A stretch of 64,000 bases of DNA, from the IMG/VR virus record IMGVR_UViG_3300032053_000012; one strand, written 5' to 3'. The DNA comes from an uncultured virus (IMG/VR IMGVR_UViG_3300032053_000012). Its lineage: Duplodnaviria; Heunggongvirae; Uroviricota; Caudoviricetes. Positions 1 through 64,000 of this stretch are shown piece after piece; position 1 is the first letter of the stretch, and the number at the start of each line of letters is the position of its first letter. Under the pieces are notes generated by a model, which saw nothing but the letters and a program-made list of their open reading frames with translations, was not told the DNA's origin and did no database searches. A program made the position numbers and the translations under genes.

Positions 1-625
1 ATGCTGGCGCGGGCTTCGCTGCGACCTCCTCGAGCGCGTCGCTTGCGCGACGCTGCGCGCGAGACGCTACCGCGCGGTAGTCATCGCGCGCACACGATCT
101 GGATCGTCGTCACTGCGATCACCGCGAGCAACACGAGGACGAACGCGAGGAACACGTCCTCCTCGCGGTGGTTCATCGAACCACGCGCACCACGCGAGCT
201 CGCAGCACGCGCGTTCGCTCGCGCGGCTGCGGCGGCAGGTCGCCGCTCATCGTCAGCGACTTCGCGTGCTCCTCCGCCCACTTCTCGTCGGGCTTGCCTG
301 CCCACCGAAAGAAGAACGCGCCTCGCTGTGTCTTGCGCCACCCGCGCGCGCCGTTCGCGTAGAACGCGCCGCACTTCACGACGTACGCGACGATCGTCCT
401 CACCTCGACGCTCCGTGCAGCGACACTTCGTCTGCCACGCGCTCGCTCCTGCACTCCTTGACCGTGAACGCCACGGCCAGCAGCACGAGGACGACGATCG
501 CGTACGCGACGTCGACTTCGACGCTCGTCCTCATCGGTCTACGCCGCGACCCTCGACGGGTCGTTCGAGGGACACGTCGAGCACGCCTCGCCCTACGAAC
601 CCCATCGCGATGCCAACGAGGAGCG

Positions 626-1141
626 TCATTCGCCTTCTCCGTCGTCGATCTCGAATCCGATCTCGTTGGTAACCAGCCAATCAATAGCTGCGTCGCGAGC
701 AGCGATGAGCGCACGCTTCTCACTTGTGTAACCAGGATCAGCCGCGAGCGATTGAGTGAAATGCCCCGTGTTGCTGTCGATGGACGCAAGCGCCCACCAC
801 TTCCTCCCCTCTCGAACGGTTCCGAAGTAGACGCCGTCCTTGCCGTCGCCGAGGTATTCCGCTTCATCCCAGTCAAGGATCGGCGGTGTCGGTCTCGGCT
901 TCGTAGGACGCGTGATGTCTTCCGTCTTCAAGCTGGCTCGACCGTTTCGCTGAACTTGCTCAATGGCAGCGATCGCGTCGGGATGGCTGACGACGCCCCG
1001 AGCATCGGCCAGAGCCCACTCGCGAACTCTGGGAGGAATACTTGTGCCGTGCAGAACTCGTTCTCCTTTTTTACGAGCCGAGACGAGCGTCCACCCGAGG
1101 ATCCCCTTATTGAAGTTGACGGTCCATTGCTCGTTTATCAC
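626..1141 (-). CDS. hypothetical phage protein
   Basis: C-terminal part of the 626..1687 ORF reads as protein; GTG start overlaps the upstream TGA (GTGA coupling). Confidence 0.6.
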   Translation of the reverse strand: MINEQWTVNFNKGILGWTLVSARKKGERVLHGTSIPPRVREWALADARGVVSHPDAIAAIEQVQRNGRASLKTEDITRPTKPRPTPPILDWDEAEYLGDGKDGVYFGTVREGRKWWALASIDSNTGHFTQSLAADPGYTSEKRALIAARDAAIDWLVTNEIGFEIDDGEGE

Positions 1142-1689
1142 GCGACGAATCCTTCCGGAGCCTTGCCCCCCACCAGTTCCACGTGCTCGTGCGACAGACC
1201 TAGTTTCGCCTGCACCTGCTTGCGCACCGCGCGCGTCCTCGCCGCGATCCGCAGGTCCTCCTCGGGTCCGAGCTCGGCGCGGATCGACTCGATCATCTCC
1301 GCGATCCTGAGGTCGCCCAGTTCGCCGCCCTCGAGCGTCGCCGCCTCCTGCATGAACCGACCCGCCGCGATCGAGTGCTTCTGCATGCAGTCGACGCACG
1401 GGTCGTTCACCATGTGGTCCTCGAGCAGCAGCATCTCGCCCACCGCCTTGAGTCGGCTCGCTTCTGCCTTGTGCAGGTCGTAGGGCGACCGGCCGACGCC
1501 GGCCGCGGCACCGGGTCGGTCGCACCACCCCCTCGGCCGGCTCGGCCGGCTCGGCCGGCTCGGTCGCTCGCCGCTCGACCGGACTCGCGCGCTCCCAGAC
1601 GCTGAGACGTTTGACCTCGGGCTGCGGCTCGGCAGCACCCACGCGAGCGCGGCCAGCGCGCCGAAGACCACGAACGGACAGGGGCACAT
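1138..1689 (-). CDS. hypothetical protein with N-terminal hydrophobic segment and CxxC
   Basis: MCPCPFVVFGALAALAWVLP..., later DPCVDC; coupled to neighbours. Confidence 0.6.
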   Translation of the reverse strand: MCPCPFVVFGALAALAWVLPSRSPRSNVSASGSARVRSSGERPSRPSRPSRPRGWCDRPGAAAGVGRSPYDLHKAEASRLKAVGEMLLLEDHMVNDPCVDCMQKHSIAAGRFMQEAATLEGGELGDLRIAEMIESIRAELGPEEDLRIAARTRAVRKQVQAKLGLSHEHVELVGGKAPEGFVA

Positions 1690-2891
1690 CACGCCGCCTC
1701 CTTCCTGAAGAACGCGACGACGTGTCGGATCACCTGCTCGGGCGTCCCCGTCTTCGCCCGCATTCGCATCCCGTGGCTGCTCGTCGCCTCGGCACGCACC
1801 CTCGCCGCGGGGATCTCCCCGATCGGCCTCGACCCGTACGGCCCCAGCGCCTCTACCGCGCGCTGCGACCACTCGGGCGCGTGGATGCTCACGATCGCGC
1901 TCCTGCGCGCGTTCATCGCGTCCAGCTGGCTCGACCCGCGCGGCACCATCGCGAGGTAGATCGTCACGTCGTCCATCAGTCCGTGCAGGAGCGTCGTCTC
2001 TGACCCAGGCACGACGCGGAACTCGTACGGCTCGAGCCACGCGAGTTCGTGGCGCAGCACGCCCGCGATCTGGTTCGACGTCATCGCGCCTGGCGTACCG
2101 GCCGTGTTCGGCGCGAACCGCTCGACCGCGCGGCCGAGGAACCCTCGCTGCCTCGTCGCCTCCTCGAGACACGACGCGTGTGCCGCGTCGCTCCCGACGA
2201 TCGGCGCACGCCCTTGGAAGCAGCGCAGGTACTTGGACGACTGTCCTCGCCCGATCGTCGCCGGCGGTAGTCCCTCGAGCATGCGCCGCTCCTCGACGTC
2301 GGCCCGCGCCGCGGCCTCGTGCCGCGACATGCGGGGGCGTGGCGTCCTCCACCCTGGCAACGGGTCGACGGCTCGGTTCCCTCGTCGCCCGATCCGCAGT
2401 GGGTCGTCCCCCTCCGCACGCTCTGCCACGCCTCGGTAGTGCATCGTGGTCCTAAGCTCGTGCGCCGCCATCCACACTGGCTCGCCCGCGTTGAACGCGC
2501 GATGCATCCTAGCGATCACCGACTTCGGCAGGGACGGCCTGTCGACGCGGGCCGCGCTGATCACGCTGTGCATCCAGTGGTGCATCGGCATCGTGTCCTT
2601 CGTCCCCGCGTCGCTCGTGTCAATGCCTGCTGCGTTCTCGCCGCCGCTGCGGATCCTCTCGACCTCCGCGAGGACGGCCTGTGCGGCCTCGCCGGTCATT
2701 ATCTTCGCCATCCGGTAGGCACGGGAGACGGAGTAGACCTTTGTCCCGTCGATGATGTACCCAGACGGCGCGTTGTCGAGCGCGCGCATCCCGGCGAACG
2801 AGAACCGTCGCTTCGGGTCTGGGACGTACCCCATGTCGACGACCTTGCCGTCGTAGAACGAGAGCACGGTGGCGGGAGGATTCTTCTTCAT
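1689..2891 (-). CDS. hypothetical protein (about 400 aa)
   Basis: MKKNPPATVLSFYDG... part of the 1689..3587 ORF; start overlaps the amidase stop. Confidence 0.6.
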   Translation of the reverse strand: MKKNPPATVLSFYDGKVVDMGYVPDPKRRFSFAGMRALDNAPSGYIIDGTKVYSVSRAYRMAKIMTGEAAQAVLAEVERIRSGGENAAGIDTSDAGTKDTMPMHHWMHSVISAARVDRPSLPKSVIARMHRAFNAGEPVWMAAHELRTTMHYRGVAERAEGDDPLRIGRRGNRAVDPLPGWRTPRPRMSRHEAAARADVEERRMLEGLPPATIGRGQSSKYLRCFQGRAPIVGSDAAHASCLEEATRQRGFLGRAVERFAPNTAGTPGAMTSNQIAGVLRHELAWLEPYEFRVVPGSETTLLHGLMDDVTIYLAMVPRGSSQLDAMNARRSAIVSIHAPEWSQRAVEALGPYGSRPIGEIPAARVRAEATSSHGMRMRAKTGTPEQVIRHVVAFFRKEAA

Positions 2892-3511
2892 CACGCGATC
2901 ATCCTCTCTGGCGCCTTGCCGCCCGCACTCCGCATGAACACGTCGATCGGGAAGTTCTTGCCAGGGTCCGTGTGCCCCATGCCGCCCGAGTACGCCTTCG
3001 TCACCTCCGCGTGCGTCGTCACCCCGCGCTCCCCGCGCCGCAGCGCCGCCGCGTCCAGGAACCGCATCGGGATCCCGTAGAATCTCCCCCACACCGCGGC
3101 GACCGCCGCAGCTCGCTGGATCGTCCTGCGCCGCTCGAGCCACTGCTCCCGCGTCCACGACGCGTGCCCCGCCATCTCGACGTGCAGTCCGTCCTCGTTC
3201 GTCCCCCTGGCCCCCCACGGCACCACGTCGTCTGGCAGCGTCCGAAAACACTGCTCGTCGTCCACCACGACGTGCGTGCTCCCCTCGCTCGCCTCGTTCT
3301 GGAACCAATAAGCGGCCCCGGAGGCGGTGTTCCCCTCCGTCGAGTGGATCACCACGACTCGCACGTCGCTCATGTCTCGCTTTCCGCCGTGGTGCAGTGC
3401 CCAGAGCTCGACGCACGCGGGCGGCGCCTCGACGAAGACGTCCCGACCACCGCCGGCGAACACTGCGAGGCCGATCACCGCGAGGCTCACGAGGACGATC
3501 GGGACGATCAC
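2891..3511 (-). CDS. N-acetylmuramoyl-L-alanine amidase (Amidase_2-like) with N-terminal membrane anchor
   Basis: VVIHSTEG, STHVVVD, LHVEMAG, TTHAEV and HTDPG zinc-amidase motifs; GGAGG RBS before GTG; hydrophobic N-terminus. Confidence 0.85.
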   Translation of the reverse strand: MIVPIVLVSLAVIGLAVFAGGGRDVFVEAPPACVELWALHHGGKRDMSDVRVVVIHSTEGNTASGAAYWFQNEASEGSTHVVVDDEQCFRTLPDDVVPWGARGTNEDGLHVEMAGHASWTREQWLERRRTIQRAAAVAAVWGRFYGIPMRFLDAAALRRGERGVTTHAEVTKAYSGGMGHTDPGKNFPIDVFMRSAGGKAPERMIA

Positions 3512-3876
3512 CGCGGACCTCCTTCGAGGTAGAACGGCGCGGGTCCAGGCGGTACCCCGAGCCCGAGGTCGTCCACCATCGCGGCAATGCTCTTGTACGG
3601 CCCGTAGACGTTCACGAGGTATGCCTCGTCGACGCTCCGCGCGTACCACCCGGGACGCAGGTGGATCCCGATCCGTCGCCCGTGCTTGCCGGCCTCCGCG
3701 GGCGACAGCCGCACGCCCTCGACCCGCGGCGCGACCCTGCGCGCGACCGCCTCCTCGGCCGAGACGTCGTGCGCCCATATCCCCACAGGCTTCCCGTCGT
3801 ACAGCTCGCCCATGAAGTACGACTCGTCGTCGGTCGACGTGCCGTGGGGCAGAGGCGGTGTCTTGGTCTTCCTCAC
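3508..3876 (-). CDS. hypothetical protein
   Basis: protein-like ORF with start/stop overlaps on both sides. Confidence 0.55.
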   Translation of the reverse strand: MRKTKTPPLPHGTSTDDESYFMGELYDGKPVGIWAHDVSAEEAVARRVAPRVEGVRLSPAEAGKHGRRIGIHLRPGWYARSVDEAYLVNVYGPYKSIAAMVDDLGLGVPPGPAPFYLEGGPR

Positions 3877-4376
3877 GGCGCCTCCGACTCGGTCCCCGGT
3901 CGGGCGCCCCACGGCATGTTCGGCAGCGACCTCAGGTACTTCTCAAAACTCGGGTTGCACAGGACCGTCCCGGGACCTGTCACGGCCTCGCGCGCGGCCC
4001 TCACCGCCTCGGTCGCCCTCGATCCCGACCACGACGTCAGCCGCCGCAGCGTCAGCGCAGCGACGATCGCGCTCCGGTTCCGACCCTGCATGCACGTCAC
4101 GAGCGCGCGCCTTCCTCGGTAGATCGCGACCGCGATCCTCGCCGCCGTCTCCTCCGCGAGCGCGACCTCGGCCCGCGAGATCCCGCGCTTGACCGAGTCG
4201 TCCAGCGGGCACGCGACCACCGTGACCCCCTCGTAGCGCTCGAGGTACCTGCCGCCGCCGTACTCCTCGGGCAGTGCGCAGAGCACGAGCACGTGGAAGC
4301 CGTGGTCGTGCGCCGCCATCCCGGCGGCCGGCACGGACCCGACGTGGAGCCTCGGCGCGATGCGGGTGGTGTCCAT
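3873..4376 (-). CDS. dual-specificity/tyrosine protein phosphatase-like
   Basis: CX5R loop LVTCMQGRNRS, upstream PLDD acid loop, N-terminal IAPRLHVGS and C-terminal NPSF. Confidence 0.85.
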   Translation of the reverse strand: MDTTRIAPRLHVGSVPAAGMAAHDHGFHVLVLCALPEEYGGGRYLERYEGVTVVACPLDDSVKRGISRAEVALAEETAARIAVAIYRGRRALVTCMQGRNRSAIVAALTLRRLTSWSGSRATEAVRAAREAVTGPGTVLCNPSFEKYLRSLPNMPWGARPGTESEAP

Positions 4377-4380
4377 CGCG

Positions 4381-5118
4381 CTACTGTCCTCTCGATAGGT
4401 TCGCGTTCGCCGCCCTGCAGCGGACGAGCAGCCAGTCACGCTCCTCGACGCCTCGCTGCGCCATCTGTCGGCCGAGATCGGTGAGCCTGACGCCGTGTTC
4501 GTGGACGCCGGGCTCTGGCGGGATCGACTCGGCATAACCCAGTCTCTGCAGGTACAACCACGTGATCTGGTCGAAGCGTCCGAGGTCGGTGAGACTGAGT
4601 CTCGAACCACGACGGGTCGAGAAGAATCCATCGCCTCCCTTCGAGTGGAGGAGTTCGAGCGCCTGCGACGGCTTGCCTTCTTTCACCTGCGCACCGACGG
4701 TGAACGCTCGGGCTCGACCATAATCGGTCAGGACGACCTCGTCGGGACCGCCCGCCACGCCGAAGACCCGACGCGTCGTCCAGAGCAACGGATCCGTGTT
4801 AGGATGATCACCTCCGGCCGCGTTGATCGTCGTCGTCGACGTCCTCGCGAGCGCGAGGTCGACCAGCTCGGCCACGTCGACGCCGTACCAGCCCTTCAGG
4901 TCGCGCTCGACCTCGGCGCGCGGCGCGGACCCGTAGCCCATCCACGACAGACGGAAGTACGTCAGGTGTCCGCGCTTCGACAAGCCGAAGTGGAACGGCG
5001 CGCGCTCGCCCGGCTTCGCGAGCTTTTGCATGTGGTCGTTCATCCACGCGACCATCTGCGGGGAGACGGGGACCGGCTCCCTCGGGACCCTCCAGCCGCG
5101 CGGCACATTGCGGGGCAT
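4381..5118 (-). CDS. hypothetical protein
   Basis: 245-aa ORF, tightly packed. Confidence 0.6.
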   Translation of the reverse strand: MPRNVPRGWRVPREPVPVSPQMVAWMNDHMQKLAKPGERAPFHFGLSKRGHLTYFRLSWMGYGSAPRAEVERDLKGWYGVDVAELVDLALARTSTTTINAAGGDHPNTDPLLWTTRRVFGVAGGPDEVVLTDYGRARAFTVGAQVKEGKPSQALELLHSKGGDGFFSTRRGSRLSLTDLGRFDQITWLYLQRLGYAESIPPEPGVHEHGVRLTDLGRQMAQRGVEERDWLLVRCRAANANLSRGQ

Positions 5119-6144
5119 CTACGCGATCCTCCTTCCCGTGGCGTTGTCGAACCACACCGCGACGAGCGGACCGTACCCGGGCACCTTGTAGAGCGCCTTC
5201 GTCACGTCGTCGTTCGTCTGGTAGAACGACCGCGGGTCGGACGCGACGAGCTCGCCCGTCGTCGTCTTCTTGAGCAGACTTCCAGGCTGCCAGAGCGTGC
5301 TCCCGCCGCGCATCGCCGCCGCTGTCTTGTCGCCCTTGTAGAGCGCGATCGTCTTCTTCGTGACTCCCGTGACGGCCGTGAACCCGCCGTGCTGGTCGAG
5401 GACGTCTATGCGCTGGTTTGGCCTCCCGCCGATCAGCACGTCGAGCGTGCTCCACGCCTCGCGCCTCTGCCGGTAGGTCGCGGCGATCATCTCGTCGCGC
5501 GCGCGCTTGTGCTGCTCCGCGATCTGGTTGTGCCTGGCGCCGATCGCGAACGCTCGGTCCGTGTCTGCGCGGTCGACGCTCACGAGGGGAGGCAGGGACT
5601 GCCCCGTGCGGCCCGGGGGTGGCCAGAACGCGGTGTGGAACAGCGTCGCGGCCTCGCCGTGCGCCGTCTCGGCCGCCTTGTGCGCCTCGGGGTCGCTGTT
5701 CGTCGGGGCGTTGGCGACCCGGCTCAGGTGCTCCGCCCTCGCGGCGGCGGCCTCCGCGCGCGCCCACGACTTTTCTGGCGTCCACCCTTCGCTCGTCGCG
5801 CCCGCGTAGTTCTTCCACGGGCCGGGTCGCGTGGCGTAACTCTGCACCGACGGATGCTCGCGGGGGACGTTCGACGGGTCGTGGGGTCGCGAGAGGATCC
5901 TCCGCGCTGCCTGCCTCGGCGACAGCCCTTCTTGGTAGAGCGCGCCCAGGATCTCGTACCGACGCGGTCCGTAGTCGGACACGTCGTGCGGCGCCGCGTG
6001 GCGATGGCGCGCCACCGACGGGTCCGCGCGGTGCTGGATCTCCATGAGGTTCTGGTAGAACGCTCCCACCCAGCGCATGAACATGCCGGGCAGCATCCCC
6101 GTGTCCTCGCGGCGCGTCGGCGCGGCTCTCGTCTTGGTCGTCAT
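5119..6144 (-). CDS. hypothetical protein
   Basis: 341-aa ORF with purine-rich RBS. Confidence 0.65.
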   Translation of the reverse strand: MTTKTRAAPTRREDTGMLPGMFMRWVGAFYQNLMEIQHRADPSVARHRHAAPHDVSDYGPRRYEILGALYQEGLSPRQAARRILSRPHDPSNVPREHPSVQSYATRPGPWKNYAGATSEGWTPEKSWARAEAAAARAEHLSRVANAPTNSDPEAHKAAETAHGEAATLFHTAFWPPPGRTGQSLPPLVSVDRADTDRAFAIGARHNQIAEQHKRARDEMIAATYRQRREAWSTLDVLIGGRPNQRIDVLDQHGGFTAVTGVTKKTIALYKGDKTAAAMRGGSTLWQPGSLLKKTTTGELVASDPRSFYQTNDDVTKALYKVPGYGPLVAVWFDNATGRRIA

Positions 6145-6180
6145 GGGGTCCCTTTCTGCTCTCCTGTCGACTCGCCGATC

Positions 6181-6927
6181 CTATCCGCTCGGCAGCCGCG
6201 GCGCGAGGGTCCGGTCCCCCGTCGCCGTCGCCATCCGGTAGATCGCCGCCCGGTACGTCAACTGGTTCGCCACCCCGCGCAGGTGCTCCACGAGGTCCCC
6301 CACCGTGATGTACCCCTTCTTCTCCCGGTCGAACCCGCTGTTCCTCGAGTACGCCTTCCCGTCCACGCCCTCCCGGTAGAGCACCGCCCCGAGGTCCGCG
6401 CTCATCCTCGCCGGCGCGAAGTTCGCCGCGTACACCACCCCCGCGTGCCCGTACGCCTTCCCCGCCCTCGTCCACCCGATCGCGTTGAACAGCCGCTCGA
6501 CCAGCGGGATCTGCCGCGACACCGACCACGTCGGGATCGTCGCGCGCTGCTCCTCGGTCAGCCCCAGCGCGTCGTTCGCAGCCCTGGTGATCTGGTTCAG
6601 CCCGGCCGCGTACGGATAGCCGCTCTTGTCCGTCGTGGCCTTGCCGTCCTCGTCCACCCGGTAGGCCGCCCACGGCCTCAGTCCGCTCTCGCTCGCGAGC
6701 ACCAGCAGCAGGTCGGCCGGGTTCATGCGCAGTCGCTTGGCGACCGCGTAGAGCTGCGCGAAGTCCGCGTCTGTCCAGTCCGGCGTGGACGCCCGCGGAT
6801 CCGGGCCGCTGGGCGACGGCGTCCCTCCCCCGCCGTTCTTCGGCAGTTCGGCGCCGCTCGCGGACCGCACGAGCATGACCACCGTCACGCCGAAGAGTCC
6901 CACGACCATCGCGCCGATCCAGCCCAT
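6181..6927 (-). CDS. membrane-anchored lytic transglycosylase (SLT/lysozyme-like)
   Basis: N-terminal TM helix; catalytic-like ASESG, AGLNQI, YAANFAP and C-terminal N.GFD..K.GYITVGDL. Confidence 0.75.
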   Translation of the reverse strand: MGWIGAMVVGLFGVTVVMLVRSASGAELPKNGGGGTPSPSGPDPRASTPDWTDADFAQLYAVAKRLRMNPADLLLVLASESGLRPWAAYRVDEDGKATTDKSGYPYAAGLNQITRAANDALGLTEEQRATIPTWSVSRQIPLVERLFNAIGWTRAGKAYGHAGVVYAANFAPARMSADLGAVLYREGVDGKAYSRNSGFDREKKGYITVGDLVEHLRGVANQLTYRAAIYRMATATGDRTLAPRLPSG

Positions 6928-6962
6928 GACCTACTCCTCTCGTCTCGCGTCTCTCACGTCTT

Positions 6963-7365
6963 TCAGTGGTTGCAGATCGAGGGACTGCGGTGGGCGAGCG
7001 CCCAGCCGATCCAGAAGTCGAGCCAGATCAGCCGCGCGAGGACGTCGTCCTGTCCGTGGCCGAAGCCGGGATACGCGTGCGGGTGCGCCCTCTCCCACTC
7101 GCTCCTCGCTCGCCCGACCTCGGCGTGGTGCCTGCGGGTGAGCCGGTAGCAGCCGGGGTGCGACCGCATGAGGCCGACCCTCGGGTCGAAGAAGAGCGAA
7201 CGCAGGCCGGCTTCGTTCACGAAGTCTCCCCAGTCGGAGTACGACGGGTGCCGCGCGTTGCTCTGCCCCGTCATCTCGTCGCCGTCGAAGCGCGGCGCGT
7301 CGCTCGCCTCCGCGGGGCAGGGAGGTCGCGCTCGTCGCCTGCCCGATGAATATGTCCCAGCCCAT
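6963..7365 (-). pseudogene. phage hypothetical gene split by an apparent +1 frameshift near 7310-7325
   Basis: RBS plus MGWDIFIGQA in one frame continues as EASDAPRFDGDEMTGQSNARHPSYSDW...LARLIWLDFWIGWAL in the next frame. Confidence 0.5.
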
Positions 7366-7401
7366 GACTTCTCCTTCCTCCTCGATCTCACTCGATCCCA
7401 C

Positions 7402-7716
7402 TCAGCGGCGACGCGCGCGAGCGGCCGACCCGGCGTGGCCGCCCGCCATGTAGTCCGCGACGTGCGTCGCGAACCACAGCATGTCGTACATTTCCTTCGA
7501 CGACTTGCGCGTCATCCCGAACGGCTGGCTCTCGCCGGTCGTCCTGTCGTTGAGCTCGACGATCACCCACCCGCCGTAGGAGGCGGCGTGGTCGAGCGCG
7601 AGGCCCGGATCGTTGCGCCTCGTCGCGGGGTCGAACCCGCTACTCATCTTGAACCCGTGTGCGCTGCAGAAGTGCTCGAACGCGCTCTTGACATGGCTAG
7701 TCGTGATTCGCTCCAT
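7402..7716 (-). CDS. hypothetical protein
   Basis: 104-aa ORF, AAGGA RBS. Confidence 0.6.
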   Translation of the reverse strand: MERITTSHVKSAFEHFCSAHGFKMSSGFDPATRRNDPGLALDHAASYGGWVIVELNDRTTGESQPFGMTRKSSKEMYDMLWFATHVADYMAGGHAGSAARARRR

Positions 7717-7749
7717 GATGTCGATCGTCCTTTCGTAGCGTTCTCGCTG

Positions 7750-8424
7750 CTAGCCCTTCGTCCGTCGCAGCCTGCAGTACGTGCCGCCCGTCTTGTTGCA
7801 CACGCCGTGGTAGCGCACGCCGTTCGTCCCGACCACCCGCACGCTCTGCGTGGTCCCGCCCATGCGCCTCGTCGGCGTCCCGCGCGAGACGATCCTCCCG
7901 ATCACGTCGCCCATCCACGTGTGGATCTCCGTCATCGCGTCGTTGTAGTACGCGAGGTACTTGTCCGGCGGGTCGTGCACCCACGCGTAGAGCTCGGCTG
8001 CCCCTCGCTCTTCGTTGCTCGGCGCGCGCGCCCCCGCCATGCGCTCGATCTCGTCCACGTCGGTCGGCGAGTACCCGCCCCCGCGCTTGTACCGCCTCGG
8101 GTCGAAGCGCTCGCGCGCCACCTCGTACGCGCGCTCGCGCGCCATGATGGAGTCGTAGGTCTGCTGGTCGATCACGTTCGCCTCCTCTGAGTGACCGCGA
8201 GCCTCGTTCCTGTCGGGAGGGTAGAGTCCGAACGAAGGGAAACGATCGCGGACGTCTCGCATGTCAGTCGCTTCGAGTCCGTCGTACCTGAGCATCTTCG
8301 CATTGCTCTTGGTCGGGAACGGACCCGAGCGCTGCACATATCGAAGCCACGCGTTCGCGTACGCACGCTTCCTATGGTTTTCGAGCGCGTTCACGTAGGT
8401 CCATGCGGCTTCGTAGTTCGGCAT
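7750..8424 (-). CDS. hypothetical protein
   Basis: 224-aa ORF. Confidence 0.6.
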   Translation of the reverse strand: MPNYEAAWTYVNALENHRKRAYANAWLRYVQRSGPFPTKSNAKMLRYDGLEATDMRDVRDRFPSFGLYPPDRNEARGHSEEANVIDQQTYDSIMARERAYEVARERFDPRRYKRGGGYSPTDVDEIERMAGARAPSNEERGAAELYAWVHDPPDKYLAYYNDAMTEIHTWMGDVIGRIVSRGTPTRRMGGTTQSVRVVGTNGVRYHGVCNKTGGTYCRLRRTKG

Positions 8425-8434
8425 TCGTCCCTCT

Positions 8435-8740
8435 CTAACCGTAGTAGAACGTCATGCACGCCTTCGTCGCCGACTCCCACACGTGTCTCCACTCGGGACC
8501 CTCGCCGAGCGCTGCGGCGACGTACCCGGCGAGGACATGGGCCGCCTTGAGGGTGCGGACGATGTCCCTCCCCACGGGCGTCGCGAGCCGCAGGTCCAAG
8601 ACCCTCGTTTCGTCGAGCCTCCACCCGGGGTCGAGGATCGACGTCGCGACGAATAGGAACTCTGCTCGGAACGCGTCTCGAGCCGCGACCCACTTGGGGT
8701 CGGCGAGCATTCCCCCGAGCGTGCTGGTCTTCTTCGCCAT
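8435..8740 (-). CDS. hypothetical protein
   Basis: 101-aa ORF. Confidence 0.55.
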   Translation of the reverse strand: MAKKTSTLGGMLADPKWVAARDAFRAEFLFVATSILDPGWRLDETRVLDLRLATPVGRDIVRTLKAAHVLAGYVAAALGEGPEWRHVWESATKACMTFYYG

Positions 8741-8746
8741 GACGTC

Positions 8747-9340
8747 CTACTTGGCCGCGGCCTGCCGCATGCCGAACCAGTAGATCGCGCCCGACGCCGC
8801 GACCCCGATCAACGCCCCGCTCGCCCCGAGCAGCAGGTACCCGATCAGCGGCGGTCCCGCGATCATCCCCACCGACCTCGCCGTCTCGGCGAGCTTGTCC
8901 TTCGTCGTCGCCGCCGCCCTCGCCCTCGCGTCCGCGGCGACCTTGTCTGCCGCCGCCTTGTCCGCGGCGGTCTTGTCCGCGGCGGCCTTCGCCGCCCTCG
9001 CGGTCGCGAGCGGCGTCGGCGACGGCGCGTTCTCGACGCACTGCTGCGCGCGCACCGCGTTCGCAGCTCCGGCCTGTCCCTGCCCCTCGAGGTACAGCGC
9101 CGTCGCGTCCACCTCTGCTTGGTCGCCCGATTTGCACGCGTTCATCGCGCGCGTACGCATCGGCTCGGGCAGCGCCGCGATGAAGTCCCACGACTTCGGA
9201 GTGGGGGTCTCTGCGTGGAGCGTCGTCGGTTCTACACCCACCCGAACCAGGCGTGCTCGCGGTCGAGGCGTCCCCAAATCGCGCGCGCGCGCTCCGTCGC
9301 TGAACGTCCTCGGAGCCCTGGTGTGGATCATGGTGTTCAT
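8747..9340 (-). CDS. putative virion membrane protein
   Basis: Ala/Lys helical repeats (AADK) and a C-terminal hydrophobic hairpin. Confidence 0.6.
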   Translation of the reverse strand: MNTMIHTRAPRTFSDGARARDLGTPRPRARLVRVGVEPTTLHAETPTPKSWDFIAALPEPMRTRAMNACKSGDQAEVDATALYLEGQGQAGAANAVRAQQCVENAPSPTPLATARAAKAAADKTAADKAAADKVAADARARAAATTKDKLAETARSVGMIAGPPLIGYLLLGASGALIGVAASGAIYWFGMRQAAAK

Positions 9341-9392
9341 CGTCGTGCTCCTTCGTATCTTCCGGTAGGGGTGTTGAGGGTCGTCGCGAGAG

Positions 9393-9923
9393 TCAGTGAA
9401 ACGGTCCTGGCTTGCGGATCGCGTTCGCCCGCTTCTGCAGGTCGGCCTCCCACTGGCGCAGGAACTCCGTCAACTTGTCGAGATAGAACACGTCGCGCGC
9501 GTTCTCCGCGTACCTCGACCCCGGCCCGGAGGGGTCCGACGAGATCGTCTCCGTCGCGTCGACGAGCGCGCCACCGACCGCGTCGTGCGCCCTCAGGTAC
9601 CACGCGGGCGGACCGCTCGAGACAGCCTCCGACGTTCCCGACGGCATCGCCCTGCTCGACGGAGGAGGTGCCGCGCGCAGATACGTCGGCGGCGCTGCGG
9701 GCAGCGGCGCCGCGTAGTCGCGTGATCGACCCGCCTGCAGCGGGATCGACGTCGCCGTCGACGTCGGCGCGGGCGCAGCCGAACTGCTCGGCGCGGGCGG
9801 CGTCGACGTGCTCGAGAACCCGGGCATCATGGACGACGGCGGCGGCGTGTTCACGATCGTCGGGGGCGCACCCACCCGCGCGTCGTCCTCCCACCTCCGG
9901 TGGACGTGGCACCAGCGTTTCAT
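9393..9923 (-). CDS. hypothetical Pro/Ser/Thr-rich protein
   Basis: MKRWCHVHRRWEDDARVG...; ATGA-coupled to the upstream gene. Confidence 0.5.
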   Translation of the reverse strand: MKRWCHVHRRWEDDARVGAPPTIVNTPPPSSMMPGFSSTSTPPAPSSSAAPAPTSTATSIPLQAGRSRDYAAPLPAAPPTYLRAAPPPSSRAMPSGTSEAVSSGPPAWYLRAHDAVGGALVDATETISSDPSGPGSRYAENARDVFYLDKLTEFLRQWEADLQKRANAIRKPGPFH

Positions 9924-10777
9924 CGGTACCCCCTGCGGTAGCTCGCGCCCATGCGAGGGGCCGGGGCCGGAGGAAGGATCGGGATCGGCGCGTACTTCCT
10001 CTCGCACGCCGACTTGCCCGCGTAGAACCCTCGGACGTAGTCTGCCGAGAACGTCTTGCCGCTCGGCCTCCACGACGTGTACGGCCACGTCCCGAACACG
10101 ACGCGTTTGTCGTAGACCGGGGTCTCGCCCGCCATGACGTGCGCCACGATCTCGTCGCTGCGCTCCCTGATGTAGGGCATACCCGCGATACCGAACGACC
10201 CGCCGTCGGCGATCGTGATCCTGATCTCGCCCTTGCGCAGCCACTCGCAGTACACCCCGCCGTCGTGCTCGCCGCGGTTGTACTCCGCGCGCGCCTTGTC
10301 GCCTGGACTCCACCGCGTGCCGAACCGCGAGGGCGCCACGAACCGAGAGGGCGGCGGTTGCCACGTGACGGGCGTGTTGAACCAGCGTGCCTCGGTCTGG
10401 AGAGGAGGCTCTGGTAGCGTAGCGACTGGGTCGGCCACGACGAGTGCCGCGAAGCGCGGGTCTGCCGCCCTGCTACCGGCTGGGGTCAGGTTCGGAGTCG
10501 CGGTGCCGGGGATCTTCCACGGCTGCTGCGTCACGGGCACGCTGCGGAACATCGGCGCGACCAGGCTCGTCGCCATCCCGCCGATCGCCCCCACCAGGGC
10601 GCCCGGCGCGCCCCCGATCACCGCCCCCGTCGCCGCGGACACGCAGACTCCGACGATGTCGGTGGCGACGGGCGGGACGGACCTGCACCCGCGACCTCCC
10701 ATGCATTCGCACGGGCCGCCGCACCCGCCGACGCACCCGCCGACCCACGCGCTCGGCTGCCTGTTCGTGATCGTCAT
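9920..10777 (-). CDS. putative membrane protein with Cys/Gly-rich N-terminus
   Basis: GGCVGGCGGPCEC and glycine-zipper-like GAVIGGAPGALVGAIGG. Confidence 0.6.
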   Translation of the reverse strand: MTITNRQPSAWVGGCVGGCGGPCECMGGRGCRSVPPVATDIVGVCVSAATGAVIGGAPGALVGAIGGMATSLVAPMFRSVPVTQQPWKIPGTATPNLTPAGSRAADPRFAALVVADPVATLPEPPLQTEARWFNTPVTWQPPPSRFVAPSRFGTRWSPGDKARAEYNRGEHDGGVYCEWLRKGEIRITIADGGSFGIAGMPYIRERSDEIVAHVMAGETPVYDKRVVFGTWPYTSWRPSGKTFSADYVRGFYAGKSACERKYAPIPILPPAPAPRMGASYRRGYR

Positions 10778-11334
10778 GGTCTCCTCCTTGACTTCGACTT
10801 CGCCTTCTCCAGCTTCTCATGCTCGTCCCACCACCGCGCCTCGAGCCACGCCGTCAGCCAGCGCTGCGCGCTCGGGCATACTTCTCCGTAGTCCCGCACC
10901 GCGATTCTACCATTCGAGAGTGCCGCCCGTATCGGTCGCTCGGCCCGGTTCGCCGCCTCGTGCGCCGCGTCGTACCCGATCCTACGCCCCCCGAACGGCG
11001 GCCCGCTGACCTCCCCGCGCATGATCATCCCCTCGACGAGCTCGTGCAGCACCACCGGCGCCATGTCGCTCGGCGGCAGGAACCGCTCGACCCACACCTC
11101 GCCCGGCGGCACGTACCGGTACCGCGCGTCGTTGCCCCCCGTCGTGAAGTCGATGTCCACGAGGTCGCGCACCACCTGGCCGTCCACCGCGACGACTGCG
11201 TGCGCCCCCGCCTCGCCGACCAGTCCCCCCGACCGCACCGCCGCGATCACGTCGGGTGACAAACTCGACCCCGCGTGCGGCACGTAGTGGTCCATGTCCT
11301 GCGGCGGCGGCTTCCTCGGCGGCTTGCTCGGCAT
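10774..11334 (-). CDS. hypothetical protein, possible zincin-like metal-binding fold
   Basis: VVLHELVE...YDAAHEAA motif. Confidence 0.5.
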   Translation of the reverse strand: MPSKPPRKPPPQDMDHYVPHAGSSLSPDVIAAVRSGGLVGEAGAHAVVAVDGQVVRDLVDIDFTTGGNDARYRYVPPGEVWVERFLPPSDMAPVVLHELVEGMIMRGEVSGPPFGGRRIGYDAAHEAANRAERPIRAALSNGRIAVRDYGEVCPSAQRWLTAWLEARWWDEHEKLEKAKSKSRRRP

Positions 11335-11347
11335 GATTGCGGCAGAC

Positions 11348-12574
11348 CTATCTCCGACCCGCGACGGTCGACGTCGCCGCGAGCCAGTACTGCGGCGCCG
11401 GTCGCCACGTCTTGACCACGCGCACGTGGCCGCCCTTGACCAGCCGGTAGAGCCTCGACTTCGTCATGGCCGGGAGGCGGTGGATCGCGTTCGAGTAGAC
11501 GAGCGCGCTCGACACGTACCCGATCGGCAGCGGCGCGGCCTCGAGCGCCGCGAGGATCGGACCGTCCTTCTCGTCTGGCAGTAGCTTCGCCGACGCCTTC
11601 TGGAACGCCTTGACGTACGGCCCGGGCGCGTACCGGAGCTCGTCGATCTTCTGCTGGGTCACGTCTTCTATCTCGCCCGAGGCCATCGCTCTCGCGAACC
11701 CGGGGCCGTCGTCGAACTGGACGACCACCTCGTTCCTGCCGAACACGTCGGATCCGTGACCGGCTCGATTCATCTCGAAGCCTCCAGCTCGGTCAGCCTT
11801 TCCCTCCCGCGTCGTCCGCACCTGGTCGTACGGCGCGCTCGCGAGGACCGGTCCGGCCATCGTCGTCTCAGGCGACCCCCTCTGCTCGCGCACCTCTACG
11901 GTCGGTCCGTTCTGCCAGACGTTGAACGCCTTGCGCTTTGCCCCCGGCTTCTGCGCCATGACGGTGTAGTCGTCGAACGCTCGGATCACGTCGAATTTCT
12001 GACGGCCGACGACCACGCGATCGCCCAGCCGCAGTCCGCGAAGCGGCCTGGCGCTGCGCCACGGCTCCTCGGTCGTCGTCGACGGCTGGACGTCGAATAC
12101 CTCGCTGCCGAAGCCCTCGAAGCCCTCGGGGAGCGAGGAGGCGGCGCGGTTCTCCGTCTCGTAGACCCCTCGCTCGAACGCCTTGATCGCCTGCCCGACC
12201 GTCTTGTACCCACCGGACATGAACCGCCCGTCCTCGACCACGTACAGATCGTGTGGCGGATTCCCCTGGCTCCTCCCGATCATCCCGCGTCGGCCGTCGG
12301 GCATGACGACTTCGTAGAGAAAAGCGCCTCCGCGGCGCTCCTCCCACTTGTAGCCGCTGCCCTTCGGGTAGACCGTCGCGGTCGGACGAGAGGGACGAGC
12401 GCGCTCCTCCATCCTCGCGATCTCGCTGCGAACGATATGGAGCCTCATGGCGGCCGGGTTGAGCCCGCCGATCATTCGACCCATCGGATGGTGCTGCCCC
12501 TTGTCGCCGAACTCGCGGATCAGTGCCGCGCGTTCCTCGCGCAGGGCCTTGAGTCTCGGATCCGTGCTGGACAT
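11348..12574 (-). CDS. hypothetical multi-domain protein
   Basis: 408-aa ORF. Confidence 0.65.
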   Translation of the reverse strand: MSSTDPRLKALREERAALIREFGDKGQHHPMGRMIGGLNPAAMRLHIVRSEIARMEERARPSRPTATVYPKGSGYKWEERRGGAFLYEVVMPDGRRGMIGRSQGNPPHDLYVVEDGRFMSGGYKTVGQAIKAFERGVYETENRAASSLPEGFEGFGSEVFDVQPSTTTEEPWRSARPLRGLRLGDRVVVGRQKFDVIRAFDDYTVMAQKPGAKRKAFNVWQNGPTVEVREQRGSPETTMAGPVLASAPYDQVRTTREGKADRAGGFEMNRAGHGSDVFGRNEVVVQFDDGPGFARAMASGEIEDVTQQKIDELRYAPGPYVKAFQKASAKLLPDEKDGPILAALEAAPLPIGYVSSALVYSNAIHRLPAMTKSRLYRLVKGGHVRVVKTWRPAPQYWLAATSTVAGRR

Positions 12575-12584
12575 GGCGTGTCTC

Positions 12585-13250
12585 TTAGAGGACCAGCAGG
12601 ATCAGCAGGCCGATCGCGGCGGCCGTGAGGAGGGCGACACCCGTCCCCGTCGCGACCGCGGAGTCGCTCACCCCGGTGTCGCCGCCTCCACCACCGTGCG
12701 CGGGCGCCGCGAACTCGCTCGACCTCGGCGTGGGCTTCGCTGGCGCCGTGTTCGTGACGCCGTACGACTCGAAGGTCGACGCGGCCTTCTTCGGCTCGAC
12801 GTCCGCCACGCTCCACGGCGCGACGAGGAAGACCTGTCCGATGAACGGCAGCGGCACCGACGGGTCGAGCTTGTGCGTCTTGGCCACCTCCGTCACGCGC
12901 ACCGTGTACGAGTCCGGCAGCAGCGGCGTCCTGCCGATCACCACCTCGCCGCGAAGCACCGCCATGTTCGAGTCGTCGTCCATGCCGGCGCGCCACCCGT
13001 ACTGCGCGGTGAACCGCACCGTCGATCCCACCGGGATCGCCTGCTTCTTGTCCTGGTCCTCGCGGCTCGCCGTCGTCGACACCACCACCCACACGTCGGG
13101 CGCGGCCTCGCCCACGCGCACGCGCGGCGCGCGGCGACCCGGTGCACCTGGCGCGTGCGCGGGAGGACGCGCGACACCACGCGCATCGCGCGCGTCGGAG
13201 AAGCACCTCGGGGATCTCGTGCTCAGGGCGGTACGCTGGGTCGTCGTCAT
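12585..13250 (-). CDS. putative virion protein with C-terminal TM anchor
   Basis: ends ...GVALLTAAAIGLLILLVL. Confidence 0.65.
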   Translation of the reverse strand: MTTTQRTALSTRSPRCFSDARDARGVARPPAHAPGAPGRRAPRVRVGEAAPDVWVVVSTTASREDQDKKQAIPVGSTVRFTAQYGWRAGMDDDSNMAVLRGEVVIGRTPLLPDSYTVRVTEVAKTHKLDPSVPLPFIGQVFLVAPWSVADVEPKKAASTFESYGVTNTAPAKPTPRSSEFAAPAHGGGGGDTGVSDSAVATGTGVALLTAAAIGLLILLVL

Positions 13251-13278
13251 CTGGCTTCCTTGACTTTCTCTCGTGATC

Positions 13279-14190
13279 CTACGCGATAAGCAGCCACGCC
13301 ACTACGCCCGCGGCCCCGACGAGGAGCAGGGTCCCGCCCCCGCCTCCGCTCGTCTGCGGCGTCGGGGATCCTCCCGTCGGTCGCCCGTCCGGCTCGCCCG
13401 GCCCCGCCTCAGTCTTCGGCGCGGGCGACGGAGGCGCCTGCTTCGGTTCGCTCCGCGGCGCGTGCGTCTCGGCGAACCCATCGATCCTCGCCTCGAGCGC
13501 GTGCTCCGAGGGTGCCCGGAACCAGACGCCGATCCCGAGCTCGTCGAAGAACGCGCCGCTCTCGTACATGCCGTACGCAGCCCTCCCGATCGATCCGACC
13601 CAGCGCAGGTCGCTGCCCGCCCACGCCGTCGACCCGATCCCGCTCGATTTCGCCGTGTCCTCGACTCGCCAGGTCTGCCCGTTTTGGTCGACGTAGAGCC
13701 AGCGGCCCGTCTCCACGGACATGCCCGACTTGCCGAGTGACTTTCCGACGCTCGGCCTCGCTCTCCACTCCCCCCCGCGCCACGACTCAGGAAAGGCGTA
13801 GCGCCCCTCCTCCTCCACCATGCGCGCCGCCCACGTCGGCGTCCCCCGCGCCCGGTGGATCCCCTCGAGCGCCGCGTAGAACGCCGCGTCGTGCCCCGCG
13901 TGCCCCGCCGCGTGCGCGAGCTCGTGGCCGACCGTCGCGGCCGTCACCTCGGCCCGCGGGTGCGCGTACACCCCCGCCGCGTGCATCTCGGGAAAATACC
14001 GCCCCCCGATCACCGGGCGGCCGGTCCCGAGGATCCCAGGATTTCCCGGCTGCGGCAGCACCACCACCGCGGGCGGACCGCCCCTCGGCGGCCCCCCGGC
14101 CGGGTACCCCGCCGCCACGATCGCCGCGCGCACCCGCTCCACCGTGATCGGGTAGCGCCGGAAGAACTCGCTCGGCTGCCGCCAGGCCAC
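13279..14190 (-). CDS. HEXXH metallopeptidase-like protein with C-terminal TM anchor
   Basis: VGHELAHAAGHAGHDAAFY; ends LLLVGAAGVVAWLLIA. Confidence 0.6.
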   Translation of the reverse strand: MAWRQPSEFFRRYPITVERVRAAIVAAGYPAGGPPRGGPPAVVVLPQPGNPGILGTGRPVIGGRYFPEMHAAGVYAHPRAEVTAATVGHELAHAAGHAGHDAAFYAALEGIHRARGTPTWAARMVEEEGRYAFPESWRGGEWRARPSVGKSLGKSGMSVETGRWLYVDQNGQTWRVEDTAKSSGIGSTAWAGSDLRWVGSIGRAAYGMYESGAFFDELGIGVWFRAPSEHALEARIDGFAETHAPRSEPKQAPPSPAPKTEAGPGEPDGRPTGGSPTPQTSGGGGGTLLLVGAAGVVAWLLIA

Positions 14191-14202
14191 GGCTCGCCCG
14201 CC

Positions 14203-14400
14203 CTACCGTAGCTCGCGGACGAAGAACCACAGCCCCGCGATCACCGCGCCCCCGATCAGCACGCCCCGGTACGTCGACGTCCTGACCTCCTCGTCGGTCA
14301 GCCCCACCCGCGTGCGAGCTGCTGTGCGTCTTGCCAGCGTCTGAGGCGCGCTGACCGCGCCCCACGTCGTCGGCGCCCGGAGCGAGATCGTCGTCGTCAT
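14203..14400 (-). CDS. small membrane protein
   Basis: 65 aa with a C-terminal TM helix. Confidence 0.55.
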   Translation of the reverse strand: MTTTISLRAPTTWGAVSAPQTLARRTAARTRVGLTDEEVRTSTYRGVLIGGAVIAGLWFFVRELR

Positions 14401-14404
14401 CGCC

Positions 14405-14731
14405 CTAGATCCTCCCGCGCAGGCCGTGCATGCGCGCGATCTCGCGCAGCATCTCCGACCCGGTGTTCGTCGCCTCGTACGCCTCGTCGATCCTCTTGAT
14501 CAGCGCCGGCAGGTCGCGGTATCCCGGGATCGGCCGGTGCGGCAGGTCCCTCGGGTCGATCTGGCGCAGCAGCGACCCGGCCTCGATCAAGGCCGCGTGC
14601 GCGCGCCAGAGCGGCCCGTCGTGCACCGCCTTCAGCGCCTGCGCCGCGGCGACCCACTCGGGGCGCGGCGACGCTGCGGACGCCGCGGCGCTGTTCCTCT
14701 TCCTCGTCTTGCTCGTCCTGCTCGCGCTCAT
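14405..14731 (-). CDS. hypothetical protein
   Basis: MSASRTSKTRKR...; ATGA coupling. Confidence 0.5.
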   Translation of the reverse strand: MSASRTSKTRKRNSAAASAASPRPEWVAAAQALKAVHDGPLWRAHAALIEAGSLLRQIDPRDLPHRPIPGYRDLPALIKRIDEAYEATNTGSEMLREIARMHGLRGRI

Positions 14732-15060
14732 CGCCTCGCCCTCGCCTTCCTGCCGGTGAATGGGCCGTCTTGCCCGCGCGACAGCATCGCGGCAAGCGCC
14801 TCCGCGCGCGTCCGGTGCGCGTACGTCCAGTGCCAGCCGCGGTGCCCTGGCTCGCCCGTGCGGAGCACCCCCGCGTTCGGCCAGAGTTCGACCCACGAAC
14901 CCTCGCGCGCTCGCCCGGCCACGACCCGGCCGATCGCGCTCACGACCTCCTCGCCCGGCGTCCCGCCGAGGAACAGCGCGAGGGAGTCGACGACCACGCT
15001 GTCGCTCGTCGTGATCGACCCGCCGAACGTCCCGACCGCGTAGGCGCCGCTCCTGATCAC
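14728..15060 (-). CDS. hypothetical protein
   Basis: GTGA-coupled ORF. Confidence 0.45.
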   Translation of the reverse strand: MIRSGAYAVGTFGGSITTSDSVVVDSLALFLGGTPGEEVVSAIGRVVAGRAREGSWVELWPNAGVLRTGEPGHRGWHWTYAHRTRAEALAAMLSRGQDGPFTGRKARARR

Positions 15061-16364
15061 AGGATCACCTTGAGGATGATCCCGATCACCGCGGCCACCC
15101 CGAGGAACGTCGCCACGCCGCCTCCGCTCGCTCCAGCGCCGCCGCCGGGCGCACTGCTCGTCGACGACGGCTTCGCCACGCGCTTGTCTATGCGCATGAT
15201 GCGCTCGTCTTCCGCGAGTTTGAACGCGTCTGACACCAGGACCTGCCACTGCACCATCCCCGCGTTGACCGGGTACGCGCCGGCTCGCATCGGGATCAAG
15301 CCCGAGACGCTGTCGTAGTCCAGGAGCAGGTCGGGACGACCGCGCCACCCTAGCGACCTGCTCCATAGCTTCTCCGCGAACGGTCGCCACGGGATACCCG
15401 CCATCTTCGCGATCACCATCGCGACGAGCACCACCTGCGTGTCGTCCGCGTATGCCCCCGTGTTCCACAGCTGCGCGACCGCGCCCGCGATCTCCGGGTC
15501 GTTCGCCTGCGCCAGGTAGAGCGCCCACCACTGCTCGACCACCTCGCGGTCCGCCCTCGGCATGCGCATGAACTTCGCGAGGGTCCAGCACACGACGTCC
15601 GCCATGTACGGCGCGCTCGCGTTAGGTCCACCGACGATCACGGGCAGCGTCGGCGTCTGCCACGACGGCGGCAGGCCCTTCGTCAGCGAGTCGCCTATGC
15701 AGAAGACCATGCGGTCGAGCTGCGCCTGCGCGATCTCGAGGTCCTTCGCAGGTCCTACCCGGATCCCCAGCGCGTTGATCCCCTTCAGGATCGCCGCACC
15801 GATGTCCGTCGCCTTGTCCAGCCACCACGAGGTCGCGGCTCCCGCTGCAGGTCCGGCCAGGTAGATCGACAGCTTTTCGCCGGCCCACTTCGCACCCTTG
15901 TACTGCGCGCTCTTCTTGAGGGTCTCGCCAGCGTGGGTGTTGTACTTGTCGTTCATGTCCGCGGCGTACGCCGCCGCCTGGGTGGCCATCGCGAGTGGGT
16001 CGGTCGGGAGCGTGGTCGGGTCCGCGCGCTTCAGCCACTCGTCGATGTACGCGATCCGCGCCCTCGCGTTGTTCGCGACCGCGGTCTCGTTGCCCGGGTC
16101 GTCGCGGAAGTCGTTGATCTGCGCCCACACGTTCGTGGCCCCCGGGTTCGTGCCCCACCACGGGTCGAGGAACTTCTCCGTGGGGAACGGGTTGGCGTCG
16201 GTGTAGGAGGAGGATACGACGCCGGGACTCACTGCGACGGGGGCGTACTCCGTCGCTCGCTTCCCGAGCGTGAACTCGCCGACGCGCGATCCGGCACGCG
16301 CCTCTGTTCCGACGCGCGCGTCGCGGAGGACGTTTCGGAAGACCGTGGGCTGGCGGTAGATCAC
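15057..16364 (-). CDS. putative virion protein with C-terminal TM anchor
   Basis: 435 aa; Gly/Ser linker then VATFLGVAAVIGIILKVIL. Confidence 0.7.
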   Translation of the reverse strand: MIYRQPTVFRNVLRDARVGTEARAGSRVGEFTLGKRATEYAPVAVSPGVVSSSYTDANPFPTEKFLDPWWGTNPGATNVWAQINDFRDDPGNETAVANNARARIAYIDEWLKRADPTTLPTDPLAMATQAAAYAADMNDKYNTHAGETLKKSAQYKGAKWAGEKLSIYLAGPAAGAATSWWLDKATDIGAAILKGINALGIRVGPAKDLEIAQAQLDRMVFCIGDSLTKGLPPSWQTPTLPVIVGGPNASAPYMADVVCWTLAKFMRMPRADREVVEQWWALYLAQANDPEIAGAVAQLWNTGAYADDTQVVLVAMVIAKMAGIPWRPFAEKLWSRSLGWRGRPDLLLDYDSVSGLIPMRAGAYPVNAGMVQWQVLVSDAFKLAEDERIMRIDKRVAKPSSTSSAPGGGAGASGGGVATFLGVAAVIGIILKVIL

Positions 16365-16373
16365 GAGACCCCG

Positions 16374-17543
16374 TCAGTACGACCGGTAGAGGACGTTCTG
16401 GCCGCCCGTTCGGCGCACATTCACGGTTGCGGGCGGGCGGTGCATCGGGTGCTCGACGTAGCCGGCTCGACGCATCGCCTCGACTTGCGCCTGGCGTACG
16501 AGGCTTTGCCCGACGCCTGAGGCAAACTTCGGACGAATCGCCGTTGCCGGGGTCGGGCGGCGGTAGCGCTTGTATCCGTTCTCGTAGCCGCGCGCGATCT
16601 CGGCCGCGCACGCCATCTTCTCGCTCGCGCTCAAGTCTGGCGCGCGCGCGACGTCCGAATGCCCCACGATCGCGTGGTCGTACGGTCTGCCCTCCGCGCC
16701 GTCTCTCTGGCCACGGCGGAAGCCCCAGTTGTAGCACTCGCCGATCACGCCTACCGGCGCGCTCGGCGCGCTCAGCGTGAGGTTCCTCGGCGCCGACACC
16801 ATCATCCTCGGCGCCATCGCGCCCACGCCCACGCTCGAGAGCGCACCCCCGATCGCATTCGCGAACCCCGTCACCACGCCGCCAGCACTGGTGCGACCGA
16901 CGCCGGCGGCAGGGCTGAAGATATCGACGATTTTCTCTGCCTGGCAGCGCCTGTAGCCAAACTCATAGCCGTTGTCCCACCCTTGCTTGTACGACGCGGC
17001 GTCGCCGCTCTCCGCGGCCCGCGCCTTGAAGTTCGTCCCGCTGTAGTACGAGTGCGCGTTCTCCTCGTAGCCGCCCTCGCAGTCCTCGGTCCCCTTGTTC
17101 CTCCCGCGACGGTAGCCGTACTCCATCGCGGTCTCCCCCTCGCGCATCGCCCCCGGCAGCCCGCTCGCTGGCCCGGGCGGACGCCACGCGGGGGTGGTGC
17201 TGCTGCCCGGCACGGACTCCTTCTTGATCTTCGCCGCCGCGGCCGCCGCGGCGATCCCGTCCACGTACCCGTCGTGGTATCCCGCCTGGTACGCCGCAGC
17301 GTTCCCGCTGGCCTTCGCGTCCGCCGCGGGCGCGAGCGGGTTCAGGTCCTCCGGCTGCCCCGCCGCGACGTCGGCCGCGGCCCTCGCGGTCCCCGCCACG
17401 TAGCCCGCGTCGCGCGCGAGCTTCGTCTTCGCGCTGTCCTCGACCGGCGCCTTCGGCTTCGCCGCCTTGGCCGACCCTCCGAGGTAGAGCAGCCCGAGGA
17501 GCGCCGCGGCGCCGATCGCGATGGGGACGAGGGGTGCGGCCAT
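16374..17543 (-). CDS. N-anchored protein with repeated GYxxG helical-hairpin modules
   Basis: MAAPLVPIAIGAAALLGLLYLGG; three GY..G...Y..GY..GY modules; AAGGAAG RBS. Confidence 0.7.
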   Translation of the reverse strand: MAAPLVPIAIGAAALLGLLYLGGSAKAAKPKAPVEDSAKTKLARDAGYVAGTARAAADVAAGQPEDLNPLAPAADAKASGNAAAYQAGYHDGYVDGIAAAAAAAKIKKESVPGSSTTPAWRPPGPASGLPGAMREGETAMEYGYRRGRNKGTEDCEGGYEENAHSYYSGTNFKARAAESGDAASYKQGWDNGYEFGYRRCQAEKIVDIFSPAAGVGRTSAGGVVTGFANAIGGALSSVGVGAMAPRMMVSAPRNLTLSAPSAPVGVIGECYNWGFRRGQRDGAEGRPYDHAIVGHSDVARAPDLSASEKMACAAEIARGYENGYKRYRRPTPATAIRPKFASGVGQSLVRQAQVEAMRRAGYVEHPMHRPPATVNVRRTGGQNVLYRSY

Positions 17544-17611
17544 GTTCCGACTTCCTTTTCTTCTGGTGGGGTCTTCGTGGGGTCTTCGTGAAGGATCTGA
17601 GAGAGAGACGA

Positions 17612-17641
17612 GTAAAAAAAACGACGGCGGATCGCCCGCGC
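17612..17641 (-). terminator. possible intrinsic terminator
   Basis: short GC stem followed by T8 on the minus strand right after the stop of 17642..18397. Confidence 0.35.
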
Positions 17642-18397
17642 CTACGGCGCGAGGTAGAAGATGACGGCCGTCCCGTTCGACGCCGCTCCGCCCGGGTTGC
17701 CCAGCGTGAACGCGCGCGCGCCGTTCACGATCGGGACCGAGTCCTGGTCCAGCTTCCCGAGCGGCGCCTCCGACAGCGACGACGCGACCTGCGGCACCCG
17801 GTGCTGGTTGAGCACCAGGGTCGGCACCGTCCCGCTCGTGTTCTGCATCACCGCGGACACCGCGAACCTCGGCAGGAGGAAGAAGGCCGAGCTCGACGCC
17901 GGCGGGATCACCCCGACCTTCACCGTCCGGCGCACCGGGTCGGTCACCCCGATCCCGCCCTGCGCGCCCACGCCCACGCTCACCGTCACGTCGACCGTCG
18001 GCTGCGTCGCGCCCGGCACCGTCGTCGGCGGGTACAGGTAGAACACCTCGAGGCCGTAGGCGATGAGCGACAGCGTCGTGCCGTTGATCGCGTCCACCTC
18101 GACGATCGGGTCGTCCGGCCCGCAGTTCTCCCCGCTCCCCCACCGCACCTGGAACGCGAGGTCGGAGAGGTCGTCCGTCGGCTGGAGACCCCCCGCGGGC
18201 GGCGCCACGCCGAGCGTCACCTCGACCGTCTGCGCGCCCATGTCGTTCTCGCGGTAGTAGACCGGCAGGCACCACTCGAACACGCGCTCCGCGCTCAGGC
18301 TCGGCACCGCGGGCTTCTTCGCCCCCGTGTGGTAGGTGCGTCCCGGCCCGACGATGGCGCGCGCGCGCGGCGGCGGCGCTCGACCCGCGCGGTTCAT
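17642..18397 (-). CDS. beta-strand-rich putative capsid/vertex protein
   Basis: alternating hydrophobic strands (TVEVTLGV, LAFQVRWG, TVDVTVSVGVG, AVIFYL); no TM helix. Confidence 0.5.
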   Translation of the reverse strand: MNRAGRAPPPRARAIVGPGRTYHTGAKKPAVPSLSAERVFEWCLPVYYRENDMGAQTVEVTLGVAPPAGGLQPTDDLSDLAFQVRWGSGENCGPDDPIVEVDAINGTTLSLIAYGLEVFYLYPPTTVPGATQPTVDVTVSVGVGAQGGIGVTDPVRRTVKVGVIPPASSSAFFLLPRFAVSAVMQNTSGTVPTLVLNQHRVPQVASSLSEAPLGKLDQDSVPIVNGARAFTLGNPGGAASNGTAVIFYLAP

Positions 18398-18918
18398 CGC
18401 CAGCCTCCTCGGCCGTCGCCGTGTTCCTCGTAGTCGCGGTCCTCGTACTCGCCGACGCACTCGCCGAGCGTGAAGTGCCGGTCGGCGAAGCTGCCCGCCA
18501 CCGCGACCACCGACGCTCGCGTGGGCGGCGCGGCTCGCGCGGGCGGCGCGGGCGGCGCGGGCGGCGCGGGCGGCGCGGGCGGCAACAGATGCAGATGATG
18601 ACGCGGATCCGACGCAGGCGCCGCGATCCTGCTGCGGATCGACGGCGCGTTTTGCGCGTTGTCGTCGATCCCCAGCGCGCCGACCATGCGCGTGTAGAGC
18701 AGCGGCGCCCTCTCGAACGCGCGCGCCTTCGCCCAGTCGTACGCGGCGACCGTCTCGAAGCTCGACACGAAGCCCACGCGCGTCTTCGCCGCCCCGTACG
18801 GCGTCTGGCGCAGGTGGTCGAAGTGGCCGACCACCGTCACGACGTCGCCGTCTCGGTAGACGTCGACCTCGGCGATCGCCGACCCCCTCCCGACCGCGAC
18901 CAGTGCCTTGACGCTCAT
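18394..18918 (-). CDS. hypothetical protein with PPA repeats
   Basis: 174-aa ORF, GGAGG RBS. Confidence 0.55.
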   Translation of the reverse strand: MSVKALVAVGRGSAIAEVDVYRDGDVVTVVGHFDHLRQTPYGAAKTRVGFVSSFETVAAYDWAKARAFERAPLLYTRMVGALGIDDNAQNAPSIRSRIAAPASDPRHHLHLLPPAPPAPPAPPAPPARAAPPTRASVVAVAGSFADRHFTLGECVGEYEDRDYEEHGDGRGGWR

Positions 18919-18922
18919 CGGC

Positions 18923-19780
18923 TCAACCTCCGAGCCTTCCGAAGCTGAGCCCGCCGAGCGGTCCGCCGTGCAGGAGGGACGTCTCGATCGCGACTGCTCG
19001 GTTGAGGATGCACACCGCCGCGGCCGAGTAGACCGCGGCGAGCTCCGCCTTCGGTCCCCAGGTCACGCCGGACTCGTCTACCCACCCGGCGCTCAGCTTC
19101 GTGGCCACCGACGCGAGGAAGTCGCTGATGTTCCGCAGCGCCGTCGGGTTCGTCGGGTCGTTGTCGCGCAGCAGTGCCGCGACGTTCCTCCGCACGCTCG
19201 TCGCCTGCACGCTGTCGGACGCCCCGACGTGGAACGGGTAGGGCGCGTCCGGCAGCGCCGCGACCTCGGCGGCGCAGTAGTCAGGCGGCGGCTCGTCTCG
19301 GCCGGGATCTCGACCCGCACGGCCAGGATCGCCAGGCGTGTAGTCCGGGGCGCGCCACCCAGGCGGGCACTCCCCGTGCGGCGCCGGCTGTCCGAGCACG
19401 TAGTCACCGGGCGGCGACCACCCGGGCACGCTCCCGGGTGCGGGGGCCTTCCCGAGCGCCCAGCCCGCGGGCGCCGCGAAGTCCGCGGGCGGCGTGCACC
19501 CCGGCACCCAGTCGCCAGGCTGCGGCGTCGCCGCGCGTACCTTGTCGAACCCGGCCTTCCATATGCGCCTCGCTGCGGCCTCGCAGCCGGGGATCTTGGC
19601 GTAGACCGCCGAGAGCTTCTGCGCCTCGTCCGGCGAGTACGCCCCGCTCGCGATCTGCCCCTCGATCGCCTTCAGCTTCGCCTCCGTCGGGCACGACGGG
19701 GTCGTGCCGCTCCCCGCGCTCGACCTCGTCGCCGCGTAGACCACGCCGATCAGCACCGCGATCGCGAACAGCGCGCCCAT
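18923..19780 (-). CDS. N-anchored Pro/Gly/Trp-rich protein
   Basis: MGALFAIAVLIGVVYAA..., PGW.PP repeats. Confidence 0.6.
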   Translation of the reverse strand: MGALFAIAVLIGVVYAATRSSAGSGTTPSCPTEAKLKAIEGQIASGAYSPDEAQKLSAVYAKIPGCEAAARRIWKAGFDKVRAATPQPGDWVPGCTPPADFAAPAGWALGKAPAPGSVPGWSPPGDYVLGQPAPHGECPPGWRAPDYTPGDPGRAGRDPGRDEPPPDYCAAEVAALPDAPYPFHVGASDSVQATSVRRNVAALLRDNDPTNPTALRNISDFLASVATKLSAGWVDESGVTWGPKAELAAVYSAAAVCILNRAVAIETSLLHGGPLGGLSFGRLGG

Positions 19781-20475
19781 CACGCGTCTCCGTACGCGGC
19801 TGCGTCCCAGCCGTCGATCGAGAGCACGCGCCCGTACGGCGCCCCTCCACCCTGCTGCTGATGCTGCTGGTCTCGTCCGCGCTGCTGCTGCGCGGGAGGC
19901 GTCCACGACCGCGGCGACCCCGCCACGCCCGAGGCGTGGCTCGCGGGGACCCGCGCGTCGGCGGGCCACGGGTCGTGCCGGTCGCGCGGCGCTCCCGTCT
20001 GGCTCACCCACCGGTTCCACGGCTCGGGCAGTTCGAGGCGCATCCCCTCGACCAAGGCGCCCGGCGCGAAGTCCCACGCGCTCGAGCCGCTGTAGACGCC
20101 CGGCACGCCGACCTTCGCCACCGTCGGGTTCGCGAGCAGCATCTCCTGGTAGCGACCGTCGTCGCCCACGATGCCCTCCGCGATAGACCCGGCGCTGTCG
20201 CCCGCGCCGACCACGTAGCACCACCGGAACCCGTCAACCGTCGCGCGGTCCGCCATCGCCGCGCTCCCCGCGGGCGCTGCAGACCCGGCCGCGCATGGCG
20301 CGATCTTGCCGCGCAGCGGGTGCGAGGGCGCGGCCGGCGGAGGAGCGGGAGGAGTGCCGCCCTCTCCGAGGAGTCGGAGCCCTCGGGCGTGCTGCGGCGT
20401 CGGCGGGGTCGCCGCGGCGCCCCCGACGAAGCGCGCGACACCGTATCCAAGCAGCGCGGCGAGCAGCAGTTCCAC
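19780..20475 (-). CDS. membrane-anchored LysM-domain protein
   Basis: YVVGAGDSAGSIAEGIVGDDGRYQEMLLANP...LVEGMRLELP; hydrophobic N-terminus. Confidence 0.7.
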   Translation of the reverse strand: MELLLAALLGYGVARFVGGAAATPPTPQHARGLRLLGEGGTPPAPPPAAPSHPLRGKIAPCAAGSAAPAGSAAMADRATVDGFRWCYVVGAGDSAGSIAEGIVGDDGRYQEMLLANPTVAKVGVPGVYSGSSAWDFAPGALVEGMRLELPEPWNRWVSQTGAPRDRHDPWPADARVPASHASGVAGSPRSWTPPAQQQRGRDQQHQQQGGGAPYGRVLSIDGWDAAAYGDA

Positions 20476-20549
20476 GGGGTTCGTCCTCCTCTCGGGTTCG
20501 TTTCGTCTTGTCAGGTCAGCGTCGTCGTCCCTACACCGTCATCCTACCA

Positions 20550-22037
20550 CTACTTCATCCCGAGCACGCGCGACGGGCACTCGATCAGCATCCCGTTCTC
20601 TCGCCGCACCGTCGACGGGTAGCGCATCCCCCGCGGCAGCACGTCGGGCCAGCGCACCATCACGTGGTAGAGGTGACGCGGCGCGCTCACCCCGTCGCCG
20701 TCCCGGCGCAGCGTCACCATCGGCGCCGCCGCCGCGACGCCCCAGCGCTCGCGCAGCTCAGCGACTCGGATGCACGCCAGGTCCTCGCAGTTCGACACCG
20801 TCACGTCGTGCTCGGGCAGGTAGACGTAGTGGTCGGATGTCTGGATGTCGTAGCAGGGCAGTTCAGCGACGTCGCGCTCGACCTCGCGCACGCGCAGCAG
20901 CTTCTCCGACTTGCCCCTCGGGTCGCGCACGCCGACGCGCCAGACCGGGTGCTGACCGAGGCCCTGGTGCTCCTCGACCGCGTAGCACCGCGAGTGCGCG
21001 CTCCGACCGAGCATCTTGAGCAGTACGCGCGCCTGCGTCGCCAGGACGCGCGACGACGTGGAGAACGTCCAGCCGCCGTTGGCGTTGCCGCCAGAACCGA
21101 GGTTGCTGTCCGCCATGATCCCGCGAAGCGTCGCGGCGGCGGCGGCCTCGCCGAGGTCGAGCGAGAGGACCCTCTTGTTGCGGGCGAGCCTCCCCATCCC
21201 GTGCGTGCGCAGCGTCCAGTCGCCGTCCTTGACGGCGATCGACTTGCGGTACCACCGGGTCGGGACGCCCAGTCGCTCGCAGATGGCTTGGACCTCGCGC
21301 TTCTGCGCCTCCTTCGGGTAGCCGTCCTGACCCGAGATGCTGAACTCGCTGTTCTTGTCGAGCCAGCCGTCGGCCACGTACAGGCCCTCGACGTAGGCGC
21401 GGTCGGGGTCGACGTCCCCTCGGCCGCCGAAGGCGACCCGCTCTGGGGTCACGAGCACGTCGTACTCTCGTAGCTCGCGCAGCCGTACTCGCTCGACCCG
21501 CCTCTCGGACAGGCGGCAGGAGCAGCCGCGTCCGTGCTCGAGGTCGCGGTTCGTGTGCTGGTCGCACCGGGCGACGAAGACGTGGTGGTCGCCCGTGAGC
21601 TGGACGACCGCGCCGTTATTCATCTCGACCGCGTCGACGGAGAGCAGGCCCTTGTAGACGCTCGCCTCCACCGTCGTCCACGCGTCGCGACCCCAGATCC
21701 GGTCGCCGACGCGGACGGCCTCGATCGGTACGAGTTCGTAGTCGTCGCGCAGGAGCAGTGTCCCGGCTGGGAAGCAGTCGCCCATCCCCTTGTCGTAGGT
21801 GACAACCACGTCCTGCCAGTCGTCGTCGCCGCACGCGCTCCCTGGCGGCGGTTCCATCCGGTCGTACCGCACGCCGCTCTTGAACAGCGGCGGGAACTTT
21901 CCCGGTAACGCTCGCATGTACTCCCGGTCGATCTCGACCAGCGCGTTGAGCAGATGCCCCATGTTCCGGAGCGCGAGCTCGACGGCCTTGGGACTCTCCT
22001 CACCGATGCTGTCGACCGCGAACGTCGGACGGTACAC
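20550..22037 (-). CDS. transglutaminase-like cysteine enzyme interrupted by an intein
   Basis: spliced extein (about 166 aa) reads ...KGMGD|CEDLAC...LYHVMV...IECPSRVLGM. Confidence 0.75.
   Translation of the reverse strand: MYRPTFAVDSIGEESPKAVELALRNMGHLLNALVEIDREYMRALPGKFPPLFKSGVRYDRMEPPPGSACGDDDWQDVVVTYDKGMGDCFPAGTLLLRDDYELVPIEAVRVGDRIWGRDAWTTVEASVYKGLLSVDAVEMNNGAVVQLTGDHHVFVARCDQHTNRDLEHGRGCSCRLSERRVERVRLRELREYDVLVTPERVAFGGRGDVDPDRAYVEGLYVADGWLDKNSEFSISGQDGYPKEAQKREVQAICERLGVPTRWYRKSIAVKDGDWTLRTHGMGRLARNKRVLSLDLGEAAAAATLRGIMADSNLGSGGNANGGWTFSTSSRVLATQARVLLKMLGRSAHSRCYAVEEHQGLGQHPVWRVGVRDPRGKSEKLLRVREVERDVAELPCYDIQTSDHYVYLPEHDVTVSNCEDLACIRVAELRERWGVAAAAPMVTLRRDGDGVSAPRHLYHVMVRWPDVLPRGMRYPSTVRRENGMLIECPSRVLGMK
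20790..21776 (-). mobile_element. intein (329 aa) with LAGLIDADG-like endonuclease domain
   Basis: starts CFPAGT; block B LTGDHHVF; YVEGLYVADG and LRGIMADS motifs; block F CYDIQT; ends VTVSN followed by Cys. Confidence 0.9.
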
Positions 22038-22076
22038 GTGCGGCCTCCTCGGGCGCGCGCGCGCCTGCGCTTCCTA

Positions 22077-22430
22077 CTACTCTCCGCCGCGCGCCAGCCT
22101 GCGGATCGCGACGTGGATCTTCCCGCTCGGGCGCGTGGGTACCGCGTTCTGCTCGCACCGCAGCAGGCGGTGCGTGTTGTCGATGAACTCTGCCACCCAC
22201 TGCAGCGGCGCCGACCCGTTGTCGATCGCGACGCTGACCTCCTCGTGGTCTGGGTCGGTCCCGCCCGACCCGAGGGTCAGCACGAACTGGGTGAGGTCCC
22301 GAGGATCGAAGAGCGCGACGCTCATGTCGTGGGCACTGCTCTGGATGACGGAAGCCGTCTGTGCATCCGATCGGAACACGATCGACCAGTCGGCTACGGT
22401 GACGGCGGAGTCTGCTCCGTGGGCGGGCAT
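22077..22430 (-). CDS. small beta-rich protein, paralog 3 of 3
   Basis: shares GAD..V...DWSI.F, HDM, LGSGG.D.DH.E.SV, DNTHR and AIRRL..GGE with neighbours. Confidence 0.8.
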   Translation of the reverse strand: MPAHGADSAVTVADWSIVFRSDAQTASVIQSSAHDMSVALFDPRDLTQFVLTLGSGGTDPDHEEVSVAIDNGSAPLQWVAEFIDNTHRLLRCEQNAVPTRPSGKIHVAIRRLARGGE

Positions 22431-22472
22431 GGCTTCTCTGTGTTCCTTTCCCGGCTACTCGTTCTCGGACGC

Positions 22473-22808
22473 TTACTCGCCGCCTCGCGGCAGCCTTCGG
22501 ATCGCGACCTTGACCCGGACGGGGTCGACGGGCGCGCCCACCGCTTGGAAGGACAGGCCGCGGTGCGTGTTGTCGATCAAGTCGATGCTCCACTCGGGCG
22601 CTTGACCCACCCCGACCTCGACCGCGACGCTGATCTCCGCATGGTCAAAGTCTGCTCCGCCTGACCCGAGCGTCAGGACGAACTGCCCGAGCGTCAGCTG
22701 GGCCACGGTCATGTCGTGCGCGCTCGTGACGAGCGGCGCCGGGCCGCCGGGCTCGAAGACGATCGACCAGTCGGGCGTCGTGACGGCGGAGTCTGCTCCT
22801 CTGGGCAT
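22473..22808 (-). CDS. small beta-rich protein, paralog 2 of 3
   Basis: same motifs. Confidence 0.8.
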   Translation of the reverse strand: MPRGADSAVTTPDWSIVFEPGGPAPLVTSAHDMTVAQLTLGQFVLTLGSGGADFDHAEISVAVEVGVGQAPEWSIDLIDNTHRGLSFQAVGAPVDPVRVKVAIRRLPRGGE

Positions 22809-22817
22809 GTCTCTCTC

Positions 22818-23195
22818 CTACGGCTCGCCGCCGGGCTGCAGCCTGCGGATCGCGATGGTGACGAGGACCGGGTCCACGGGGACGCGGGTCGGTCCGACCC
22901 CGAACATGGTGACCCAGAGGCGTCGGTGCGTGTTGTCGACGAACTCCATGCTCGTCGAGACGGCCACCGCGCCGTTGGCGCATTGGACGCTGAGTTCCTG
23001 GTGGTCGTCGTCGATGCCGCCCGACCCGAGCACCAGGTCGTAGGCGCCGACCAGCGGTGCCGGTCCATTGAAGGCTCGACTCACCTGCATGTCGTGCGAG
23101 CTCTTCTGCGTCGGCTGAGCAGGGACCCCGTTCGGAACGAACGCGATCGACCAGTCCGGCGTCACTACCTCGATGTCTGCACCGCGCGCCGGCAT
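22818..23195 (-). CDS. small beta-rich protein, paralog 1 of 3
   Basis: same motifs; GGAGGA RBS. Confidence 0.8.
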   Translation of the reverse strand: MPARGADIEVVTPDWSIAFVPNGVPAQPTQKSSHDMQVSRAFNGPAPLVGAYDLVLGSGGIDDDHQELSVQCANGAVAVSTSMEFVDNTHRRLWVTMFGVGPTRVPVDPVLVTIAIRRLQPGGEP

Positions 23196-23222
23196 GTCGT
23201 CCTCCTACCAGTCTGGAGTCTC

Positions 23223-23257
23223 GGAAAAGAGAAAACGATGCGCGCTCGCGCGCGCGC
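23223..23257 (-). terminator. probable intrinsic terminator
   Basis: GCGCGC-gag-CGCGC-type stem followed by TTTTCTCTTTT on the minus strand, downstream of 23334..23924. Confidence 0.45.
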
Positions 23258-23333
23258 CGGTGAGGGGGCCGCGACCTGTCTGGCCGTCGATCCCCTCGCC
23301 GTTCTTAGCGCGCGCGCACGAGGCGCGACGTCG

Positions 23334-23924
23334 TCAGCGGGTGGGCTGCGGGCAGGGCACCGGCCAGCCGAAGCCGGTCACGGTGACGGTCACGGCCGCG
23401 AGGGTCGGGTTCTGGAAGGTGAACGCCGCGCCCGTGGTCGGGTAGATGTTGATCCCCTGCAGCATCTTGCAGCGCGTGTTCGCGCTCTGCAGCGCGTTCA
23501 GGCTGATGTTGCCGGCCTCGATGAAGTTGCAGCGGCCGACCGTGATCGCGCTCGCGAGGACGGCCCCCGTCGGGTCGGTGAACACGATCTCGTCGAGCGT
23601 GAACGCCTCGATCGGCAGCAGCGTCGCGGTCGCGACGCCGGGGACGCCCGCGACCGCCGCGGGGATCAGCACGCTCGCGCCGATCGGGGTCGGTCCGGCG
23701 CTTGTGGTGTTGTAGCACCACCCCTGCGGCATCGATCCTGCGGCAGGCGGCGGCTGGCAGGGACCGGTGGTGTCCATGCCCACCCAGGGCTGCTGGTAGG
23801 CGGGCTGGGGCGTGTACCCCACCATCGGGCCGCGCCCGGGGGGCGCGTTTCGGAGGGCGGCGGGGGCGCCGTAGCCCACGCGGACGATCGCGGCTTGTGC
23901 GGTGGTCGAGCGGCCGTAACGCAT
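23334..23924 (-). CDS. candidate jelly-roll major capsid protein
   Basis: low-complexity N-arm then about 110 aa of alternating beta strands; AGGAG RBS; followed by a terminator. Confidence 0.4.
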   Translation of the reverse strand: MRYGRSTTAQAAIVRVGYGAPAALRNAPPGRGPMVGYTPQPAYQQPWVGMDTTGPCQPPPAAGSMPQGWCYNTTSAGPTPIGASVLIPAAVAGVPGVATATLLPIEAFTLDEIVFTDPTGAVLASAITVGRCNFIEAGNISLNALQSANTRCKMLQGINIYPTTGAAFTFQNPTLAAVTVTVTGFGWPVPCPQPTR

Positions 23925-24020
23925 GGGCGTGTCTCCTGTTCTAGTGACTGGTGAGAGGGTCGAGAGAGGGTCGGTCGAGAGAGAAGGTGAGGTCCGCGCG
24001 CGGACGCGCGGACCTATCGA

Positions 24021-24659
24021 TCAGCGGTAGCCGTGGAAGGCGTCCTGGTAGGTCGCCGCCTGGTGCGCCGCGACGCCCGCGGCCTGCACGTTCGCCTGGG
24101 GCGCGTAGGCCGGCGCGTACGCGGGCAGTTCGCCCGCCACGCTGGGCTGCTCGTAGTCGAAGCCGACGCCCGCTGGGGTGCCGCCGCCCTCGGCCGCGCG
24201 CTTCGCCGCGCCGTAGGTGTTGCCCTGGTTGGCGAACCAGAAGCAGCCGAAGCCGGTCCCGGCCCCGGAGATGGCCGAGTCGGCGATCTTGCCGAAGCTC
24301 TTGCCCTTCCAGAGCTGGTAGAACTCCAAGCCGCCGAGTGCCAGGGCGCCGATGGCGTCCATCCCGACGCCGCCCTTGCCGGCCGCGTCCGCGCCGACCG
24401 CGGGCATGCCCTTGTACGCCTGCAGGAAGCCGAGCAGGCCCGACGCGACGAACGCGGTGCCCTTCGTGACGACCATCGTCGTCATGCGCTCCGTGCGCTC
24501 CTTCGCCTTGTCGTCGCGCTTCTCGATCTTCTCGAGCTGCGCGACCGCGGCGGACTCCGCGTAGTTGCTGCGTCCGGCGTAGTGCGACATCCCGCCGCCT
24601 GCGTAGTGCGGGCTGTAGGAGGAGTAGCGAGCGGCGTTGAGCGAGGTGAGGTCGTACAC
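24021..24659 (-). CDS. putative major virion membrane protein
   Basis: AGGAG RBS plus GTG; three Gly-rich hydrophobic segments; first gene after a non-coding gap. Confidence 0.6.
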   Translation of the reverse strand: MYDLTSLNAARYSSYSPHYAGGGMSHYAGRSNYAESAAVAQLEKIEKRDDKAKERTERMTTMVVTKGTAFVASGLLGFLQAYKGMPAVGADAAGKGGVGMDAIGALALGGLEFYQLWKGKSFGKIADSAISGAGTGFGCFWFANQGNTYGAAKRAAEGGGTPAGVGFDYEQPSVAGELPAYAPAYAPQANVQAAGVAAHQAATYQDAFHGYR

Positions 24660-24773
24660 GGCGGTGTTCTCCTGGCGAGGGTTCGCTGGGTTCGCTTGTG
24701 GGCTCTCGTGTAGAGGCGCTGCTGGGGTAGGAGTGAGACTCGCGCGATCGAGGCGAATGCGCCACGGCCTCGT

Positions 24774-24874
24774 GGTCGAGCGACCCGTCACGCGCGGTCG
24801 AGCGACCCGTCACGCGCTCGCGCGCGAGTGAGGCGAGGCGAGGCGAAGTGAAGCGAGGCGAAGCGAGGTGAAGC
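24774..24874. repeat. two 22-bp tandem repeats followed by nine GARGY pentamers
   Basis: GGTCGAGCGACCCGTCACGCGC at 24774-24795 and 24796-24817; GAGGC/GAAGC/GAAGT/GAGGT nine times at 24830-24874. Confidence 0.9.
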
Positions 24875-24905
24875 GTACGCTGCGCGCGCTACCGCGCTGC
24901 GCGCG

Positions 24906-25169
24906 CTACTTCGACTCGCGGATCACCTTGCGCGCGACGCGGCGGCACGCGGACGAGCAGTAGCGCTTGTTCGCGGGCCTCTGCTCGAACGGCGTGCCGT
25001 CGACGGGACACAGGCTGACCTCCACCGCGCGCGGCAGCCTCGCGCGCTCCGCACGCATCCTCCACGCACGCACGCGCCACCCGTGCGACGGCTCGCTGTA
25101 GAGCGTCGCACTGCCCCTGAGCCTGCGACCGCAGCCGCACGCGCAGTAGCGCTTCTGAGACGCGACCAT
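24906..25169 (-). CDS. small zinc-finger protein
   Basis: YCACGCG...CPVDGTPF...KRYCSSACR. Confidence 0.65.
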   Translation of the reverse strand: MVASQKRYCACGCGRRLRGSATLYSEPSHGWRVRAWRMRAERARLPRAVEVSLCPVDGTPFEQRPANKRYCSSACRRVARKVIRESK

Positions 25170-25174
25170 GTGCT

Positions 25175-25414
25175 CTAGTAGGGGATCCGCACGTCGGTCG
25201 CCCCGCCCACCCACTCGATCAGCGAGACGTCCTCGAACCTCGTCTTGACCTGGTAGGTGTAGCCGTACGCGGACAACTCCGTCGCGACCTCGCAGAGCGA
25301 TCCGACGATGAACCTCCGCACGTGCGGCGGTCCCGACGTGACCTCGGCGCTCCTGACGCGTGCGTCGTGGCCGTGGCGCTGGACCACGACCGTCACGACG
25401 ATCTTCTGGCTCAT
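25175..25414 (-). CDS. hypothetical protein
   Basis: MSQKIVVTVVVQ..., 79 aa. Confidence 0.5.
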   Translation of the reverse strand: MSQKIVVTVVVQRHGHDARVRSAEVTSGPPHVRRFIVGSLCEVATELSAYGYTYQVKTRFEDVSLIEWVGGATDVRIPY

Positions 25415-25428
25415 GTTCTGGTTCCGCT

Positions 25429-25947
25429 CTACCGCATGGCCGCGGAGAGGATGAGGCCGCTGCGCGCCTGCTCGGCCGCGCGTGCGCGCGCGCAGAGCGA
25501 CGCCCGCGTCGCCTCGTCGTACTCGCTCGCGAAGTGCACGAGCCCGAGGTCGCCGTGCATCGGCGGCGCGATCACGCGCGCGCTCGACACGATCGCCTGC
25601 GTCGCGTGCATCACGTTCTGCACCCGCTGCAGCGCCCCGTTCACCGCCACCCATCCCGCCGTCAGCACGTAGACCGGCCAGAGCGTGCCACGCGGCGCCC
25701 CGCCCCGCGCCATCTCCGCGCGAAGCTCGACCTCCGTGCAGCCGCGAAGCCGACCGAGGAACTGCTGGTCTGGACCCAGCCACACCACCACCCAGTCGAC
25801 CATCGCGTCGCGCGGCACCACCTCGTCGTGCCACGCACGCGGCACCACCTCGACCGGCTGCCTCGACGAGGAGTCGGCCGCGCGCTCGCGCTCGAGTGCT
25901 CCGCCCGTCACCCCGGTCCCGTGTCCGTTGCCGTTCCCGCCGTTCAC
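25429..25947 (-). CDS. hypothetical protein
   Basis: GGAGG RBS plus GTG. Confidence 0.55.
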   Translation of the reverse strand: MNGGNGNGHGTGVTGGALERERAADSSSRQPVEVVPRAWHDEVVPRDAMVDWVVVWLGPDQQFLGRLRGCTEVELRAEMARGGAPRGTLWPVYVLTAGWVAVNGALQRVQNVMHATQAIVSSARVIAPPMHGDLGLVHFASEYDEATRASLCARARAAEQARSGLILSAAMR

Positions 25948-26033
25948 CGTCGTACCTCCTCGCCGTACGCCTCGATCACCTCGCGCTCGTCGTGGCTCGT
26001 CTCGGACCCCGCCCGGGTCCGTCGCGGTGCGCA

Positions 26034-26633
26034 TCACGCGCCCGTCGCCGCGTCGCACCCGGCCGGCGCCGCCCCCGTCGACGAACTCGGGGGCATTTCC
26101 GCGCGCGCGCGTCCCATGCCCTGCCCGCCCTCGATCACCCGCGGCACGAACCCGCCTCGTCCGGGTCCAGAGAACTGCGCCGACGCTAGCGCATGCACCT
26201 GGACGGGCGCACCGGGCTGGAACGCCATCGGCGCTGGCCGCGCGACCGGCTGCGGCGAGTAGTAGAGCGGCTGCGACTGCTGCGCGCCCGGGTACCCGTA
26301 TCCGCCGCCGTACCCGCCTCGCCCGGCCGTCGCGGGCTGCTGCTGCACGGGCTGCTGCTGCGCGGGCTGTACGTGCTGCTGCTGTACCTGCTGCTGCCTC
26401 GGGGCCGCGTCGCGCTCCTCTTCCCACCACCACTGCACGGTGCACGGGACGCTCTCCCCGTCGACCGAGAGGTAGTAGCCCTCCTCCCCGCAGCCGCGCA
26501 GGAACGCGTCCTGGTCCCAGTGCGCGAGGTACAGGCGCCACGCCGCGTCGCGCGTGCGCCCGCGGAACCGGTGCTCGACCACCGCGGTTTCGGGGTCCGA
26601 CTGCTCGAATGTCCTGTGGACGATCACGTGCAT
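26034..26633 (-). CDS. hypothetical protein with Gln/Pro/Gly-rich C-terminal half
   Basis: 199-aa ORF. Confidence 0.55.
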   Translation of the reverse strand: MHVIVHRTFEQSDPETAVVEHRFRGRTRDAAWRLYLAHWDQDAFLRGCGEEGYYLSVDGESVPCTVQWWWEEERDAAPRQQQVQQQHVQPAQQQPVQQQPATAGRGGYGGGYGYPGAQQSQPLYYSPQPVARPAPMAFQPGAPVQVHALASAQFSGPGRGGFVPRVIEGGQGMGRARAEMPPSSSTGAAPAGCDAATGA

Positions 26634-26640
26634 GGCGACT

Positions 26641-27651
26641 TTACCTCGGGTAGGTCGGGTCTGTGATCCTTGGATAGCGGCCGAAGAGCGCGGCGTCGAC
26701 CTCGACGGGACAGAGTGCTCGGTTCTCGAGGAGGACGTACGCGTTCATCGTAGGGTACATCACGACTGGTTCTCGCGCGAGCCTGCCGCCGCGGTCCACC
26801 GGCCGGCGCACGTCGTCGGGCACCCGCGTCGCGAACAGGTCGGCCGGCAGCGGCCCGTCGAGGACCATCCTCCGGTGCACGCAGAACTCGCGTATCTGGA
26901 GGACAGACGTGCACCCCGACGAGATCGCGAGGTGCGTCGCGACGAACACCTCGAGCGGCTGGAAGTTCACGCGGGCGACGCCCGGCATTCCCCCCGCGCA
27001 CGCGGGCACCACCGCGCGCTCGCCGCGCAGCCAGTCGCCCTCCTCCGTCTCGCGCAGCCGCTCGACCGCGACCGCCTCGTATTCCTTCTTCCCCTCGGGC
27101 GTCGACTCGTCGTCGGGCACGTACGCGCCGCGACGGCGCTCGCCCGAGTGCAGGAACACGCTGCACTTCCCGCACCGGCCGTCGAGCGTCGCGCCGTGGC
27201 CCGGCCCCGGGATCGACCACGCCGTCGTCGACCACCAGACCCCGCAGCACAGCCGCCAGTCGTGGCCGTCGAGTCGCTTGACCGGACCGAACGCGAGTCG
27301 GTCGCCCTCGTGGACGCTCGTTCTGGTCTCGGTCGGCATCCCGATCGGTCGACCCGGCTCCTCGACCCAGCGACGCCGCGCGCGCTCGATCGCCGACGCG
27401 ACCGCCGCTTCTCCCATCTGCGCCGCGCGCTCTGGCACGTCGAACGGTTCTGCCGCCTCGACCAGTGCGAGCACGACTCCCCACGCCGCGCGCTGCATCG
27501 GTTCGGCCACGCGTGGATCGACGTGGTCGCGCAGTTCTACCGGCACGCCGTCGACGCGGACGTCGATCATGCGCTCGCCGAAACTCGACTGGCCCGCGAC
27601 CAGCAGTGCGGCGCGCTGCGCATCGGTCAGTGCGTCCCACGCGCGGCTCAC
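26641..27651 (-). CDS. hypothetical Cys-containing protein
   Basis: 336-aa ORF. Confidence 0.6.
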   Translation of the reverse strand: MSRAWDALTDAQRAALLVAGQSSFGERMIDVRVDGVPVELRDHVDPRVAEPMQRAAWGVVLALVEAAEPFDVPERAAQMGEAAVASAIERARRRWVEEPGRPIGMPTETRTSVHEGDRLAFGPVKRLDGHDWRLCCGVWWSTTAWSIPGPGHGATLDGRCGKCSVFLHSGERRRGAYVPDDESTPEGKKEYEAVAVERLRETEEGDWLRGERAVVPACAGGMPGVARVNFQPLEVFVATHLAISSGCTSVLQIREFCVHRRMVLDGPLPADLFATRVPDDVRRPVDRGGRLAREPVVMYPTMNAYVLLENRALCPVEVDAALFGRYPRITDPTYPR

Positions 27652-27969
27652 CGCGACCCCCGCGGGTCCGCGCGGTCCGCGTGGCGCGCGCGATCTTCAC
27701 TCGCGCCTCGGTCCCGGTACGCCCTCGTCCTCCGGCACGCCCCGCACGTGATCCCGCGAGGGACGTTCGTCAGGATCACGTACGAACGCGCGCCGCACGC
27801 CGCGTACCCGTCGTCGCCCGAGACGTGGACCTTCGATCGCATCGCTCCTCCCTTCGGCTTGCTTCCCTCCTCGCTCGTCGGGACCACGCCGCGCGCGACC
27901 AGCCTCGCGACCGCCTCGCGCTCCGCGTCGCTCGGCTCCCTCCGCTCGGTCCAGACGACCGCCATCGTC

Positions 27970-28818
27970 CTAGCCCTGTCGCCTGCCGAGCAGCGACTCC
28001 CGCGACACGAGCCGCGGGTTGCGCGGGTCGCGCGGGTCGGGCTCCACGTTCACCTCGAACCCCACCTCCCGCTCCCCGTTGACCCCCACCAGGATCCCCG
28101 TCGGCAGCAGGTGCACGATCGGGCACCCGTCGAGGCGCGTGAGCGGCAGCAGCGACCGCAGCGCGTGCGACGCGTGCACCACCACGCGCTGCCCCGGCCT
28201 CGCTTCTACGAACCGCCGCCCCGTCCGGTCGCTCACGAGCAGCGGCTCGTCGAGGAAGAACATCAGCAGCGGGTCGCGCTCCTTGCCGCGGTCGAGCTCG
28301 CCCAGCAGCCGCCCGTGCAGCGGCGTCCCCCGGCCGTTGGCGTCGATCGTCTGCTCGATCGCGCTCATCGTCCACATGAGCGCCTGCTCAAGCACCGGCA
28401 CGTAGTGCGGCGGCGCCTCGCGCGGGTCGCGCGGCCTCGCCGTCTCCTGCGCCTGCGGCGGCGCCTGCTGCGGCTGCGCGGGCATCTGCGTTTGCGTCGG
28501 CTGCGGCATCTGCGTCTGCGGCTGCGCCTGCGGCTGCGCCTGCGGCTGCGGTGCCTCGTGCGCGGGCTGCGCCTGCTGCGACCCGCTCGTCGGCAGCATG
28601 CGCATGATGTCCTCGGGCGACACGTTCATCCTCTTCACAGCCTCGAGCAGTGCCGCGCCCGCCGCGATCTCCTGCTCCTTCTCCTGCTCCCTCGTCGGTC
28701 GCCCCGCGGGCCGCGCCGCCGCCGCCTCGGGATCGATCGCCTCGGACCTGCCGTTGCCCGTCACGCTGACGACCGCCTCGCCTGCGCCTCCGCCCCCGCT
28801 GACCGCCTCGTTCGCCAT
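27970..28818 (-). CDS. hypothetical protein with QP-rich linker
   Basis: GGAGGA RBS; MANEAVSGG... Confidence 0.6.
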   Translation of the reverse strand: MANEAVSGGGGAGEAVVSVTGNGRSEAIDPEAAAARPAGRPTREQEKEQEIAAGAALLEAVKRMNVSPEDIMRMLPTSGSQQAQPAHEAPQPQAQPQAQPQTQMPQPTQTQMPAQPQQAPPQAQETARPRDPREAPPHYVPVLEQALMWTMSAIEQTIDANGRGTPLHGRLLGELDRGKERDPLLMFFLDEPLLVSDRTGRRFVEARPGQRVVVHASHALRSLLPLTRLDGCPIVHLLPTGILVGVNGEREVGFEVNVEPDPRDPRNPRLVSRESLLGRRQG

Positions 28819-28846
28819 CTTGCTCGTCCTCCGTCCTTTGGGTGTC

Positions 28847-31219
28847 CTACTCGACCTGCTCGACCTGCTTGACCTGCTCGACCTGCTCGACCTGACTGCT
28901 CGCACTCGTAACCATCGCCGCCGTCCTCGTCCTCGTCGTCCTCGTCGCGATCGCGAGCAGCAGCCCGGGGAGTGCCGTTCGCCGCTCCTCGACGCGCGCG
29001 TTCCTCGCCGCGACCTCGATCGCGCGTCGCGACCCTACCACGACGCACGCGTGCTGCGCCCTCGTCATCCCCGTGTAGAGGATCGTCCGCGACAGCATCA
29101 CGAAGTGGCAGTCGTGCATCACCATCACCACGGCCGGAAATTGTCCACCCTGCGATGAATGAATGGTCCCGCAGTAGGCGAGCACGAGGTGGCGCAGGTC
29201 CGCGCCACCGTAGTCGACCTCGCGCGCCTCCCCGTCGGGACCGCCGTCGTCGAGGCGCACGCGCAGCAGGTGGTCGTGCCTCACCCGCTGCTCCGACCGC
29301 GCCCCGTACACCTCCGCCACTCGCCCGAGGTCGCCGTTCACCACGCCCCGCGCGTAGTCGTTCTTCGTCTGCCGCACCTTGTCGCCCACCCGGAACAGTC
29401 GCGCCCAGTCGTCGCGCCCGAACGCGAGCTCGGCGACGCCCTCACGCGCCGGGTTCAGCATCTCCTGCAGCCGCGCGTTGAGCGCGGTCACCCCGCACGC
29501 GCCCTTGCGCATCGGCGCGAGCACCATCGCTTCGAACGGGTCGACCCCGAGCTCGTCGCGCATCCCGCGCACGACCTCGAGCACCGCGTCGGCCGCGTCC
29601 TCCGCGCTCCCGCGCGCCACCACGTGCAGGCAGCCGTCCGACCGGTCGCCGTGCGGCGACGCCGCGGGCGTCTTCCCCGCGAGCACCGCGTGCGCCCCGA
29701 CCACGATCGCCGACCCCCGCGCTTGGCGGTGGATCTCCGTCAGCCTCGCGACCGACACCGCCCCGCTCGCGATCACGTCGCGGAACGGCGCACCCGGCCC
29801 GACTGGGGGAAGCTGGTCTGCGTCCCCGACCAGCACGAGTCGGCAGCGGAGAGGAAGTGCGCGCAGCAGCGCCGCCATGAGCGAAGTGTCCACCATCGAC
29901 GTCTCATCGACGAGCACGACGTCGACCGAGAGCGGGTTCTCCGCGCACCGCGCGAATCCCTTGGCTCCCGCCTCGAGTAGCCTGTGGATGGTGCACGCGT
30001 CGCCGCGCCCCGTCGCCTCCGCGAGCCTGCGCGCGGCTCGCGCGGTCGGCGCGCACAGCGCCACGCTCAGCCCCGCGTGCCCGGCGAGCACGACGATCGC
30101 CTTCGTCAAATGCGACTTCCCCGTCCCTGGACCTCCGGTGACCACCGCGATCCCCGCCTCCGCGACCGAGTGCACCGCGGCCGACTGCTCCTCGCTCAGC
30201 GGGATCCCCGCCGCGGCGAGCGCGGCCTCGACCCCCTCGATCCTCGGCGCGTCCGCAACCGACGCTACGACGCGCTCGATCCCCGCCGACACCGCGCGCT
30301 CCGCCTCCGCGAGCGCGGGCAAGGCGACCCTCCCGCGCGACTCGTCCACCTCGACCGCGCGACGCTCCAGGCACCGCGCCACCGCCGCGACCGTCGCGCC
30401 CGCCGCGTCCGCGGCGAAGCTCGCCGGCGCGGGGCGTTCTCTGAAGATCCGCATGAGCGTCGCTTGCAGGTCCCCGACCGACCCGCACGTGTGCCCGCCC
30501 TCCTCGGCGTCGCGCCGCAGTGCGTGCAGCAGCGCCGCGTCGATCCGCGCGGGTGAGTCCGTCGGCAGCCCCGCCTTGCGCGCCACGTCGTCCGCCGTCA
30601 GGAACCCGACCCCCTCCACCTCCTCGGCGATCCGGTACGGCTCCTCGATCACCATGCGCGGCGCGTCCGCGCCGTACCTCGCGCGCAGCCTCGCGCGCAG
30701 CCCGGGCGTCAGGTCGAGCGACGCGAGCCGCGCCTCCACCTCCCGCTCCACCCGGTGCTCCCTCCACGCCTGCTCGAGGTCGACCCTCGACCGCTCCGGC
30801 AGCCAGGTGAACGCCGGCAGCGACGCCGAGTCGAGCGCGCGGATCGCGCTGGCCGCCCCGCCGAGCTCGGCGACGATCCTCCGCGCCCGACCGATCCCGA
30901 TCCCGGGCGCGATCCCATCGATCGACCGCGCAAGCCCTTGGTCCGTCACCGCGTCGGCCGGTGAGATCACCTCGGCGCGCAGCTGCCGACCGTACTTCGT
31001 CTTCTCCCAGCGACCGACCGCGCGCACCCGCTCGCCCGTCGCCGCCGCCGGGCCGAGACCCGCCACCGTCGTGCTCTGCCCGTCGTCGAGCTTCAAGCGC
31101 AGCACGCGGAACGTCGTCCGGTCGTCCGAGTGCACCACGTGCGCGACCTCGCCCTCGACCGTCGCGCGCGCGTCGGTCGCGTTCGCGCCCTTGGGGAGGT
31201 CTGAGGCCGCCGCGCTCAC
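28847..31219 (-). CDS. recD2: RecD2-like SF1B ATP-dependent DNA helicase
   Basis: N-terminal OB-like region (GRW...YGRQL), PYRIAEEVEGVGFLTAD, Walker A GGPGTGKS, LVDETSM, VGDADQLPPVGPG, TIHSSQG, YTGMTRA. Confidence 0.92.
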   Translation of the reverse strand: MSAAASDLPKGANATDARATVEGEVAHVVHSDDRTTFRVLRLKLDDGQSTTVAGLGPAAATGERVRAVGRWEKTKYGRQLRAEVISPADAVTDQGLARSIDGIAPGIGIGRARRIVAELGGAASAIRALDSASLPAFTWLPERSRVDLEQAWREHRVEREVEARLASLDLTPGLRARLRARYGADAPRMVIEEPYRIAEEVEGVGFLTADDVARKAGLPTDSPARIDAALLHALRRDAEEGGHTCGSVGDLQATLMRIFRERPAPASFAADAAGATVAAVARCLERRAVEVDESRGRVALPALAEAERAVSAGIERVVASVADAPRIEGVEAALAAAGIPLSEEQSAAVHSVAEAGIAVVTGGPGTGKSHLTKAIVVLAGHAGLSVALCAPTARAARRLAEATGRGDACTIHRLLEAGAKGFARCAENPLSVDVVLVDETSMVDTSLMAALLRALPLRCRLVLVGDADQLPPVGPGAPFRDVIASGAVSVARLTEIHRQARGSAIVVGAHAVLAGKTPAASPHGDRSDGCLHVVARGSAEDAADAVLEVVRGMRDELGVDPFEAMVLAPMRKGACGVTALNARLQEMLNPAREGVAELAFGRDDWARLFRVGDKVRQTKNDYARGVVNGDLGRVAEVYGARSEQRVRHDHLLRVRLDDGGPDGEAREVDYGGADLRHLVLAYCGTIHSSQGGQFPAVVMVMHDCHFVMLSRTILYTGMTRAQHACVVVGSRRAIEVAARNARVEERRTALPGLLLAIATRTTRTRTAAMVTSASSQVEQVEQVKQVEQVE

Positions 31220-31818
31220 CTCGGCCTCCAGCCGGGGATGATCGCCGCGAGCCGGTAGACCGCCTGGCGCGTCGTGTTGTCCGGCCACGGACCGGGCAGC
31301 ACCACCGCGCGCGGGAAGTCCCGCGCGCCGGCCTCCCGGCTCTCCTCGACGAACGCGCGCACCGCCGGGTCCACCTCGCCCGCGTACTCGCAGCCGCCGT
31401 CCTCCACGCAGGTCCCGCACCAGCAGATCCTCGCGGTCGAGTCCGCGGGCACCGGCCACTCGTTGACCCGCGGGCGCTCGACGCAGTCGCAGCGCAGGCA
31501 CGCGCGCAGCCTCGCCGCTGACACCACGAGCACCGGCTCGGGCGCGTCGGCGTCCTCGATCGACGCCGACGTCCGCGCCGACGTCTGGTCTCGCTCCCGT
31601 CGGTCCTCCTCGATCACCACGAGCGCGCACGCCTCCGAGCAAGCGACCGCGTGCGTCGACCACCCCGCGCCGGGCAGCACGAACCATCCGGGCGGCGGCA
31701 CCACCGCCTCGTCGTCGTCGTGCTCGTCCTCGTCGCTCGTCCAGAGCACGTGACCACGGGCGGTCGAGGCGCACTCGTCTCGCTCGCAGTCGAACACCCG
31801 GCTCCTGATTTCGCTCAC
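31216..31818 (-). CDS. hypothetical Cys-rich protein
   Basis: several CxxC motifs. Confidence 0.55.
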   Translation of the reverse strand: MSEIRSRVFDCERDECASTARGHVLWTSDEDEHDDDEAVVPPPGWFVLPGAGWSTHAVACSEACALVVIEEDRRERDQTSARTSASIEDADAPEPVLVVSAARLRACLRCDCVERPRVNEWPVPADSTARICWCGTCVEDGGCEYAGEVDPAVRAFVEESREAGARDFPRAVVLPGPWPDNTTRQAVYRLAAIIPGWRPR

Positions 31819-32173
31819 GGGTCCTCCTTCGAGGCGTCTGGCGAGGCGTCTGGCGAGGCGTCCGGCTTCGCCAGCGGCGCGGGCGCGTCCGACGGCGGAG
31901 ACGCCACCACCGGCATCCTCCCGATCGCGGACAGCACCGCGCGCAGGTCCTCGCCGACGAGCGCGGCGTCCTCGCGCAGCACGACCGGCCCGTAGTGCCC
32001 CGCCACGTGCGCTGGGGAAGTCGACGGCTCGTCCTCCTCGGCCCAGACCGTGAACGAGTAGCGGCGCCGCCGCACGTGCGAGAACGCCGCGTAGAGAATC
32101 GCCACCGTCGAGGCCACCGACCCGGCGAGCACGCCGAACAGGAACGGCCCGAGGTTCGCGCCGACGAGCTCGC

Positions 32174-32467
32174 TCACCGGTCGCCCCCGCTCCCGTTCCC
32201 CTGGTCCGCGAGGAACGCGCGCAGCGCCACCGACTTGAACGCCTTGCACTGACACCCCGATGCGCGGCACGCGCCCTGGTAGGGACCGTCCCGGTCCGAC
32301 GCGCGCTCGTGCTCGTGCCGTCCCGAGTGCCCGCACGTGCACAGCCCCACGTCGCGCACCACGAGCCGTCGGATCCACGCCGACGGCGTCAGCCCCTCCG
32401 CCTCGCTCAGCCGCTCGAGGCACGCGGCCGCGTCGCTCGGTATCGACACCCTGAACGGACGTTGCAT
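32174..32467 (-). CDS. ribbon-helix-helix-like protein with C-terminal Cys/His cluster
   Basis: FRVSIP...LERLSEAEGLTPSAWIRRLV, then CTCGH..H...C...C.C. Confidence 0.5.
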   Translation of the reverse strand: MQRPFRVSIPSDAAACLERLSEAEGLTPSAWIRRLVVRDVGLCTCGHSGRHEHERASDRDGPYQGACRASGCQCKAFKSVALRAFLADQGNGSGGDR

Positions 32468-32505
32468 GACCACCTCGGCACGTTAGATCCGTTTCGACAC
32501 ACCGT

Positions 32506-33408
32506 CTAGCCCGATCGTCGGGCGTCGCGCTCGTCCTCGCGCTCTCGGCACTCCCGGCACTCGTCCTCGCGTTCGTTCTCGCGTTCGTCCTCGATCTCGT
32601 CGATCTCGTCGGTCTCGTCGGCCCAGAGGTCGCGCGCGAGCTCGCCCAGGACCGAGGCCGCGACCGCGCGGTTCCCCGCGTCGCTCCACCACCGGCACCG
32701 CCCGCTCGGGTGCGGCACAACCAGCAGTGCCGGGCCGCGAGGCCGCACGTGCGCCCAGTGCAGCGCCGGCTCCCGTCCGATCCCGAACGCCCCCGCGACC
32801 GCGCGGCCGAGCAGCAGCACCACCCTGCGCCGCACGTAGAGCGCCCCGGCGCGCTCGCGCAGCAGCGCCGCCGACGCGACCTCGCCGTCCCCGAGCAGGT
32901 TCACGACCTCGCAGCGCGCGCGCAGCTCGGCCTCGTCGCGCAGCCCGAGCAGCGACGCGACCCTCCGCCCGCTCGGCTCGTCGAGCGGCTGGTCCCTCCC
33001 GTTCGGCGCGAGCCCGACGACGAGCGGCCTCGGCCAGCGCGCCCCCGGGGCGGCGCGCCGCTCCGCGAGGCACCGCTCGAGCCGCCGCGCCCCGAGGTAG
33101 GCCGCGAGCAGTGACGCTGCGCCCCCCGTCCTCCGCGCGTCGAGGTCTGCCCGCCCCGCCGTCGCCGCGAGCGCGCGCTCGCGCAGGATCGCCGGCCGGC
33201 AGAGACGCCAGCGCTCGGCCGGGTCCGTCGCCGCGTAGGTCGCCGCCCAGTCCGCGCGGTGCGCCCCGACCCGCTCGGCCCGGCTCGGTCTCGTCAGCCG
33301 CTCGCCCTGATCTACGGATTCTACGGATGAGGTGGCCGACCTGCGGCCGACACATAGGTCGGGACTCGACGTGTCGGCCACTTCGATCGTCGTGAAATCG
33401 TCATTCAT
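32506..33408 (-). CDS. uracil-DNA glycosylase superfamily-like protein
   Basis: LVVGLAP, SGRRVASLLG, VNLL, VVLLLGRAVA and VVPHPSG; true start uncertain. Confidence 0.65.
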   Translation of the reverse strand: MNDDFTTIEVADTSSPDLCVGRRSATSSVESVDQGERLTRPSRAERVGAHRADWAATYAATDPAERWRLCRPAILRERALAATAGRADLDARRTGGAASLLAAYLGARRLERCLAERRAAPGARWPRPLVVGLAPNGRDQPLDEPSGRRVASLLGLRDEAELRARCEVVNLLGDGEVASAALLRERAGALYVRRRVVLLLGRAVAGAFGIGREPALHWAHVRPRGPALLVVPHPSGRCRWWSDAGNRAVAASVLGELARDLWADETDEIDEIEDERENEREDECRECREREDERDARRSG

Positions 33409-33625
33409 GTCAGTCAGTTATCTCCTAACTTTCGTCAAGTGGCCGACCTGTCCAACCGATCCGGGTTCTATCCCACCGTCTTCTTCTCTTTTCTCTCTAA
33501 AGAGTAGAAAGAGGTAGGCCAGGTCGGCCACTAGGACACAAGGGCTCGGATTCATTCTACTCCTGGGTGGCCTACCTCGCGGCCGACCTGCGGCCTACCT
33601 GTCGAATCCGTCGGGTCGGCCACCT
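33330..33625. repeat. iteron-like cluster, putative replication origin
   Basis: about 10 copies of GGCC(G/T)ACCT-like motifs in both orientations around an AT-richer pyrimidine/purine tract (33480-33513). Confidence 0.65.
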
Positions 33626-35186
33626 CATCAGCAGTAGTCGCGACCTCGTCCGACTCTGGCTCGACCGCGCGGATCGCCGTCGGGCATAGGTAGGGGTAGA
33701 CCCGACCGCGCCCCTCCATCGTGACCTTCTTCCCCCGCTGCCAGCCGAACCGCGTCAGGACCTCTGCCACGCGGAGCTGGTCGCCCCTCGACCACTGGTC
33801 GGTCTTCTTCTTGAGGGCCTTCTCCAGCACCTCGGACACCGTCGTGTACCCGGTGACGCGCAGGTACACCGCGTTGATCTCCATCCACCGCGAGATCGCC
33901 TCCTCCCACGCGTCGGCCGTGAAGCGCATCTCCTGCTCCTCGCGCGCGCGCGCCTCCTCCTCCTCGTCGAGGTGCCACCGCACGCCCGCGTCGTGGAGTG
34001 CGACCGCCTCTCCGAGCAGGCACTCCCGGTCGCGCGCGAGCGCGTCGATCAAGATCCTGTTCGCCGTGTGCACCGGCCACGTGCGCCGGTTGCCGTACGG
34101 GTCGCGCAGGTACCGGCTCTCGTTCGTCGTGCCGACGAACACGCACGTGCGCGGCACGCCGATCTTGTCTGGCTCGTTCTTCGGCGAGTAGTTGTCCACA
34201 TCGAGCGTAATGAACGCCTTGGCGACCTCGTTTGCCCGGAACATCACGAGCTCGGGGATCTCGTAGAACCACGTCGAGGCGAGCTGCGCGGGCGCGAACG
34301 CCGACGTGAGGTCGATCGGCGACGCGCAGTAGTGTCTCGCCCCCGCGAGGATCCTCACCGCGGTCGATTTGTACGCGCCCGTCTCGCCCTCGAGCACGAG
34401 CACGTGGTCCACCTTGCACCCCGGCGTGATCGCGCGAGCTACAGCGGAGATGATGAAGCGCATGCCGACCGAGGCCGTGTACGTCGACGACTGCTCTGCG
34501 AGGCCGTACCTGTGCAGCCAGTCGCGGCCGCCCGAGATCCTCGGTACCCCGTCCCACCGGTACCCCCGCACCTCCTCGGTCAGCGAGTTGTACGGCGCGT
34601 CGTGCGCGACGACGAGCACCGCCTTCTGGATCCAATCCTCGGAAAGCGCGACGCCGAAGCGCTCGGCGACCCACCGGCTCGCGCGCAGCGCGTCGATCCG
34701 CGTCCAGCGCTCCCCGGTCCCGCCCCACGGCGCCGCGCGCCTCTTGCAGACGGACATCTGGTAGCGGTCGTAGCCGACCACGCCGACCCACTCCGGGTGC
34801 TCTGAAAACAGCAGACACACGTCGGCCAGAGTCGGTCTCAGGCCGCGCTCGACCCACCGCCTCTCGCCTTTGTCCCCTGACCCCGGGGGGATCCCCGAGG
34901 GCGTGCTCACTTCCCCGCCCTCGACAGAGGTCGAGGGATCGGGTACATAGTCGCTACCATCTCGCGTGTCACCTTCACGTTGAGGTCGATCGTCCCGCGG
35001 CAAGCACGCCGCCGGGACGATCTCTTCTATGCCCACGGCCGCGTTCGGGTCAACGCTTTTCACAGCCTCCACAAAGGATTGTGAGTCTCGTTTGGACCCC
35101 CCCGCGCGCGTGGAGAATCTGCTTTCAGCGGAGCCCCCTCCTTGTCGCTCTTTCTGCGGCGCGTTCGCGCGCGCGCGGGCGCACAT
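33552..35186 (-). CDS. VapE (virulence-associated E)-family P-loop helicase
   Basis: WDGVPRI, PGCKVDHVLVLEGETGAYKST, WFYEIPEL, KAFIT and CVFVGTTNESRYLRDPYGNRR; start uncertain. Confidence 0.88.
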   Translation of the reverse strand: MCARARANAPQKERQGGGSAESRFSTRAGGSKRDSQSFVEAVKSVDPNAAVGIEEIVPAACLPRDDRPQREGDTRDGSDYVPDPSTSVEGGEVSTPSGIPPGSGDKGERRWVERGLRPTLADVCLLFSEHPEWVGVVGYDRYQMSVCKRRAAPWGGTGERWTRIDALRASRWVAERFGVALSEDWIQKAVLVVAHDAPYNSLTEEVRGYRWDGVPRISGGRDWLHRYGLAEQSSTYTASVGMRFIISAVARAITPGCKVDHVLVLEGETGAYKSTAVRILAGARHYCASPIDLTSAFAPAQLASTWFYEIPELVMFRANEVAKAFITLDVDNYSPKNEPDKIGVPRTCVFVGTTNESRYLRDPYGNRRTWPVHTANRILIDALARDRECLLGEAVALHDAGVRWHLDEEEEARAREEQEMRFTADAWEEAISRWMEINAVYLRVTGYTTVSEVLEKALKKKTDQWSRGDQLRVAEVLTRFGWQRGKKVTMEGRGRVYPYLCPTAIRAVEPESDEVATTADEVADPTDSTGRPQVGREVGHPGVE

Positions 35187-35586
35187 CCTGCGCTGCGGCT
35201 GCGGCGAGTGCGTCCGACGCGGCCCTCGCGGCCATCGCGGCCTCGGCTCTTGCGACTCGCTCGTTGACGCGCGCGACTCGCTCGTCCTCGATCCGCTCGA
35301 TCCGCGCGGCTCGCTTGGCTCGCTTGATCTCGACCCGCGCGGCTCGCGCGATCTCGACCCGCATGGCTCGCGCGGCCTGCTTGGCTTGCCTGGCCTCGAC
35401 CCGCGCGGCTCGCGCGACCTGTTTGGCTTGCTTGGCCTCGACTCGCGCGGCTCGCTTAGCTTGCTTGATCCGCTCGACCCGTTCGGCCTCGACCCGCTCG
35501 GCCTTGCTCTCGGTCGCGGCTTGCGCCATCGCGACGTGCAGGTCGCGCATCTGCTGCTTCCTGCGTCGCGCGCTCTCCTCGGACAC
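35125..35586 (-). CDS. basic alpha-helical repeat protein
   Basis: repeated RAARVE(A/I)K/RQAK units. Confidence 0.4.
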   Translation of the reverse strand: MSEESARRRKQQMRDLHVAMAQAATESKAERVEAERVERIKQAKRAARVEAKQAKQVARAARVEARQAKQAARAMRVEIARAARVEIKRAKRAARIERIEDERVARVNERVARAEAAMAARAASDALAAAAAQDVRPRARERAAERATRRGLR

Positions 35587-35665
35587 GACCGCGAGGCTAC
35601 CCCCGACGCGCCCGCGCGTCGCTCGGTTCTCGGAGTCAGTGCTGTCCTAAGAGACGTCGGTGTAG

Positions 35666-35722
35666 GAAAAAAACAGACCGCCGACCGGGGCCAAGGGGGG
35701 GGAAGGCGCCCGATCGGCGATC
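35666..35722 (-). terminator. intrinsic terminator after the lysis cassette
   Basis: GATCGCCGATCGGG...CCCGGTCGGCGGTC stem followed by T7 on the minus strand. Confidence 0.6.
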
Positions 35723-35768
35723 ATGGTTCAACGATACGCTCGGCGGCAGGGACGCTCAAGTCCTGTGG

Positions 35769-36599
35769 TCACGTCGAGCCTTCTGGTTTTCTGTCGTTAT
35801 AGTCGACCTCGGCACGGTCTTGCCAGCCGATCGGATTCGCGGCCGTGTCCGGCTGCGTCGGGCCGTGCTCGCGACGAGGAGGGCCGTCGGTGACCAGCGC
35901 GAGGAGCCTCGTCCTCGCCGCGACGTTCACGTCGACGTCGATCTTCTTCCCGTCCTTCGTGGGCGGAAGGTAGAGTCCGCCGTCTCCGTCGAGTTGCCAC
36001 GACAGCGGGTCGAACGCGCGTTCGCGCCACGGACGGCACACGCGCGGCATCACGCCGCCGCAGACCTCGTTGACCGCGTCTCGGTAGCGCGTCCCGTCCG
36101 CGGACTTCCTCGGGTAGGCCGCGAGGTGCAGCGGGCAGCTCGCGGCGATCGCCGAGTCGAGGTCGCCGCAGTAGCCCTTCCAGTACCACTCGCCCGTGTA
36201 GAGGATCGGACGCTCGCTGATGCCGTCCGAGACCTTCTCGACGACGTACTCGAGCCGGTCGAGGAGCGCGCGGCCGCGGAGCTTCGTGTCCGGGTGCTCC
36301 CAGTCGAGCGTGAGCGGCAGTTCGTCCCACTCGCGCTTGATCGAGGTCCACGCGCGGATCTGCGCGTCGAGGTCCTCGTCGGGAAGGATCCACGCGTAGC
36401 GGCCGAGGACGCTGAGCCCCGCCTCGCGCGCGGAGTCGATCTGCGGCTGCGCGGTCTTCACGAGGCCGCGCCCGTGCCACGTCTTCGCGATCATCCACTC
36501 GCAGCCGAGGCGCATCGACTCCTTCCAGGGGATGTCGATCCCCTGCCAGTGTGCGAGGTCGAAGCCGATCGCGGGGTCCGCGCAGGCGGCCCAGGTCAC
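35769..36599 (-). CDS. GH25 muramidase (endolysin)
   Basis: GFDLAHWQG, MIAK, LTLDWE, PILYTG.WYW, LHLAAY, SWQ and DVDVN. Confidence 0.85.
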   Translation of the reverse strand: MTWAACADPAIGFDLAHWQGIDIPWKESMRLGCEWMIAKTWHGRGLVKTAQPQIDSAREAGLSVLGRYAWILPDEDLDAQIRAWTSIKREWDELPLTLDWEHPDTKLRGRALLDRLEYVVEKVSDGISERPILYTGEWYWKGYCGDLDSAIAASCPLHLAAYPRKSADGTRYRDAVNEVCGGVMPRVCRPWRERAFDPLSWQLDGDGGLYLPPTKDGKKIDVDVNVAARTRLLALVTDGPPRREHGPTQPDTAANPIGWQDRAEVDYNDRKPEGST

Positions 36600-36600
36600 G

Positions 36601-37425
36601 CTACGGCTCCACGACGAACGACGGCACCATCGTCGGTACCCAGAGGTCGCTCGTGAATGGGTCACAGATCCACGCCTCCGTCGCCCACGCGTAGCCTCCC
36701 TCGCCCCAGCCTCGCGTCCACGAGTTGCGCAGCTTGAAGTGCCGGCGCCCTCGCGAGTCCCACCGCATGCCGACGACGACCATCGCGTGTCGGCCGATCG
36801 GACGCGAGGGCGCGTTCCACACCACGTCGCCCGACCCGTCAAAGTCCGCGAACGCCTGCCCGACCTGCATCGTGACGAACGTCGGGTGCTGCAGGCGCAG
36901 TGCGGCCTCGACCTCGTCGGCGCGCGTCGACAGGGTCGCCTTGATCGCGTAGTAGCCCTCGATCCTGTGGTCGTAGGCGGCCTCGTAGACGTTCAGCGGC
37001 GGCCGCTGGTTGACCACGCCGCCCTCGCTCTCCGGCCGTTCGTCGTACGTCCAAAGGGCTTCCGGCGCGCAGCCGATCTTCGAGAACGACTGGAACATTG
37101 TCCGGCCATACGTCCCGTTGTCGTTCGCTCCCTCGCCGTGCAGCAGGCGCGAGTTCTTGTAGGCGAAGAGTCGCGAGAGCTGCACGACCGGGTCGGGCAT
37201 GATCAGCTCCAGCGAGTCGCAGCCGGCGTTCGCGACGCAGGACGGGCGCCGCCCCTGGTCGGAGATCGGCGTGCGCTCTGGCAGCTCGACTTGGCCGTCG
37301 GAGGCGACGCCCGCCTTGACCTCCTCTTGGCCGACGAGGAGTCGATCCCGGAGGTCACTGAAGTCGAGGTCGCGCGGGTCGACCCCGTCCTGACGACACG
37401 CGCCCGTGAGGATCAGTCCGCTCAT
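36601..37425 (-). CDS. papain-family (C1A) cysteine peptidase
   Basis: DQG..PSCVANA, GRHAMVVVG and RNSWTRGWGEGGY (Gln/Cys/His/Asn set). Confidence 0.9.
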   Translation of the reverse strand: MSGLILTGACRQDGVDPRDLDFSDLRDRLLVGQEEVKAGVASDGQVELPERTPISDQGRRPSCVANAGCDSLELIMPDPVVQLSRLFAYKNSRLLHGEGANDNGTYGRTMFQSFSKIGCAPEALWTYDERPESEGGVVNQRPPLNVYEAAYDHRIEGYYAIKATLSTRADEVEAALRLQHPTFVTMQVGQAFADFDGSGDVVWNAPSRPIGRHAMVVVGMRWDSRGRRHFKLRNSWTRGWGEGGYAWATEAWICDPFTSDLWVPTMVPSFVVEP

Positions 37426-37760
37426 GGCGCTCCTCCGTCAGTCGATGTTCCGGTTCCGGTTCTGCAGCGTCCGTCGATCTCCGAGCAGTCGCTCATGCTC
37501 GCGAGGCAGAGCGGTCGGATCGGGATCTTCCCTTCGAGCGCGTTGACGCAGAAGGCACCGAAATCGGTTCGAGCCTGCTTGCACTTCAGCTCCGCGAGCT
37601 TCCTGCCCGCGGCCTCGCACGCGTCGCGTTGTTCGGCCGGCGTCAGGGTGAACGCGGGGTCGTCGTCGTTCGGAGCGGGAGGCTTGCTCCCCGAGCACGA
37701 CGGGTCGCGGCAGCACGAGAGGCACGCGACGGCAGCGAGCGCGCAGAGGACGCGTCCCAT
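37422..37760 (-). CDS. Cys-rich putative lipoprotein
   Basis: MGRVLCALAAVACLSCC lipobox-like signal. Confidence 0.55.
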   Translation of the reverse strand: MGRVLCALAAVACLSCCRDPSCSGSKPPAPNDDDPAFTLTPAEQRDACEAAGRKLAELKCKQARTDFGAFCVNALEGKIPIRPLCLASMSDCSEIDGRCRTGTGTSTDGGAP

Positions 37761-37765
37761 TAGAT

Positions 37766-38167
37766 TCACTTGGCGCTCCCCGCCGGCTTCGCGCTCGCGC
37801 TCGACGAGGGAACCGGTGCCAGCGTCGCCGGTGCCAGCGTCGAGGCGCTCGCGGACGGAGTCTGTGGCGTCGGTGAGGCGGACGCGCTCGGACACGGACC
37901 GACGCCGGCCGCCTTGACGTGCCGCGCCTCGGCCGCCTTCTGCGCCGTCACGAGGTCGAACACCTCTTGCTCGTTCTGCAGGCCGCACTTGACGACGATG
38001 TCGAGGATCTTCGTGCCGGCGTCGTACTCGCCCATCACGCACGAGAGGATCTTGCCGACGTCTCGGAGGTGCTCCGGGGTACGCGCCCACCAGGAAGCGC
38101 AGGCGCAGCAGAGCGCGAAGAAGGCGGTGACGATCCAGAGGTAGATGGGAGAAGTGCTCGTCTTCAT
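37766..38167 (-). CDS. putative lipoprotein or secreted protein
   Basis: hydrophobic N-terminus ending LCCAC; Ser/Ala/Pro-rich tail. Confidence 0.55.
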   Translation of the reverse strand: MKTSTSPIYLWIVTAFFALCCACASWWARTPEHLRDVGKILSCVMGEYDAGTKILDIVVKCGLQNEQEVFDLVTAQKAAEARHVKAAGVGPCPSASASPTPQTPSASASTLAPATLAPVPSSSASAKPAGSAK

Positions 38168-38185
38168 GGATCGGGATCCTATCAC

Positions 38186-38755
38186 CTACTGCGCGGCGGC
38201 GACCACGCGCGCGATCGTCGCGACGAGCACCACCACGACTACCAAGCTCATCGCGTCGACGCGGACGAACGTCCTCGGGATCGTCACGGACGGTCGCGCC
38301 CACCAGGGCAGCGACGGCGCGCTCTGGCGCCGCGCGACCCACGCCGCGAGGCGCGCCCTCGCGCTGGACACGCGCCGCTGCCGCGGCTCGAACGGGTCCT
38401 CGCGAGGGATCGGTCGCGGGAACGTTCGCGGGTCGCGCTCCTCCGTCGGCGCAGGATGCGCCAGATCGGTGAGGATCCTCGGACCCTGGCCCGGACCGGA
38501 CGGCCACGACCCAGACGACCCCGAGTCCCCGCCGCGGTCCCCGCGGTTCGACCGCTCCATCGTCTTGCCGTGCGCGACCCCGAACCGCCCGACGATCAAC
38601 CCCGAGAGGATCGACCAGACGACCGGCTCGCGCACCCCGATCTTCGCGAGGTAGACCACCGCGGCGATGCACACCACGTCGACGAGGGTCGACGCGATCG
38701 ACTGCGACGGTCGGAACTCGAACGACCCCGAGGACGAGCTCGACCGGTCAGCCAT
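38186..38755 (-). CDS. membrane protein (holin-like?)
   Basis: three hydrophobic segments, within the lysis cassette. Confidence 0.5.
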   Translation of the reverse strand: MADRSSSSSGSFEFRPSQSIASTLVDVVCIAAVVYLAKIGVREPVVWSILSGLIVGRFGVAHGKTMERSNRGDRGGDSGSSGSWPSGPGQGPRILTDLAHPAPTEERDPRTFPRPIPREDPFEPRQRRVSSARARLAAWVARRQSAPSLPWWARPSVTIPRTFVRVDAMSLVVVVVLVATIARVVAAAQ

Positions 38756-39131
38756 TCGGTCCCGGCCCGGCGTCGTCGCGACGGAGGGGGAGACGACGCA
38801 TGAGCGCGGACGGCAGCGGCACGTCCCCGCCTCGCAGCGGCCCGGCCAGCAGCCGCTCGACCACCCACTCGTGGCCGAGCACCGCGACCAGCGCGGAGAC
38901 CAGGCCGCCCAGCGCGGCGTCGCGCCAGGACGCGCCCGCGAGGAAGTGCTCGAGCACCCCCGACGCCTGGCCGAGGCAGAGCGCGAGCAGCGCCCGGTAG
39001 CGGCGCGGCACGTCCACGGGCAGGATCGTGTCCTCCTTGCTCGCGCGCACCAGCGCGCCGACGACCAGGGCGGCGACGAACCACCACCGGTGGGAGAACA
39101 GCGCGCGCCAGAGGGTCTCGGCTGGGTCCAT
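38748..39131 (-). CDS. holin-like membrane protein
   Basis: 127 aa, about three TM helices, upstream of the endolysin. Confidence 0.55.
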   Translation of the reverse strand: MDPAETLWRALFSHRWWFVAALVVGALVRASKEDTILPVDVPRRYRALLALCLGQASGVLEHFLAGASWRDAALGGLVSALVAVLGHEWVVERLLAGPLRGGDVPLPSALMRRLPLRRDDAGPGPNG

Positions 39132-39178
39132 GTCGACAGGATAGCGCGAGCTCAGCGCGCGCGTCGAGCGGGAGAGAT

Positions 39179-39697
39179 TTACGAGCTCGCCACGCCCCAG
39201 AAGAAGTATTCGCCAGACTTCACCTTCACACAGCCCGCAGGCCCATGCTTGTCGAAGCGATGCTCCTCGATCTCGCTGGCAATCGTCATCGGATCGCCGC
39301 GTCGCGCGAGCGCGATCTTCTTGGTGAGTCGTGTCCTCTCCTCGGCGAGTCGAACGGGATCGGTCGTGAGAGGCGCGTACATGACGAGCGCGTCGAGTTC
39401 TTCTTCTTGGTCCCGTGAGAAGTAGGCACCACTGTTATCGATCGCTTGGAGCACTGCTCTCCGCGCGATGGCCTTTTTTTGGTTCGCGACGGTCATCGTC
39501 GCTCGGCGCTCGATGAGCTTTGCAACTACCCGCGCCGCTTCCATCTTCGGGTTGATCTCGACGAAGCTGTGCTTCTCCGCGATGGTTCCGCTGTAGCCGC
39601 CGTGCCCGTGTTCGTATTGCGCTTCGGACCTGGCTTGGAGGAACGCCTCCTGCACTGTCTTTCCATGTCCCATTGCGCCAAAACTTTCTGCTCCCAT
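39179..39697 (-). CDS. phage hypothetical protein
   Basis: MGA..F...A.YEHGHGGYSGTIAEK...DK.GPA......Y.F.G.ASS; GGAG RBS. Confidence 0.65.
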   Translation of the reverse strand: MGAESFGAMGHGKTVQEAFLQARSEAQYEHGHGGYSGTIAEKHSFVEINPKMEAARVVAKLIERRATMTVANQKKAIARRAVLQAIDNSGAYFSRDQEEELDALVMYAPLTTDPVRLAEERTRLTKKIALARRGDPMTIASEIEEHRFDKHGPAGCVKVKSGEYFFWGVASS

Positions 39698-39722
39698 GTT
39701 CGTTCTCCTCGCGCAGATAGGT

Positions 39723-40259
39723 TTAGAACGTCCCCTTGTACCTCGACGGGATCAGCCTGCCCGTGCCCTTCGACGACGCGCGCATCAGGACTACGTCGCG
39801 CCTCTGCTCCGGCCCGACGCTGACGTGGATCGGTCGGTCGGCGCCGTAGTAGTAGAGCCGGTCGAACGGCGCGTGCTCGATCACCCAGCGCGCCAGGTCG
39901 TCGCCCCCGACGCCCGGCACGAGGAAGTCGACCGCGACCCCCCCTCGACCGCAGACGAGGCCGCCGCTCCGACCGCGCTCGCAGCCCGCGTGCTGGTCGA
40001 GCTCGGGGGCGATCCGACCCTTGATCCTGCGCGTCAGCCGCGGCGACGCGAACCCGTACGTCAGCCGCACCGCGCCGAAGGCGTCGACCACGGGGTCGAG
40101 CAGCAGTCGGCAGACCTCGCCCAGCGCCTCGAGCGTGCCGGGATCCCTCGGCAGGTTGTCGATCGGGCACGTCGTCGCCTCGCGGTGGTACGTCTCCCCG
40201 CACTCGACGAGGTCGCGGTAGACGAAGTGTCGACCGCAGGGCGCGTCGAGGTCGATCAC
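39723..40259 (-). CDS. peptidase M15-like zinc peptidase
   Basis: LLDPV..FG...TYGF, DQHAG, AVDF, FDRLYYY and IHVS (His-Asp-His). Confidence 0.7.
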   Translation of the reverse strand: MIDLDAPCGRHFVYRDLVECGETYHREATTCPIDNLPRDPGTLEALGEVCRLLLDPVVDAFGAVRLTYGFASPRLTRRIKGRIAPELDQHAGCERGRSGGLVCGRGGVAVDFLVPGVGGDDLARWVIEHAPFDRLYYYGADRPIHVSVGPEQRRDVVLMRASSKGTGRLIPSRYKGTF

Positions 40260-40274
40260 TGGATCCGCTCCTCT

Positions 40275-40616
40275 CTATGACTCGTATTCGCTCGCGGTCG
40301 CCCTGGCGACGTGGTCGAGGGCCGCGGAGAGCCGATTGAAGTACGGGTCGTTCCTCGCGCGCTCCGCGTTCCTCGCGGCGTCGGCGAGTAGGAGAGCCAG
40401 GTTGTGCACCCCCATCGTCGACACCGCGTGGCTGACCAGCCTCGTCCAGTAGTGGATCGCGTCGGCCTCGATCTCCTCCATCCCGTCGGGTGTGCGGGAA
40501 GGGTACGCCAGCTCGCGATTGAGCTCGTCGCGTCGCAGGCGCGCCGTGGTCGCGTCGATCCGTCGCTGTCGCGGGAGGTCGTCCTTGAGGGCCTTGCGGG
40601 GCTTGTGGGCTGGCAT
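40275..40616 (-). CDS. hypothetical protein
   Basis: 113-aa ORF with RBS. Confidence 0.55.
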   Translation of the reverse strand: MPAHKPRKALKDDLPRQRRIDATTARLRRDELNRELAYPSRTPDGMEEIEADAIHYWTRLVSHAVSTMGVHNLALLLADAARNAERARNDPYFNRLSAALDHVARATASEYES

Positions 40617-40907
40617 CGTCGCGCTTCCTTCCGAGGGTGTGGCGTGGTGTGTCGCGTCTAACCCCGGAGCCGCCTCGGGACGTACGCCTCGAGGTCCCCG
40701 ACGGTCCGCCTCACCTGCTCGATCGAGTCGTCGAGGCTGCCTAAGAACCTCAACTGCGGCGGTCCGATCTCGCGGTTTGTGAACCTGACGTTCGCCGCCT
40801 TCTCCGCCTCGGTCAGCAGCGCGAGCGCGGCTCGCAGCGGTCGCTCGAACGACGGCGTCCTCGACTTGACCGGCTTCGACCTCGACTTGACTGGCATGGG
40901 AGAGATT

Positions 40908-41828
40908 CTACTCGCGGTCCTTCTGCGGTTCAATCGGCGGCGGTTCAACCACCGGCGGCTCGCACATGCCCCACCTCATGCACCCGCCCGTCGGCGGCTC
41001 CGCGAGCAGTTGCAGCTGCCGGCCCCCGTGCGACGTGCGTGACCACTCCACCACCGCGCGGATCCCTACGTCGCCCACGTGGCGCGCGCGGAAAAAAGTC
41101 GCGGGCATGTCCTTGAAGCGGCCCGGCTCGGCGAGGTTCGCCGCGGCGCGCGCGGCGTCCGTCTCTGCCTCGAGCGCGGCGATCTCGTCGATGCGCCACG
41201 GGGCGCCGTCGGCCGTCAGCGCCACCTCGTGCTTCTGCGCGTAGATGCACGGATAACACCCGACTCGGTCGTGCCCCCGCAGGTAGAGCGGGTTCACGGG
41301 CACCGCGTGTCGGTGGTGGATCGCCAGCACCTCGGCGATCGTCCACGCGAGCAGCGGGCGCCATACCCAGCCGCCCCACGACCGCGCCGCGTCCTCCTCG
41401 AGCTCGAACACCGGCATGCGCGCGCGCGCCTCGGACTCCTCCGCGCGGATCCCCATCGCGGAGACCGTCTCGATCCCCCGCGCGACCAGGACGTCGTGGT
41501 ACGCGCGCAGCGGCTCGATCTTCAGCTCGCGCGTGCACCACCGCTGCAGCCGGGACGGGAACCCCGCTCGGTTCCTCACGCGCGCCACCATGCCGCCCTC
41601 GACCCCCACCACGTCGATCGTGATGCCCAGCCCGCTCCGCAGCGCGTCGAGGTACGCGTACGTCTCGGGCGCCTCCCACTGCGTGTCCGCGAACACGTAG
41701 CGCGCGGGCACCTCGGCCTCGCGGAGCGCGAGGATCAGCGCCGTGCTGTCCTTGCCGCCCGACACGCTCGCGACCACGGAGAGCTCGCCGCTGCGGACCG
41801 CCTCTGGCACGGAGATGCGGTTCGTCAT
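40908..41828 (-). CDS. PAPS reductase-family protein, copy 2
   Basis: SVSGGKDS, FADT.WE, RWCT..LKIEP, GIRAEES..RA and NPLY..G..RVGCYPC. Confidence 0.88.
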   Translation of the reverse strand: MTNRISVPEAVRSGELSVVASVSGGKDSTALILALREAEVPARYVFADTQWEAPETYAYLDALRSGLGITIDVVGVEGGMVARVRNRAGFPSRLQRWCTRELKIEPLRAYHDVLVARGIETVSAMGIRAEESEARARMPVFELEEDAARSWGGWVWRPLLAWTIAEVLAIHHRHAVPVNPLYLRGHDRVGCYPCIYAQKHEVALTADGAPWRIDEIAALEAETDAARAAANLAEPGRFKDMPATFFRARHVGDVGIRAVVEWSRTSHGGRQLQLLAEPPTGGCMRWGMCEPPVVEPPPIEPQKDRE

Positions 41829-42796
41829 CGGTCGTCTCCCTCGTCCTCTTCGTCCTCTTCGTCTTCGTTTCCCTCGCTCCCCGCCTTCGTCGGCGGCTCG
41901 CACATGCCCCACCGCATGCACCCGCCGGTGGGCGGCTCCGCGAGGAGTTGTAGCTGCCGGCCCCCGCGCGACGTGCGCGACCACTCGACCACCGACCGGA
42001 TCCCCATCGGCTCCACCCCGTGCTTCGTCTGGAAGAACGTCGCGTGCTGCGGGAACGCGTAGCGCGGGTCCTCGTTGCCCGCGGCGACGTGTTCCTCGTT
42101 GCGCGCGACGCGCAGCGCGGCACACTCGGACTCGATCGCGGCGATCTCGTCGACGCGCTGCGGCGCGTGGTCCCCGATGAGCCTGATCTCGTTCTTGCTC
42201 GAGAAGATGCACGGGTAGCACCCCACTCGGTCGTGCCCGCGCAGGTAGAGCGGGTTGAGCGGCACGTCGTGCCGGTGGTGAATGGCGATCACGTCGGCGA
42301 TCGTCCACGCGAGCAGCGGGCGCCACAGCCAGCCGCCCCATGACCGGTAGCCGCTCTCCTCGAGCTCGAAGGCCGGCATGCGCGCGCGAGCTTCTGACTC
42401 CTCGGCGCGGATCCCCATCGCCGCGACCGTCTCGATCCCCCGCGCGACCAGGGCGTCGTGGTAGGCGCGCTGCGGCTCGACCTTCAGCTCGGTCGTGCAC
42501 CAGCGACCCAGCCGCGTCGGGAACCCGGCGCGTTTTCGGATCTTGCCGACCATCCCGCCCTCGACGCCGACGACGTCGATCGCGATCCCGAGGATCCTTC
42601 TCAGGGTGTCAAGGTAGGCGTAGGTCTCGGGCGCCTCCCACCCGGTGTCCGCGAACACGTAGCGTGACGGCACCTCGGCCTCGCGGAGCGCGAGGATCAA
42701 CGCGGTAGAGTCCTTGCCGCCCGACACGCTCGCGACCACGGAGAGCTCGCCGCTGCGGACCGCCTCGGGCACGGAGATGCGCTGGATCATCGTCAT
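41825..42796 (-). CDS. PAPS reductase-family protein, copy 1
   Basis: same motifs; AAGGAG RBS. Confidence 0.88.
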   Translation of the reverse strand: MTMIQRISVPEAVRSGELSVVASVSGGKDSTALILALREAEVPSRYVFADTGWEAPETYAYLDTLRRILGIAIDVVGVEGGMVGKIRKRAGFPTRLGRWCTTELKVEPQRAYHDALVARGIETVAAMGIRAEESEARARMPAFELEESGYRSWGGWLWRPLLAWTIADVIAIHHRHDVPLNPLYLRGHDRVGCYPCIFSSKNEIRLIGDHAPQRVDEIAAIESECAALRVARNEEHVAAGNEDPRYAFPQHATFFQTKHGVEPMGIRSVVEWSRTSRGGRQLQLLAEPPTGGCMRWGMCEPPTKAGSEGNEDEEDEEDEGDDR

Positions 42797-42817
42797 TCGT
42801 CGTTCTCTCCTTTGAAG

Positions 42818-42840
42818 GTCGAGATGGCTGCGCGGAGCCA
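42818..42840. repeat. inverted anti-repeat of the CRISPR repeat
   Basis: GTCGAGATGGCTGCGCGGAGCCA is the exact reverse complement of repeat nt 14-36 (for example 42873-42895). Confidence 0.95.
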
Positions 42841-42859
42841 TGACCATCGGTGGTAGTCA

Positions 42860-43482
42860 GTCGCGGCACTCGTGGCTCCGCGCAGCCATCTCGACTCGTG
42901 GTGCCGACCCGGCTCTTGCCCTCGGGCATCGTCGGAGTCGCGGCACTCGTGGCTCCGCGCAGCCATCTCGACAACGATGACACGCGCCTGCACTCGAACC
43001 CAGAAGACAGTCCGTCGCGGCACTCGTGGCTCCGCGCAGCCATCTCGACGAGGCCCCCCTCTCGCGCGCAGCGCGCGCCCTTACTTGTCGCGGCACTCGT
43101 GGCTCCGCGCAGCCATCTCGACCCGCTCTCGTCCTTCTCGTTCCCGTCTAGATAGCTCGCGCGGACAGTCGCGGCACTCGTGGCTCCGCGCAGCCATCTC
43201 GACCGCTCCCTCGCATGGAGCTTCGTCGCGGCACTCGTGGCTCCGCGCAGCCATCTCGACCGGTTCCTTCGAGATCCGCTACCCAGCGTCATGCGACTCG
43301 TCGCGGCACTCGTGGCTCCGCGCAGCCATCTCGACGCGGTCGTAGCGCCCGTAGTCGAGCATGATCTCGTCGTCGCGGCACTCGTGGCTCCGCGCAGCCA
43401 TCTCGACTGCGCACGGGCGCCTTGCCGCCCGCGCCCTTCTCGGCATGTCGCGGCACTCGTGGCTCCGCGCAGCCATCTCGAC
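42860..43482. CRISPR. CRISPR array, 9 identical 36-bp repeats and 8 spacers
   Basis: GTCGCGGCACTCGTGGCTCCGCGCAGCCATCTCGAC at 42860, 42937, 43014, 43087, 43168, 43225, 43300, 43372 and 43447; spacers of 41, 41, 37, 45, 21, 39, 36 and 39 bp; internal TGGCT/AGCCA hairpin. Confidence 0.98.
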
Positions 43483-43489
43483 CCGTCCA

Positions 43490-45147
43490 TCATACACCCT
43501 GCGGATCCGCGGGGTTGGCGTCCGGTTCGCGAGCGATCCCCTGCAGCGCGATCTTGTCGGCCTTCGCCTTCTTCCGCCGCGCCCACGCATTGTCTCCGTT
43601 GTCGCTGGATTCACTGTTCTTTCTCACCTTGCGAGCGGTCACGGCTGGATCGCCGGCACCGAACCGCTCGATCGCGAGCGCCGCCCAGCCGCGCGCGTCC
43701 TTGTCCTCATCTGCATGTGGGTCACCAAGTCGCACCCACGGGGCCTCGTACGCGCTCGCTCCACCGTCGTACGCGGCGTCGATCGCGCCGACGAGCGAGG
43801 ACGGCGACGAGAGGAATCGCAGGTCGCTCTCGGCCCCGAACCGCGCCTCGCGCGAGTAGTCCCGGCGCGGCACGATCGCGTGCCGGTAGCTGCGCGCCCA
43901 CGTGGCCGCGAGCACGTGGTAGTAGTCGTTCCGCGACCGCACGGCCTGGCCGCGCGAGTCGGCCTCGTAGCGCCACAGGTGGTCGTCGCGCATCTCCCAC
44001 GCCTGGACCCGGTCGTAGGACTCGCGCGCGGCGTCGCACCGCTCGTCGCGCCAGCGTCGCGCGAGACGATACATGCGCTCGGGACTCTTCCAGAGGTGCA
44101 TCGTCTGGCACGCGTCGATTAGCCACACGGGCAGAGAATCCCTCGACTCCACGAGGAGACGCCGCACGTCCTCGCGCGCCGCGTTGCTCAGCGTGTCGCG
44201 TACCGCACGGATGTCTGCCGCCTTCCGCATCGCGCCGACGACGCGCGTCGGAAGCACCACGTCGGAAGTCACGCCCTTGTCGTCTCGAGTCGTCGCGCAC
44301 ACGAACGCGCCGTCGCTCGCGCGCTCGTACCACGCGGGCTCGACCGCGAGGACGCCCACGATCGACGTGTCGAGCGTGCGCGCTGGACGCTCCACGTTCA
44401 CCGTGATCTCGACCGACCACGCGTAGGACCGACCCTCGCGACGGCGGGAGAGACGCACCCACTTCCACTGCGCGGCGTCCGGGATCTGGCGGTGCAGGAT
44501 CGCGCGGACGCGCGTCCAGACGGGATCGCGTCCGGCAGTCCCGCTCGACCCGATTCGGATCCAGAGGTCCGCGTACTCCGTAACGCGTCCGCTCTTGTGT
44601 GGACCTTGCGGTCGCCGCGGTCGAGCCGCACACGCGTGTCCTGGCCCGTGCGCACGGCGCTCGTCGCGACCCCGCGCTGTAGCTGCACGCTGACCTGTCC
44701 CTTCTCGACCCAGCGGCGGAACCTCGGGAGCGCGGGCGTCACCGCGTCGTCCTCGTAGAGCGGCATCGCCCGCTGCTGCTGCGCAGATGCCTCCACCGTG
44801 AGGTAGTTGCCCCAGTAGGTCTGGGTCAATGCGCGCGCGTCGCGGCGGATCGCCTCGTCCAGTGCGGCGATCCTCGCGAGCTCGTCTGGCGCCGCCGCGC
44901 GTGCAGCCCTGCGCGCCTGACGCAGCGCCGTGACGGCGGCCTTGCGCGTGCTCTTCGTCGCAGCGCGCACGAGCTCAGCGGCCTCGCGCGCCTCGGGCGT
45001 GTCGTCCACGGCATGCAGGGCCGCGCGCCGCCCACGCTCGATCGCGGTGTGGTCGTTCGCGTAGTCGTGCGCGAGGCGCATCTGCGCCATGACCAGGTCG
45101 AGGTCGTCGAGCGGGCCGCCGCAGCAGCCGAAGCGATAGACGATCAC
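43490..45147 (-). CDS. cas12m: Cas12m (type V-M/V-U1)-like effector, about 552 aa, split by a 1-nt frameshift near 44600-44625
   Basis: QMRLAHDY, YWGNYLTV, RFRRW..GQVSVQLQR, then in the shifted frame SGRVT..LWIRIGS, LHRQIP, WKSPERMYRLARRW, AW..RD.HLW..E...R.QA...R.DYY..LA. These follow, in order, blocks I recall from Cas12m; the gene abuts the array. Confidence 0.8.
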
Positions 45148-45247
45148 CTCACTCCTCCTCTCGTAGCTGTGGAGGTGCGAACCCTCGCGACGGGATCTTC
45201 AGGACGGCTTGTCTTCTTTGTCGTCATCGTCTGCTCCTTCTTGGTTC

Positions 45248-45598
45248 TCACGTCACAAACCAGCCCTTCGCCGGGTCGTGGTTCTCCTCGTCGTGCGTCG
45301 ACAGGTCCGCGGAGTAGAGGCCGGAGCACCGGAGACACTGCGACCACGCGCCGTGCTCGTCGTAGACCTTGAGCCCGCGGATCACGATCGCGTTCTTGAG
45401 CGTCGGGTGCCGCTCGACCGCGCCGCACGTCGGGCAGCGAAGCTCGCCATGCGCGGCGCGCCAGACGCCGCGCCTCACGACCGGTCTTACGACCGGCACG
45501 ACCGGCACGACCGGCACTTCGGTCTTTCGACGTAGTTCCTCGCGCAGCGCGTCGCGCTCGGCCGCGAGCGCGCGGATCAGGTAGGCCGCGAGCAGCAC
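45248..45598 (-). CDS. hypothetical zinc-ribbon protein
   Basis: CPTCG...CLRCSG; start uncertain. Confidence 0.45.
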   Translation of the reverse strand: MLLAAYLIRALAAERDALREELRRKTEVPVVPVVPVVRPVVRRGVWRAAHGELRCPTCGAVERHPTLKNAIVIRGLKVYDEHGAWSQCLRCSGLYSADLSTHDEENHDPAKGWFVT

Positions 45599-45680
45599 GC
45601 CGTCCTCTGGGTCGTCTCGCTCGCCTCGCGACCCTCCTTGACTACGAGCATGTGTGTTTTCTCCTTCCTGATAATCTTCG

Positions 45681-46172
45681 TCACGGCTTCGGACGCATGA
45701 GAGACGTGACGTCGAGGCTCGCGTCCGCCATGATCTCCGCGACGCGCTCGCGAGACAGCGCAGGCTCGCGCGTCCAGCGCGCGTCCTCCTCCGCGCCCTT
45801 GACGAGCAGTTCCGTGATCATGCTCGAGAGGGGCGCGTACTCGCTCAGGATCGGACCGTCGCACGCACAGCCGTAGCGCACGTGCCTGTATCTGCTGTCG
45901 GTGTGCGACGAGTGCTGCTCGGGACCGTACACGATGACCCCCGCTGGGTCGCCGCAGGAGCACCGGTGCGCGGCCTCCTCGAAGAACCGGAGCGCGCGCA
46001 CGTACGTCTTGCCCTCCGTCTCCCGGATCGAGAGTATCGCGCGCAGTTCGGACCCGATCGACCGCCTCCGCGCTCGTGTCCTCTCGTTGCCAGTCTCTCG
46101 GACGCCGACGTACGCGCTGCGGAGCGCGAGTCTCCGGATGGCCTCCGTCGTCTCCGCGCTCAAGACGCTCAC
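45681..46172 (-). CDS. hypothetical protein
   Basis: 163-aa coupled ORF. Confidence 0.5.
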   Translation of the reverse strand: MSVLSAETTEAIRRLALRSAYVGVRETGNERTRARRRSIGSELRAILSIRETEGKTYVRALRFFEEAAHRCSCGDPAGVIVYGPEQHSSHTDSRYRHVRYGCACDGPILSEYAPLSSMITELLVKGAEEDARWTREPALSRERVAEIMADASLDVTSLMRPKP

Positions 46173-46597
46173 CTCGACACCTGCGCGGTCGTCCTCGCGG
46201 TCGCCCTCGTGCCCCTCGCTCTGTCGGCCCTCGTCTCGGCGCGGACCCTCGCGACGGTCTCGTCCGTCACCGGCCCGAACGCCGCCCCCGGGTCGACCCC
46301 CGACCCGCCGCAGCGCCGGCAGCCCCCCGCGCTCGCGACGAGCTGGTCGAGGTCGACGCCCAGCAGCTCGGCCACCACGCGCAGCGTCGCCTCGCTGAAC
46401 CTCCGGCCGCCCCGCTCGCAGTCGGAGACGTGCTGCACCGAGAGCTCGGCCGCCTTCGCCGCCCGGCGCAGCGGCACCTCGGCTGCCATTCGTAGCTCGC
46501 GCACCAGCGCGCCGATCCGGTCCTCGAGCCGGTCGCGCGCCGCCCGGTCGTGCAGCGTGGACTTGAACGTTTTGGTCGTCGTCGTCGTCTTGGTCAT
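46169..46597 (-). CDS. XRE-family HTH regulator
   Basis: IGALVRELR...LRRAAKAAELSVQHVSDCERG...LRVVAELLGV, then CRRCGGSG. Confidence 0.8.
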   Translation of the reverse strand: MTKTTTTTKTFKSTLHDRAARDRLEDRIGALVRELRMAAEVPLRRAAKAAELSVQHVSDCERGGRRFSEATLRVVAELLGVDLDQLVASAGGCRRCGGSGVDPGAAFGPVTDETVARVRAETRADRARGTRATARTTAQVSR

Positions 46598-46821
46598 CGC
46601 TTCCTCCGCCTGTTGATCGTCTCGCCCGCGCAGTCCGAGACGGCGTCGAGCATCGCGCGCACCCGGCGGATCAGCGTCGAGCAGACCTCGCCCTGCCGAC
46701 CGCCCATCGGCAGTGCCACGCGCTCTCCGCCGGGCATCACGTAGACGTGGTGGTCGCCGTCCCTGCGCACGAGCTCGGCGCCCGCGCGGCGCATCTCGCG
46801 CAGCAGTTCGCGCGCCCTCAC
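46594..46821 (-). CDS. HicA-like protein
   Basis: RELLREMRRAGAELVRRDGDHHVY...RVALP...EV; 75 aa. Confidence 0.65.
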   Translation of the reverse strand: MRARELLREMRRAGAELVRRDGDHHVYVMPGGERVALPMGGRQGEVCSTLIRRVRAMLDAVSDCAGETINRRRKR

Positions 46822-47065
46822 GGCGCGCCTCCGTTCGTCGGCGCGGTTCGCCGCGCGACGTGCGCGCGCAGTGCCTCGCGCGCCGCGCGCATGGTGCGGT
46901 GGTGTCCCTCGGGCACGCGCTCGTCGAGGCAGCACCCGTGGACCGGGTCGACGACCGAGACGAACCACGGCGTGCCGCTCGTCCCGACCGAGCCGCCGTC
47001 GCGCACCGGCGCCTCGCGCTCGAGCACGTACTCGACGCCGTCGATCCGCTCGATCCTGCGGCTGG

Positions 47066-47398
47066 TCATGGCTCGACCTCGGGATCGGCCTCGGCCTCGA
47101 CGTGAACGCGCGCGGCGATCCATCGCTCGACGAGCTCGCGGCTGCCGTTCGACCCGGCGGGCGCCTCGAAGTAGACCCACCCGACGATCGACCGGATCGC
47201 CGCGAGCGAGTCGTCGTCGGCGAGGCCCACCGCCATGCGCAGGTCGTTCTCCAGCACCGCGCGCAGGAACGACCCCGTCTCGACGTGCTCGTCGACGTAG
47301 CGTCTCAAGCTCGCTAGGAGCCTCGGCGGGATCGGCGGGACCGGTCGAAGGACGTCGTTGGCGACCTGCTGCTGCTGCTGCTCGTCGACGGAGGCCAT
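47066..47398 (-). CDS. phage hypothetical protein
   Basis: L.RYV......GSFLRAVLENDL..AV..AD motif. Confidence 0.6.
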   Translation of the reverse strand: MASVDEQQQQQVANDVLRPVPPIPPRLLASLRRYVDEHVETGSFLRAVLENDLRMAVGLADDDSLAAIRSIVGWVYFEAPAGSNGSRELVERWIAARVHVEAEADPEVEP

Positions 47399-47733
47399 CA
47401 CTCGGCCTCCTTCGGCTTCGACGGCGTCGGGAGCGCGGGCCGGTCCTCGGGCGCGGGCTCCACGACCTCGAGCCCGAGCCGCGCGTAGAAGTCGAGCAGC
47501 GGCTTGCCGCTCGAGAAGTCCGCGGACGCCTTCGGCCCCTGCTTCGGGAACGCGTAGCCCCACGCCGCCCCCGCGAGCGCCTTGACGTCGTAGAGGCGCC
47601 GCTTGTAGCGCACGAAGAACTTGGTCGACGGCTTGAAGCCGTACTTCGCCAGGAATTTCTCGCGACCGACCCGGTCGTACTCCGCCATCGCCTTGAGCAC
47701 CGGCTCCTTGCCCTCGATCTCGCTCCATCCCAT
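47398..47733 (-). CDS. stand-alone domain resembling the ScoMcrA N-terminal head domain
   Basis: VLKAMAEYDRVGREKFLAKYGF......Y...LYDVKALAGAA.GY......DFSSG......LG.EV. Confidence 0.6.
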   Translation of the reverse strand: MGWSEIEGKEPVLKAMAEYDRVGREKFLAKYGFKPSTKFFVRYKRRLYDVKALAGAAWGYAFPKQGPKASADFSSGKPLLDFYARLGLEVVEPAPEDRPALPTPSKPKEAE

Positions 47734-47767
47734 CGCGACCTGCCCTTCCGTTGGATCCGCGTTTCGA

Positions 47768-48253
47768 TCAACCCTCGATCAGCCCGGCGTCGAGCATGCT
47801 CACGTAGCCGGGGCAGTACCCGCGCCCGGGCTCGCCCACGACCACATGGTCGAGCAGCGAGAGGCCGACCGCGTCGGCCGCCGCGTTCACCCGCTTCGTG
47901 AAGTGGACGTCCTCGGCGCTGGGCGTCGGGTCGCCGCTCGGGTGGTTGTGCGCGAGCACGAACCCGTTGACGCCCGACAGCAGCACCGCGCGCAGCACCT
48001 CGGGCGCGTACGCGCAGAGCGACGACGCCCCGCCGCGCGCGACCTCGACGACGGACACCACGCGGCCCCGCGAGTCGACCGCGAGCACGATCAGGACCTC
48101 GCTCGCCTCGCCGCGGAGCGCGAGCCGCGCGACGCCCGCCGCCGACGCGGGACCGCTGACCGCGTCCCCCTCGCCGAGGCGCAGCGGTCGGTCGAGGTCG
48201 AGCCGCACGCGGTAGCGCTTGATCGTCTTCTTGACTCGGGGCTCAGAGGACAC
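47768..48253 (-). CDS. RadC-like JAB-domain protein
   Basis: E...V..VD...PEV.R...LAHNHPSGDPTPSAED...T...LLDHVVVG. Confidence 0.92.
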   Translation of the reverse strand: MSSEPRVKKTIKRYRVRLDLDRPLRLGEGDAVSGPASAAGVARLALRGEASEVLIVLAVDSRGRVVSVVEVARGGASSLCAYAPEVLRAVLLSGVNGFVLAHNHPSGDPTPSAEDVHFTKRVNAAADAVGLSLLDHVVVGEPGRGYCPGYVSMLDAGLIEG

Positions 48254-48872
48254 GGTCCACCTCCGACGCGGCGATCTCGAGCGCGCGCTCCAACGTGTCG
48301 GCGACGATCTCGATCTGGCCCAGCGGCGACGTGCTCCCGACCCGGCGCAGGCGCACGACCCACTCGTCGTCCCCCGGCTCGGTCGGCACGACCAGCGCCC
48401 AGCGCAGCCCGCGCGCGGCGACCGCGACGGCCAGCGCGCGGAGGCTCTGCGCAGCGTCCGCGATGCGGCGGCATCCCGCGCGCGAGCCGTCGCACCGCGA
48501 CCGTGGACGTCCGCACGCGCAGAATGGCTCTGTCTCCGCGACGAAGGGCGACAGGCAGGCGTCGCAGATCCAGCCGCAGCGCGTGACCTGTCCCCCGCAG
48601 GGGACGGACATGGTGTCGACCTGCGTCAACTCGTTCGCCTCGACGTGGCAGACGTCGCACCGGGTGGGGACCTCTGCAGCGGCGCGGCGGTCGCGCTCGG
48701 CGGCGCGCAGCAGGGCCTCGCGGTCGAGGCCGCGCTGGTGGGCGCGGGCGGCGTCGAGGTCGGGGACGTGGCGCGCGTGGGCGGCTGCGGACGCGTCCGC
48801 GTACTCCGCGAACGTCGGCGGCTCCGCGTCGAGCGATGCGTCGTCGGTCGTCGTGGTCGTCGTGGTCGTCAT
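48243..48872 (-). CDS. hypothetical Cys-rich protein
   Basis: GGAGGA RBS within the repeated leader; CxxC motifs. Confidence 0.55.
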   Translation of the reverse strand: MTTTTTTTTDDASLDAEPPTFAEYADASAAAHARHVPDLDAARAHQRGLDREALLRAAERDRRAAAEVPTRCDVCHVEANELTQVDTMSVPCGGQVTRCGWICDACLSPFVAETEPFCACGRPRSRCDGSRAGCRRIADAAQSLRALAVAVAARGLRWALVVPTEPGDDEWVVRLRRVGSTSPLGQIEIVADTLERALEIAASEVDRVL

Positions 48873-48880
48873 GGTCTGCA

Positions 48881-48932
48881 TCCTCCGTCGGTACGACGCG
48901 CGGCGTCGCCCGGTATTCACGGGTTCCGCTGA
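48881..48932 (-). promoter_or_regulatory. repeated promoter/leader element, copy 2
   Basis: near copy of 49411-49465, ending in a GGAGGA RBS. Confidence 0.65.
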
Positions 48933-49402
48933 TTCCGCGTCGGTCGCGCCGGTCCCTGCTTCAGCTTCGCCCGGATTCGCGCGATCCGCTCCGCGGACCG
49001 CCGCGGCGACCGGATCGTCCCGACCTCGAACGTGGTCGGACCTACGAAGACCACGAACGCCTCGGCCTCCTTCGCGTCGATCATCGCCACCAGTGCGTCG
49101 TCGAGGGGCACCACCTCGACGAAGTCGTCGCCCCCGACCGCGGCGCGGGACGCCTCCCACACGTCGCTGTTCTTCTTCGGGTCGTAGCCGCGCGCGTAGA
49201 CGGGGCCGTTGGACTCGCGCAGGGGAGGTCGAGCGACCGGGACGCCGCTCGACATGAGGTAGATCCCCTCGTCCTTGACCAGCATCAGGGCCGGGACGGG
49301 GTCTTTCCCGTAGCCGGCGCTGTGCTCGGAGGCGGACTGCGCGTGGCGCACCAGCGCGCGAACGGCTTTGATCGAGAAGATGAGCTGGGTGGCGTTTTCC
49401 AT
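48917..49402 (-). CDS. DUF3085-like protein
   Basis: LMLVKDEGIYLMS...YARGYDP...WE..RA..GGDDFVE. Confidence 0.7.
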   Translation of the reverse strand: MENATQLIFSIKAVRALVRHAQSASEHSAGYGKDPVPALMLVKDEGIYLMSSGVPVARPPLRESNGPVYARGYDPKKNSDVWEASRAAVGGDDFVEVVPLDDALVAMIDAKEAEAFVVFVGPTTFEVGTIRSPRRSAERIARIRAKLKQGPARPTRNQRNP

Positions 49403-49410
49403 GACTCGTG

Positions 49411-49475
49411 TCCTCCTGTTCGGTACGACGCGGCGGCGTCGCCCAGTATTCACTGTTTCCGCTGAATAGTCGATA
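49411..49475 (-). promoter_or_regulatory. repeated promoter/leader element, copy 1
   Basis: TCGACT-N17-AATACT, CGACGC/GCGTCG hairpin and GGAGGA RBS. Confidence 0.6.
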
Positions 49476-49741
49476 CCCGTCGTGGTTTTAGCATCTTTCG
49501 GCAGAATACGTGTAACGATCCGCCTCGTGCACCGTCTCACCCGCATGCCTCGCAAATCTACCGACGGTTATCGCACCACCTGCTACGGCTGTAACGCGAA
49601 GTGGGGCGAGTGCTCCTGCAAGTCCAACTCACGAGCGAGTGCGGCAGATTCTACGTCGACCCTGAGGTCTACTACGGCGCCGTCTACGTCGAATGGCGCG
49701 CGCGGAAGGAAGGCAAGCGATGAGCGTGCGAGCCACCCTGC

Positions 49742-49990
49742 ATGAGCGACCGCCAGTGGGCACTGCTGCGCAGTCCGTCGCACCGGCCGCCCTCGGTCCC
49801 GGTCACGCCCGACGGGCGCTACGTCCGCGGCGCCGAGGTCGTCGCCGCGCGCAAGCTCGCCGACCTGGGCCTCGTCACGCTCGAGGACTGCGGCTCGCTG
49901 CGCCCCGGCGGACGCTCCGACGGACACCGCTGGTGGATGGAGGTCACCGACCTCGGGAAGACCGTGCGGGATGCGCAGGAGGCCACATGA
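49742..49990 (+). CDS. hypothetical protein (winged-helix-like?)
   Basis: first gene of the divergent plus-strand block. Confidence 0.45.
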   Translation: MSDRQWALLRSPSHRPPSVPVTPDGRYVRGAEVVAARKLADLGLVTLEDCGSLRPGGRSDGHRWWMEVTDLGKTVRDAQEAT

Positions 49991-50289
49991 CGACGACGAG
50001 CCACGCGGAGGGGATCAGCGAGGCGATCACGAGCGGCTTGGAGGTGCTCTCGGACGACGACCACCCCGACCGCGAGGACTACGACAGGGTGCGCGCCCTC
50101 GTCGCCGAGATCGGCGTCGTCGCCGTCCTCGCCGCCCTGCGCGACGGCGCCGACTGCGCCGCCCACGCCGCCCTCGGCGGCTCGCACGGCTCGGACCTGT
50201 TCGACGGCGTCACCGCCGACGACCTGCACCGCGCGACGTACTGCCTCGCGCGGGCCGTCGAGGCGGTCCGCGGCGGTCGGACGCGGTGA
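49987..50289 (+). CDS. hypothetical protein
   Basis: GGAGG RBS, ATGA coupling. Confidence 0.55.
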   Translation: MTTTSHAEGISEAITSGLEVLSDDDHPDREDYDRVRALVAEIGVVAVLAALRDGADCAAHAALGGSHGSDLFDGVTADDLHRATYCLARAVEAVRGGRTR

Positions 50290-50360
50290 CGCGCTCGCCC
50301 GCGTAGGTGTAGGATCGGGGCGACGGCGGGAAGCGACCAGAAGCAGGAGGAAGGCAGCGA

Positions 50361-50792
50361 ATGGCGAACTACCTGATCTACACGGAACATGGCGAGGTCC
50401 TGGGCGGCGCGGACGACCCGGCGACGCTGAAGCAGCACATGCGCCGCCTGGCGAAGATCCACGGGTACGTCAAGGCGCAGGCCGTGACGGCGACCGGCGA
50501 GTGGCAGCGCGGCGTCCGGGGCATCCCGATCATCGTCGAGGACCCGAGCGCGTCGTCGCACCCGTCGCTCGACCCCGACCGCTGGCACGACCCCACCATG
50601 TACCTCGTCCTCTCCATCGACGGCACCCCGCTCGCGGGCGCGACGAGCCTGAAGGACGCCCTCAGGCACGCGCGCAGGCTCGCGAAGAAGGACCTGTCCT
50701 ACGGGACGGTCGAGGTCCATCGCGTCGACGCCGCGGGATCGACCTCGCGCGCGGGGAGCCAGAGCAACGACGGGGAGTGGAGTCCGACGTAG
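50361..50792 (+). CDS. hypothetical protein
   Basis: purine-rich RBS; 143 aa. Confidence 0.6.
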   Translation: MANYLIYTEHGEVLGGADDPATLKQHMRRLAKIHGYVKAQAVTATGEWQRGVRGIPIIVEDPSASSHPSLDPDRWHDPTMYLVLSIDGTPLAGATSLKDALRHARRLAKKDLSYGTVEVHRVDAAGSTSRAGSQSNDGEWSPT

Positions 50793-50809
50793 GGAAGGCG
50801 GGTGGAGTC

Positions 50810-51178
50810 GTGATCCTCGATACAAGGTTTCAGCAACGTCACGCCGCGTGGCAGCGGCTCTCCGATCGACTCGGTACGATCCTACGCATGCCGACTGTCT
50901 TGGAGAGAGCGAAGCATCCGGTCTTCGACGCGATCCTAGTGCGCTACCCGCGCGGCGTCCGCGCGGTCGTGACGCTCGGCGAGCACGAGTCGTGGGTCAT
51001 CGTCGTAAAGCGCGAGCGCGAAAGACTTGAACAGCAGTACGAGGAGGGAGACTTAGAGGAGATCGACTTCCTCGGGGTCGACACGTCCCCCGACATGCAC
51101 GTCGACGTTGTGGCTCGCTACCTGACCGACGTACTCCAAGAGCGCAGAGCCTCATGGTCACAAGGAGACAGGCAATGA
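50810..51178 (+). CDS. hypothetical protein
   Basis: GGAG plus GTG. Confidence 0.5.
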   Translation: MILDTRFQQRHAAWQRLSDRLGTILRMPTVLERAKHPVFDAILVRYPRGVRAVVTLGEHESWVIVVKRERERLEQQYEEGDLEEIDFLGVDTSPDMHVDVVARYLTDVLQERRASWSQGDRQ

Positions 51179-52017
51179 AGTCGAAAGCAGACTGGTATCT
51201 GGAAGACGTGACACACGCGAACTGGCCCAATGTGAAGGGCTGGCGTGGTCGTGACCAAGCCAAGAAAGGTCGTGGGTATAGAAGCGAAGACGAAGCGTCC
51301 GAACGCGTTCATGAGATTTCGCGAGCCTACAACGCGAAGTACGGAACAGGCGGACCCGACCTTCGAGTCCGGCGTGTCGAGGTCGAGCCCGCGGCGTCGA
51401 CGCGAAAGCGCGCCACGCCGCTGAAGCGGCAGCCAACGAAGAAGGCGAAGGCGGCGGGACGACTCGTCGTGAGGCTCGCGGTGGTCCCGAACCCGGACCA
51501 CGGCCAGTACGGCAGCATGGGCGTCCCGACGCGGCGCGTCCCCGTCACGAGTCTCGAGCACGCGTCGCACGTCGTGCGCGCCTTCGTCCGGTGGATGACC
51601 GAGGAGGGACTCGGCGGCGGCAACTGGGGCGGCGGCGAGGTCCACGAGGGGAAGCGCCTCGTCGCGCGCGTCTCGTACAACGGCCGCGTGTGGCCCCCCG
51701 AGGGGTGGACGTCGGGGCAGGTCCCCCTCTACGATCCCCCGCTGTCGAGCGGGCCAGGAGGGGCGTGGGACGCGAACCGCAGCGCGGCGACGCCCGCGAT
51801 CTCCCTGCGCCGCGCGCGCGAGGTCATGGCGAACACGAACGCCCTCCCACGCGCCCGCGTGGTGTGGCCGGACGGCTCGGATTGGTCCGACGAAATCGAC
51901 CACCGCACCGCGTGGGCGTGGGTCGCCGCGCCCGACGAGGTCGAACTGTTCGGCGGCGTCGTGGAGGTCGCGGCGGAGGGGATGCCTTGGACGCAGGTGT
52001 CGTCGGTGCGGCCATGA
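51175..52017 (+). CDS. hypothetical protein
   Basis: AAGGAG RBS; GLGGGNWGGG...VARVSYNGRVW motif. Confidence 0.65.
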   Translation: MKSKADWYLEDVTHANWPNVKGWRGRDQAKKGRGYRSEDEASERVHEISRAYNAKYGTGGPDLRVRRVEVEPAASTRKRATPLKRQPTKKAKAAGRLVVRLAVVPNPDHGQYGSMGVPTRRVPVTSLEHASHVVRAFVRWMTEEGLGGGNWGGGEVHEGKRLVARVSYNGRVWPPEGWTSGQVPLYDPPLSSGPGGAWDANRSAATPAISLRRAREVMANTNALPRARVVWPDGSDWSDEIDHRTAWAWVAAPDEVELFGGVVEVAAEGMPWTQVSSVRP

Positions 52018-52847
52018 CGATGTTCCGCCGAGGCGACCGCGTCGAGTTCACCCACCCGACCTACGGCGTGGTCTCCGGGACGGTCAGGTCCGTCAACCCC
52101 CGCACCGTCTCGGTCGAGAACACGAGCGACGGTCGGCAGGGCTGGCGCGTGAGCCCCGGCGTGCTTCGACCGAGCACGGCGGTCCCGACGACGACGCCGT
52201 CGACTGGCAGGCGGATCGAGGAGTCGTCGTCGAGGTCGACGCTCCGGCGAGGCGACCGCGTCGAGTTCACCCACCCGACCCACGGCGTGGTCTCCGGGAC
52301 GGTGAAGTCCGTGAACCGCCGCAGCGTCACGGTCGAAGACACGAGTGATGGTCGGAAGGGCTGGCGCGTCACTCCCGACATGCTCCGACCCGCGGGGACG
52401 TCCTCCGCGACGACGACGAGCGCGACCAGCGCGGTCGCGCCGCCCCCGCGTCCGTCGTTCTCCGTGGGCGACACCGTGGAGGTCGCGGTCCCCGACCCGT
52501 GGGCGAGGACCGCGACGTCCGTCGGCGTCGTGACCCAGATCGCCTCGGGGCGCGTCGAGCTCTACGTCGGCGGTCGCACGATCACCGACGACGGGAGCCG
52601 CGTCGCCAGGCGACCGCGGCGCTCCGAGGCCGAGGTCATGGCCGCGATCGTCGGTGTCTACAACCACCTGTCCCCTGAGAACCTGCACGCGGACGGCCTG
52701 CGCTCGAGGAGCGACGCGGCCCGGCTCGCCGCGACGCTGAACCGCGCGCTCCGCGCCCTCTTCGTCGAGGCGGGCCGCAGGGTCTCCGAGGAGGAGGCGT
52801 ACGACTGGCTCGAGCGCGAGCGTGCGCAGGGACGACTGAGACTATAA
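52014..52847 (+). CDS. protein with tandem SH3/KOW-like repeats
   Basis: RRGDRVEFTHPT.GVVSGTV.SVN...V.VE.TSDGR.GWRV.P..LRP twice, plus a third degenerate copy. Confidence 0.65.
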   Translation: MTMFRRGDRVEFTHPTYGVVSGTVRSVNPRTVSVENTSDGRQGWRVSPGVLRPSTAVPTTTPSTGRRIEESSSRSTLRRGDRVEFTHPTHGVVSGTVKSVNRRSVTVEDTSDGRKGWRVTPDMLRPAGTSSATTTSATSAVAPPPRPSFSVGDTVEVAVPDPWARTATSVGVVTQIASGRVELYVGGRTITDDGSRVARRPRRSEAEVMAAIVGVYNHLSPENLHADGLRSRSDAARLAATLNRALRALFVEAGRRVSEEEAYDWLERERAQGRLRL

Positions 52848-52874
52848 GACGCGAAGAAAGACGAGGAGAGATCG

Positions 52875-53393
52875 ATGGCACACAAGATCGTGAGGATCGA
52901 GATGGTCGAGGTGGGCAGTGGGCACGGCGTGAAGGCGTTGATCCGCGACTCGCGCACGGGTCGGAAGATCGCCGAGACGGACGTCCGGCCCTTCGGCTTC
53001 GACGCAGCCGTGCACAGCGACGCGCTCGCCGAGATCGAGGGGCGCGGCTGGTCTTGGGACGGTCGAGGCGTCGTGAAGGATTGGGAGGGCAATCACTCGC
53101 GACCGCGCAGCGCGCGGCGCGCTCTCCCGACCCACCTCTTCGCCGCCTACGACTGGACAGACTCGGCCGGCGAGCTCGCCGAGCTAGGCAGCCTCCGCGG
53201 TGACTCCCTCGCGGCCTACGCAAGGGCCGCGGAGGCGAACGCGCGCGCGCACCACTACGCCGACGTGTTCGCCGCCGATCTCGTGGAGCTCGCTGCGTGG
53301 CTCGGACACAGCGGCGTTGTTTCGTGGCACGAGCAGATCAAGGCAGCCGCCGAGGTGCCGCCAGACTTCACGCACACGAAGATGGGAGCCTGA
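52875..53393 (+). CDS. hypothetical protein
   Basis: GAGGAG RBS. Confidence 0.6.
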   Translation: MAHKIVRIEMVEVGSGHGVKALIRDSRTGRKIAETDVRPFGFDAAVHSDALAEIEGRGWSWDGRGVVKDWEGNHSRPRSARRALPTHLFAAYDWTDSAGELAELGSLRGDSLAAYARAAEANARAHHYADVFAADLVELAAWLGHSGVVSWHEQIKAAAEVPPDFTHTKMGA

Positions 53394-54256
53394 TCATGAG
53401 CCGTTACGCTGGGAGCGAGTGGGGCTTCGTCGCGAGCGTCGGAAGCACCCATTTCCGTACCGACTACATTGACCGCGAACTGGCCGAGCAGCTCGCGGAG
53501 TCGCCGGCCGGTACGCGTGAGGACTACCTCGCGCTCTGGCTCGTACCTCCGTTCTACATGGCCGCTGGAGAGGGAGAGTTCCGTGCGCGACAAGGCAACC
53601 TGCCGCTCGCGTGGGACTACCTGCGCGGCAAGCAGGAGCTGCCAGAGGACTTCCTCAACGATCCGAACGCGTGGCTCGAACGCGTGAAGCGCGAGGAGTA
53701 CCCGACCTACGATGTGCGGCCGGTCGCCGGCACGAAGGCGTGGAGCGCGAAGAACCGCGCTCGTCCAGGCGTCGGCAAGGGGATGAGTAAGACAGACATG
53801 GTCGTGGTCATGTACGGCGACCGGTCGCTCTACGGAGCAGCGGTAGCGAACGAGCGAACAACCAATCCGTCCTACTGGGGATACGATCGAGGGGAACCGG
53901 TCGCTCTCTTCCGCGCGAGTGTTCCGCACGAGATCGTCGGCTTCTCCGACTTTGAGAAGACGAAGCCGGTCACGCTCGTCGAGGCACTCGAAGGACAGGG
54001 TACGATGAACCAATGGTTCGACGACGGCTACAAAGGATGGGGAGCGGTCGCTCCGTATGTCAAACCGAAGAAGCCGTTCTACGTATCACATGAGTACGAC
54101 AAAGATTTCGGTCCGTTCAAGCGCGAGTCGAACGCGTCAGACGCGAACCGCGCTCGCCGAGCTAGGCAGCCTCCGCGGTGACTCCCTCGCGGCCTACGCA
54201 AGGGCCGCGGAGGCGAACGCGCGCGCGTCACCACTACGCCGGATCAAGGCAGCCGC
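53174..54256 (+). repeat. about 89-bp direct repeat pair flanking one gene
   Basis: 53174-53262 matches 54152-54241 except a 1-nt insertion; 54242-54256 matches 53336-53350. Confidence 0.9.
53396..54181 (+). CDS. hypothetical protein
   Basis: 261 aa; its 3' end runs into the duplicated segment. Confidence 0.6.
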   Translation: MSRYAGSEWGFVASVGSTHFRTDYIDRELAEQLAESPAGTREDYLALWLVPPFYMAAGEGEFRARQGNLPLAWDYLRGKQELPEDFLNDPNAWLERVKREEYPTYDVRPVAGTKAWSAKNRARPGVGKGMSKTDMVVVMYGDRSLYGAAVANERTTNPSYWGYDRGEPVALFRASVPHEIVGFSDFEKTKPVTLVEALEGQGTMNQWFDDGYKGWGAVAPYVKPKKPFYVSHEYDKDFGPFKRESNASDANRARRARQPPR

Positions 54257-54472
54257 GGCGCGCGTCTATGGTGACCCGTGCGCCAAAGAGATCGAAAGCG
54301 CTGACCTCGACGACTATCGCGGGCAGTCGCCCGACGACGCGATCGTGGCGATCGTAGGCGGGTGGTCGCGCGCCGGGACCAAGTGACCCCTTAGAGCAGG
54401 CCGCGCTCGACGTCGCCGCGCTCAGCAAGCCTCCTCGCGGCAGGCGCGGCAAAAAGAAGAAGTGACCGTGAT

Positions 54473-56065
54473 CTAGAACAGCGTGACCTGCCCGGTCGGA
54501 GGCGGCGGCGGCTCGTCGTCCGGGTCGGGCGGCTCGGCCGGCTCGACGGCCGGCTCGGCGACCTCGCGCCCCGCGGCCGACAGTTCGCCGTGGTCGCTCC
54601 CCCCGAGCTCGACCAGCATGCGCGCCAGCAGCCTGCGATGGCACCGATCAGACTTCGACGCGCAGTAGCAGAGGAGCACCACCCGCGGCCGCGCGAGCAT
54701 CGCCTCCCACGCGCCCGGGTCGCGCGCCCGGCTCGCCGCCATCTCCGCGCGGTACTCGACCTCGTACTGCTCGGGCGTGACCACCGGTGCGCCCTTCGCG
54801 AGCTTCGGCAGCGCGCGGCGCAGCAGCGCCCACGACGGCGCGAACGGCAGCCCCGCCGGCCCCGCGCTCTTGCGCGTCACGTCGAGCGCGTCGGGGTCGC
54901 GGCACCCGACCCGCGACGTGTAGACGCGCAGCATGGAGGAGTCCGTCGCGTCGTACGTCGTCGTGTCCGTGTCTGCGTCCGCGCGTCGGTCATGCTCCTC
55001 CTGGCTCGACCTGCGTCCAGAGGAGAGCATCGCGCGCATGTCGAAGAACCCGACGAACTCGGGTCGAACGACGGGCAGCAGGCGTGCGTAGAGGGCGATG
55101 AAGTCGTTGTTGATCTTGAAGACGTCGCCCGTCGTGACCAGGTCGTGCTCGAAGCGACACCACGTGATGATCGTCCACGCGCTGTACTTCTGCCGCCCAG
55201 AGTCCTTGATCCGTCGCGCCTGGTCGACGAACTTCACGAACACGTGCGGGTTCGCTCGGTGGTAGAGGATGAACCGCTCAACGAGTCTCGCGTCGGCCTC
55301 GGCGAGCGTCCGTCGGATCTGATCGTCGGTCGGCTCGGCTACTCCACCGCCTGTCTCCTTGCTGCTCCCGGTCGCGTGAGGCGGCGGTGGTTCTGGGGAC
55401 GATCTCGCGGTCGAAATGGATCCCGATCCAGAGTCCGAGTCGACCTCGCGCCGCACGAGCGCCGCGACCGCGGCGAGCCGCGCGAGGTACGGGTCGACTA
55501 CCTCGGTCTCTGTCTTGGTCGACCGCGGCGGCGAGCTGGTCGTGCCGACCGCGGTCGTCACGGTCGCTCGAGCCAGGCGCAGGACCGCCGCGAGCGCGTC
55601 GACCGCGTCCTCGGCCGCCCCGCGCGCCGCGGTGGTCAACTCGGCCGCCGTCTCAAGCACGCCGAGGAGGTCCGATCCGCGCTCCGAGCCGCACGCGAGG
55701 GTCAGGCTCGCCGAGCGCTCCGCAGTGCTCGGCTCCGCGGGTCGGACGCGCCACGCCTCGTCGGCGCGCGCCCGGGCCGTGCCGGTCGAACTCGTGGCGA
55801 TCGAAGCGGCGGCAGCACCGACGGCCTCCGCGTTCTCGACGACCGCCCGCTCGATCTCCTCGAGCCTCTCGGCGTAGGCGCACACGAAGCAGCGTGTCCA
55901 GGCGAGCAGCGGTTCCTCGTCGTGCGCGGGCGGGTGGTCGAAGTCCGGGATGCTCCCCGGCGCGACCCCCGCGCGCTCGACCGACGCGAGGTGCACCCAC
56001 CGCCGGTCGGGGTCGTCGTCGCACCGGTGCCAGCCGAGCTCGCTTGCGCTCGCGGTAGTCGTCAT
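54473..56065 (-). CDS. multi-domain protein with C-terminal DUF488-like domain
   Basis: VYTSR...FAPSW.L...Y..EM...VVLLCYC.....CHRRLLA; central F..YH..NPHVF..F...FKINND...YAR domain. Confidence 0.6.
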   Translation of the reverse strand: MTTTASASELGWHRCDDDPDRRWVHLASVERAGVAPGSIPDFDHPPAHDEEPLLAWTRCFVCAYAERLEEIERAVVENAEAVGAAAASIATSSTGTARARADEAWRVRPAEPSTAERSASLTLACGSERGSDLLGVLETAAELTTAARGAAEDAVDALAAVLRLARATVTTAVGTTSSPPRSTKTETEVVDPYLARLAAVAALVRREVDSDSGSGSISTARSSPEPPPPHATGSSKETGGGVAEPTDDQIRRTLAEADARLVERFILYHRANPHVFVKFVDQARRIKDSGRQKYSAWTIITWCRFEHDLVTTGDVFKINNDFIALYARLLPVVRPEFVGFFDMRAMLSSGRRSSQEEHDRRADADTDTTTYDATDSSMLRVYTSRVGCRDPDALDVTRKSAGPAGLPFAPSWALLRRALPKLAKGAPVVTPEQYEVEYRAEMAASRARDPGAWEAMLARPRVVLLCYCASKSDRCHRRLLARMLVELGGSDHGELSAAGREVAEPAVEPAEPPDPDDEPPPPPTGQVTLF

Positions 56066-56268
56066 CGTCGTCGCTCCCGCACACTCGCGCACCAGACAGC
56101 CGACTCGAGTTCTAGCCACTCGTCGAGGCAGCGCCGCAGCGCCTCGCCCGTCGTTACCCCCTCGCGCCTCACCCGCCTCGCGAGCGCGCGTGCGTGCCGC
56201 GCGGGGACCCGGGCGACGATCGTCGTCGTCTTCGGGTCGCTCGTCGGACGGCCTCGCTTGTCCTTCAT
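56062..56268 (-). CDS. small RHH-like DNA-binding protein
   Basis: KRGRP..DPK...IVARVP...REGVTTGEALRRCLDEWL. Confidence 0.55.
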   Translation of the reverse strand: MKDKRGRPTSDPKTTTIVARVPARHARALARRVRREGVTTGEALRRCLDEWLELESAVWCASVRERRR

Positions 56269-56843
56269 CGCCCGCGCCCGCTCTTCGTCCCGATCTTCTT
56301 CATTCCGCTCTTTCGCGCGGGCGTCGGCGCGGGCGCCACCAGGGCAGGGTGCGGCACCACGACCAGCAGCGCGGCCATCTCGGCGTCGTGCATTCTGCCG
56401 CCTCCGAGGAGGTCGAGCGCGCGCAGCCGCGCGGCCTCCGCTCGCTCGCGGCTCCCGTAGACCGTCGGGCCGGGGTCGAGGCCGACCAGGCTCACCCCGT
56501 CGCCGTCGTCGCGCTCGCGCAGGAACCCCGCGCGGTCCCGGTAGCGGACGATGAACGGCTCCGCGGCGGCGACCTGCGCGAGCGCCGCCGTCACCGCCGC
56601 GCGCTCTGACCGGCGCACGTCCGTCAGCAGCGACGCGAGCGGGCCGGCGGCGGACCGCGGCGAGTCGACCAGGAGCTCGGCCCAGTGCTCGAGCCACGCC
56701 CTCGCGAGCGGGATCGCGTCCGGCTGCCGCAGGTCATCGTCGACGTGGCCGATCTGGTCGTGGATTGCCAGCAGCCGCGCGGTCGTCTCGCCCGTCGTCT
56801 CGCCCGTCGTCTCGCCCGATTTCTCGTCCTTGCTCGCGCTCAT
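56265..56843 (-). CDS. hypothetical protein
   Basis: ATGA-coupled ORF. Confidence 0.5.
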   Translation of the reverse strand: MSASKDEKSGETTGETTGETTARLLAIHDQIGHVDDDLRQPDAIPLARAWLEHWAELLVDSPRSAAGPLASLLTDVRRSERAAVTAALAQVAAAEPFIVRYRDRAGFLRERDDGDGVSLVGLDPGPTVYGSRERAEAARLRALDLLGGGRMHDAEMAALLVVVPHPALVAPAPTPARKSGMKKIGTKSGRGR

Positions 56844-57168
56844 CTCGTCGACCTCGTCTTCCCCCGCGTCTTCCCCCGCGCGTCGCAGCGCCCGCTCAGC
56901 ACGCCGCGCCGCTGCCAGTGGCTCTCCCCGCCCCGCGGCAGCCCGTCGCGCCCGAGGCAGAGCGCGCCGCGCTTGGCCTTGCAGCTCGGGCACGCGACCA
57001 GTGCGACGCACACGTGCGCGCGCACCCAGAGGTTGCGACCGACGCGCACGAACGCCCAGCGCGGCGACGCGCCCTCGGCGATCAGGCACGTCGGCGCGAC
57101 CTCACGCCCCGGCCGGCGCGCGTCGCGATCGAGCAGGATCGCGTCCGTCGTCGCGCTCGGTCTCCTGG

Positions 57169-57549
57169 TCATCCCGTCCTCCTCTTGCCGTCGTTCGGTC
57201 GAGTCGGATCGACGATCGACTGCACCCACTGAGGCCGCCCCACCCGCCGATAGGTATCCGTTGTCGCTGAATTACGCCTCGGCGGCGACGACGGCCGAAG
57301 GCGGCGCAACACCACGGCCAGGTAGACGGCGAGCGACAGGACGAGCGCGGCGAACGCGGCGTAGATCGCGCAGACCACCGGGTGACGCCCACGCGCGTTC
57401 GCGACCGCCATCGCGACGAAGACCGCAGCGAGCACCACGTCGGCGGCCAGCAGCAGGCGGAGCCAGCGGAGCGCCCGCTCCATCGCCTCGCACGACGCCC
57501 GCTCCGCCGCGTCGACCCTCGACTCCGTTTCCGTCTTCTGGTTCTGCAC
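57169..57549 (-). CDS. two-TM membrane protein
   Basis: two hydrophobic helices. Confidence 0.45.
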   Translation of the reverse strand: MQNQKTETESRVDAAERASCEAMERALRWLRLLLAADVVLAAVFVAMAVANARGRHPVVCAIYAAFAALVLSLAVYLAVVLRRLRPSSPPRRNSATTDTYRRVGRPQWVQSIVDPTRPNDGKRRTG

Positions 57550-57713
57550 TAGGAGTCACCTCTCCGTTCGGACGGCTGGACACGGACACGAACAGGTACA
57601 TGGGCACGGATCCGCGGGGCGCGTCGGCTCCACGGGACGCGGCGGCTCCACGACGAGGGCGTAGGCGACGAGCATCACCGTCAGGCCCACGCCGAGCGCG
57701 ACGCCGTAGTCCC

Positions 57714-60494
57714 TCACGTGGTCCTCCCGCCCGGGTCGAACAGTGCGAGCTGCGGCGCGGCCGTCGTCGGGGTCGGCGCGGTCGGCTCCGCAGGCTTCGC
57801 GGGCGGCGTCGGCGCCGTCCCGTCGAAGATCGTCCGCTGCTGCGTGGCGCGCAGCACGCGCCCGCGCGCGACCTCGACGTACTCGGCCTCGCGCTCGAAG
57901 CCGATCGCGCGGAACCCCTCGAGCCGCGCGGCCACGAGCGTAGTGCCGCTGCCCGCGAACGGGTCGAGCACGACGCCGCCCGGCGGCGTCGCGAGCTTGA
58001 CCAGCCAGCGCATGAGCGCGACGGGCTTGCAGGTCGGGTGGTGGTTCTTGCGCGGCGAGTGCGTCGCGGCCTCGACCCACTCGGGGTCTGGGCATGCGCA
58101 CGCGCCCGAGACGTTCGCCGCCTGGCGGCCGCAGCGCGCGCAGCGCTTCTGCCCGACGACCGCGCGCTCGCGCGGCGGCAGGGCCTCGCAGCCGTCCTCG
58201 CGCTCCTCGGTCGATGCCTTGCCGCAGTAGAGGAAGGGCGCGGCGAGGTCGAGGTCGTCCGGCGCGTGGGGCGCGTGCTCGGGCGCGTCGAGCTCGGTCG
58301 ACCACTCGAACGTCGGGAAGAAGCGCGAGGCGCCGCCCGAGTCGGCGTAGACGGCGGCAGGGAGCAGACCGCCCGAGTACCCGCTCGGCGACGCCGCACG
58401 AGGCAGGTCGTGACGCTGTCGTGGATCCTCTCGTCCTGTCAGCGTCGACGGTCGCTCCCCGCTCTGCCTGTCCATCTCCGCGACGGGGCAGCCGGGCGCG
58501 CACTCGAACGCCGCGTCGAGCTCGGTCGACCACTCGAACGTGGGGAAGAAGCGCGAGGCGCCGCCCGTGTCTGCGTAGACCGTCTCGGGTCGGATCTGGT
58601 TGCGCTTCGCGCCGAGCGCGACCGACTCTGTGACCTCGCCGACGAAGCCGGGCGAGTAGCCGCTCGTCAGCGTCCCGCTCTGTCTGTCCATCTCCGCGAC
58701 GGGGCATCCTGGCTCGCACGAGAACGCGGCGACCGTCTCGGTCCCGTCGGCGTCGGCGTAGGTCTGGTCCGGCGTCCCTTCGTCGAAGCGACCTAGCGCG
58801 GCGCCGAGCGCGACCTTGTCGCCGCCCGTCGTGCCGTGCCGGTGGACGGCGACGCCGGTCGCGACCCTCCGCTCCCCGACGCGTCGGCACGCGGCCGAGT
58901 GGACGATAAGGACGTTCGGCGGCCAGCGGCCCTCGGGCTGCCGGAAGTCGCCGAGGTCCCCCTGGCGGAACCCGCTGCCCTTCCCGTCCGATCGGTCCGC
59001 GTTCTGCCACTCCGTCGTCTTGTCGCGACGCTCGCCTGAGTAGGCGCCACCGTTCAGGTTGTCGGTCGTTCCCACGCGGCACGCGTCCACGTGGATCGCG
59101 CCCGTCCCGTGCGCGAGCACGTTCTCCGCGACCGTGCCGTCGAGTGGCTTCCGGGCGAGCACGACCGGCTCGTGCGCGGGCTTGAGTGCCGTCCCCCAGC
59201 CTTCCCAGCGGCGAGCCGCGTCGGTCGCGGGGGCGGTCACGGGAACCGTTCCCGCCCTGCCGACTGTCCCCACGCTGTAGTTGTGCTCCCGCAGGTCTTC
59301 CGGGTTCAGGACGCGAGTGACCGCCTTCTGACCGACTACCTCGCGCTCCGCGCCGGCCGCCTTGTCGATCGCTTTTCCTACGCTCAGACTCTTGGGGAAA
59401 CCTTGCCCCCCAACCCAGTGAATTGAATCACGAATCTCGAACCCCGCGTCCTCGATCGCGCACGTCATGCGGTGGTACGTGCGCGTCCCTCCGAACGCGA
59501 GCAGGTGCCCGCCCGGCTTGAGCACGCGCAGCACCTCGCGCCAGAGCTCGACGCTGTGCGCGATCCCCGTCCCGTCCCACTGCTTGCCCATGAACCCGCC
59601 GACCGGTCGGTTGTCCCCGTTCACGCCGACGCGGTGCCGGCTATACGGCCCCGCCCCCTGCGGCGCAGGCTTGGTCCTCTTCGCCGAGGTGAGCTCGTAG
59701 GGCGGGTCGGTCACGACCGCGTCGACCGACGCGTCCGGCATGGCGCGCAGCAGGTCGAGGCAGTCGCCCTGGTAGAGCAGGCAGCCCGCGTCGTCCACCA
59801 CGGGTGTCGGCAGCGAAGCTCGCGCGGGCGATCGCTCGGCTTCCTCGGCTTCTGATTCTCGGAGCGCCGCTCGCACGCGGTTCTCCTCGAGCGCGAACAC
59901 GGCGTCCCGCGAGACGTCCCGCGAGACTTCGTTCGGTCCGAGACTGCCTGGTATCTCGCGCAGCCCGACGTAGACCTGCTTGTGCACTCCAACGTGTCTC
60001 GGCTTGAGCACGCAGACGCCGAGCAGTGCACCAGCCGCGTCGTACTGGCCGCCGCACTGGAGGTCGTCGAAATCGTCGGACGGCTCTAGCTCCGGGCACG
60101 GCGCGTCGGGCGCATCGGCGACGTCGGGATCTCTCAACGTCGTTGAGAGTGTTGAGAGTGTTGAGAGTGTTGAGAGCGGCAGCGTGCGCATCGTCCCCGT
60201 CGTGGTGAACGGCGGCTCGCCGCGCAGGAACGCGGCGCGGTCTGGGCACGCGCCGCCGCACGCGGCGCAGGTCAGCTCGGCGCCGTCCTCGGCGAGCGCG
60301 CAGCCCGGGCGCGGGCCGCTCGCGACGCTCGCGACGTTCTCGACGCTCTCGACCACGGGGACGCGCGACGCGTGCGAGGCGTGCGACGCGTGCGCCCGCG
60401 CGGCCTCGCTCGTCCCGAGCCGCTGCTCGCGCGGCGGCCCGCGCCGCTTCGGTTTTGGCTTCTTCGCCTTCGGCTCTTGATCGTCGCTCGCCAT
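57714..60494 (-). CDS. DNA amino-methyltransferase (N6_N4_Mtase, beta class) with long N-terminal extension
   Basis: GDCLDLL, VTDPPY, RVLKPGGHLLAF, HPTCKP.ALMRWLV and VLDPFAGSGTT. Confidence 0.92.
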   Translation of the reverse strand: MASDDQEPKAKKPKPKRRGPPREQRLGTSEAARAHASHASHASRVPVVESVENVASVASGPRPGCALAEDGAELTCAACGGACPDRAAFLRGEPPFTTTGTMRTLPLSTLSTLSTLSTTLRDPDVADAPDAPCPELEPSDDFDDLQCGGQYDAAGALLGVCVLKPRHVGVHKQVYVGLREIPGSLGPNEVSRDVSRDAVFALEENRVRAALRESEAEEAERSPARASLPTPVVDDAGCLLYQGDCLDLLRAMPDASVDAVVTDPPYELTSAKRTKPAPQGAGPYSRHRVGVNGDNRPVGGFMGKQWDGTGIAHSVELWREVLRVLKPGGHLLAFGGTRTYHRMTCAIEDAGFEIRDSIHWVGGQGFPKSLSVGKAIDKAAGAEREVVGQKAVTRVLNPEDLREHNYSVGTVGRAGTVPVTAPATDAARRWEGWGTALKPAHEPVVLARKPLDGTVAENVLAHGTGAIHVDACRVGTTDNLNGGAYSGERRDKTTEWQNADRSDGKGSGFRQGDLGDFRQPEGRWPPNVLIVHSAACRRVGERRVATGVAVHRHGTTGGDKVALGAALGRFDEGTPDQTYADADGTETVAAFSCEPGCPVAEMDRQSGTLTSGYSPGFVGEVTESVALGAKRNQIRPETVYADTGGASRFFPTFEWSTELDAAFECAPGCPVAEMDRQSGERPSTLTGREDPRQRHDLPRAASPSGYSGGLLPAAVYADSGGASRFFPTFEWSTELDAPEHAPHAPDDLDLAAPFLYCGKASTEEREDGCEALPPRERAVVGQKRCARCGRQAANVSGACACPDPEWVEAATHSPRKNHHPTCKPVALMRWLVKLATPPGGVVLDPFAGSGTTLVAARLEGFRAIGFEREAEYVEVARGRVLRATQQRTIFDGTAPTPPAKPAEPTAPTPTTAAPQLALFDPGGRTT

Positions 60495-60506
60495 GCTCCT
60501 GCTCTC

Positions 60507-60974
60507 CTACGAGCGGCCGCGCCGCGCGGCCAGCGGCTCGAGCGCCTGCTCGACCGCGCGCGACCCCGCCCGGAAGCACGCCGGGCAGAGCGCGAACGGC
60601 GCCGCGCCGCCCACCTCCCCGACGCTCACGCCCGACTCGACGTCGCCGACGCCGAGCCGGCCCGTCGACTGCGCGAACGCCCCCACGACCCAGCCCTCTG
60701 GCAGGTCCGCGACCGAGACCGGCTCGACGCCCACGCCGCCGATGCCGGTCTCAGTGATCACGCCGCCGATCCGCTGGACTCCGCCGCACGCGCAGCAGAT
60801 CGGCGCGACCCTCTCGGCGACCAGGGCGTCGATTGCCGCGCTCGCGTTCGTCTGTAGGTCGCTCGTCGCACTCGTCGGGATCACGCTCGTTGCGCACTCG
60901 CAGCCGTCCGAGTTCGATCGGCCGCAGGCACCACAGTAGTTGTTCTCACCGGTTCCGAACTTCACCATGCCCAT
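60507..60974 (-). CDS. hypothetical zinc-binding protein
   Basis: CGACG, CCACGG and CPAC. Confidence 0.5.
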   Translation of the reverse strand: MGMVKFGTGENNYCGACGRSNSDGCECATSVIPTSATSDLQTNASAAIDALVAERVAPICCACGGVQRIGGVITETGIGGVGVEPVSVADLPEGWVVGAFAQSTGRLGVGDVESGVSVGEVGGAAPFALCPACFRAGSRAVEQALEPLAARRGRS

Positions 60975-61558
60975 TCACTCCTCCGTTCTGCTTCGCCACC
61001 GACGGACGACCTCGAGCGCCCTCGCGCGGCTTCGCCATCGTTCAACGGCCTGCCAGACGAGCACGCACCAGTAGGCGAGGATCGCGAGGCCGATGATCAG
61101 GAACGCGAGGTCGACCACGCCGCGCATCGCGCGGAGGCACGAGCCGACGAGCAGCACCGACGAGACCAGCATCGACGCGAGCGAGAGCCAGTCGGTCCCG
61201 CCCTCGCCCAGCGCGTGCTGGACCATGCGGAGCTCGTCCGCCGTCAGCGGCGACGCCTCGTTCGTCTCGCTCGCTTCGTCGCTTGCCTCGCTCGTCTTCA
61301 CGGCGCACCTCCATCGTTTCAGTCGGTCGGCTCGGTCGGCCTCGCGGCCGTGCGCCTCTCCGCGCGCGCCATGCGGCGCTTCTTCCTCGCGTGGGCACGC
61401 GCGTCGTTCGCGTTGTAGCCGTTGTCGTAGACACGCCCAGTAGCCCTCGCTGAGACCTGCCTGCCGACCACCCTTGATCCGCTTGCCCCTCCGTAGGACG
61501 AGCGTGGTCGTCGCGCGACGGCGCGGAGCCTTTTCGACACGTCTCGGGTTCACGTGGC

Positions 61559-62944
61559 TCACGGTGCCCTCCCGAGGCCGCCCGCGAAGGGCATCACGCC
61601 CTGGCTCGTCCTCCGCCATGCGAGCCGCGCGTACTTCGGGTTGAGCTCGACGCCCACCGCGCGGCGCCCCGCCTCGCGCGCGACCAGCAGGGTCGTGCCC
61701 GCCCCCGAGAACGGGTCGAGCACCACGCACGGCACGACGATTTTCGCCGCGTGCTCCTCTGTCCCGTCCCACCCCTCGCGCGCGCAGTCGCCGCCTCCTC
61801 CGAGCGCGTCGCGCGGCGAGCACGACGGCTCCCAGCCGACCGTGCGCTGGGTCGGCGACTCGACCACCGTGCCGTGCATCGCCGTCGACAGGCCCGCCGC
61901 CCTCTTCGCGTCCTGTCGAGGACTTGGCCGGAACACCGTCTTGGTCCGCTCGAGCACGCGCCGCCACGGCGCGCCGCAGGCGACGCACGCGCCCCGCTCG
62001 CTGCTGCCGGCGAGCAGGCAGAGCCGCGCCAGTTCCTCGGGCATCACCGCGAAGTGCTCGTGGCTCTCGTCGCGGTACCCCTGGCTCGTGATCGGCCACA
62101 CCGACCGGCGGTTCCGCGTCGCGCCCGCGGCGGCGGTCTCGGCTCGCTGCTCGCCGCCGCGCCACTGCTCGGTCGCGCGGCCGTCCATCGCGCGCATGCC
62201 CGGGCTGCCGTGAGGTCGTCGCGTGTCCTGCGTGATCGCGGGCTCGCAGATCGCGACCGCGTCGTAGTAGTACGAGGGCGACTTCGCGAGCAGGAAGACG
62301 TACTCGTGCGCCTTGGTCGGACGGTCCTCCACGCTCTCCGGCATGACGTTGAGCTTGGACCACAGGATGTCCGCGCGCAGGTACCAGCCGTCGGCGCGCA
62401 GCGCGAACGCCACCATCCACGGGATCCCGACCAGGTCCTTCTCCTTCAGACCTGCAGGGACCGGACCCCCGCGCGTTCGATCATTGTCCTCGAGTCCCGC
62501 GCGACCCTCCGACCGCTTGGATCCCCAGCGCGCCGCGTAGCTGTCCCCGAGGTTCAGCCAGAGCGTGCCGTCGTCGCGCAGCACGCGCCGCACCTCGCGC
62601 AGCACCGCGACCAGCTCGGCGACGTAGCCCTCCGGCGTCCGCTCGAGGCCGATCTGCGCGTCGACCCGCCGCGCGCCGCAGCGTCGGCACGCGCTCGCGT
62701 CCGCGTCCGGGCGCTGCCCGGTCGTGATCGCTCCTGGCGCCTTCGAGTCCGACACCTGGTCACCCACGCGATGCTCGCACGCCGGGTCGCCGCCCTCCCA
62801 CGACGCTGTTCCATAGTCCCTGAGACCCCAGTAAGGCGGACTCGTCACGCAGCAGTGGACGCTCCGGTCTGGTAGCTCGCGCAGCCGCGCGCGGCAGTCG
62901 CCGACGAGCAGCCGGATCGACCCGTCGTCGAGGTCGTCGGTCAT
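61559..62944 (-). CDS. DNA amino-methyltransferase (SPPY type, possibly m4C)
   Basis: VTSPPYWGLRDYG, LWLNLGDSY, HFAVMP and VLDPFSGAGTT. Confidence 0.92.
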   Translation of the reverse strand: MTDDLDDGSIRLLVGDCRARLRELPDRSVHCCVTSPPYWGLRDYGTASWEGGDPACEHRVGDQVSDSKAPGAITTGQRPDADASACRRCGARRVDAQIGLERTPEGYVAELVAVLREVRRVLRDDGTLWLNLGDSYAARWGSKRSEGRAGLEDNDRTRGGPVPAGLKEKDLVGIPWMVAFALRADGWYLRADILWSKLNVMPESVEDRPTKAHEYVFLLAKSPSYYYDAVAICEPAITQDTRRPHGSPGMRAMDGRATEQWRGGEQRAETAAAGATRNRRSVWPITSQGYRDESHEHFAVMPEELARLCLLAGSSERGACVACGAPWRRVLERTKTVFRPSPRQDAKRAAGLSTAMHGTVVESPTQRTVGWEPSCSPRDALGGGGDCAREGWDGTEEHAAKIVVPCVVLDPFSGAGTTLLVAREAGRRAVGVELNPKYARLAWRRTSQGVMPFAGGLGRAP

Positions 62945-63095
62945 CGCGTCGGTCCCCCGCTCGCTCGTCGCTCCTCGGGACCGATGCACCCCACGGACGG
63001 GACCCCTCGCTCTTCCCCGATCGAGGGAACGTCAGGCGTGGGACCCCGTCCGTGGAGCGTATCCCCACGTCTTTCACGCGCGCGCGCGCGGACGC

Positions 63096-63530
63096 TCACG
63101 GCGTCCCCCGGCGCGCGCGCCAGAGCGTCGAGGCCGCGAGCCGCGCGAGCTCGCGGTCCGCCGTCGACCACCCCATGCACGACTCGGTCGCGTACGTCGC
63201 GTACGGCCCCGCGTAGTCGACCAGCCGCTGCTCGTCGACGCCCTCGCGGCCGAGCGCGTCGACCACCCAGTGGGGCAGGTCCTCCCACTCGTCGAGCAGG
63301 GCCGACGCCACCGCGGCCGCGCGCAGGTCTGCCGCCCGCACCGCGGCCGACAGCGCGCCGCGGTCGAGCGACCACAGTTCGTCGGCGACGCGCCGCGCGA
63401 GTACCGCGACCTCGCCCTCGTAGTCGAGGAGTGCGCGCTCGACGTCGCGCGGCAGCGTCCACGACGTCCTGCCCAGCGCGACGGACGCGCGGCTCGGCAC
63501 CGCGAGACCCACGCCTGCGCGCGCGCTCAC
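63096..63530 (-). CDS. hypothetical protein
   Basis: GTGA-coupled ORF. Confidence 0.45.
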   Translation of the reverse strand: MSARAGVGLAVPSRASVALGRTSWTLPRDVERALLDYEGEVAVLARRVADELWSLDRGALSAAVRAADLRAAAVASALLDEWEDLPHWVVDALGREGVDEQRLVDYAGPYATYATESCMGWSTADRELARLAASTLWRARRGTP

Positions 63531-63820
63531 GCGTCCACCGTCGAAGGCAGCAGCACGCCGCGCCAGCCGCACGCGCCGCACCGCTGGTGCAAGTGAACGC
63601 CCGGCTCGTCGCAGTAGACCCTCCTCGAGAAGACCCACCAGCCGCGCCGCCCCACCATCGCGCGGGCGTCGGGCGCGCAACAGACCGGCCTCGACGCATC
63701 GCAGAAGCGCATGGTGCGTCCAACGACGATCAGCAGGCTCGTGTCGCACGCGGGGCACCGCGTCAGCGGGCCGCGCGCGAGGGACTTCGACGTCGGCAGG
63801 CGGTAGACCGACGCGGTCAC
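63527..63820 (-). CDS. small Cys-rich protein
   Basis: CPAC...HLHQRCGACG; GGAGG RBS. Confidence 0.5.
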   Translation of the reverse strand: MTASVYRLPTSKSLARGPLTRCPACDTSLLIVVGRTMRFCDASRPVCCAPDARAMVGRRGWWVFSRRVYCDEPGVHLHQRCGACGWRGVLLPSTVDA

Positions 63821-64000
63821 GACGCGTCCTCCCTGCCGACGGGTCCGAGCGCACCCTCGCGCTCGGTCCTACCCTCGTTGTCGTCGACCTCCTCGACCTC
63901 CGCGTCTCCTTCCGTGCCTTCCGCGAGCGCGGAGGCCAGCGCCTCCTCCACGTCCCTCGGCAGCCCGAACAGCCCGAGCGCGCCACGGCACGCGACGAAC

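Follow-up and report, generated by a model that had tools for sequence, protein, structure and literature searches.

A near-exact inverted copy of the repeat follows the last repeat of a phage Cas12m array and may mask it

Introduction

Extraneous crRNAs from a spacer-less end repeat are a recognised burden of CRISPR arrays, for which repeat mutation, leader-repeat hairpins, terminators and guide hairpins are known remedies. The locus described here raises the question of what becomes of a terminal repeat that is fully intact and is followed, after a short linker, by a long inverted copy of itself (the anti-repeat) just ahead of the next gene. It lies in a stretch of 64,000 nucleotides from an uncultured virus (IMG/VR record IMGVR_UViG_3300032053_000012), the whole of which is called the window below. 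The window is 70.8% G+C and carries nearly all of its likely genes on the minus strand. It looks like phage DNA, with PHROG matches to DNA methyltransferases, a primase/helicase, an exonuclease V/Dda-like helicase and a baseplate hub; a blastn search of 42000-46000 against cultured phages returned no match. A preliminary description, made from the sequence alone, had offered three options for the anti-repeat: a cis lock that hides the last repeat, a tracrRNA- or scoutRNA-like element, and, should the array be read in the plus direction, a leader-repeat stem.

The anti-repeat and its surroundings

The features of the locus are as follows.

40908..41831, minus strand: PAPS-reductase-domain gene copy 2, tandem paralogue of copy 1 (PF01507, E 2e-31; the in-frame piece was searched, and the start codon lies a few bases inside it)
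41825..42796, minus strand: PAPS-reductase-domain gene copy 1 (PF01507, E 2e-29; phrog_424)
42794..42812, minus strand: ribosome-binding site (RBS) and start of PAPS-reductase copy 1 (AAGGAG 42812-42807, ATG 42796-42794), beginning 5 nt after the anti-repeat
42818..42843, minus strand: anti-repeat, inverted copy of repeat positions 1-26 (25/26 matching, 23 perfect)
42844..42859, minus strand: linker from terminal repeat to anti-repeat, 16 nt
42860..42895, minus strand: terminal (ninth) repeat, same as the other eight; positions 1-26 pair with the anti-repeat
42860..43483, minus strand: CRISPR array of nine identical 36-nt repeats and eight spacers
43490..45147, minus strand: cas12m-like gene, with its stop 6 nt before the first repeat; frameshifted in the window

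The preliminary description had placed 23 complementary base pairs at 19 bp from the outermost repeat. The sequence at 42818-42895 is as described, and the same feature can be drawn as 26 nt at a distance of 16 nt. The arms of the inverted repeat (42818-42843 and 42870-42895) are 26 nt each, 96% complementary and 26 nt apart, and the perfect part of the complementarity is 23 contiguous nt, for a repeat of 36 nt. The sole mismatch is the T at 42841, a G.U in plus-strand RNA and a C.A in minus-strand RNA. Complementarity ends exactly at the 5' boundary of the repeat and takes in 26 of its 36 positions. When the window was searched for the 26-mer with up to 3 mismatches, 10 sites were obtained, namely the nine repeats and the anti-repeat, and none in 100 shuffles. 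The anti-repeat is 25/26 complementary to all nine repeats, on the strand able to pair with a crRNA.

Other parts of the earlier account of this segment also hold. The terminal repeat had been called non-degenerate, and the ninth repeat equals the other eight letter for letter. The AAGGAG of the PAPS-reductase gene does lie close by on the minus strand, 5 nt past the anti-repeat, where the sequence continues as CTTCA, AAGGAG, 10 nt and the ATG at 42796. The statement that this is not a normal terminator, for want of a U-tract, is likewise borne out: in a rho-independent terminator test a stem was present, but it encloses a loop region of 26 nt and is followed by CUUCAAAGG in place of a U-tract, and a scan for terminator-like sites gave none on the minus strand here.

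Linker and anti-repeat together form a 42-nt trailer, which is spacer-sized ('S9'). Two other origins were tried and rejected. A decayed direct repeat does not fit the anti-repeat, as its flanks outside the quasi-palindromic hairpin match the repeat only in the inverted sense. A spacer captured from a rival array does not fit either: the reverse complement of 'S9' departs from the repeat after position 26 and has no pseudoknot partner, and thus falls short of a complete repeat variant. A target search with the linker found 12 exact 16-mer matches in viral contigs, none of which reached past 16 nt, consistent with chance. The true spacers measure 39, 36, 39, 21, 45, 37, 41 and 41 nt; spacer 4 (43204-43224) is thus only 21 nt long, the others being 36-45 nt. 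The first 20 nt of S1-S9 found no match in the rest of the window at up to 4 mismatches, except for one 4-mismatch match for S6.

On the downstream side, an ATG in the linker (42847, minus strand) is in frame with the PAPS-reductase gene, and no stop interrupts the reading across the anti-repeat (42847-42797). It would add a 17-residue extension, MVMAPRSHLDLQRRERR, and a gene caller could choose it. The RBS and the start of the paralogue favour 42796 as the probable start. The tandem PAPS-reductase genes (40908-42796) are 79-91% identical in DNA sequence with a period of 962 nt, and copy 1 has an acidic tail at its end and a stop that overlaps the start of copy 2.

The effector gene and its alleles

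The intact form of the cas12m-like gene product is P0001 (551 aa, locus L001), which is 100% identical over the 361-aa C-terminal part present in the window. Searches of P0001 against the PDB matched 23vw_A, 'CRISPR-associated DNA-binding protein Cas12m' (E 1.1e-26), and 8pm4_A (E 3.2e-6), and by this homology the effector is a Cas12m relative. Pfam gave no model match for the two ORF fragments of the window, and NCBIfam none for P0001 and P0008. The HMMER matches of P0001 to both solved Cas12m structures stop near residues 425-438 of 551. At residues ~262-272 the clade has AVEPAW, compared with AIDLGW in 23vw_A and a family consensus of AIAVExxW, and the RuvC site may be further degenerated in the P0001 clade.

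In the window allele, an extra CA near 44596 (44590-44600) turns CACA into CACACA and shifts the frame. A contig of run X2 (depth 85) is frameshifted in the same manner, and L001/P0001 and a contig of run X5 are intact; both alleles exist in nature. As a type V-M locus, the window thus presents a Cas12m-homologous effector and a 36-nt repeat with a stem and a 3'-end pseudoknot followed by the guide, and lacks an intact effector gene. The background claim that Cas12m does not need a tracrRNA agrees with the available text of PMC11013384, where Cas12m RNPs hold a single 50-60-nt crRNA and the RNA bound to eight Cas12m orthologues is reported without repeat-complementary RNA.

crRNA sense and the order of the transcript

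The strand on which the array is read was approached through the repeats of the related loci. An alignment of 19 distinct 36-nt repeat variants was evaluated against a model with a 5-bp hairpin and a 5-bp pseudoknot from the hairpin loop to the 3' end of the repeat. The model pairs 88% of cells, 0 of 500 shuffles did as well and no slid register came close; within the pseudoknot helix every cell (100%) is paired, and 4 of the 5 base pairs show compensatory changes. This architecture agrees, bar a one-position register difference, with the Cas12m2 scaffold as given in PMC10442227, in which the pseudoknot with the 3' end lies next to the guide, the 5' end is disordered and cleavage falls upstream of the scaffold. 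Furthermore, arrays in related loci typically lie directly downstream of the cas12m-like gene, on the strand of the gene. Since gene order in relatives and pseudoknot covariation point the same way, the crRNA sense is assigned to the minus strand, which gives the order cas12m, array, last repeat, 16 nt, anti-repeat, RBS and the two PAPS-reductase genes.

A sigma-70-type consensus scan of 41500-45600 gave promoter-like sites on neither strand, and it reported no terminator-like site for the minus strand. The genes stand head-to-tail on the minus strand, with 6 nt from the cas12m stop to the first repeat and 5 nt from the anti-repeat to the RBS, and for this reason cas12m, the array and the two PAPS-reductase genes are most likely read as one transcript.

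Predicted RNA structure

Folding of both strands, which the preliminary description had proposed as a check, predicts strong structures in a 121-nt context on the plus strand (-65 kcal/mol, z -5.9) as well as on the minus strand (-60.1 kcal/mol, z -5.7). The 78-nt element of repeat, linker and anti-repeat folds on the minus strand at a predicted -54.5 kcal/mol (z -8.5), with 0 of 200 shuffles as good, and the repeat by itself at -11.1 kcal/mol. The predicted duplex of 23-26 bp covers the 5' flank of the repeat, its hairpin and the loop strand of the pseudoknot. By prediction, therefore, the outermost repeat is caught in pairing with its flank and loses its functional fold (-54.5 versus -11.1 kcal/mol), as expected of a flank-repeat hairpin.

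The linker had been described as self-complementary (TGAC...GTCA). These letters are present, but the hairpin they form (-3.4 kcal/mol) was equalled by 33 of 200 shuffles, and its candidacy as a second lock, acting on the guide, was rejected as not above chance. When 286 nt were folded, the anti-repeat was paired with the closest repeat in the centroid, but with an identical repeat farther away in the minimum-energy structure. Thermodynamics alone thus does not pick the paired repeat; closeness during transcription would favour the ninth. A search of 40000-47000 against Rfam at E up to 1 gave no match.

Assembly support and sibling contigs

Read support had been named beforehand as something on which the element would stand or fall. 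L005, a separate metagenome contig, matches the window at 99.85% identity across 4.8 kb: its nine repeats are the same, its spacers differ by one SNP, and its trailer does not differ at all. A Logan contig of run X1 spans the junction (42737-42887) without differences, and another of run X5 spans it with 42737-42859 joined to a repeat, the array being collapsed. The junction between anti-repeat and repeat is not an assembly artefact, because L005 and runs X1 and X5 carry it unchanged. Logan contigs of 4 runs cover the array in pieces only, and one of them reduces it to a single repeat. There were 24 runs listed with the stretch, with no RNA run among them. The carriers of the element are all sediment metagenomes of 2019-2020 and may stem from one sampling campaign, so that they attest reproducibility and not phylogenetic depth.

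All spacers are common to three sibling contigs, and the SNPs fall in spacer 5. With no spacer turnover, there is no sign of an active, evolving array. Separately, just upstream of cas12m, a segment of ~600 nt (window 45613-46205 versus L001 2917-3535) remains unaligned in the otherwise 99% identical sibling contig L001, and by its sequence it is either replaced or highly diverged.

Comparison with related loci

A search of homologous loci for a conserved, covarying anti-repeat had also been suggested. We fetched 87 related loci, in 46 of which a first array script found an array-like repeat chain. In a consensus-based scan of 30 loci and the window, each with its own repeat consensus and an ungapped score of at least 13 outside the repeats, an anti-repeat was found in the window and L005 only; 17 of the other loci in that scan retain more than 200 nt of trailer, two of the 17 being one contig. 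Additionally, a consensus-free scan of all 87 loci for inverted repeats (arms of at least 18 nt, at least 88% complementary, loop up to 400) gave array-linked pairs in the window and L005 only, with a few other matches away from arrays. When the duplex energy of the terminal repeat with 60 nt of trailer was compared with 200 dinucleotide shuffles, z was -8.4 in the window lineage, and the 16 other non-redundant arrays had a mean of -0.12, a median of 0.10 and a minimum of -2.05. Among viral contigs, the exact repeat core had 0 matches, and three patterns of repeat core, gap and inverted core had 0, 1 and 3 matches, none of them beside an array.

A conserved anti-repeat is therefore absent from the other related loci by both the 87-locus scan and the 16-array z-scores. 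Such absence had been named as part of what would speak against a function, and the anti-repeat was indeed found in one lineage only (the window, L005 and the runs with the element). Conservation beyond the expectation from scrambled flanks, which marks flank-repeat hairpins, is likewise not seen, with z around 0 in the 16 arrays and no array-linked pair in other loci. The nearest relative with an array end (L003) has 67% protein identity, and there is no intermediate divergence at which compensatory change could be tested.

The relatives differ instead in the state of the terminal repeat itself. Their array ends are as follows.

L003, L017, L032, L035, L037, L062, L078: mutated terminal repeats
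L058, ~4880-4920: 3'-truncated terminal copy, positions 1-25
L077, ~6420-6480: 3'-truncated terminal copy, positions 1-17
L085/L086, ~6420-6470 and ~5985-6030: 3'-truncated terminal copy, about 9 nt (~1-9), by eye
L033, L034, L042, L047, L075: apparently intact last repeat without an anti-repeat (5/16 relatives)

Disabled terminal copies, either degenerate or 3'-truncated, thus occur in about 11 of the 16 relatives with complete array ends, and a neutralised terminal repeat is accordingly the usual state in the family. The five intact terminal repeats without an anti-repeat show that masking is not obligatory. Several disabled end copies abut the RBS of the next gene (L003, L077, L085, L086), and operon-embedded arrays seem usual in this phage family. 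The truncated end copies of L058, L077 and L085/L086 run directly into the RBS and start codon of that gene.

Some other features of the related loci were recorded. L006 (3201-6540; 63% protein identity) and L007 (3774-6490; 58%) have odd arrays, with a repeat core of ~30 nt every 40-65 nt, spacers of just ~10-30 nt and additional repeat clusters upstream of the gene as well as downstream. In L034 (~5876-5915) an imperfect inverted repeat (GCTCGAGAC / GTCGCGAGC) lies in the trailer after the intact terminal repeat, just before AAGGAG, and by its position it may be a guide-sequestering hairpin of the type II-C kind. The contig of L050 begins (1-90) with a 44-nt near-perfect palindrome (42/44) with a 2-nt centre, which looks like an assembly fold-back of the contig end, unrelated to the array.

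A cis lock on the terminal repeat and its alternatives

A cis lock is physically plausible and is our best mechanistic reading of this anatomy. A single minus-strand transcript would present the last repeat, 16 nt and then an inverted copy of the first 26 nt of the repeat. Repeat and anti-repeat would zip into a duplex of 23-26 bp that is predicted to be ~43 kcal/mol more stable than the nested fold of the repeat itself, burying the 5' flank (the Cas12m pre-crRNA cut site), both hairpin strands and the loop bases needed for the pseudoknot with the 3' end. If the duplex outcompetes Cas12m, the paired ninth repeat would be unable to form the scaffold, and Cas12m could not recognise or cut it. 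No 'extraneous' crRNA with the 5' UTR of the next gene as guide would then be made, and Cas12m would be kept from sitting on, or cutting, the message just before the PAPS-reductase RBS. What relatives achieve through a mutated or truncated terminal repeat, the window lineage would achieve with a perfect repeat that is masked.

That the trailer anti-repeat is a selected lock of this kind is a tentative conclusion, to which we give slightly less than an even chance. It fits the orientation of the minus-strand transcript and the predicted duplex, but stands without conservation. Several further points weigh against it. The cas12m allele of the window is frameshifted, and in such a variant there may be no protein to lock out; Cas12m could bind the ninth repeat before the anti-repeat is transcribed; and the lone mismatch is a C.A on the proposed RNA strand. 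The element is also confined to one lineage with a static array, and in the minimum-energy fold of the longer fragment the anti-repeat pairs with a distant repeat.

Much of the same evidence would suit a neutral rearrangement scar, which is quite possible. The anti-repeat most likely arose by local inverted duplication, also if it serves as a lock, and a one-off event of that kind (for example, a replication template switch aided by the quasi-palindrome of the repeat, or aberrant recombination) could leave an RNA that still folds while nothing selects for the fold. Absence from all other related loci examined, an array that is static across three sibling contigs with ordinary SNPs inside spacers, and the copying of just 26 of 36 repeat positions are what a scar would leave, and the broken cas12m in one common allele (depth 85, run X2) suggests relaxed selection on the locus. 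A scar does not account as readily for a copy that stops exactly at the 5' boundary of the repeat, spans precisely the parts required for Cas12m recognition, keeps 25 of 26 positions intact and is located where relatives have disabled terminal repeats. Moreover, on reading the sequence, neither microhomology at the anti-repeat junctions nor a simple one-step path from the surrounding sequence was found. Given the non-conservation, the static array and the broken allele, the scar is nearly as likely as the selected lock, and the two stay close.

Long perfect duplexes are substrates of RNase III, and the stem could belong to the processing or stability of the operon RNA with no part in locking out Cas12m, as an RNase III site that parts the array RNA from the PAPS-reductase message, as a 5' or 3' stabilising stem-loop, or as a terminator or attenuator without a U-tract. 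A long, perfect, GC-rich stem does stand exactly at the junction of array and next RBS, the genes are tightly packed one way, and no sigma-70-type promoter-like site precedes the PAPS-reductase gene. We consider this unlikely, since any stem would serve and a repeat copy would be unnecessary, relatives put the next RBS directly after the array without such a stem, and the intrinsic-terminator pattern failed on the U-tract, the 26-nt loop and the lack of a minus-strand terminator-like site. A tracrRNA- or scoutRNA-like helper, that is, a separate small RNA pairing with every repeat for crRNA maturation or Cas12m loading, would explain why all nine repeats are matched at 25/26 positions on the correct strand, and a long near-perfect repeat complement encoded beside the array is also what a tracrRNA-type anti-repeat looks like. 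Signs of a separate gene that has a promoter and a terminator of its own and is conserved together with the effector were not found: no other related locus examined has an anti-repeat, no promoter-like or minus-strand terminator-like site appeared in what was a consensus scan only, no Rfam family matched, and no more than 5 nt separate the anti-repeat from the RBS of a coding gene. Cas12m effectors manage without a tracrRNA, to judge from the RNA bound to eight orthologues in the available text of PMC11013384, and pairing would destroy the repeat's own covarying hairpin-pseudoknot scaffold instead of building one, which leaves this second option of the preliminary description very improbable. 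Its third option, a leader-repeat stem of a plus-strand array as in types II-A and VI-B, gains something from the mismatch becoming G.U and from the slightly stronger fold (-65 versus -60.1 kcal/mol). It is nevertheless rejected because the crRNA sense is minus, and we give it almost no weight: the scaffold with a pseudoknot to the 3' end beside the guide exists in the minus sense only, cas12m and nearly all other genes lie on the minus strand, and arrays of relatives follow the gene on its strand.

Comparison with known systems

A close likeness to the proposed cis lock is found in leader-repeat hairpins, which block extraneous crRNAs in type VI-B, related Cas13 subtypes and II-A (Migur et al. 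2026, PMC13187072; for II-A, Liao et al. 2022 as cited there). As described in the available text of that paper, sequence flanking the array anneals to the single end repeat from which a crRNA without a spacer would arise. Because this pairing competes with the functional fold of the repeat, the effector can neither bind nor process it. The published hairpins are leader elements, placed ahead of the first repeat, that serve guide-repeat crRNAs and are conserved in many systems. The lock proposed here belongs to a repeat-guide type V-M array and sits in the trailer, past the last repeat; in place of a partial complement it has a 26-nt inverted copy that is nearly exact, and it occurs in one lineage.

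Cas12a (type V-A) faces the same problem with the same crRNA configuration, the last repeat plus downstream sequence. The terminal repeat is reported as mutated in 11 of 14 native systems, and the intact one gives a functional extraneous crRNA (Liao et al. 2019, PMC6610086). Relatives of the present locus also have mutated or truncated copies; in the window, by contrast, the terminal repeat is unmutated and the proposed inactivation would act by RNA pairing, not by sequence decay. Terminal repeats are described as the most mutated repeats across subtypes (PMC12839519). In type II-C, the answers to extraneous crRNAs include an upstream terminator, a guide-sequestering hairpin and repeat mutation (Feussner et al. 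2025, PMC12080349), which indicates that differing local RNA structures beside the extra repeat can do the job. The II-C structures sequester the guide or stop transcription, whereas here the repeat itself would be sequestered and the linker hairpin is not above chance. In the available text of the papers on extraneous crRNAs and terminal repeats, we found no account of a type V array whose last repeat is masked by an anti-repeat in its trailer.

Significance

The case for the cis lock rests on one environmental lineage, with cas12m broken in this window. A wider claim would be that trailer-side or internal anti-repeats are a recurrent, selected device of phage Cas12m arrays that masks a perfect terminal repeat in cis within an operon; we hold this to be rather unlikely. 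Such a device could also couple the fate of the downstream PAPS-reductase message to the level of Cas12m, because Cas12m and the anti-repeat would compete for the same repeat during transcription. If the lock is real, synthetic Cas12m arrays could be closed simply on the same principle, with no errant guide made at their end. For repeat-guide (type V) systems, a trailer anti-repeat that masks an intact terminal repeat would then be an additional solution to the extraneous crRNA, and it would show how a phage can retain an array within a tightly packed operon.
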